Source: Eledone cirrhosa (lineage: Eukaryota). From it: a stretch of 64,000 bases of DNA. The position numbers were made by a program, and so were the translations under genes. The notes below the pieces were generated by a model. The model searched no databases. It worked only from the letters and a program-made list of their open reading frames with translations, and was not told the DNA's origin. The DNA lies in contig OZ024755.1 in the NCBI GenBank assembly GCA_964016885.1, forward strand, positions 24,676,001-24,740,000, given 5' to 3'. Positions 1 through 64,000 of this stretch are shown here, piece after piece. Position 1 is the stretch's first letter. The number at the start of each line of letters is the position of its first letter.

Positions 1-16260: not shown

Positions 16261-16459
16261 GCTCATTATCGTAGTGAAGCTAGATTGTTAGTATTTGTTT
16301 ACATAAGCCCTGATGTTTTACGAGAATGTGGGTGGGGTGGGGTGAGGTGGGATGTTGTGGTGTGCGTACCTTTTCAAAACGCAATTACATCACAATACAT
16401 TTCTCGTAATATACATTTCTAATTTTAGCACAAGGTCATACATTTCTGGAACAGGGGTT

Positions 16460-16625
16460 AAATGTGGTCGCAGGTTACGAAGGTAGTACTGAAGCCACGT
16501 GGTTTCATGTTCAGTACCACTGTGCATCAACTTAGACAAGTATCTTCTACCATAGCCTCGGCTCGAGCAAAGGCGTGTGAGCAAAATTTGTTAGTCGGAA
16601 ACTGTGTGGGAGCTCATTGGAATGA
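16460..16625 (+). mobile_element. Diverged tRNA-derived SINE (CORE-like family B)
   Basis: Degenerate head plus CTTAGACAAGTATCTTCTACCATAGCCTCGG; an antisense relative lies at ~18640-18780. Confidence 0.55.
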
Positions 16626-18404
16626 CCCTTCCTCTTCGACTTAAACCATTGCACAAGATCGCAACCTGATCGTTAAGAACGTTCAGCAGAGTTTGCTTTG
16701 TTAGAAGCATTAAAACTAGGTTTCTGATTAGAAGATAATATCCTCCCTTTTCCTCAACGGTTCCTGAGTCCCTGGAAAGAATCATGGACGTTTCCCTTTC
16801 TCCTCTGTCTAAGGTTTAACAGGCTAAAGTCTCTCCCATCATCAGACCGGAACTTATCCTGGTTCCATTAAAGTTCAGTGGCTGATAGTACAAGACTTTC
16901 CCCTGGACAGGACACTAGTCCATCACACAATTAAAATCTGTACCAAGCCTAGAAGCTCATCAGACCAGAGCTTGTCCTTATTTTATTGGTGTTAAGTTCC
17001 TGAAAATACACGACTACCCTCTGAACAGGACACACTTAAAGTCTGCCTGAAGTTCAGAAGTTCATCAAGCGGGAACCACTGCCCTGTCTTGTTACTCGAT
17101 CTGATGGTTACTCGCATATTTTGTTTAAAGTAACCAAAGAAGATAAAATCAACAAAAATAAATAAATAATGAAGTAAAAGTAAAAACAAAGTTTAATGTT
17201 GACAGAGAGAACAAATTTTAATGTTGACAGATGATGGGAAGGGAAGAATAAAGTAACAGAGAGTGAACAATGTTTAATGTTGACAGAAGGTGGGGGGGGG
17301 GGGTAAGAGAAAACAAAGTTTAATGTTGACAGATGGTGGGGCGGGATTAGAAGAAAAAGGACATCTACAAGATGTAGCAGCAGTTAGTCATCTTGTAAAG
17401 TGGTGGACTTACTAGAATGTTAGAATCTTTTACGGTAATCATTTCGGATCTCTGTGCTCTGAGTTCAAATCAGTGACCAGGTTGCAAACAATGCGACGAA
17501 AATTTTAACACCAAGAAATAATTGATAAATTTAAAGTTAACAGTTTTTGTCATTCTTTTTTTAAAAAATTAATTGAAAGCTTCTTCTTCTTCTTCTTCTT
17601 CTTCCTGAGGGGGGTCGTGGTGGAAGAGTCCTCAAACACTCCTTCCAGTGGGTCCTGTCAAAAGCAACGGTCTCTAACCGATCTCGCTGGATCCCTAAAG
17701 TGATTCTTCTAGGGTGTAATTGCTTCTAGGGTGTAATTTTTTTCTTGCCTGTTTGGAAGAGTTGAGATTTTGTTTGGAAGGGACCTATATGTGGGAGGTG
17801 GGTAAGAAGAGAGATATATGTAGGAGGGGGTAATGTGGGAGGGAGAACGAAAAGAAATATATAGTAGTTAGGGGCTAAGAAGGGACATATATGATGAAGG
17901 GACACGAAGTAACATATACGGGGATAGGGGGTAAGAAATAATGTATAAACAGGTCTAATTTGTGAAGGAATACAGGAATACATATTGTTCTAGGCAACAA
18001 TCGTAAGTAGGTCTTTCATGTTGACAAAAAAGTGTGTCGAAGATGGTTTTATATACGAGATGAACTTGAATAGATAGAAAGAGATATCCATGTCAACCTC
18101 ACCCACACAGCCACACCAAAACAGAAAGCTTCCGGTTATAAATTAAACTTTGTTTGGCAACCATGAAACTAAATGTCTCTCCTCTCTGAATACAATAGTT
18201 TGACAATAGACTAAGGGGAATTTACTCCTAGGTTAGCTGAAACATAGACAACAAAACGTTTGAAAATAGGTAGAATTACACAGAGAGAGAGAGAGAAAGT
18301 GTGTATGTGTTCCGAACGTGCGACATACCTACATATATATATATGTGCGTGTTCTTTTATTCTTTTACTTGTTTCAGTCAATACTCTGCTGCCATACATA
18401 CACA

Positions 18405-18635
18405 TATGGTGGTTGCAACTCGAGTTCGAGTAATGTCGTCGCTTGATACTTAAGCATGAGCATCACGGACGTGGCCTATGGCCAGCAATGCCATGCATCA
18501 CAAAAAATGTCACATATCAAGCGATGTCTGTGCTTCAAGCTTTTTAAATTGAGGAAAGGCTTTACACGGGACCAATCCCACTCTCTGAACATCGAATGCT
18601 CTTGCCCAAAAAGATGAGCTGGTCTACATCATTGG
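18405..18635 (-). mobile_element. Diverged 3' end of the RTE-derived element found at 22436 and 25108
   Basis: ATGGTGGTTGCAACTCGAGTTCGAGTA resembles the antisense terminus at 47513 (ATGGTGGTGGCTGCCAACTCGTTTTCGAGTA); preceded by CATA repeats. Confidence 0.55.
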
Positions 18636-18905
18636 ATGCAAACGAAGTCACGGGTTTTATATCACCCACAGGGTATTGGTAAAAGCGAGGCTATAGTAGA
18701 TAAAGTTGGTCCAAGGGTCCATGTTGTGGAACTGAAGCCTGAAACCAAGTGGGTAAGATCGAACTCCTTAACCTCACACCTTTATGTTGAATACAGACTA
18801 AAGTTTCGACTGTTCACATTAGACAGTAGAAGAACGATTACCTGCACAGGCAATATTTATTAGAATGCATTGCCTTTGTGTATACATTTTTGGGACACCC
18901 TGTAC

Positions 18906-18978
<73 letters not shown>

Positions 18979-19410
18979 TGTGTGTGTGTGTGTGTTTATA
19001 TATCTCAAGTTAGTTTATTAGGTTGTATATAATGACTTCTAAAGTAAAGTGAATTATTTCAGTCTGTCTTCCTCTCTTACTCTCTCTGCTTCCCTATCTT
19101 ATTCTCTATCTCTCCCACTCTCTCTGTTTCTCTGTCTTACTGCCCCACTCTCTCTCTCTCTCTTTCTCTGTCTCTCACCCCATCTCGCTCTAATGTCGTT
19201 AAGAAATTAACATTCTGCTGTTGTCAAAAATACGTCACCTTCTCCAGGTATTATGTAATTATATTTTACGTGTGTGAATCAGAACACATGGGCATCCCAT
19301 GCGTGATGATGGCCATCGTTCTCTGTTAAGTGGGTTTATATCTTTTAATACAATACACATGTGTGTGTGTGTGTGTGTGTGTGTGTATACATATATATAT
19401 AATATATATA

Positions 19411-19692
19411 TATTTATTCAGGTTTGAGGTTCACCACTGGATAGAGCTGGTCTATTCCGTATGGTCAATCGTAATGTAATAATATATAGAGAGTACTCAA
19501 CGTAAAGCAGTTCAACCGTCTTTATTTTTGTAGTTGGTGGTGCTATTACGGAGTTAAATATTATAATGAAATGACAGGAGGCTGACGGAATAGACCAGCT
19601 CTATCCAGTGGTGAACCTCAAACCTGAATAAATAATGCTCCTGAAATGTTGAGCACTCCAAAATCCAGCCTCCTGTCATTTCATTATAATAT
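19411..19692. repeat. Interlocked inverted repeats A..B A'..B'
   Basis: 19411-19460 is the reverse complement of 19585-19634; 19558-19584 is the reverse complement of 19666-19692. Confidence 0.85.
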
Positions 19693-19825
19693 AATACATA
19701 TATATATATATATACTTTTCTTGAACGCTTATTCACTCACCGACACTTTCACACAAGGTAGTTTTACCCCAGTTCTGAATTTGCTGTCGAAAAGGAAAGA
19801 GCTCAGCCGTCGGGCTCCAAGTCTC

Positions 19826-19867
<42 letters not shown>

Positions 19868-20054
19868 GAAAACAGGGAGAAAAAGACGATTATTAGGAAG
19901 AAAAATATATTTTTTTCCCTTTTTTATTTATTTCTCTCTTTTTTTCTGGGTTAGAAAATGATTAAAACGAAATATTTTACTTTGTGTGAAGTGTTAAGGT
20001 ATTAGTTGATTTATTTATTAATTAACAATGGCATTTATACATATATATATAATG

Positions 20055-20093
<39 letters not shown>

Positions 20094-20121
20094 CTAACTC
20101 GTGTGCTTCCTCTCCACATTT

Positions 20122-20161
<40 letters not shown>

Positions 20162-20167
<6 letters not shown>

Positions 20168-20330
20168 TCTACTTTAGGCCACAAGGCCAGCAATTTCCCA
20201 GTGCATTTATTTTATCGACCCCGTAAGGATGAAAGGCAAAGTTAACCTCGGCGGGATTTGAACTGAGAATGGAGAGGGCCGAAACTCTATGCGCCAAAGC
20301 ATGGTGTCCGACCCTCTACTAATACTGCTA
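20162..20330 (-). mobile_element. SINE family A
   Basis: Matches the consensus. Confidence 0.88.
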
Positions 20331-20699
20331 GAAATTGTCCTTGTGTTTGTGACTTCCATATTTTCACGGCGGCAATGGTCATGGCTCCAAGAAATAAGAG
20401 GAAATGAGGCTCCTGGAATTCTGTGATGTAAATGAAGTAATCGCAGCACAAATTTCAGGAAACCAGCCAGCCACCTGATCATACACAAAATAAATTGATT
20501 TCTTTCTTGAAGACAACAAGGTAGACTGACAGAAAAAAATGATAAGGCCTTCCCTCGGGGAAGATTGTACAGCCTAACACAAGTTAGTTATTAGTGATAT
20601 CAGGATAAACACCAGACGGAACAAGATATGTAGGCGGAGGGTTTGCAATCTAAAAGTCCTTTCTGTTAAATGTAGGTTTAGAAAGGCCTTACGAGATGC

Positions 20700-21217
<518 letters not shown>

Positions 21218-21591
21218 CATCGTCATCGTTTTTACGTCCACTTGTGTGTGTGTGTGTGTGTATGTGTGTTTTGTATATATGTATGTATGTTTATAGTACA
21301 TTCACATCCGGAATTTTCCAGCTAAAATATATTGCACCCTGAAATGCTAAATATATGCCAGATCAAAGCAATTATCCGCCATTGCTCGCAGTCCTGTCCA
21401 CCCTAAAAATTGCTCCAACTAACCACCACCACCCACCACATACTCCAATACTCTATCTTCCCATTAATCCATTCCACACCCCTTTTAAATTTACTAAAAC
21501 TACCAAAGTGATAATTATATCTAGAAACTTCTGTGGCGTTACTATTAAGTATATTGCTTGATATCACGGCGAAACAAACATTAAAACATCA

Positions 21592-21655
<64 letters not shown>

Positions 21656-21854
21656 TGTATATATATAAACACACAAAACCACCAAGGAAGAGAGAGAGAA
21701 ACTGTTACGATAAATTACTTTTTAAAAAATGTTTTGCTGTTCTATGAGAAAATCCTATTAGCATTTCTACTTTTTTTCTTACTTTCCTAATATATATGCG
21801 TGAAAAAATCCCACTATTTGTACTGCTTTTCTGTGTTTGTTCCTGTCTAAGATT

Positions 21855-21948
<94 letters not shown>

Positions 21949-22278
21949 AGAAGGTTCAGTAAATCTGTAGAAAACTGGTGAGGGTTGCAAGGGTCAGTAC
22001 TCTATGCTAGAACAGAGTGTATATAATTATTTCTACTTTAGTCACAAGGCTAGAGTGTATATACAAAGTGGATGATATATGTATATATACATGTATATAT
22101 ATATATGTATATGTATGTTGTATATATATATATATATATATATATACATGTTTATGTATATGTATGTATATATATATATATATATGTATATACTATATAT
22201 GTGTATATGTATATATATATATGTATATACTATATATATGTATATGTATGTATATATATATGTATGTATGTATATATG

Positions 22279-22329
<51 letters not shown>

Positions 22330-22435
22330 GTATATATATATGTATATATATATATTTGTATATATATATGTATATATATATATGTATATATATATATGTA
22401 TATATATATGTATATATATATGTATATATATTTAT

Positions 22436-23045
22436 GTCAGGTCACCACTTGGTGCTACTGGTAACATGTATCCCAGTACAACCTGTCTCATGGTCGGGTC
22501 GTTGGCGACTAAACTGGCAACCCCACCAAGGTTTCTTGGTGAGGAGGGTGACTTTGGACATCCTGCAGGACTAAAAACAAAACCTGTCGAAGGGCAAAGG
22601 AGCTCTTAAGAGTCAATGGCCATCCAAAATCACTGGGAGAGATGACCCCTTAGCCTTTGTCAAGGCAGAATTCTAAGAGAAGGAAAACTCTGATATAACA
22701 CCTGCAACCCTGATGGTATCCAATGATGTTGACTTGTTCTTCTTTTTGGTAAATATCATCTTGGTTAAGAGAGTGGGACTGGCTTTGTGCAGTGCCTTTG
22801 CTCACTATAAAAGCTTCACAGCACAGGCATTGCTTTATATCTGGAGATCTCTCTGCACTTATCGTCACATGGTACCATGGGCCCAGCACTATGTGTCAAT
22901 AATTGTCACAAGTGTAGTGTTTGTACCAGAGTTTTCAAGTCGCTGGCTGGACTAAAAAGTCACACTCGTTCAGCGCATCGTTAGGGGTTCTCCTACATGG
23001 ATATAAAGTAGTGGCCGTACTCGAAAACGAGTTGGCAGCCACCAT
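22436..23045 (+). mobile_element. ~610-bp non-autonomous RTE-derived (bipartite 5'+3') element, copy 1
   Basis: 3' part encodes the RTE C-terminal C2H2 motif [25 protein letters not shown]; 5' part resembles an RTE 5'UTR (TAAACTGGCAACCCCACC); (TATG)n tail. Confidence 0.75.
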
Positions 23046-23168
23046 ATGTATGTATGTATATGTATATATATATGTATGTATGTGTGTATGTATATGTATG
23101 TATATATGTATGTATGTATGTATGTATATGTATGTATATGTGTATGTATGTATGTATGTGTATATGTG

Positions 23169-23200
<32 letters not shown>

Positions 23201-23308
23201 TATGTATATGTGTGTGTATGTATGTATGTATATATATGTATATATGTATGTATATATATGTATGTGTGTGTATGTATGTATATGTATATATATATGTATG
23301 TATGTATG

Positions 23309-23339
<31 letters not shown>

Positions 23340-25105
23340 GTATATATGTATATGTGTATGTATGTGTATGTATGTATATATATGTATATGTATGTATGTA
23401 TATATATGTATGTATATGTATGTATGTATATATATGTGTATGTATGTATATGTATATATATATATGTATGTGTGTATATGTATGTGTGTATGTATGTATA
23501 TGTGTATGTATGTATGTATATGTATGTATGTGTATATATATGTATGTATGTATGTGTATATATATGTATGTATGTATGTGTGTATGTATGTATGTATATG
23601 TATATGTATATATGTATGTATGTATGTGTATATGTATGTATGTATGTATGTATATGTATGTATGTATGTATGTATGTATATATATGTATGTATATGTGTA
23701 TGTATATGTATGTGTATGTATATGTATATGTGTATGTATATGTATATATATGTATGTATATATGTATGTATATGTATGTATATATATATGTGTGTGTATG
23801 TATATGTATGTATATGTATATGTATGTGTATGTATGTATGTGTGTGTATATATATGTGTATGTATGTATGTATGTATGTATGTATGTATGTATGTATATA
23901 TGTATGTATGTATGTATGTATATATATGTGTATGTATGTATGTATATGTGTGTGTATGTATGTATGTATGTATATGTGTATGTATGTATATGTATATATG
24001 TGTATATGTATGTATGTATGTATGTGTATATATGTGTATATATGTATGTATGTATGTGTATGTATATGTATATATATGTATGTATGTATGTGTATATGTG
24101 TGTATGTATATGTATGTATGTATATGTATATGTATGTATATATATGTATGTATGTATGTGTATATGTGTGTATATATATGTATGTATGTATGTGTATGTG
24201 TATATATATGTATGTATGTATGTATATGTATGTGTGTATGTATGTATGTATGTATGTATATGTATATGTATATGTATATGTGTATGTATGTATATGTATG
24301 TATATGTGTATATATGTATGTATGTATGTGTGTATATATGTGTATATATGTATGTATGTATGTGTATGTATATATGTGTGTATGTATGTATGTATGTGTA
24401 TGTGTGTATATATGTATGTATGTATGTATATGTATGTATATGTGTATATATGTATGTATGTATGTGTATGTATATATATATATATGTATGTATGTATATG
24501 TATGTATGTGTATGTATATATGTATGTATGTATATGTATATATGTATGTATGTATGTTTGTATGTATATATATGTATGTATGTATGTATATGTGTGTATA
24601 TGTGTATGTATATGTATGTATATGTATATGTATGTATGTATGTATGTATATGTATATATATATATGTATGTATGTATATGTATATATATATATGTATGTA
24701 TGTATGTGTATATATGTGTATGTATGTATGTATATGTATATGTATGTATGTGTGTATGTATGTATATGTATGTATGTATGTATGTATGTGTATATATATA
24801 TATATATGTATATGTATGTGTGTATGTATGTATATGTATATATATATGTATATGTATGTATGTGTGTATGTGTATATATATGTGTATATGTGTGTATGTA
24901 TGTATATGTATGTATATATGTATGTATGTATGTATATGTATATATATATATATGTGTGTGTATGTATGTATATGTATGTATATGTATATGTGTGTGTATG
25001 TATGTATATGTATATGTATGTGTATGTATGTATATGTATATATATGTGTATGTATGTATATGTATGTATATGTGTATGTATGTATATGTATATATATATG
25101 TATTT
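23046..25105. repeat. ~2-kb (TATG)n/(TA)n/(TG)n microsatellite
   Basis: Begins at the element tail. Confidence 0.96.
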
Positions 25106-25107
25106 AT

Positions 25108-25715
25108 GTCAGGTCACCAGTTGGTGCTACTGGTAACATGTATCCCAGTACAACCTGTCTCATGGTCGGGTCGTTGGCGACTAAACTGGCAACCCCACCA
25201 AGGTTTCTTGGTGAGGAGGGTGACTTTGGACATCCTGCAGGACTAAAAACAAAACCTGTCAAAGGGCAAAGGAGCTCTTAAGAGTCAATGGCCATCCAAA
25301 ATCACCGGGAGAGATGACCCCTTAGCCTTTGTCAAGGCAGAATTCTAGGAGAAGGAAAACTCTGATATAACACCTGCAACCCTGATGGTATCCAATGATG
25401 TTGACTTGTTCTTCTTTTTGGTAAATATCATCTTGGTTAAGAGAGTGGGACTGGCTTTGTGCAGTGCCTTTGCTCACTATAAAAGCTTCACGGCACAGGC
25501 ATTGCTTTATATCTGGAGATCTCTCTGCACTTGTCGTCACATGGTACCATGGGCCCAACACTATGTGTCAATAATTGTCACAAGTGTAGTCTTTGTACCA
25601 GAGTTTTCAAGTCGCTGGCTGGACTAAAAAGTCACTCGTTCAGCGCATCAGTAGGGGTTCTCCTACATGGATATAAAGTAGTGGCCGTACTCGAAAACGA
25701 GTTGGCAGCCACCAT
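25108..25715 (+). mobile_element. RTE-derived element, copy 2
   Basis: About a dozen differences from copy 1 by eye. Confidence 0.78.
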
Positions 25716-25756
25716 ATATATGTATATATATATGTATATACATGTATATATATATG

Positions 25757-25841
<85 letters not shown>

Positions 25842-25852
25842 ATATATATATG

Positions 25853-25931
<79 letters not shown>

Positions 25932-25960
25932 GTATATATATATGTATATATATATATATG

Positions 25961-25992
<32 letters not shown>

Positions 25993-26019
25993 TGTATATA
26001 CATGTATATATATATGTAT

Positions 26020-26065
<46 letters not shown>

Positions 26066-26116
26066 TATATATATGTATATACTATATATATGTATATACT
26101 ATATATATGTATATAC

Positions 26117-26148
<32 letters not shown>

Positions 26149-26149
26149 C

Positions 26150-26181
<32 letters not shown>

Positions 26182-26182
26182 C

Positions 26183-26214
<32 letters not shown>

Positions 26215-26273
26215 CTATATATATACATATATATGTATATACTATATATATGTATATACTATATATATGTATA

Positions 26274-26316
<43 letters not shown>

Positions 26317-26691
26317 CTATATATATACATATATATGTATATATATATGTATATACTATATATATATATATGTATATACTATATATATATATGTATATAT
26401 ATATATGTATATACTATATATATATATGTATATATATATGTATATACTATATATATATATGTATATACTATATATATATATGTATATATATATATGTATA
26501 TACTATATATATATATGTATATATATATGTATATACTATATATATGTATATACTATATATATATATGTATATATATATATGTATATACTATATATATATA
26601 TGTATATATATATATGTATATACTATATATATATATGTATATATATATGTATATATATATATGTATATACTATATATATATATGTATATGT

Positions 26692-26739
<48 letters not shown>

Positions 26740-26828
26740 GTGTATATGTATATATATATATATGTATATACTATATATATATATGTATATGTATATATAT
26801 GTATATGTATATATATGTATATGTATAT

Positions 26829-26862
<34 letters not shown>

Positions 26863-26905
26863 ATATGTGTATATGTATATATATATATGTGTATATATAT
26901 ATATA
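25716..26905. repeat. (TA)n microsatellite with a TGTATATAC-interrupted core
   Basis: Directly visible. Confidence 0.95.
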
Positions 26906-26919
26906 TTGTTCTCAAAATA

Positions 26920-27108
26920 AATAATTGTTTCTACTTTAGGCACAAGGCCAGCAATTACCCAGTGCATTACTGGTACTTTATTTTATCGACCCCGTAAGGA
27001 TGAAAGGCAAAGTCAACCTCGGCGGGATTTGAACTCAGATCGTAAAGGGACGTAACTATGCTGGAAAGCATGGTGTCTGACCCTCTACCGATACTGCCAA
27101 TCCACCGT
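26920..27108 (-). mobile_element. SINE family A, full length
   Basis: Near-consensus copy with A box, B box and (ATT)n tail. Confidence 0.92.
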
Positions 27109-27219
27109 TAGATGTAAGTAATATATAGTAATAATAATAAATTTGAAGACTAAAATCCAAAGAGGACTCGATAAGGATAAATATATATCAAATATATAAG
27201 AACCCTAGAGCAAATATTT

Positions 27220-27344
27220 ATTAAAATAACAGATTAATTTTTAAGCAAAGAACCGCTGCTTTAACCCTAAACGGGATCTTCTGAAGATTCCGTTAAGGGT
27301 GAAAACAGCGATTCTTAGCTTAAATTTTAATCTGTTATTTTAAT
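27220..27344. repeat. ~60-bp-arm hairpin centred on a hammerhead-like core
   Basis: Arms meet at TCTTC-T-GAAGA; the right arm reads CTGAAGA ttcc gttaa gggt GAAA; a one-arm copy lies at 33790-33856. Confidence 0.8.
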
Positions 27345-27419
27345 ACACACACACGCGCACGCACACACGCACACGCACACACACTCACATATATATATAG
27401 AGAGAGAGACAATTTTCTT

Positions 27420-27965
27420 ATTTGATAGGCAACGAATTTTGTAGTAATTCCGAACCAAAAATAGGGAGTCATGGTTCTTTATGGAGAATGTGGCTCAAAT
27501 TGGTATAATTATAATTAGCATTACCATCACTATCATAATGATCCAATCACCAAAATGAACGAGAATTGTACGTGACTCTATGTATATGCGTGTGTATGTG
27601 TGTGCTTGCGTGCATTGGGTTGTTATGGTTCAGTAAGTAGCTTGGTGCGCAAATATATTTTCTTTATTTTGAATAAATATATTTATATTTTATTTTTTTT
27701 CACACACACTCAATATCTTTGACTACTGAACATACGAAAAACAGACATGAATTACTACTGTCCATATTTACTAAACCAAGGCACTCCCGGTTTTGGCGCA
27801 AATGTACCACCAAACTCGGTGCTTAATCACGTGATTATCCTTAGTCTATCAAATTATACTTTAAACAGCCACAAATTTAAGCCACCTTTCAGCATAAAAC
27901 TCGAAGAATCATGATACTCCTGATTTTTTGTTCGAAATTACTACAAAATTTGATGCCGAATGAGT
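27420..27965. mobile_element. Possible MITE with imperfect ~60-bp TIRs
   Basis: GAATTTTGTAGTAATTCCGAACCAAAAATAGGGAGTCATGGTTCTT (~27432) versus AAGAATCATGATACTCCTGATTTTTTGTTCGAAATTACTACAAAATTT (~27904). Confidence 0.55.
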
Positions 27966-28205
27966 TAGATGCGAGTTACAAGTCGACATAGCCACACGTT
28001 TCTCCATCTCTCTTAACTTTTGATAATCATGAAATTTGTGAAACCGGTTAAGTTATAAATTATTATAAATAAACCTTCTTAAAGACTTCAGTTGCAACTT
28101 CTTTTTCATATATATATATATATATAAGAGCATGAACCTAATAAACCTTTAGTTGTCTGCCTCTCTGTTTTGTTCCCGTCCAAATTTGCACTATATATAT
28201 ATGTT

Positions 28206-28246
<41 letters not shown>

Positions 28247-28377
28247 ATGTATGTATACACACATATATATAAACATATATATACATATGTATATATATAT
28301 AAACATATATATACATATGTGTATATATATATACTCACAAATATAAATGTATATATGTGTTTATATATATATAAATC

Positions 28378-29470
28378 ATCATCATCATCATCATCGTTTA
28401 ACGTCCATCTTCCACGCTTGCATGGGTTTGGACGGGAGTTTTTCCACTTGAGGCAAGATTTGTTGTCCTGCTCGTATAGGACTGTCTGGCGAGTTTTCTA
28501 CGGTTGGATGCCCTTCCTAACACCAACCACGTTTACAGTGAGGACTGGGAGGTTTTTACCGTGTTACCTACACGGCCACATTACAGCGTGGACTGTGTGT
28601 TTTTTTGTCGTGACACCTACACGTCTGGCGGGTTTTCTACGGCTGGGTGCCCTTCCCAACACCAACCACGTTTACAGTGTGGACTGGGAGGTTTTTACCG
28701 TGTTACCTACACGGCCACATTACAGCGTGGACTGTGTGTTTTTTTTTGTCGTGACACCTACGCGACCTCATTTGTTTCGGACTGGATGTTGTGGTACCAA
28801 CATAACTTCACATTTAAGGGTGGGGGTGGGGGGTGGGGGGATGTATTTTGTTAGAGGTGCCTACTGACTGTAGGTTTTGCTTTGTACTTAGGCAAGGCGG
28901 GTCTTCTGTATGACTGTGTAGCGCCAAAGATCTCGGTCCAGCGACATTGTCTTGGAGAGGTGTAAGTGTGTGGTCGGAATTTATCAAGTCGTCCCAGGTT
29001 TTTCTGGGTCTGCCTATTCCGTGGCTACCGTCTATTTTTATCGCCCTGCACTTTTTTATACAGCTGTCGTCTTTCATGCGCATCACGTGACCGTACCAAC
29101 GTAGTCTTCTCTCGAGTAAACAATATCTGATCCCTCTTATTCTTAATTTCTCCCTTAGTTCGTTTATGCTTTGCCGTTCACGTATATTACTATTACACAT
29201 CCAGCGGAGCATGCAAGCTTCGTTTCTCTCCAGTCTGCGTATATCCTCTGCACACAATGCCCAGGTCTCACTGCCATCTAACATTGCTGTTCGTATGCAG
29301 GCATCATACAGCATGCCTTTCATTTTTAGAGAGAACCCTTTAGCGGCCAATAGTGGTATAAGCTCTCTGAACTTTTTCCATCCCGTTCTGACTCTAGCTA
29401 CTGTACTTTCAGAGCACCCTCCCCCACTGCTGATTTTGTCACCCAGGTAACGGAAGATGTCCACTATTTC
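28378..29470 (-). mobile_element. 5'-truncated RTE LINE: ORF2 C-terminal part, 3'UTR and (GAT)n tail
   Basis: ORF 28814-29464: FRYLGD..GWKKFREL..GSETW..MLRWMC..RRLRWYGHVMR..GRPRKTW; the 3' region has a ~135-bp tandem duplication (~28485-28760). Confidence 0.9.
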
Positions 29471-29644
29471 TATATATATATATATACATACAAATATAAA
29501 TGTATATATATGTATTTATACACACACACACATATATATACAAATATAAATGTATATATATATGTATTTACACACACATATATATATATATATATAAATG
29601 AAAGGTATAGAAATTGTTTTAGCGAGAAGCTAATAGTATTCTAT

Positions 29645-29691
<47 letters not shown>

Positions 29692-29970
29692 TTATACGTT
29701 GAAATGGGAAATGTTAACGTTTTGCATTTATGCATATTAAGTGTTAATTGAATCAATCTATTAAAATATAAATCATATATATTATCTCATTGCATCAGTA
29801 AAATTATCGTCTCCTTTCCGTCATTAATGGTACATTTGCTAAAGTACACATTCACCTTTAATGACTTACAAATACTGACGATGGCGTCACTTCTTCTAGA
29901 ATATTCTTTCACTTCAATACTTTAGACGACAGCCATGCTGGGAAAACGCCATTACAGGATATAGTCGATC

Positions 29971-30036
29971 AAGTCTTATATCAGAAGTTCTTGAGGTACA
30001 TCAGGATGTACCTCAAGAACTTTTGATGTAAGATTT
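29971..30036. repeat. 32-bp-arm palindrome with a 2-nt loop
   Basis: AAGTCTTATATCAGAAGTTCTTGAGGTACATC-AG-GATGTACCTCAAGAACTTTTGATGTAAGATTT, 3 mismatches. Confidence 0.85.
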
Positions 30037-30433
30037 TGATGATGATGATGATTACTTTTGGGGCAAATTTAATACATAACTGGAGTAATATTATATTTAT
30101 GAAACCATGCTAATAAATTGTACACCTTTACTGTTTGATTTGCTTTAAAAATGTTTAAGATATTGTAAAGTTTATTAATGGATCTGGGACTATGTAGTCT
30201 TAGACCATGCAGTTTTTAACATACACAGTCGGAAAATATTTCTTAAAACATTTAAAACTATTAACGTCCTGTTTCACATGAAACCGCACAACCTATTTAA
30301 GAGAAGAAAAAAAACTTTAACCCTTACTGCCTTAACGTCCTGTTTCACATAAAACTGTACCACCTAATTCAAAGGAGAAAACTCAAACCTTTACTGCAGT
30401 CATTTTTTCCACTAAGTTTTCTTATCTTCCAGA

Positions 30434-30693
30434 ACAGAGGTCCCTAATCACCGGGGCGCAGACCGGTACCGGTCCGTGAATCATTTGCTGCAGGGCCGCA
30501 AAAAAATAATTTACTTGTTTAAAATGTAAATTGCTCTTTTTATTATTTCTCTCTTTATCGAAATGCACTTCTTTTTATTATTTCTCTCTTTATCGAAATG
30601 CACTTCAATAACACATATATACAACTACTGATCCGCGGAAAGATTATCCAGCATGAAGCCAGTCCGTGGTATAAAAAAAGTTGGAGACTCGAT
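30434..30693. mobile_element. hAT (Charlie/MER1-like) MITE
   Basis: 5' CAGAGGTCCCTAATC..GACCGGTACCGGTCCGTG and 3' CCAGTCCGTGGTATAAAAAAAGTTGGAGACTCGATG follow the MER1/Charlie3 end architecture; internal ~35-bp duplication. Confidence 0.7.
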
Positions 30694-30863
30694 GTTATGT
30701 TTACTCCGAAATATCGATATACCTTATGTACGGGGCTTGAACATACGTTGTTTAACATACGTAGGTTGGTGGGGGTGGATGTCGGGCATTTGATCGCGTA
30801 TGATGCGGGCCCGATACAAAGTGTTTATATTAAAGATTAATATACTCGGCTTGGCTTCATCAC

Positions 30864-30957
<94 letters not shown>

Positions 30958-31194
30958 CTTCAAAATATTAATAAATATAGACATTCATGTGATCAAATAT
31001 ATTTTATTATACATATTTCAGAGGTACTGAGCTATTTCAACAGTACGTCCTCATCAGATAAAATAAGTTGATGCCTGACATACCTTGACTATGTTGATGG
31101 TTATAATTCAGTCATATATATATATATTCAGATCCGCACACTGGCTCATGTACACGCACACACACACACACCAATATACATAGCATACTTCCTG

Positions 31195-31430
31195 GTTCTA
31201 TAACGTATAAAAACACAGTCATGACTGCGCCTATAACGTATAATAACACCGCTATGTCTAAGCCTATAACGTATAAAAAAACACATCCATGTCTGCGCCT
31301 ATAATGCATTATAACGTAGTGATGACTGCGTCTATAACGTATAAAAACACTCATGACTGCGCCTATAACGTCTGAACCTATAACGCCTATAACACATAAC
31401 AACGCAGCCATGTTTGTGCCTATAACATAA
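31195..31430. repeat. ~30-bp minisatellite
   Basis: ATGACTGCGCCTATAACGTATAAAAACAC variants, about 7 units. Confidence 0.85.
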
Positions 31431-31996
31431 AAAACAGTGGACCCGCATTTAAGGCGGCCACTCCGTATAGTTTAAAACCGCGTAAGATGCAAAATCCACG
31501 TTCTATAGTATCAAGATGTTTTTTATTTCCCTATAATGCTTCCATCTCCCCAAGCTGTATCTTATCCTCACTTGATATTTGTTATCTCAAATATGGTGTT
31601 AACTGAAAGGTCTTGTTTCCCCTTTTTCCTCTTAACTCTACTAACACGGTAACTATCTTCTTACATGTTTACACAGTTAATGTTTGTGTTTCACAGCTAT
31701 TGGGTTGTAACTCTATATCCATCCATCTATACATCCACGCTCCCTTAATTCTTGACGGAGTCGTAGGGGCGCCGTTGTGATACATGGTGTGTTCTGGCGA
31801 AGCCCATACCTCTCCAAGTCTGACCACAGTTGATTTCCTCTTCTTAGAGAGAGAGAGAAGGGTATATAAATATATGAGAGAGAGATAGGGGGGGGGGCGA
31901 GTCGAACCCTGCACCGAATGGTACAATATCGATCTGGAAAGGTTGAAAGACAAAGCATCATCGTGTATTAATTTAATCTTTAGTTAAAAGAACCTG

Positions 31997-32162
31997 AAGG
32001 CATGTGGCTTAATAGCTAGGGTATTCGGCTCACGATCGTAAAGGGTAGGTACACGTGTTTGTGGAATGCTCAGACACTTGCACGTTAGTTTCATCACGAA
32101 CAGCTTATTCCATTGATCGTATCTCCTGGAACATTCGTCGTCGCAACCGACGGAGTGCCAGT
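31997..32162 (+). mobile_element. SINE family B, internally deleted
   Basis: Head GGCATGTGGCTTAATAGCTAGGGTATTCGGCTCACGATCGTAA; tail matches 56510-56620. Confidence 0.7.
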
Positions 32163-32241
32163 TTTTAGGTAGAAGAATACATTTTTTGTGGTGGAACGTT
32201 ACGGTGGAATAAATTTACTTTTAATATATAACTAGTTTTAG

Positions 32242-32470
32242 TGCGGTGGATTGGCAGAATTGGTAGAGCGTCGGACAACATGCTTTATGGCATAGAGATA
32301 CGGTCCTTTACGGTCTGAGTTCAAATCCAAACGAGGTTAGCTTTGCCTTTCATCCTCCCGAGATCGATAAAATAAAGCACCAGTAAAGAACTGGGTTGAT
32401 TTAATCAACTTTGCAACCCCCTCCCCCAAAAGAAAACAAATTGCTGGCCTTGTGCTTAAATAAGAAATCA
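32242..32470 (+). mobile_element. SINE family A variant
   Basis: A-box TGGCAGAATTGG, B-box GAGTTCAAATCC, conserved body. Confidence 0.85.
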
Positions 32471-33584
32471 ATATGTGATTAGCTTTAAGGTCCTCTACGT
32501 AACCTCTCGAGCTGTTAGAAATAATTACCAAATCTCCTTCAATTCACATCTTAACTCACTTCAAGTGGACGTAACAGAAGTAAATGTTTAAGAAGTTCGC
32601 TCCACAAACATATGGCTCCTGTTTCAATTTTATTGCTGACATCTTTGGTAGACGGAAACTGTGCTGAAGTCCGTCAAATGGATTGATTGTACCTGTAATT
32701 CAGATGACCGGCCTTGTCACATGATGTGTCAAGCTGATTCCGTTTGGGAATTACGTTAAAGGTATACGTGTTTTTGTAGAATACACAATTCACTGCCTAT
32801 GTGTATATAAACAGGAGTGTATGTTGATGTAATGAGAAGGACCAATTGATGTTTCGGGCCATAACCTTCATCGAACATATAAATAATATAAAAGAATTGT
32901 ATAGAAACTGAAATATTTTATTAACTTAACATTTAATAAACAGGACAGCAACGAATGCCACCCTTTCCCCTACACCTGCCCCCACTCCAAAAGCTTAAAA
33001 GTCAGGCACCTTCCAGTCTATCTCAGCAACCTTTTCTGCCCGCAGTACAATCTCCATTTAATTACTGCTACTTGTCACGGCTGATAAAACTGAATGGTTA
33101 TCACAAGAGCTGTCAAGAACGAACGACTGCTGTCACTGCTGCTGCTGTTGTGACTGCTGCTGCTGCTGTTTGTGTTTTCTTAAAGCAGGTCGTTCTAATG
33201 GAACGTCCTTCAAATTAGGGAGAAGAGGCGGCGGCGGTGGGAGAGAAAAAAGGGGGATGTTGGAAGGGTAAGGAGAGAAGAAAGTGGGATGTAGGGGGAG
33301 GTGGACAGAGAGAAGAATTAGGGGGTGTAGAAGGAGGTGGAGAGTGATAGAATAAAAGAGGGTTAGAAGAAGGTGGAGAAGAGAGAGAGAGAGAGAGAAA
33401 GGGGGGTAGAAGGAGGCGGAGAGAGAGAGAGAGAGACAGAGACAGAAAAGAACGGGGGTGTATGGGGTGGGGAGAGAGAGAAAGAAAGGGGGGTAGAAGG
33501 AGGGCCAACACAAGATCAGCTGTAATTGCTAATTAAGATCTGACTGGTTTGTCTAGAAAGATACCACACGATGTAAATACCAAT

Positions 33585-33624
<40 letters not shown>

Positions 33625-33627
<3 letters not shown>

Positions 33628-33914
33628 TAGCAGAATGGCCCGGCGTTGCTCGGGATTTGCTGTAGGGTTCTTATATATTTGATATATATTTATCCTTATC
33701 GAGCCTCGTGAAATAAATACGTTTGTTTATATTTTGTTATTGTGTATGCAAAAATATCTGTACACGAATATATAATTATATATATATATATTAAAATAAC
33801 AGATTAAATTTTAAGCAAAGAATCGTTGCTTTCACCCTTAACGGGATCTTCTGAAGCTAAAAAATCAATCTGTGAACGCAGAAGTAAATATTTCGAAAAA
33901 CGTTACACACTATA

Positions 33915-33969
<55 letters not shown>

Positions 33970-34275
33970 TATATATACATATATACACACACACACTCAC
34001 ATATAGCGTCATAATGTCGTAATGCAGACAGTCAGACAGATATTATAAGGGCGCAACGTTATACCTATGTATCTATCTAAAAAGAAAGACTCAGAATTAT
34101 AGAGAGAGATTGCTAAATCGCCTAATGCGGTCCCTAGGGCATTGAAAATTTGAAAATGTTTTTGCTCAAAACACTCACAGGACCATAAGTATTACATGTT
34201 TAAAGTTTGAAAACAATCGGTTGGGTGGTTCTCGAGTTTTAGGGAGACAGACAGACAAACATTCAGTTTTATATA
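33625..34275 (+). mobile_element. Non-autonomous Helitron/Helentron-like element with insertions
   Basis: Starts ACTAGCAGAATGGCCCGGCGTTGCTCGGG and ends AAAGTTTGAAAACAATCGG..TTCTCGAGTT..(ACAG)n AAAC..TTTTATATAT, recalled termini of invertebrate rolling-circle non-autonomous elements. Confidence 0.6.
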
Positions 34276-34330
34276 TATATATGCCATATATATATACCAT
34301 CTATATATATATATATATATCCCATGTATG

Positions 34331-34391
<61 letters not shown>

Positions 34392-34609
34392 TCTATGTAT
34401 ATGTATGTATATATATATATTTCATCTATGTATATGTATGTATATATATATATATCATCTATGTATATGTATGTATATATATATATCATCTATGTATATG
34501 TATGTATATATATATATCATCTATGTATATGCATGTATATATATGTATATATATATCATCTATGTATATGTATGTATATATATATATCCCATCTATGTAT
34601 ATGTATGTG

Positions 34610-34645
<36 letters not shown>

Positions 34646-34920
34646 ATCTATGTATGTGTGTATATATATATATAGATAGATGGTATGTAGTTTGTTTAGG
34701 AATGTAGGATTTTATCAGTGTACATCAAACACACACATATACTCACACACACACATATATTCATACACACATATACTCACACACACACATATACTCATAC
34801 ACACACATATACTCATACACACACATATACTCACACACATACATATACTCATACACACACATATACTCATACACACACATATTCACACACACACACACAC
34901 ATATATACTCATACACACAT
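34275..34920. repeat. TA/CATCTATG compound repeat and an 18-bp CACATATACTCATACACA minisatellite
   Basis: Directly visible. Confidence 0.9.
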
Positions 34921-34924
34921 ATTA

Positions 34925-35232
34925 TCCTAGTACATTACTGGTGCTTTATTTTATCGACCCCGTAAGGATGAAAGGCAAAGTTAACCTCGGCGGGATTTGA
35001 ACTCAGACCATAAAGGGACGTAACTCTTTGCTGCAAAGCATGGCGTCCGACCCTTATATATAATTGTTTCTACTTTTAAGCACCAAGCTAGCAATCACCC
35101 AGTGCATTACTGGTATTTTATTTTATCGACCCCGTAAGGATGAAAGGCAAAGTTAATCCCGAACTCAGAATGGCAAGGGCCATAACTCTACGCGTCAAAG
35201 CATGGCGTCCAACCCTCTACCGATACTGCCAA
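34925..35232 (-). mobile_element. Two adjacent SINE family A copies
   Basis: 34925-35055 and 35060-35232. Confidence 0.88.
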
Positions 35233-35929
35233 AAAGTATGTTGTTTAGTGGTAGATAAAAAATATCTAAGTAGCAAGCTTAACAGTTATATGATATTAGT
35301 TCAGTGTCAAAGCTATGAGATATTCTCAGATGTAATTGATAATACTTCCTTCCGTTATGTTTTATACCATTAACGCACAACAAGAATTATCAACAATGAT
35401 ATACCACTGAGGATACAGAAACAAAACACATGGCCATAGTGTAATAAACACGTTTCTGTAGACACATAATCACGGGCACACATATACATATACACATTGT
35501 AATAAACACGTTTCTGTAGTCACATACGGACACACACGTATATATACACCTTGTAATAAATGTGAATGTATATGTATATATATATATATATATACACACG
35601 CTCATACATCTACTCATTAGGGAGTATGTAGTTTTATACTCATATCAAATGTATATTTATGTTTCTATGAATAAAGGTGTGTGTATGTGAGAGTGTGGTG
35701 TGTAGAGTGAGTAAAGGCAAGTGTGTTTAAGGGACAAATAGAAGAGAGGATGAGAGAGAGAGAGAGAGAGATTATATGTATATGTATATATACATATCGC
35801 TAAGCAAATATATACAAATACGAATGTAAATATATACATGCGTATATATATATATATATAACGTATAACTATTTATATATATACCTAGGTACACATGCAT
35901 ATATATATATACCCATATGTGTGTATGTT

Positions 35930-35970
<41 letters not shown>

Positions 35971-36148
35971 TTATATATACATATATATATATATTTATAT
36001 ATACATATATATATATATATATTTATATATACATATATATATTTATATATACATATATATATTTATATATACATATATATATATATTTATATATACATAT
36101 ATGTATATATATATACATATATATATATATTTATATATACATATATGT

Positions 36149-36193
<45 letters not shown>

Positions 36194-36214
36194 AATATAT
36201 ATATATTCGGGTGG

Positions 36215-36391
36215 TCTAGGCACAATGCCAGAAATCACTCAGTGCACTACTGGTACTTTATTTTATCGACCCCGTAAGGATGAGAGGCAAAGTCAACCTC
36301 GCGGGATTTGAACTCAGATCGTAAAGAGACGTAACTATGCTGGAAAGCATGGTGTCTGACCCTCTACCGATACTGCCAATCCACCGACCCA
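36215..36391 (-). mobile_element. SINE family A inside a TA tract
   Basis: Matches the consensus. Confidence 0.88.
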
Positions 36392-42019
<5,628 letters not shown>

Positions 42020-42086
42020 GGACGTAAAATAAAAAATATTTTTTTAAAAAAAATTTAAAAAAAATTTTTTTCTTACTTAAATTTTC

Positions 42087-42166
42087 ACTCCAACTAATTA
42101 GTTTCTGCAATGGATAAAGACAGTACGTAATTCAACTGTCGAGAATTCATTGCGTCATCAGGAAGT
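42087..42166 (-). ncRNA. Type I hammerhead, array copy 1
   Basis: Intact CTGATGA/GAAA/GTT core; two 1-nt deletions in stem II relative to the other copies. Confidence 0.72.
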
Positions 42167-42638
42167 CTATTCTCAGTTAAGTCTCCAGGCAATGCGCGGA
42201 CACTGGCGGCTCATATAAAAATAATAATAATTCGGTAGATCGAACAGCTTGCGAGGACTGAATTCTATGTACCGAAGTTCTCACTGCTTCAAGTCAAATG
42301 GCCGCTTCTAAAGAATCAATCACGTGACACAGAGGCTAGTTAGAAGGAATGGGATGGTAAGATGACTGACGCCTACTAACACCCCAAAAAAATTTTTTTA
42401 GAAGTGGTTTTGACAAGTTTGCTCGACAAATCAGTGATTTGGAGATAAATATAGATAATTTAATATATCAACTAACATAAGCGCACAGATGCACGCCCAT
42501 GCCAGCAAATACACAGGTTATGTCATAGTACCTAGGTGGTTCAATGCAGGAGAATGCAGAACAATAATATAATGGACGTAAAATAAAAATATTTTTTTAA
42601 AAAAAATTTAAAAAAATTTTTTTCTTACTTAAATTTTC

Positions 42639-42720
42639 ACTCCAACTAATTAGTTTCTGCAATGGGATAAAGACAGTTACGTAATTCAACTGTCGAGAAT
42701 TCATTGCGTCATCAGGAAGT
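42639..42720 (-). ncRNA. Type I hammerhead, array copy 2
   Basis: Reverse complement of copy 4. Confidence 0.78.
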
Positions 42721-43193
42721 CTATTCTCAGTTAAGTCTCCAGGCAATGCGCGGACACTGGCGGCTCATATAAAAATAATAATAATTCGGTAGATCGAACA
42801 GCTTGCGAGGACTGAATTCTATGTACCGAAGTTCTCACTGCTTCAAGTCAAATGGCGATTCTAAAGAATCAATCACGTGACACAGAGGCTAGTTAGAAGG
42901 AATGGGATGGTAAGATGACTGACGCCTACTAACACCCCAAAAAAATTTTTTTAGAAGTGGTTTTGACAAGTTTGCTCGACAAATCAGTGATTTGGAGATA
43001 AATATAGATAATTTAATATATCAACTAACATAAGCGCACAGATGCACGCCCATGCCAGCAAATACACAGGTTATGTCATAGTACCTAGGTGGTTCAATGC
43101 AGGAGAATGCAGAACAATAATATAATGGACGTAAAATAAAAAAATATTTTTTAAAAAAAAATTAAAAAAAATTTTTTTCTTACTTAAATTTTC

Positions 43194-43275
43194 ACTCCAA
43201 CTAATTAGTTTCTGCAATGGGATAAAGACAGTTACGTAATTCAACTGTCGAGAATTCATTGCGTCATCAGGAAGT
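43194..43275 (-). ncRNA. Type I hammerhead, array copy 3
   Basis: Reverse complement of copy 4. Confidence 0.78.
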
Positions 43276-43716
43276 CTATTCTCAGTTAAGTCTCCAGGCA
43301 ATGCGCGGACACTGGCGGCTCATATAAAAATAATAATAATTCGGTAGATCGAACAGCTTGCGAGGACTGAATTCTATGTACCGAAGTTCTCACTGCTTCA
43401 AGTCAAATGGCCGATTCTAAAGAATCAATCACGTGACACAGAGGCTAGTTAGAAGGAATGGGATGGTAAGATGACTGACGCCTACTAACACCCCAAAAAA
43501 ATTTTTTTAGAAGTGGTTTGACAAGTTTGCTCGACAAATCAGTGATTTGGAGATAAATATAGATAATTTAATATATCAACTAACATAAGCGCACAGATGC
43601 ACGCCCATGCCAGCAAATACACAGGTTATGTCATAGTACCTAGGTGGTTCAATGCAGGAGAATGCAGAACAATAATATAATGGACGTAAAATAAAAAAAT
43701 ATTTTTTTGAGAATAG

Positions 43717-43798
43717 ACTTCCTGATGACGCAATGAATTCTCGACAGTTGAATTACGTAACTGTCTTTATCCCATTGCAGAAACTAATTAGTTGGAGT
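43717..43798 (+). ncRNA. Type I hammerhead, array copy 4
   Basis: acttc CTGATGA c-gcaatg..gacagtt..aactgtc..cattgc-a GAAA ctaattag TT ggagt: stem I acttc/ggagt, two-helix stem II, palindromic stem III AACTAATTAGTT. Confidence 0.8.
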
Positions 43799-44273
43799 GA
43801 AAATTTAAGTAAGAAAAAAATTTTTTTTTAATTTTTTTTAAAAAAATATTTTTTTATTTTAACGTCCATTATATTATTGTTCTGCATTCTCCTGCATTGA
43901 ACCACCTAGGTACTATGACATAACCTGTGTATTTGCTGGCATGGGCGTGCATCTGTGCGCTTATGTTAGTTGATATATTAAATTATCTATATTTATCTCC
44001 AAATCACTGATTTGTCGAGCAAACTTGTCAAAACCACTTCTAAAAAAATTTTTTTGGGGTGTTAGTAGGCGTCAGTCATCTTACCATCCCATTCCTTCTA
44101 ACTAGCCTCTGTGTCACGTGATTGATTCTTTAGAATCGGCCATTTGACTTGAAGCAGTGAGAACTTCGGTACATAGAATTCAGTCCTCGCAAGCTGTTCG
44201 ATCTACCGAATTATTATTATTTTATATGAGCCGCCAGTGTCCGCGCATTGCCTGGAGACTTAACTGAGAATAG

Positions 44274-44355
44274 ACTTCCTGATGACGCAATGAATTCTCG
44301 ACAGTTGAATTACGTAACTGTCTTTATCCCATTGCAAAAACTAATTAGTTGGAGT
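44274..44355 (+). ncRNA. Hammerhead copy 5 with GAAA changed to AAAA (catalytic G12 lost)
   Basis: cattgca AAAA ctaattag TT ggagt. Confidence 0.65.
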
Positions 44356-44544
44356 GAAAATTTAAGTAAGAAAAAAATTTTTTTTAAATTTTTTTTTAAA
44401 AAAATATTTTTTTATTTTACGTCCATTATATTATTGTTCTGCATTCTCCTGCATTGAACCACCTAGGTACTATGACATAACCTGTGTATTTGCTGGCATG
44501 GGCGTGCATCTGTGCGCTTATGTTAGTTGATATATTAAATTATC

Positions 44545-46131
<1,587 letters not shown>

Positions 46132-46215
46132 ATACACACATATGGGTATATATATATGCATGTGTACCTAGGTATATATATAAATAGTTATACGTTTATA
46201 TATGTGTACACATGC

Positions 46216-46282
<67 letters not shown>

Positions 46283-46329
46283 CTAAGTGCGTGAGAAATG
46301 TGCATGAAATATTCGAGATTAAGTTTATT

Positions 46330-46414
46330 CATGTCAGTGTGTATGTATGTATGTGTGTATGTCAGTGTATGTAGTATGAATGCTAGTGTGTATGTTAGTG
46401 TCTATGTATGCATG

Positions 46415-46473
<59 letters not shown>

Positions 46474-47000
46474 GTATGTCAGTATGTCTGTATATATGTA
46501 TGTATGTATATATGTATGTATATATATGTATGTGTATGTCAGTGTGTATATATGTATATGTATATATGTATGTATATATATATGTGTCAGTGTGTATGTA
46601 TGCCAGTGTGTATTTCAGTGTGTATGTATGTGTGTATGTCAGTTTGTATGTATGTGTGGATGCCAGTGTGTATGTATGTGTGTATGTCAATGTGTGTATG
46701 TCAATGTATGTATGTGTGTATGTCAGTGTGTATGTATGTATGTCAGTGTGTATGCCAGTGTGTATGTATGTGTTCATATATGTGTGTATGTCAGTGTGTA
46801 TGTATGTGTGTCAGTGTGTATGTCAATGTATGTATGTGCATGTCAGTGTGTATGTATGTGTGTATGTATATGTGTATGTATGTGTGCATGTCAGTGTGTA
46901 TGTATGTGTGTATATCAGTGTGTATGTCAGTGTGTATGTCAGTGTGTATGTATGTGTGTATGTCAATGTAAGTCAGTGTATGTCAATGTGTGTATGTGTG
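46330..47000. repeat. Compound TGTCAGTGTGTATGTA satellite
   Basis: Directly visible. Confidence 0.9.
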
Positions 47001-47133
47001 AGTTGAGATATTGCAGAAATGTGTCTGTATTTGCACCAGTCAGCTCCAATAAAATGTTATATTGACATCTAGTAATAAAAAATAAACATACACATGACCA
47101 CCAACGTAAACATAACCAGCACAACCTCTCTCT

Positions 47134-47164
<31 letters not shown>

Positions 47165-47168
47165 ACGC

Positions 47169-47257
<89 letters not shown>

Positions 47258-47459
47258 CAAAAAGTTATGAAACGAAAGGAGCTGTGTGGTTACTAAAACA
47301 AGGTTTAGAATGGTGGTTAGGACGGAACAGGAGGAGAAAGGAAGAAAAGAGTTTCAATCGTCAGCTGTAAATGTTTCCCGAACCGATGTTTCGGCGCTGA
47401 ATTACAGGACATCGGTGTATTTCGGGTGCGCCCGAGGCCTTTTATTTATCAAAAGGCCA

Positions 47460-47845
47460 CATACATACATACATACATACATACATACATACATACATAC
47501 ATACATACATACATGGTGGTGGCTGCCAACTCGTTTTCGAGTACCGCCACTACTTTTTATCCATGTAGGAGAACCCCTACCGATGCGCTGAAAGAGTGTG
47601 ACTTTTTAGTCCAGCCAGCGACTTGAAAACTCTGGTACAAACACTACACCTGTGACAATTATTGACACAGTGCTGGGCCCATGGTACCATGTGACGACAA
47701 GTGCAGAGAGATCTCCAGATATAAAGCAATGCCTGTGCCGCGAAGCTTTTATAGTGAGCAAAGGCACTGCACAAAGCCAGTCCCACTCTTAACCAAGATG
47801 ATATTTACCAAAAAGAAGAACAAGTCAACATCATTGGATACCATC
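47460..47845 (-). mobile_element. 5'-truncated third copy of the RTE-derived element with a (TATG)n tail
   Basis: Reverse complement of ~22713-23045; (CATA)n at 47460-47513. Confidence 0.85.
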
Positions 47846-48889
47846 ATACATACATACATACCTATATACATATATATTTTATACATACATATATACATAT
47901 AAATATATATGCATATATACTATTTGGTAGGTTGTGTTCGGTTTAGGGACAGTTTTTGATAGGTTGTGTTGGGTTTAGTTTGTAGCAATCACATAGGAAT
48001 CACCCTTCTCTCAATACCAGGAAAACTCTTTACCCAGATCCTGCTCTCAAGAACAATGCCAGCAGGCGGAATCATGCCCAATCTTGATTAAATATAAATA
48101 ATTTTATTGCTTATTTAAAGATTCACTTCTTTAAAATTTTCAAATGTCAACACTTCCTTTTAGCACCCGTTATATTATTACACTTATAAAACATCGCATA
48201 TATTTCCGTTGCTAATTTTCTCCTAATGCAGTTTATATATAATATCGTCTTTTTTTAAATGTATCATGGATTACTTTACTGATTCCAGAAGAGAGTGTAA
48301 CACAGACTCTCCTCAATTTCTGTGGATATTGTCAATTACGATTTGACATATCATATCTACATGCAAATATATTTGCGTATAATATCAATATCCACACTAC
48401 ACATGCTAGCAGAAAAACACCCGAAGCGTGGTTTTTCTGCTAGTACATATAACAATACATATACAAACATACAGACACACAGATTTACAACTAATATGTT
48501 TAACGATCCTCTCGTTTAACGACCACTCACACTTACGAACGTAATTATTTGTGTAGTCATATTTTAATACCTTTTTATGTTGTATTATTTTTAACGTTTG
48601 TCAATTTTTTAATAAAATATAACATATTTCCAGTTAACAAGACGATTTCAGACCTGTCAACTTTCCTCGTCAGTCGGGGAGATCTCCCACCCACTTTAGG
48701 GTGGATGAGAGATGTCTTCTTTTGGGAAAATGGGTAAAGCTTTCATTATATAAAATCTCCCCATTTTGCCTCATTTCTTCCTGTTCTGAGGCACTTTTTT
48801 TCATGGTACTTCCCGTTTGGGTTTTTAGAGGTTGGCAGGTCTGCAATTTCCATTAAATATTTACGAATTTATTTAGATAATTTAATGAT

Positions 48890-49080
48890 TTCTAATTTAG
48901 GCACAAGGTTAGAAATTTGTAGCCCGGCGAAAAACGATTATATTGACCCCACTGGTACCTTATTTTATTGAGCCCAGAAGGAGGAAAATCAAAGTTGACC
49001 TGAGCAGGATTTGAACTCAGAACGTAAAGGGCTATAAATAAACGCATCAAAGCATTTTGTCCGACGCTCTACCGATTATT
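48890..49080 (-). mobile_element. Older SINE family A copy
   Basis: Diverged match to the consensus. Confidence 0.7.
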
Positions 49081-49179
49081 CTGGCCAAAGCCGATTCTTC
49101 ATAACTTTTCCTATTCGCTGCACTCTATCATGTCACGTGACATTAAATCACATTTTACGACCATATTAGTGAAACAGAA

Positions 49180-49330
49180 CCTCGTTAAGTGAGGAATGGC
49201 GGTGTTTATGATTGTTGTTAAATGAGGAGTGTCAGCATTTATGATGGTTGTTAAGTGAGCAGTTACGGCATTTATGGTGGTTGTTAAATGAGGAATGTCG
49301 GCATTTATGATGGTTGTTAAGCGAGGAGTA
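49180..49330. repeat. ~33-bp minisatellite
   Basis: GTTGTTAA(A/G)TGAGGA..GCATTTATGATG, about 4-5 units. Confidence 0.85.
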
Positions 49331-49439
49331 TTTAAATCATATAGTTTAGTTACGGGTCAGTAAATTTATTATGAAAGATATTCCAGCTGTGACCATCTAG
49401 TCTTTTCTCTTTGCAACATTCATTATGTTTACGACCTTA

Positions 49440-49630
49440 GGGCAGTGAATTGGCAGTATCGGTAGAGGGTCGGACGCCATGCTTTGACGTATAGAGTTAC
49501 GGCCCTTGCCATTCTGAGTTCAAATCCCGCCGAGGTTAACTTTAGCTTTCATCCTTACGGGAGTCGATAAAATAAAGTACCAGTAATCTACTGGGTTATT
49601 GCTGGCCTTGTGCCAAAAGTAGAAACAATT
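49440..49630 (+). mobile_element. SINE family A, full length with an 18-bp TSD
   Basis: ATTATGTTTACGACCTTA at 49422-49439 and 49628-49645. Confidence 0.93.
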
Positions 49631-49699
49631 ATGTTTACGACCTTATTATCCAACACTGCTCTCTGTGTTGTTTTTTCATGATCACCATGAAATTACCTT

Positions 49700-50103
49700 T
49701 AACTTATTACAAATCGGAAGTATATACAAAAGGAAGTATATACAAAAGGAAGTATATATACAGAAACGAAAGAATATATACATACAATCGAAAGTATATA
49801 TTACAAACGGAAGTATATATATATTTACAATCGGAAGTACATACAGAATCGGAAGAATATACATTCAATTGGAAGTATATATACAGAAAAGAAGTATATA
49901 TACACATGGAAATATATATATTCAAACGGAAATATATATACAATCGGAAGTATATTCTACAAACGGAAGTGTATATATATGATTTCTCACGAATGAAACA
50001 GTTCTAGTCCTGTAGAAGCTCTTCTATATTAAAACATTTATAATCTGCTATGTATTGAGTACCTTACTTACTGTGGTTACCTCCGATTCAACCCGGAATA
50101 ACT

Positions 50104-50200
<97 letters not shown>

Positions 50201-50255
50201 AAGTATATTCTACAAACAGAAGTGAATATACAGTCGGAAATATATACAAAATTGT
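49700..50255. repeat. Degenerate CGGAAGTATATATACAA minisatellite, interrupted by a ~200-bp insert
   Basis: Motif runs 49705-49975 and resumes at 50195-50250. Confidence 0.8.
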
Positions 50256-50559
50256 AAGTATAAAAACAAATTAAATTAATTTCTTATTTCCACAACATAA
50301 TTGGAATCACCATTTTTGCAGCATTTCAACATAAAATATGCATAATTAAGAACATTCTGAGGAAACAAAGTCAAGTTGGTGGATGTTATAGGCTCTCTAC
50401 TGAGTCATAAATACCGTTTTCACAAATATTAATTGCAAAAACAAAATTTTTTCATTTTAATTTCATTAATATAATCGTAAGCTACACCTTCTACAAAGTG
50501 TCATTCAGAAATATGCCTTATTAAGAAATGTACTTATTATAAGTGCAGGTATGGTGTCT

Positions 50560-51190
50560 GTGTGATTAAAGGGTTAGTTCTGTATAGTATAGGTGCTACT
50601 ATGGTTGAGGAGTTCATTTTGTATAGTATATGTGCTGGTATGGCTGTGTGGTTGAGGAGTTAGCACTGTATAGTATAGGTGCTAGTATGGTTGTATGGCT
50701 GAGGAGTTCATTTTGTATAGTATATGTGCTGATATGGCTGTGTGGTTGAGGAGTTAGCTCTATATAGTATAGGTGCGGGTGTGGCTGTATGGTTGAGTTC
50801 ATTTTGTATAGTATAGGGGCTGATATGGCTGTGTGGTTGAGGAGTTAGCTCTATATAGTATAGGTGCTGGTGTGGCTGTATGGTCGAGGAGTTCATTTTG
50901 TATAGTATAGGTGCTGGTATGGCTGTGTGGTTGAGGAGTTAGCACTGTATAGTATAGGTGCTAGTATGGTTGTATGGCTGAGGAGTTCATTTTGTATAGT
51001 ATATGTGCTGATATGGCTGTGTGGTTGAGGAGTTAGCTCTATATAGTATAGGTGCTGGTGTGGCTGTATGGTTGAGTTCATTTTGTATAGTATAGGTGCT
51101 GGTATGGCTGTGTGATTGAGGAGTTAGCTCTATATAGTATAGGTGCTGGTGTGGCTGTATAGTTGAGGAGTTCATTTTGTATAGTATGGT
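50560..51190. repeat. ~47-bp minisatellite with 279-bp higher-order periodicity
   Basis: GTATAGTATAGGTGCTGGTATGGCTG..GAGGAGTT units; near-identical ORF translations offset by 279 bp (50614/50893 and 50708/50987). Confidence 0.9.
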
Positions 51191-51419
51191 GTACGTTTGT
51201 GTCGATGTTTATACACCCTAGTTTAGCAGTTCAACGGAAGAGATCGATAAAATAGGTATAGGGTTCGATATCACCAATTAAATCGCTTCAAGGCGGTGCT
51301 CCAGCATAGCCACAGTCTATTGAACGAAGCCGGCAAAAGAGTAAAACAAAGTCTGAAGGAATAACCATAATCTACACCTTCGAAAATCTGCAAAATTTCA
51401 TCTAAAAATATGCATTATA

Positions 51420-51610
51420 AAGAATCGGACAAAATGCTTTGAAGTATTTGTTTCAGTTCTTTAAATTCTGAGTTCAAATCCCGCCAAGGTGAACATTGCC
51501 TTTTTTTCTTTCCGAGGTCGATAAAATAAAGCACCAGTCAAGTATTGGTGTCGATATAATCGAATTTCCTTCTCTCCACAGATTGCTGGTCTTGATAATA
51601 AATTAAAAAC
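51420..51610 (+). mobile_element. Older SINE family A copy
   Basis: B box and conserved body. Confidence 0.7.
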
Positions 51611-52233
51611 CATTATCAACACTTTTATTACCAGAGCGCCTGAAATCGTCCCTCGTTCCATGATACAAGAATGTTTATATTTATCTATCTTCGGTCGTAA
51701 TTTTATCTAACAACCTTCGTTAAGTTATGTTCCAAACATCAGCTGAATAATGTGAAATCTTTTTATATTACTAAGTCCCTCAAAATTCTTGATTATTTTC
51801 AAAATTATTTGAAAATGATATATAGATAATGTCTTTCATTAGAAATATGGTAAAGAAAAGCTTAATAAAGATATGAGGAAGCAAAGTAAGTGGTGGTGGT
51901 GATGATTGTGGTGATGGCGATTGTGGTGGTGGTGGTAGTGATTGTGGGGGTGGTTGTGGTAACTGTGGTTGTACTACTACTAAACTATAGCTATACTGAA
52001 ATTAATTTTGCAGTCTTGGCATAATTCTCCAGTTCCAACGAGGAAATAATAAACCGGTTCTCCCAGTACACAGAGCGTCATTTTTGGCTTCGGTTCGTGC
52101 GTCTTTGATATTGCACTTCCACTTTGGTCATTAATTCCTCTTCTATAGCCACCAAGGTCAACAGACTGATTAGTAGTAGACTTGTACCCTGTGAACTTTT
52201 TTCATAGACATAGAATATGAGTGTGTATCTGTG

Positions 52234-52348
<115 letters not shown>

Positions 52349-52654
52349 TTTCTTGTCTGACGACCTTGCGATGAACAAACGCCACTCCAGAATAACAAGA
52401 CTCACCTTTTAGCCTTAATATATATATATATATATACGTTATTTGTGTTTATATATATGTGTGTATGTGTAGACACACACTCACACACACATACATGTGT
52501 GTGTGTGTGTGTACGTGTCAAAATAAGATGAAACTCGATGCATCAACCACAAGTTACTACATGTACACAGAGAGAGGTGAGGGATATTCCTGAGTTGGCA
52601 TATCACATAGATATATTTATTTAATCAATATACACGTCCGTATATATCTAGTAT

Positions 52655-53140
52655 TGGCGGCGAATTGGCAGAATCGTTAAGACGTCGGATAGAATGCTTT
52701 ACGGTATTCGCCCCACTCATTGCGCGTTCTGAGTTCAAATCCTGCCGTGGTCAACTTTACCTTTCATCATTTCCAGGTCGATAAAAAAAAGTACCAGTCC
52801 AGTACTGAGATCGATTCTTCCGCTATAGAAATAATTGTTTCTACTTTTGGCACAAGGCCAGCAATTACCCAGTGTATTACTGATACTTTATTTTATCGAC
52901 CCCGTAAGGATGAAAGGCAAAGTTAACCTCGGCGAGATTTGAACTCAGAATGGAAAGGGCTGTAACTCTTTGCGTCAAAGCATGGCGTCCGACCTTCTAC
53001 CGATACTGCCAATCCACCGCCTCTATAGAAATAATCGGCTGTGTTCAGGCCTGGAGAGGGTTGGGTTCCACCAGGTTTAAAAGTACCCTAGACACGCCGT
53101 ATGACGGCGCTTCTACGACTTCACAAGGGCTTATCGGATC
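52655..53140 (+). mobile_element. Old long-tailed SINE A variant interrupted by a young antisense SINE
   Basis: Head at 52655-52820, tail resumes at 53035. Confidence 0.7.
52831..53022 (-). mobile_element. Young SINE family A with a 13-bp TSD
   Basis: CTATAGAAATAAT at 52823 and 53023. Confidence 0.92.
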
Positions 53141-53729
53141 TTTATCCTTTTATACATCTAGTAAGCCATGACAGACGAGGGGAGACATCTAGTAATACTT
53201 ACAGTTACAAAACAAAAGCAGGAAAGATACAGAGAGGCAAAAAAGAACAGTGAGAGAGGGACGGGACAACAGTAGGCAAAAGAAGCACAAATAAGGAAAA
53301 AGGTGAAAAACAAAGACAATTATAAAGCAGGTAAAGGTTTCTGTTGAATTTGTTTGTAGACTCCATGTATTGAAACATCTTGTTCATAGTTGGCAGCACT
53401 TTGACAATATATTGTACCTCCAATCTTGATAGTTTTTACATTGGAACAAATAGTGTCAAAGAGTTTCTAGGTAGTCGCCACAAGAACATGAAGGTGATCT
53501 TAAACAATCTATTTGTAATAAAATATAGTTCAATGGGATATGACCCGTTCGAATTGAACACTGTATTTGTTTATTAACATTACATAGATACGTTTTAAAC
53601 ATTAACAGATCTAGTTTAGACCACAGAAGATTGAGAATTTATCTCTAGAATCCCTGACCCCTGAAGTTTTTCCTACCTTTGCTTTTGCTAAATAATTTCA
53701 CTTACGATTAATCTGGAGTGTAACTTATA

Positions 53730-53916
53730 CCGGTGGATTGGCAGTATCAGTAGAGGGTCGGACGCCATGCTTTGAAGCATAGAGTTACCTCCCTGTATGA
53801 TCTGAGTTCAAATCCCGCCGAGGTTAACTTTGCCTTTCATCCTTCCGGGGTCGATAAAAGTACCAGTAATGCACTGGGTAATTGCTGGCCTTGTGCCAAA
53901 AGTAGAAACAATTATT
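53730..53916 (+). mobile_element. SINE family A
   Basis: Near-consensus copy with (ATT)n tail. Confidence 0.9.
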
Positions 53917-53929
53917 ATGGTGTTCTTTT

Positions 53930-55430
53930 GTTTCCTCTTTTGAATATTTAATTATTTTGAATGGTTTTAATTGTTCTACCCATGGATGAAGTCAAATATG
54001 CTGTTTCCAATTATTTTAAAACTGAGCAGTTAGATCCTTCTATTAACTAGAATCTTCTATTAGATCCTTCTATTAACAATTGAGTAGGAGTTAACCCTGC
54101 TTCATGAAAAATAAGTATCTTGGGAGTAGATCGTAGAAAACTTCATATAGTTTTGCCAGTTTGAATACGAAATTAGTTGATAACTTGAAGATAGTTAGTG
54201 CTTGTGTGCCACCAAACCCAGCTGCCATACACAAATTGAGAATTGTTGATTCCCGTATTATATAATCTCATGTGTTTATACGTTAGGCAGTGATATTGCT
54301 TTTAAACAAACTTTAATAGCATATCATGTGCGGGTCATTTTTTTTTTTTTTTTTCAATAAATATTTGAGAATAGTTTCCCATTTCAAGTCAGTTTGTAAC
54401 CAAATAGCAAGGATCTTTATGGAATTTTGCAGTATCAATAATTGGTTCATTCAATATATTTCATCACATTGATAATTGAAAGGTTTGGGATTGTGGAAAT
54501 GAATCAATTGTGTTTTAGAGGGATCAAAATGTTGACTATTTTCGTTTGCCCATTCAGTTACAGTTGATAGGGCTGTGCATAATTTGGCTTTGTTGTTACT
54601 GGTGATGCTAGATGAAGTGTATAAGTTAATATCTGCAAACTTTGACACTCCCACAATTTAGAAATGTAAACAAGTCTTATGTAAAATAGAAAGAAAACGG
54701 GTGGAACTGGATAACCCCGTAGGAAACCCTTTAGAAGATAAATAACTTCGCTTTTCTCATTTCCAAGAATCAATCTTGTACAACAGTCAATGATAAAACT
54801 TTAAACCCAGTTTCAGAGATAGTTGGGAATTTCAAAATATCATTTTTAACTAGGGTTTTATGATCTACACTATCGTAAGCTCCCTTTATATCTAGTCAGA
54901 TCAAGCTGGTAGATTTTTTTCAAAAGTTTTGAGTTTCTAATAAATGTGGTTATTTCATGTACACAATTCTCAATGTCTCTAGTCGCTCGAAATCCGAACG
55001 ATTTGTGGAAAAATATTCTTTGTCTATCCAAAGTAGGATAATCTATTACCTATAATTTTTTTCTCGTATTTTAAATAGATTGTTTAGTAGGGCCAAAGAA
55101 TGATATGATCTGGTAGAGTGATCGTTGTCCTTATTTGGTTTTAGTAATACTGTTGTATGAATAAGTTTCCACATATCTGGATGATGTTTAAATTTAATGA
55201 CACTATTCAATAAGTTTAGAACTATTTCTAGCAGTATCCTCCATGTTTCATACAGTCGTACAGTAAGTTGCCTTCTCACTTTTCTTGAGCCCTTTGTATC
55301 TATATATCTACGCATGGTCTTAGATACGTTTGTCTTAGTAATATTAAGTGATGTGTACGTTCTGACCCGGTCTTTTCGCAACTGTTTACTCATCAATAGC
55401 CAGATCGATATTAGTGTGTATTGATCAAAA
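53930..55430 (-). pseudogene. Heavily decayed LINE reverse transcriptase (Jockey/I-like)
   Basis: PDMWKLIHTTVLLKPNKD..RSYHSLALLNNLFKIREK (N-terminal RT motif), KFADINLY (YADD-like), FDPSKTQLIHF; many stops and frameshifts. Confidence 0.75.
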
Positions 55431-55877
55431 TTATTCCTATATATATATACATATATATATACACTTTGTTAGCACCCGAGACAGGTTCACTCGCTTATAC
55501 GTTCAAACCGTATCTCATTGAGTGAATAATATGAACAATCGGGTTTATAGCGAATATATTTCCTATAACCCCGCTACTTAGACTGTATTTCCCACTTCAC
55601 AGAACAGTCAGAAATGTGAGTAAATGGTATTTTTATCATTTTATTACCTTTGTATTTCTTTGCAGTTCTTTTTTTTTTAGTTGGTTGAGATCTATTTGGC
55701 TATAAGTCCGAAATATATCTCATTTTGAATTTGCCGCTAGCACAGTCCCAAGGCGAACGACGAGTCGTTCCTCCATGCGTGACATCACTACTTGCTGTCA
55801 ACTGCCTTAGCCATTGTTGCAGTAATTTCTCGATGCACGGATTGGACAGACCACTTCACACTCGCTATAATCGTTAC

Positions 55878-56000
55878 ATCCGCTGATGACGTAATGCAGA
55901 ACTGGCATGTATAGTTGCACGATGATGCCACTGAGATTGGCAAATTGCAAACTGCATTTTTTGGCGCAGTCTGTACTTGCAGAAACCTCGAGTTCCAGGA
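55878..56000 (+). ncRNA. Candidate hammerhead with a ~92-nt stem II
   Basis: CTGATGA c-gtaa-tgcaga ... tctgta-c-ttgc-a GAAA cctcgag TT; stem I weak. Confidence 0.4.
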
Positions 56001-56069
56001 CAGCCACCTGTGACCTGTCCCATTACACATATGCATTTTGTTAACATTCTGAGACAGGTTAGTCCCACC

Positions 56070-56265
56070 AAACAGAATCTCCAAGACAAAGTCCTCCCCA
56101 CCAGACAAAATCCCCAGGACAAAGTCCTCCCCACTAGACAGAATCTCTACGACAAAGTCCTCCACACCAGACATAATCTCCAGTACGAAGTCACCCCCCA
56201 CAGAATCTCCAGGACAAACTCCACCCTACCAGATAGAATCTCCAAGACAAAATTTCCATCCTACA
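56070..56265. repeat. 33-bp minisatellite (about 6 units)
   Basis: CCAGACAGAATCTCCAGGACAAAGTCCTCCCCA variants. Confidence 0.9.
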
Positions 56266-56311
56266 GGAGAAAAAATAAGTTTTGTCCAAATAGCTTTTTC
56301 GTTTATTCTTA

Positions 56312-56620
56312 AATGGCTTTCTGGTTAGGGGAATCGGCTCACAGTCGTAAGGTCGCGAGTTCAATTCCCAGCAGCACGTTATGTCCTTGAGCAAGACACT
56401 TTATTTTACGCTATTCCAGGCCAATCGGCTGGTAAAAATGAGTTGTACATGAATACGAATGTCCAGCATGTCACATTCTGTGTTACACTGAATCTCCCTG
56501 AGAAATACGTTAAGAATAAGCGTGTCTGTGGAATGGTCAACTACTTGCACGTTAATTTCATGAGCAGGCTGTTCCGTCAATCAACTGGAACACTCGTCGT
56601 CGTTGTTATAGACGGAGTGA
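56312..56620 (+). mobile_element. tRNA-derived CORE-like SINE (family B)
   Basis: A box TGGCTTTCTGG, B box GAGTTCAATTCC, CORE-like TGTCCTTGAGCAAGACACTTTA. Confidence 0.8.
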
Positions 56621-56634
56621 CAGAATATATATAT

Positions 56635-56828
56635 AAAGAGTCAGGACCCCGACGGCTGAGCTCCGGCCGTTTCGACAGCTAGATCCAAACTGTTCGGATC
56701 TAGCTGTCGAAACGGCCAGAGATCAGCCGTCGGGGTCCTGACTCTTTTTCTATTACCCACTCTACTACCCTAAGTAGAGTACTCTGGTGCGTTATGGTCC
56801 ACCTGGTATCTTACCACATCTTCTTTGT
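56635..56828. mobile_element. Asymmetric hairpin element between TA runs
   Basis: Arms 56635-56690 and 56693-56747; mirror-image relative at 63532-63710; fragment at ~19783-19828. Confidence 0.85.
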
Positions 56829-56875
<47 letters not shown>

Positions 56876-57271
56876 CTAGGCTCGCCTGTCGCAGTTTTCA
56901 AATTGTCAAGTTATCTAACGTATGTTATTACTCTAAGGTGGCACAGCCTTATCGAGTGCTTTGGTGCACATTCCTAATTGTATATCGTTAGCTTGGCCAC
57001 AGCCAAAACTTCGATTTTACTAAACTTCCATTTGCATATATATATATATTTCGTTTCTGAATTTGTTTAGCAATATTCTTTATCTGAAATCGTGTGTTGA
57101 AACCGATATTGTTATACTTTGGGAGGGTCATGTTGCCAATAAGAAACACACGCACCAGTTGCTTTCACTTCAATTTATTATATATTTATAAATTTATAAA
57201 TTTACAAATTTACAAACTTATAAATTTCTGGTTGGTTGGTTGGTTCCACAACCAGATAGTTGTTTATATAT

Positions 57272-57316
57272 AGTCATAGTCCTTTCGTCACACACTCTGT
57301 GACCTCTTCAGTGACT
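57272..57316 (-). ncRNA. Minimal type I hammerhead ribozyme
   Basis: agtca CTGAAGA g-gtcaca-gagtg-tgtgac GAAA ggac TA tgact: perfect 5-bp stem I and 6-bp stem II. Confidence 0.75.
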
Positions 57317-57397
57317 GGGGATTCCTTTCTTCGTTTCTGTGCCTTTCCTTTCTTCTATCTTACGCCATTTTGTTTCTGTCAGTATACATATATATAT

Positions 57398-57720
57398 CGT
57401 AGGCCTCCTTCGGTCACGAATGACCATGGGTTTGCACCTTGAAGGTTTCCCTACGAGGCACAAGCCAGAGCAAGGTGTTTTTGTGAAGACTAGACAGTCG
57501 CTCATGAATACCAGCTTCCCCTCTCCATGCCACCGATGTTGTCCAAAGGAAAGTTAATGGTCGATACAACTTGTCACCAGTAACGTCGCAACTCATTTCT
57601 ACAGGTAAGTAAACTGGAGCAACGTCAAATAAAGTGTCTTGCTTAAGGACCCAACGCATCACACAGTCCGACAACCTCACGATTGCTAGCTCATCGCTCT
57701 TAACACTAAGCCATGCGCCC
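57398..57720 (-). mobile_element. CORE-like SINE family B with a different 3' tail
   Basis: Antisense tRNA-like head and GGTCCTTAAGCAAGACACTTTATTTGACGTTGCTCCAG. Confidence 0.75.
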
Positions 57721-57721
57721 T

Positions 57722-57758
<37 letters not shown>

Positions 57759-58170
57759 TTATTTATGCCTGCGCACCTGTGCATGTCTGTGTGTGTGTGT
57801 GTGTGTGTGTGCGTGCGTGAGAGAGTGCGAGCATGCGTGTATGTGTGTTGAATCACTTCAAACGACTGTGGACTAACTAAGAGGTGTATCTAATACACTT
57901 TATATATAAAGAAAGGGAAGAACAAGAGATATAGACAAGACAAAAACGAAAGAAAAAGAAATGGTAGTGTAAGTGTGTGGCGAGAGAGAGGAAGAGGGGG
58001 AGAGATAAAGAAGAGTTAAATATTTGTGTTGTTAAATCTTTGTGTAACCTCCATGAATTCGAAGATCTTATTTGTGGCTGGGGGTGGATACAGGACAATA
58101 TATTACACCAAACTTGTTTTGATATTCAAAAATATATAAATATATGAACACACACACATGCACACATGCA

Positions 58171-58252
<82 letters not shown>

Positions 58253-58401
58253 ACTCTTTCTCTCTCTCTCTCTCACTCTTTCTCTCTATCTCACTCTTTC
58301 TCTCTATCTATCTATCTATATATATATATATATAGATAGATATACATATATATATGTATACACATACACACACACACACACACATACAGACAGACAGACA
58401 G

Positions 58402-58434
<33 letters not shown>

Positions 58435-58546
58435 AATAGGATCACGGAACTCTTTTTAAGTGTTTGGGTGTGGGTAATAAAACGAAGTGCACACAGACAC
58501 CACACATGCGTGTATATGTGTGTATATATACATATATATGTGTGTG

Positions 58547-58593
<47 letters not shown>

Positions 58594-58727
58594 CCCTATG
58601 TAGTTGACGGACAAGAGAAAAGAGTAGTACTCAATACCGGAGCAGAGTTTAAATATTCATTTATTATGGTTAAGTAGTGAGTCTTGATACTCCGGTGTTT
58701 CACCAGAGCAGGTAAAACCTCAGGTAA

Positions 58728-58767
<40 letters not shown>

Positions 58768-58911
58768 AGCACGAACGAAGTATCAATATAACATTGTTTA
58801 TCTATAAGTAACGCGCGTTTCGCAATCAATCAGCTCAAGGTAGGATCGATAGTGATCGCGCCTAACTTTGGAATCCATAACTAAACCTTATGTGGATTGG
58901 CAGTATCGGTA

Positions 58912-59077
58912 GAGGGTCGGACGCCATGCTTTGACGCATAGAGTTACGGCCCTTGCCATTCTGAGTTCAAATCCAGCCGAGGTTAACTTTGCCTTTCATC
59001 CTTATGGGGTCGATAAAATAATGTACCAGTAATGCACTGGGTAATTGCTGGCCTTGTGCCAAAAGTAGAAACAATTA
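58912..59077 (+). mobile_element. SINE family A (head begins ~58892)
   Basis: Near-consensus copy. Confidence 0.9.
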
Positions 59078-59349
59078 TAAATATTATTAACACTCTGCTT
59101 GTTATGGCTACCGACTGTGGTGAAATACCAGACGCAGAATACCACATCGGCAACCGGACCCATATTACCATTCAATGGTCAAACTGATGAACCAATAGTA
59201 ACAAAACGTTACACTCAATACAATATATATATATATAAAAATGAGCGGAACAAGTAATCATCAAACAATCTTTTAAATAAATAAAAAAACGATTCATATT
59301 TCTGTAGGTACTTAGTGCCTGTTGGAATATCCATACCCTTTTATATATA

Positions 59350-59425
<76 letters not shown>

Positions 59426-59479
59426 TATATATATATATAGACAGTTGAAAATTACAAACTTGACTGTCACCACACATTA

Positions 59480-59518
59480 TGAACCTGAAGATTTCGAAAG
59501 CATGAAAGTACTTGTTCA
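59480..59518 (+). ncRNA. Minimal type I hammerhead motif
   Basis: tgaac CTGAAGA tttc-gaaa-gcat GAAA gtac TT gttca: 5-bp stem I, palindromic stem III AAGTACTT, weak stem II. Confidence 0.6.
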
Positions 59519-59673
59519 ATTAACACTTAACATTTAATATTCTACCATACTATTTCATTCTAATACCATTATATATTTTAAAGGATTGTAAATAAAACGA
59601 GTAAATCAGACAAAGTTGGAATTCCTTTTATTAATATAAACTTCTATACACAATCATACACACCCGTGTATAT

Positions 59674-59705
<32 letters not shown>

Positions 59706-59706
59706 A

Positions 59707-59763
<57 letters not shown>

Positions 59764-59879
59764 AATTTAAAAGATGTTATTAAGGTAATCTTAATCTATA
59801 TTTTCAAAAATATATCTCTGCAAAGTTATGAAAAAAAAAAAAATAAAATAAAAATAAAAAAACAGTCGGTTTTGCCTGT

Positions 59880-61224
59880 AAAATCTGTCCAGCGATTCTT
59901 TCCTAAGACATTCTAACCACATGTCCATAGTATCGGAGCTGTGATCTCTCAATTCGCAGAAATAGCGGCTCTACCTGGAGTGACTCTCTGATCTCCGAGC
60001 TACGCACTCTATCGAGTAACGTTACTCAAAAGACCCTTCAGAGGAACACCATTTCAGCCGCTTTTATTCGGTCATTACCCTAGATTAATGACCACATGTA
60101 AGAGGTTTGCACTAATACCGAATTGAAGAGAGCGTGTTTGGATTTTACACCTACCTCCCTTTTTCTGATTTCCGAATGCTTAAGCTGGTGCATTACTGCA
60201 CCAGCTCCTACAATTCTTGTACATAATTCAGTCTCTTGCCATCCATCACTTGTGAACACGGCCCCGAGATACTTGAACGTCTCCACCAGTCTCCCTTAAG
60301 AGGACGTATGTCTCAGTTTTTGCAGCACTAATTTTCATTCTCGCTATGCAGCACTCGACATCAGACCTATCAAGTGCAAGTCGGAGATCACCGAAGGTCG
60401 AGTTAAGTAACACTATATCGTCTGCAAATTTCAGCCGACCTATTTTACACCAGCTAGTCGTGATACCACTTGCAACCCGGCTGCGCATGTCAATACTGTT
60501 CATGTTAATAATGAACAGGAGAGGTGACAGTACGCACTCTTAGCAGAGCCCGACTCCCACATTGAATGGTTTCGATTTAACGTCATTTATCCTAACACAA
60601 ATATTTGGGCATTCGTATAGAGACATCAGGGTAGCAGGAAGCTGACCATCGATCCCATACTGCTGCACAACTTTCCACAGCAGGTCCCGAGGAACGCGAT
60701 CATATGCCTTTTCGAGGTCTACAAGACAATATACCTCTTGGCAATACTCCCACGATTTCTCGAATACCTGCCGCAGTGTGAGTATTTGGTCGGCTGTGCT
60801 GCATCCGGGGCGAAAGCCGCACTGTTCATCAGCTAGCTTGGACTTGACAATCTCTCAGAATCTCTTTGCCAGACACTTAGCATAGACTTTACTCGGGATG
60901 CTTAACAAGGAGACTCCTCTGTAATTGGAACAATCTCTCTTGTCTCCCTTTTTGATAATTGGGATTATTACTCCCGATTGCCATTGCTTAGGTGCCCTTC
61001 CACCCAGCACATGCAAGTCAGCCAGAAAATAACTTCTCTTAAGGCTTTTTACATCCCGGTCCGGATTTAATCTTCTCCAGCGGCCTTGCCACATTTGAGC
61101 ATTTTATCTGCGGTTGTTACATCAGCCTCTGAGAGATTAGTTACCGCTCCCAGATGTACCTCGTGTACATTAGAAGATGCTGTTGCGATCAGGTTTATGA
61201 GATCCACTTCGCGAAGATGCACAT

Positions 61225-61225
<1 letters not shown>
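59880..61225 (-). pseudogene. Decayed RTE-type LINE reverse transcriptase
   Basis: GKAAGED, WQSGVIIPIIKKGDKRDCSNYRGVSLLSIPSKVY, QCGFRPG..DQILTLRQ, VDLEKAYDRVPR, KFADDIVLL and ETFKYLG across broken frames. Confidence 0.92.
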
Positions 61226-61269
<44 letters not shown>

Positions 61270-61279
61270 CATATACATA

Positions 61280-61410
61280 AGGCGCGTGGCTGAGTGGTTA
61301 GATAATATAATTCGCAATCGTCAGGTTGTGATTTCCATTTCCGGACCGGGCGATGCGTTATGTCCTTGAGCAAGACACTTTATTTCATGTTGTTCCTTCT
61401 GGCTGGAGTT
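61280..61410 (+). mobile_element. CORE-like SINE family B (partial)
   Basis: GGCGCGTGGCTGAGTGGTTAG head; TGTCCTTGAGCAAGACACTTTATTTCATGTTG. Confidence 0.78.
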
Positions 61411-61525
61411 GCGACCGACAGATAGTATCAGCAATTAGAAAGACCAATGGAAACATTGTTTCCTCGGTCCGATTTGAAGTTAAGCGTGTGAGGTCTGGAA
61501 TCTTGTCGATCTACTTTCGATACAT

Positions 61526-61559
<34 letters not shown>

Positions 61560-61726
61560 ACACGCACACATATATATACATAAATATATATATATACACA
61601 GACATGTATATACATATATATATACATGTATATACATATATATAAATGCATATATATATATAAATAAATATATATATATATATATACATGTTATATACAT
61701 ATATATAAATGCATATACACACATAT

Positions 61727-61773
<47 letters not shown>

Positions 61774-61814
61774 CGAAACATAAGTCAATTGCATGAACTC
61801 ATAATCCTTTATTT

Positions 61815-61870
61815 ACTGCTATATATATTTCGATGATAGCCATTGAATGGCTATGACCTCATCAGGCAGT
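61815..61870 (-). ncRNA. Type I hammerhead ribozyme
   Basis: actgc CTGATGA ggtcatagccat-tca-atggctatcatc GAAA tatata TA gcagt: perfect 5-bp stem I, 11 of 12 positions paired in stem II, (TA)-palindromic stem III. Confidence 0.78.
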
Positions 61871-61925
61871 TCTTAGATATGCCAGCTCTGTGTGATGGTA
61901 TCAGAGCCTTGGGAGGACATATATG

Positions 61926-62143
61926 TGTAGGTTCCTATTAACAGCAAAATATAAAAAAATATATATCAGTATATTATATATATATATATATATACTGATA
62001 TATATTTTTTATATTTTGCTGTTAATAGGAACTTACAGGTCCTATTTATATATATATATATACTGATATATATTTTTTATATTTTGCTATTAATAGGAAC
62101 CTGTAGGTTCCTATTAACAACAAAATATAAAAAATATATATCA

Positions 62144-62185
<42 letters not shown>

Positions 62186-62226
62186 TGATATATATTTTTT
62201 ATATTTAGCTGTTAATAGAAACCTAC
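61926..62226. repeat. Serial palindromes of a ~45-bp unit around TA runs
   Basis: GTAGGTTCCTATTAACAGCAAAATATAAAAAAATATATATCAG and its reverse complement occur five times in total. Confidence 0.9.
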
Positions 62227-62309
62227 ACACCTGTTGAATTTAACTTCAAATTATTATAAACTCCCAGTCAGTTAGTTACCAACAGGATGGTTCTTCTGTT
62301 GTTGGATGT

Positions 62310-62353
62310 GATCAAAGCTCTTCGTCACACATTCTGTGACCTCCTCAGTAACT
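62310..62353 (-). ncRNA. Degenerate relative of the hammerhead at 57272
   Basis: agtta CTGAGGA g-gtcaca-gaatg-tgtgac GAAG agc TT tgat. Confidence 0.5.
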
Positions 62354-62408
62354 ACCTTTGTTACTATTTTGTGTCTCTTCTTTGTTGTCCCGCACCATCT
62401 TGTTTGTC

Positions 62409-62440
<32 letters not shown>

Positions 62441-62585
62441 AGTACGTTAATCCGGGTTGAATCGGAGGTAACCACAGTAAGTAAGGTACTCAATACATTG
62501 CAGAGTATAACAGTTTTAATATAGATGAGATTCTACAGGACTAGAACTGTTTCATTCTTTAGAAATCATCAGGAAAATAACAGGT

Positions 62586-62616
<31 letters not shown>

Positions 62617-62619
<3 letters not shown>

Positions 62620-62820
62620 ACCTGTTATTTTTATCTAAAGACATTTTTTTTCTATTCCAACCCACCCGTCCCCTCAATCTATCTTATTTCTCATTCTTTT
62701 TTTCTGATGAAGGACTAGCGTCCGAAACGTTAAGACCCTCTTCCTGCTATATCAAGTGTTAACCTAATATATCCCTCCCATATACTGTACCGATTGTGTT
62801 GTTATTTCTGTTTACCTTTT
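62617..62820 (+). mobile_element. ~200-bp repeat containing a minimal hammerhead (62700-62735)
   Basis: tttt CTGATGA a-ggac-tagc-gtcc GAAA cg TT aaga; antisense copy at 9815-10020. Confidence 0.78.
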
Positions 62821-62834
62821 ACACACACACACAC

Positions 62835-62895
<61 letters not shown>

Positions 62896-62922
62896 TATAT
62901 ATATACACACACACACACACAC

Positions 62923-62997
<75 letters not shown>

Positions 62998-63018
62998 CAC
63001 ACATATATATGTATATAT

Positions 63019-63081
<63 letters not shown>

Positions 63082-63084
63082 ACA

Positions 63085-63253
63085 GGATTGGCTGAAATGT
63101 TAAAATGTCAGATTGAATGCTTTGCGCTATTCGTTACGGTTCTCTACTCTCTGAGTTCAAACCCCGCCAAGATCAAATTTACCTTTCTTCCTTTCCAGTT
63201 CGATAAAAATCGCACCTGTCTAGTTCTGGGGTCGATTCTTGCTCCCCCTCCCC

Positions 63254-63291
<38 letters not shown>

Positions 63292-63420
63292 TCACTCTTT
63301 ATTCTTCTCCGGAAGAAATCTGCCGTAATCAGAGCTGAAAGAGGGTGGACTCCGCCAGGCTTAAATCACTACGGCGCCCCTACAGTTCCACCATGAACTC
63401 CGGGGCCATGCCATAGCATG
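63085..63420 (+). mobile_element. Old long-tailed SINE A variant
   Basis: B box GAGTTCAAACCC, conserved body, and tail ACGGCGCCCCTAC shared with ~31765. Confidence 0.6.
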
Positions 63421-63531
63421 CCACACACACACACATATATATATATATACACACATATACACATACATATGTATACATATATATTTATATATATATGCAC
63501 ACACACATATATTATATATATATATATATAT

Positions 63532-63710
63532 AAAGAGGGTGTGGTTAGATACCAGTTGGACCATAACGCACCAGACTACTCAATACTTAGGGTAGCAGAG
63601 TGGGTAATAGGAAAAGAGTCAGGACCCCGACGGCTGAGCTCTGGTGGCTTAGTTCGGATCTAGCTGTCGAAACGACCGGAGCTCAGCCGTCGGGGTCCTG
63701 ACTCTTTTCC
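63532..63710. mobile_element. Asymmetric hairpin element, mirror of 56635-56828
   Basis: AAGAGTCAGGACCCCGACGGCTGAGCTC and its reverse complement; TA runs on both sides. Confidence 0.85.
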
Positions 63711-64000
63711 TATATATATATATATATATATAATACCTACATATTTGCTTACAGTGTTCCTTACTATTAATTTTTAAAATGAAAGTTTGATACATAGGAA
63801 AGGAAAGAACCCATTCGTCAGATCGAACCAAAGAATCGATATTTCTGTTGGTCTTCCCATTGCTGATTCTATCCGCTTGCCACATCTCCTGGCTGAAGGA
63901 TCGAACGTTAACTAAAAGTATTTTGATCAAGGCCATAACGTGCAGCTAGTTCAAGGAACTGAACGAACACCCTAACACCTAAGTCGCACCCCTAAAGGCA

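What the first reader, a model, noticed from the sequence alone, without database searches (positions are those of the whole stretch)
43717..43798. Atypical hammerhead architecture: ~51-nt two-helix stem II closed by a C·A mismatch, GUU site, 12-nt palindromic stem III
Seen: stem II is c-gcaatg/cattgc-a, then a 7x7 internal loop, then gacagtt/aactgtc. The canonical G10.1-C11.1 pair is replaced or displaced by C·A. The same CTGATGAC-G...C-AGAAAC...GTT signature appears in unrelated contexts at 7711 and 55883. Inference: a lineage-specific hammerhead subclass that length-restricted motif searches would miss.
Basis: partly seen in the sequence, partly recalled or inferred. Interest (0 to 1): 0.78.

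Follow-up and report, generated by a model that had tools for sequence, protein, structure and literature searches.

The report
Long-armed hammerhead in Penelope-type element
A hammerhead self-cutting-RNA motif with an unusually long second arm, missed by the standard RNA-family search, occurs thousands of times in this animal genome inside a non-coding, likely Penelope-type jumping element; it likely cuts as a pair of copies and is likely braced by an extra base-paired contact.

Summary
The structure is real. It is a type I hammerhead in a ~557-bp non-coding unit. Five copies form a tandem-plus-inverted insertion in (TA)n, and about 9,000 related motifs match genome-wide against 0 in reversed-pattern controls. 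Basal stem II shows five independent compensatory changes. (2) GUU and a palindromic stem III are standard for Penelope-like-element (PLE) hammerheads. (3) The C·A/A·A flank is not lineage-specific, because phage contigs carry it too. All 28 of 28 scored inverted insertions have one short and one long fixed end ~119 nt apart, a long form of the PLE 'tail'. The host is best read as a non-autonomous PLE (retrozyme). Cleavage, expression and the autonomous partner are not shown. New variant of a known kind.

The parts
42018..44544 (.). Whole insertion: tandem plus inverted array of a ~555-557-bp non-coding unit, inside (TA)n
42018..43708 (-). Minus-strand arm: 5′-truncated unit, two full units and a last unit stopping at the 'short' end, 74 nt after the cut site
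43708..44544 (+). Plus-strand arm: one full unit and a last unit stopping at the 'long' end, 194 nt after the cut site; inversion junction at 43708
43709..43714 (+). 5′ leader GAGAAU, likely pseudoknot strand pairing with 43737-43742
43717..43721 (+). Stem I, 5′ strand (pairs with 43794-43798; one U·G)
43722..43729 (+). Core CUGAUGA plus the PLE-type extra base (C here; A in one subfamily)
43730..43778 (+). Stem II: basal 6 bp starting with G10.1-C11.1, 7x7 internal loop (43736-42/43766-72), capping hairpin (43743-43765)
43779..43783 (+). Extra A, then G12-A13-A14-A15.1
43782..43793 (+). 12-nt palindrome: 3-bp stem III as a monomer, 10-12 bp between two copies; predicted cut after 43793 (GUU)
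43794..43798 (+). Stem I, 3′ strand
43194..43283 (-). Hammerhead copy 3, intact
42639..42728 (-). Hammerhead copy 2, intact
42087..42174 (-). Hammerhead copy 1, two single-base deletions in stem II
44266..44355 (+). Hammerhead copy 5, G12A at 44337; palindrome and cut strand intact
44426..44544 (+). 119-nt 'tail' between the two fixed ends, holding two hairpins; the one near 44493-44526 covaries across subfamilies
7707..7743 (+). Unrelated short hammerhead with the same C·A flank, 3-bp stem II, GUU and palindrome
55879..55999 (+). Decayed copy of an unrelated older family: C·A flank, 92-nt stem II region; most relatives have a GUC site

Best explanation
This is a type I hammerhead motif in each unit of a young, non-coding, tandem-and-inverted repeat element that is likely a non-autonomous Penelope-like element; it likely self-cleaves after GUU as a double hammerhead and is likely stabilised by a pseudoknot between the 5′ leader and the stem II internal loop. 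Shown: the core, three stems, compensatory changes in stem II, the G-C pair flanked by C/A and A, dispersal in about 9,000 matches, (TA)n targets, and two fixed ends. Inferred: multimeric transcripts fold so that the palindromes of neighbouring units pair. The core of one unit then cuts the site of the other, giving unit-length RNA that may circularise. The long stem II is a basal helix carrying a tertiary-contact loop, closed by a freely varying cap hairpin. A PLE reverse transcriptase/GIY-YIG protein acting in trans would cut (TA)n and prime cDNA from both DNA ends at two RNA sites ~119 nt apart. The two cDNAs would meet 5′-to-5′, giving the inverted arrays with one short and one long end. 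My odds by step: real hammerhead-derived structure under selection 0.95; non-autonomous PLE 0.9; pseudoknot 0.7; measurable self-cleavage 0.7; dimer as main route 0.65.
For: Covariation on 150 distinct copies: basal stem II 96% paired, one pair in all four Watson-Crick forms; slid controls 40-49% paired against 88%. On a tree of 29 units built without the ribozyme, five two-sided changes map to separate branches. The extra A is changed in only 36 scattered matches, about the same as a stem III base (41 matches). Pseudoknot: 82% of cells paired, with a G-C to A-U double change and an A-U to G·U change in one subfamily. Unrelated families show other complementary pairs at the same place. The unconstrained MFE of a real two-unit transcript pairs the two palindromes. 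Ends: 28 of 28 distinct inverted insertions have one short and one long end, matching the PLE tail, inversion and (TA)n descriptions. No coding ORF. Direct fusions of the unit to PLE coding pieces in L104, L121 and L149.
Against: No cleavage or expression data were obtained. The active monomer fold is only 0.4% of the ensemble and lies 2.5 kcal/mol above an alternative that traps the core. In Li et al. 2026, 1 of 9 Xenopus retrozyme dimers cleaved in vitro. The anole PLE hammerhead needed protein and was dispensable for insertion in vitro. Within the superfamily the pseudoknot's double change is a single lineage event, one of its six pairs is unpaired in 73 of 150 copies, and leader and loop spacer lengths do not correlate (rho 0.07). 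Five of nine independent genome families tested had no leader-loop pairing at p<0.05. Stem III is invariant here, so it shows no covariation. The partner autonomous PLE was not found.
Confidence: 0.65

Rival explanations
1. The fold is kept mainly as a binding or folding element for the PLE protein. It cleaves little, or only with protein, and cleavage is not needed for mobility.
For: The anole PLE hammerhead cleaves only with protein and its mutants still insert. 8 of 9 Xenopus dimers were inactive. PLE minimal hammerheads are slow. The monomer misfolds in silico.
Against: G10.1-C11.1, the extra A and a palindrome base stay constant across subfamilies of 68-98% unit identity while stem II sequence turns over. 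Core letters were fixed by my search patterns, so their constancy is not independent evidence. A likely tertiary contact is what fast hammerheads use.
Confidence: 0.2
2. The ribozyme works as a monomer: a 3-bp stem III with a 4-nt loop suffices because the pseudoknot stabilises the fold, and the palindrome is incidental.
For: Monomer stem III adds -1.3 kcal/mol, and many insertions hold only one copy per strand.
Against: Palindromes are kept, with different sequences, in unrelated families. The dimer motif is 6 kcal/mol more stable than two monomers (1.8 kcal/mol in the full transcript).
Confidence: 0.12
3. A satellite amplified locally by unequal crossing-over, with a chance or fossil hammerhead-like motif.
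For: Head-to-tail arrays of near-identical units.
Against: Arrays are dispersed over many contigs at 96-100% identity, with fixed ends and variable inversion points, compensatory changes and 0 control matches.
Confidence: 0.03

Closest known systems
Minimal type I hammerheads of Penelope-like elements (Cervera & de la Peña 2014, PMC4209133)
   Same: CUGANGA plus one extra base before G10.1; G10.1-C11.1; palindromic short stem III; GUU common; 4-5-bp stem I; dimer logic; opposite-strand pairs.
   Different: Extra A before G12 (1 of 56 published rows reads AGAAA; by row order the Cotesia bracovirus element, uncertain because the PDF columns were lost). Stem II region of 51 nt (83-92 nt in other families) instead of a short helix with a small loop. 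Likely leader pseudoknot, where the paper describes a poorly defined loop 1.
Non-LTR retrozymes / non-autonomous PLE derivatives (Cervera & de la Peña 2020, PMC7229834; Li et al., bioRxiv 10.64898/2026.07.22.740005)
   Same: Non-coding tandem units, each with a type I hammerhead, in thousands of copies; unit length within the reported 51-972 bp.
   Different: Here the arrays are dispersed inverted insertions with PLE-type fixed ends, which points to retrotransposition of multimers and not local expansion. No partner pLTR or circular RNA is shown.
PLE insertion anatomy and two-site reverse-transcription start (Craig 2021, PMC8557442; Frangieh 2024, PMC11167929)
   Same: Partial tandems, an inverted 5′-truncated copy, a tail at one end only, and (TA)n or AT-rich targets.
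   Different: The tail is ~119 nt, not 30-40. Both ends are followed in the unit by a TATA-like stretch matching the target, whereas the anole element starts at a non-homologous site.
Pseudoknotted hammerheads (Perreault 2011, PMC3088659) and type III hammerheads of toad/termite HDV-like RNAs (PMC7936874)
   Same: A Watson-Crick contact between the stem I and stem II peripheries; a helix-internal loop-cap hairpin design with a 6-bp stem II.
   Different: Mirror image: here the internal loop and cap are in stem II and the partner is the open 5′ leader of a type I motif. Not tested biochemically.

Membership tests
Hammerhead ribozyme, type I | Core C3-U4-G5-A6-N7-G8-A9 / G12-A13-A14 / A15.1-U16.1, H17 | tested here: met
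   Present in copies 1-4; G12A in copy 5
Hammerhead ribozyme, type I | Three helices around the core, supported by covariation | tested here: met
   Stem II has two-sided changes; stem I is 97% paired, mostly one-sided; stem III is invariant in this superfamily and a different palindrome in others
Hammerhead ribozyme, type I | Watson-Crick pair 10.1-11.1 directly next to A9 and G12 | tested here: not met
   One extra base on each side (C or A opposite A); no Watson-Crick subfamily seen in the rows listed. Natural mispairs here have precedent (U·U)
Hammerhead ribozyme, type I | Match to an Rfam hammerhead model | tested here: not met
   one search listed 150 of 363 rows, none a hammerhead
Hammerhead ribozyme, type I | Site-specific self-cleavage | not testable with these tools
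   Needs in vitro transcription or RNA-end mapping
PLE minimal hammerhead (Cervera 2014) | Extra base between A9 and G10.1; G10.1-C11.1; palindromic 15.2-16.2 and loop 3 | tested here: met
PLE minimal hammerhead (Cervera 2014) | Simple hairpin stem II ending in C directly before GAAA | tested here: not met
   51-nt two-helix stem II and an extra A
Non-autonomous PLE / non-LTR retrozyme | Non-coding tandem units each with a type I hammerhead, dispersed and recent | tested here: met
Non-autonomous PLE / non-LTR retrozyme | Inverted 5′-truncated copy, tail at one end, (TA)n target | tested here: met
   28 of 28 insertions; tail ~119 nt, longer than described
Non-autonomous PLE / non-LTR retrozyme | Homology to the pLTR of an autonomous PLE | tested here: inconclusive
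   Three PLE families examined have other termini; only 150 of 23,002 protein candidates were scored
Non-autonomous PLE / non-LTR retrozyme | Expression as monomeric linear and circular RNA | not testable with these tools

The most novel reading that the evidence does not exclude
A widespread hammerhead subclass, overlooked by standard descriptors: an M·A pair caps stem II, stem II can carry 50-110 nt of structured insert, and an internal loop about 6 bp from the core base-pairs with the 5′ leader. This would make these fast, tertiary-stabilised PLE ribozymes and could explain the 'half-core, 35-50 nt apart' motifs and apparent hammerhead losses reported in some PLE clades. In addition, the 28-of-28 long/short end rule would be genomic evidence that each PLE integration primes one DNA end from each of two fixed RNA sites.
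Probability: 0.35. Interest if true: 0.72.

Novelty: new variant of a known kind. Interest (0 to 1): 0.55.

Why it matters
Metazoan PLE hammerheads are described as minimal, slow and without clear tertiary contacts, and some PLE clades are said to lack them on the basis of short-spacer descriptors. This genome holds about 9,000 matches of one long-stem-II superfamily plus several unrelated families with the same core flank, which Rfam misses, so surveys are undercounting. The natural subfamilies supply ready-made compensatory variants. The window's own copy 4 / copy 5 (G12A) pair gives a direct monomer-versus-dimer test. The invariant one-long-one-short end pattern, with a 119-nt tail that is easy to score, makes the two-start-site model of PLE integration testable on thousands of insertions.

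Tried and rejected
Rfam: no hammerhead match on the array, on five phage loci, or in the listed window rows. 'G-C replaced by C·A': rejected. 'C·A specifically required': rejected, since an A·A subfamily exists, as does an unrelated A·A family (536 matches against 3 control). 'Lineage-specific flank': rejected. Leader-distance versus loop-spacer correlation as support for the pseudoknot: none. Leader-loop pairing was not significant in L473, L442/L475, L460, family Q, L474 (p 0.11), 2 of 3 copies of the 55883 family, or two phage motifs. Autonomous partner: a PLE family found next to arrays has its own short hammerhead; a second has a different 3′ region; the apparent ORF-to-hammerhead junction in L121 is a one-off chimera, 1 of 30 loci. 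Pfam gave only a sub-threshold GIY-YIG hit for the PLE pieces, so their clade is read from recalled motifs. Three look-ups in earlier scan findings returned nothing. Lünse 2017, Arkhipova 2017 and Weinberg 2015 are not held and may already describe the M·A flank.

Full report
OBSERVATION. It has a 5-bp stem I, CUGAUGA, a 51-nt stem II region (C, 6-bp helix, 7x7 loop, 7-8-bp hairpin, A), GAAA, a 12-nt palindrome and a GUU site. Isolated folding gives both stem II helices and stem I but traps the core against the palindrome (z -2.1). The active monomer fold is 2.5 kcal/mol higher and 0.4% of the ensemble. Rfam found no hammerhead on the array, nor among the 150 of 363 rows listed for the window.

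CONTEXT. The motif lies in a ~557-bp unit present five times between (TA)n tracts: three on the minus strand and two on the plus strand, joined 5′-to-5′ at 43708. It has no coding ORF. The genome is 3.0 Gb; the organism was not identified. A DNA search gave 229 matches from 40 of 808 candidates scored, the full-length ones listed at 94-100% identity on many contigs. Pattern counts of the long form were 4,024, 4,622 and 437 with a base other than C after A9, each with 0 for the reversed pattern. That is about 9,000 matches, which are not exact copy numbers. Units of 29 subfamily representatives are 508-557 bp and 68-98% identical.

COVARIATION. I aligned 150 of 190 distinct long motifs: at most 26 per subfamily, then 11 rows dropped, mostly junction-derived leaders. 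Basal stem II is 96% paired, and its second pair occurs as A-U, U-A, C-G and G-C. The whole structure is 88% paired against 40-49% for slid controls. The shuffle control ignores relatedness, and the number of pairs with two-sided change did not exceed it (335 of 500). So I built a tree from the 29 units without leader and ribozyme. Pair 2 changes on both sides three times and pair 5 twice; one lineage has an A·C mismatch at pair 5, and single copies carry decay. The cap hairpin varies freely in sequence and length yet covaries (78% paired).

THE 'C·A'. G-C is the first Watson-Crick pair in 147 of 150 rows. The 5′ extra base is C in most subfamilies and A in one true subfamily; T variants are scattered, as CpG decay would give (100 of 437 rows seen). 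The 3′ extra A differs in 36 scattered matches, comparable to 41 for a palindrome base. Cervera 2014 (main text parts 1-2 of 4 and supplement file 2 parts 1-2 read; file 1 unreadable) defines PLE hammerheads by a base between 9 and 10.1, G10.1-C11.1 and a palindromic stem III, with GUU frequent. One of its 56 rows reads AGAAA. So GUU, the palindrome and the 5′ base are ordinary; the 3′ A is rare but has precedent. Whether M·A stacks as pair 10.1-11.1 or bulges is partly a numbering question and is untested. Several have 3 bp + C·A, the length of a canonical 4-bp stem II. The flank is therefore not lineage-specific.

OTHER FAMILIES. Site 7711 belongs to short families (90 matches against 0, many of them partial matches of the long family). 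Site 55883 is a decayed member of an older family (40 matches, 69-89% identity besides itself) whose aligned relatives mostly have GUC, a longer palindrome and a 10-bp basal stem II. A further search found 536 matches against 3, mostly one family with A·A, an 83-nt branched stem II and GUC.

PSEUDOKNOT (inferred). Leader 43709-43714 is complementary to loop 43737-43742 (-6.8 kcal/mol). Across the alignment it is 82% paired. One subfamily changes G-C to A-U and A-U to G·U together; the outermost pair is poorly kept. With fixed windows and shuffles, p<0.05 was reached in 4 of 9 independent genome families: this one, family P, L476, and 1 of 3 copies of the 55883 family. L474 has four G-C pairs at p 0.11; four families and two phage motifs showed none. 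The windows were chosen from this family, so the test is post hoc. A spacer-length test was negative. Pseudoknots between the stem I and II peripheries are established in hammerheads (Perreault 2011, passages and section 8), and HDV-like type III motifs show the mirror design (passages).

ENDS AND MOBILITY. In every well-sampled subfamily the outward ends fall mostly at two sites, ~50-85 and ~165-210 nt after the cut site, joined to (TA)n. One search scored loci whose two outward arms both ended in a dinucleotide run within the fetched DNA. It gave 34 rows, of which 6 repeat an insertion, and 28 of 28 distinct insertions had one short and one long end. Craig 2021 (passages) describes partial tandems, an inverted 5′-truncated copy, a 30-40-bp tail at one end and (TA)n targets. 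Frangieh 2024 (parts 1-2 of 4) maps the tail to two reverse-transcription start sites. Here the tail is ~119 nt and holds a covarying hairpin. The unit is directly fused to PLE coding pieces in three loci, best read as template switches; for L121 the junction is 1 of 30 loci. The partner PLE was not found. Li 2026 (parts 1-3 of 5) argues that animal retrozymes are non-autonomous PLEs and found 1 of 9 dimers active.

MECHANISM. The unconstrained MFE of the real copy 3 + copy 2 transcript pairs the two palindromes and forms the upstream unit's core around the downstream unit's site; the dimer motif is -39.4 against -33.2 kcal/mol for two monomers. I therefore favour double-hammerhead cleavage. 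In a copy 4 + 5 transcript, G12A should then block cutting at copy 4's site and not at copy 5's own. Cleavage and expression are not shown.

NOVELTY. Nine library searches turned up no description of an M·A-flanked, internal-loop stem II type I hammerhead with a leader pseudoknot. I saw only listings for most hits and passages of PMC7229834, PMC6765202, PMC10085705, PMC11300833, PMC1636495, PMC13282606 and PMC13725137. Three key papers were not held, and Craig's supplement on 'half-core' motifs was not read; these may hold precedent. Verdict: new variant of a known kind, interest 0.55.

Noticed in passing
window 62700-62740 (+), 31010-31065 (-), 61820-61870 (-), 57270-57316 (-): Further short hammerhead-like motifs of other families, without the extra A; the window holds several PLE-type remnants.
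   Followed up: partly
L437-L481 (e.g. L445:1476-1616): Family P: about 500 matches of an A·A-flanked hammerhead with an 83-nt branched stem II, GUC site and palindrome, usually ending ~150 nt later in (TA)n; leader GGC pairs with loop GCC.
   Followed up: partly
L443, L449, L460, L473-L476, L442: At least five more unrelated families with M·A and stem II inserts of roughly 60-110 nt, seen as one or two copies each.
   Followed up: partly
L258, L314, L393, L397, L398, L401, L406; L255; L228; L286: Phage-contig type I hammerhead candidates with C·A or A·A at the base of stem II; one lies next to a tRNA-like stretch. The five loci tested had no Rfam hammerhead match.
   Followed up: partly
L331-L360 (e.g. 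L353): An abundant ~2.6-kb (TA)n-targeting PLE family with RT and GIY-YIG, carrying its own short hammerhead with a GUU site and palindrome.
   Followed up: partly
L104:796-1296, L121:110-1450, L149:881-1150: Direct fusions between the non-coding unit and coding pieces of different PLE families, one at a 12-nt microhomology; likely template switches.
   Followed up: yes
window 44113-44122 and the ~60 nt upstream of each leader: A CACGTG box and a GC-rich stretch are conserved across subfamilies upstream of the ribozyme, possibly an internal promoter; the motif reading is recalled.
   Followed up: no
window 42018 and 44544: Both fixed ends are followed inside the unit by a TATA-like 4-5-mer matching the (TA)n target, suggesting priming by microhomology.
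   Followed up: partly
window 35843-42017, 44545-46279, 441-2620, 23045-26906: Very long, imperfect (TA)n and related microsatellite tracts of 1.7-6 kb; they cause the spurious miRNA hits in Rfam.
   Followed up: no
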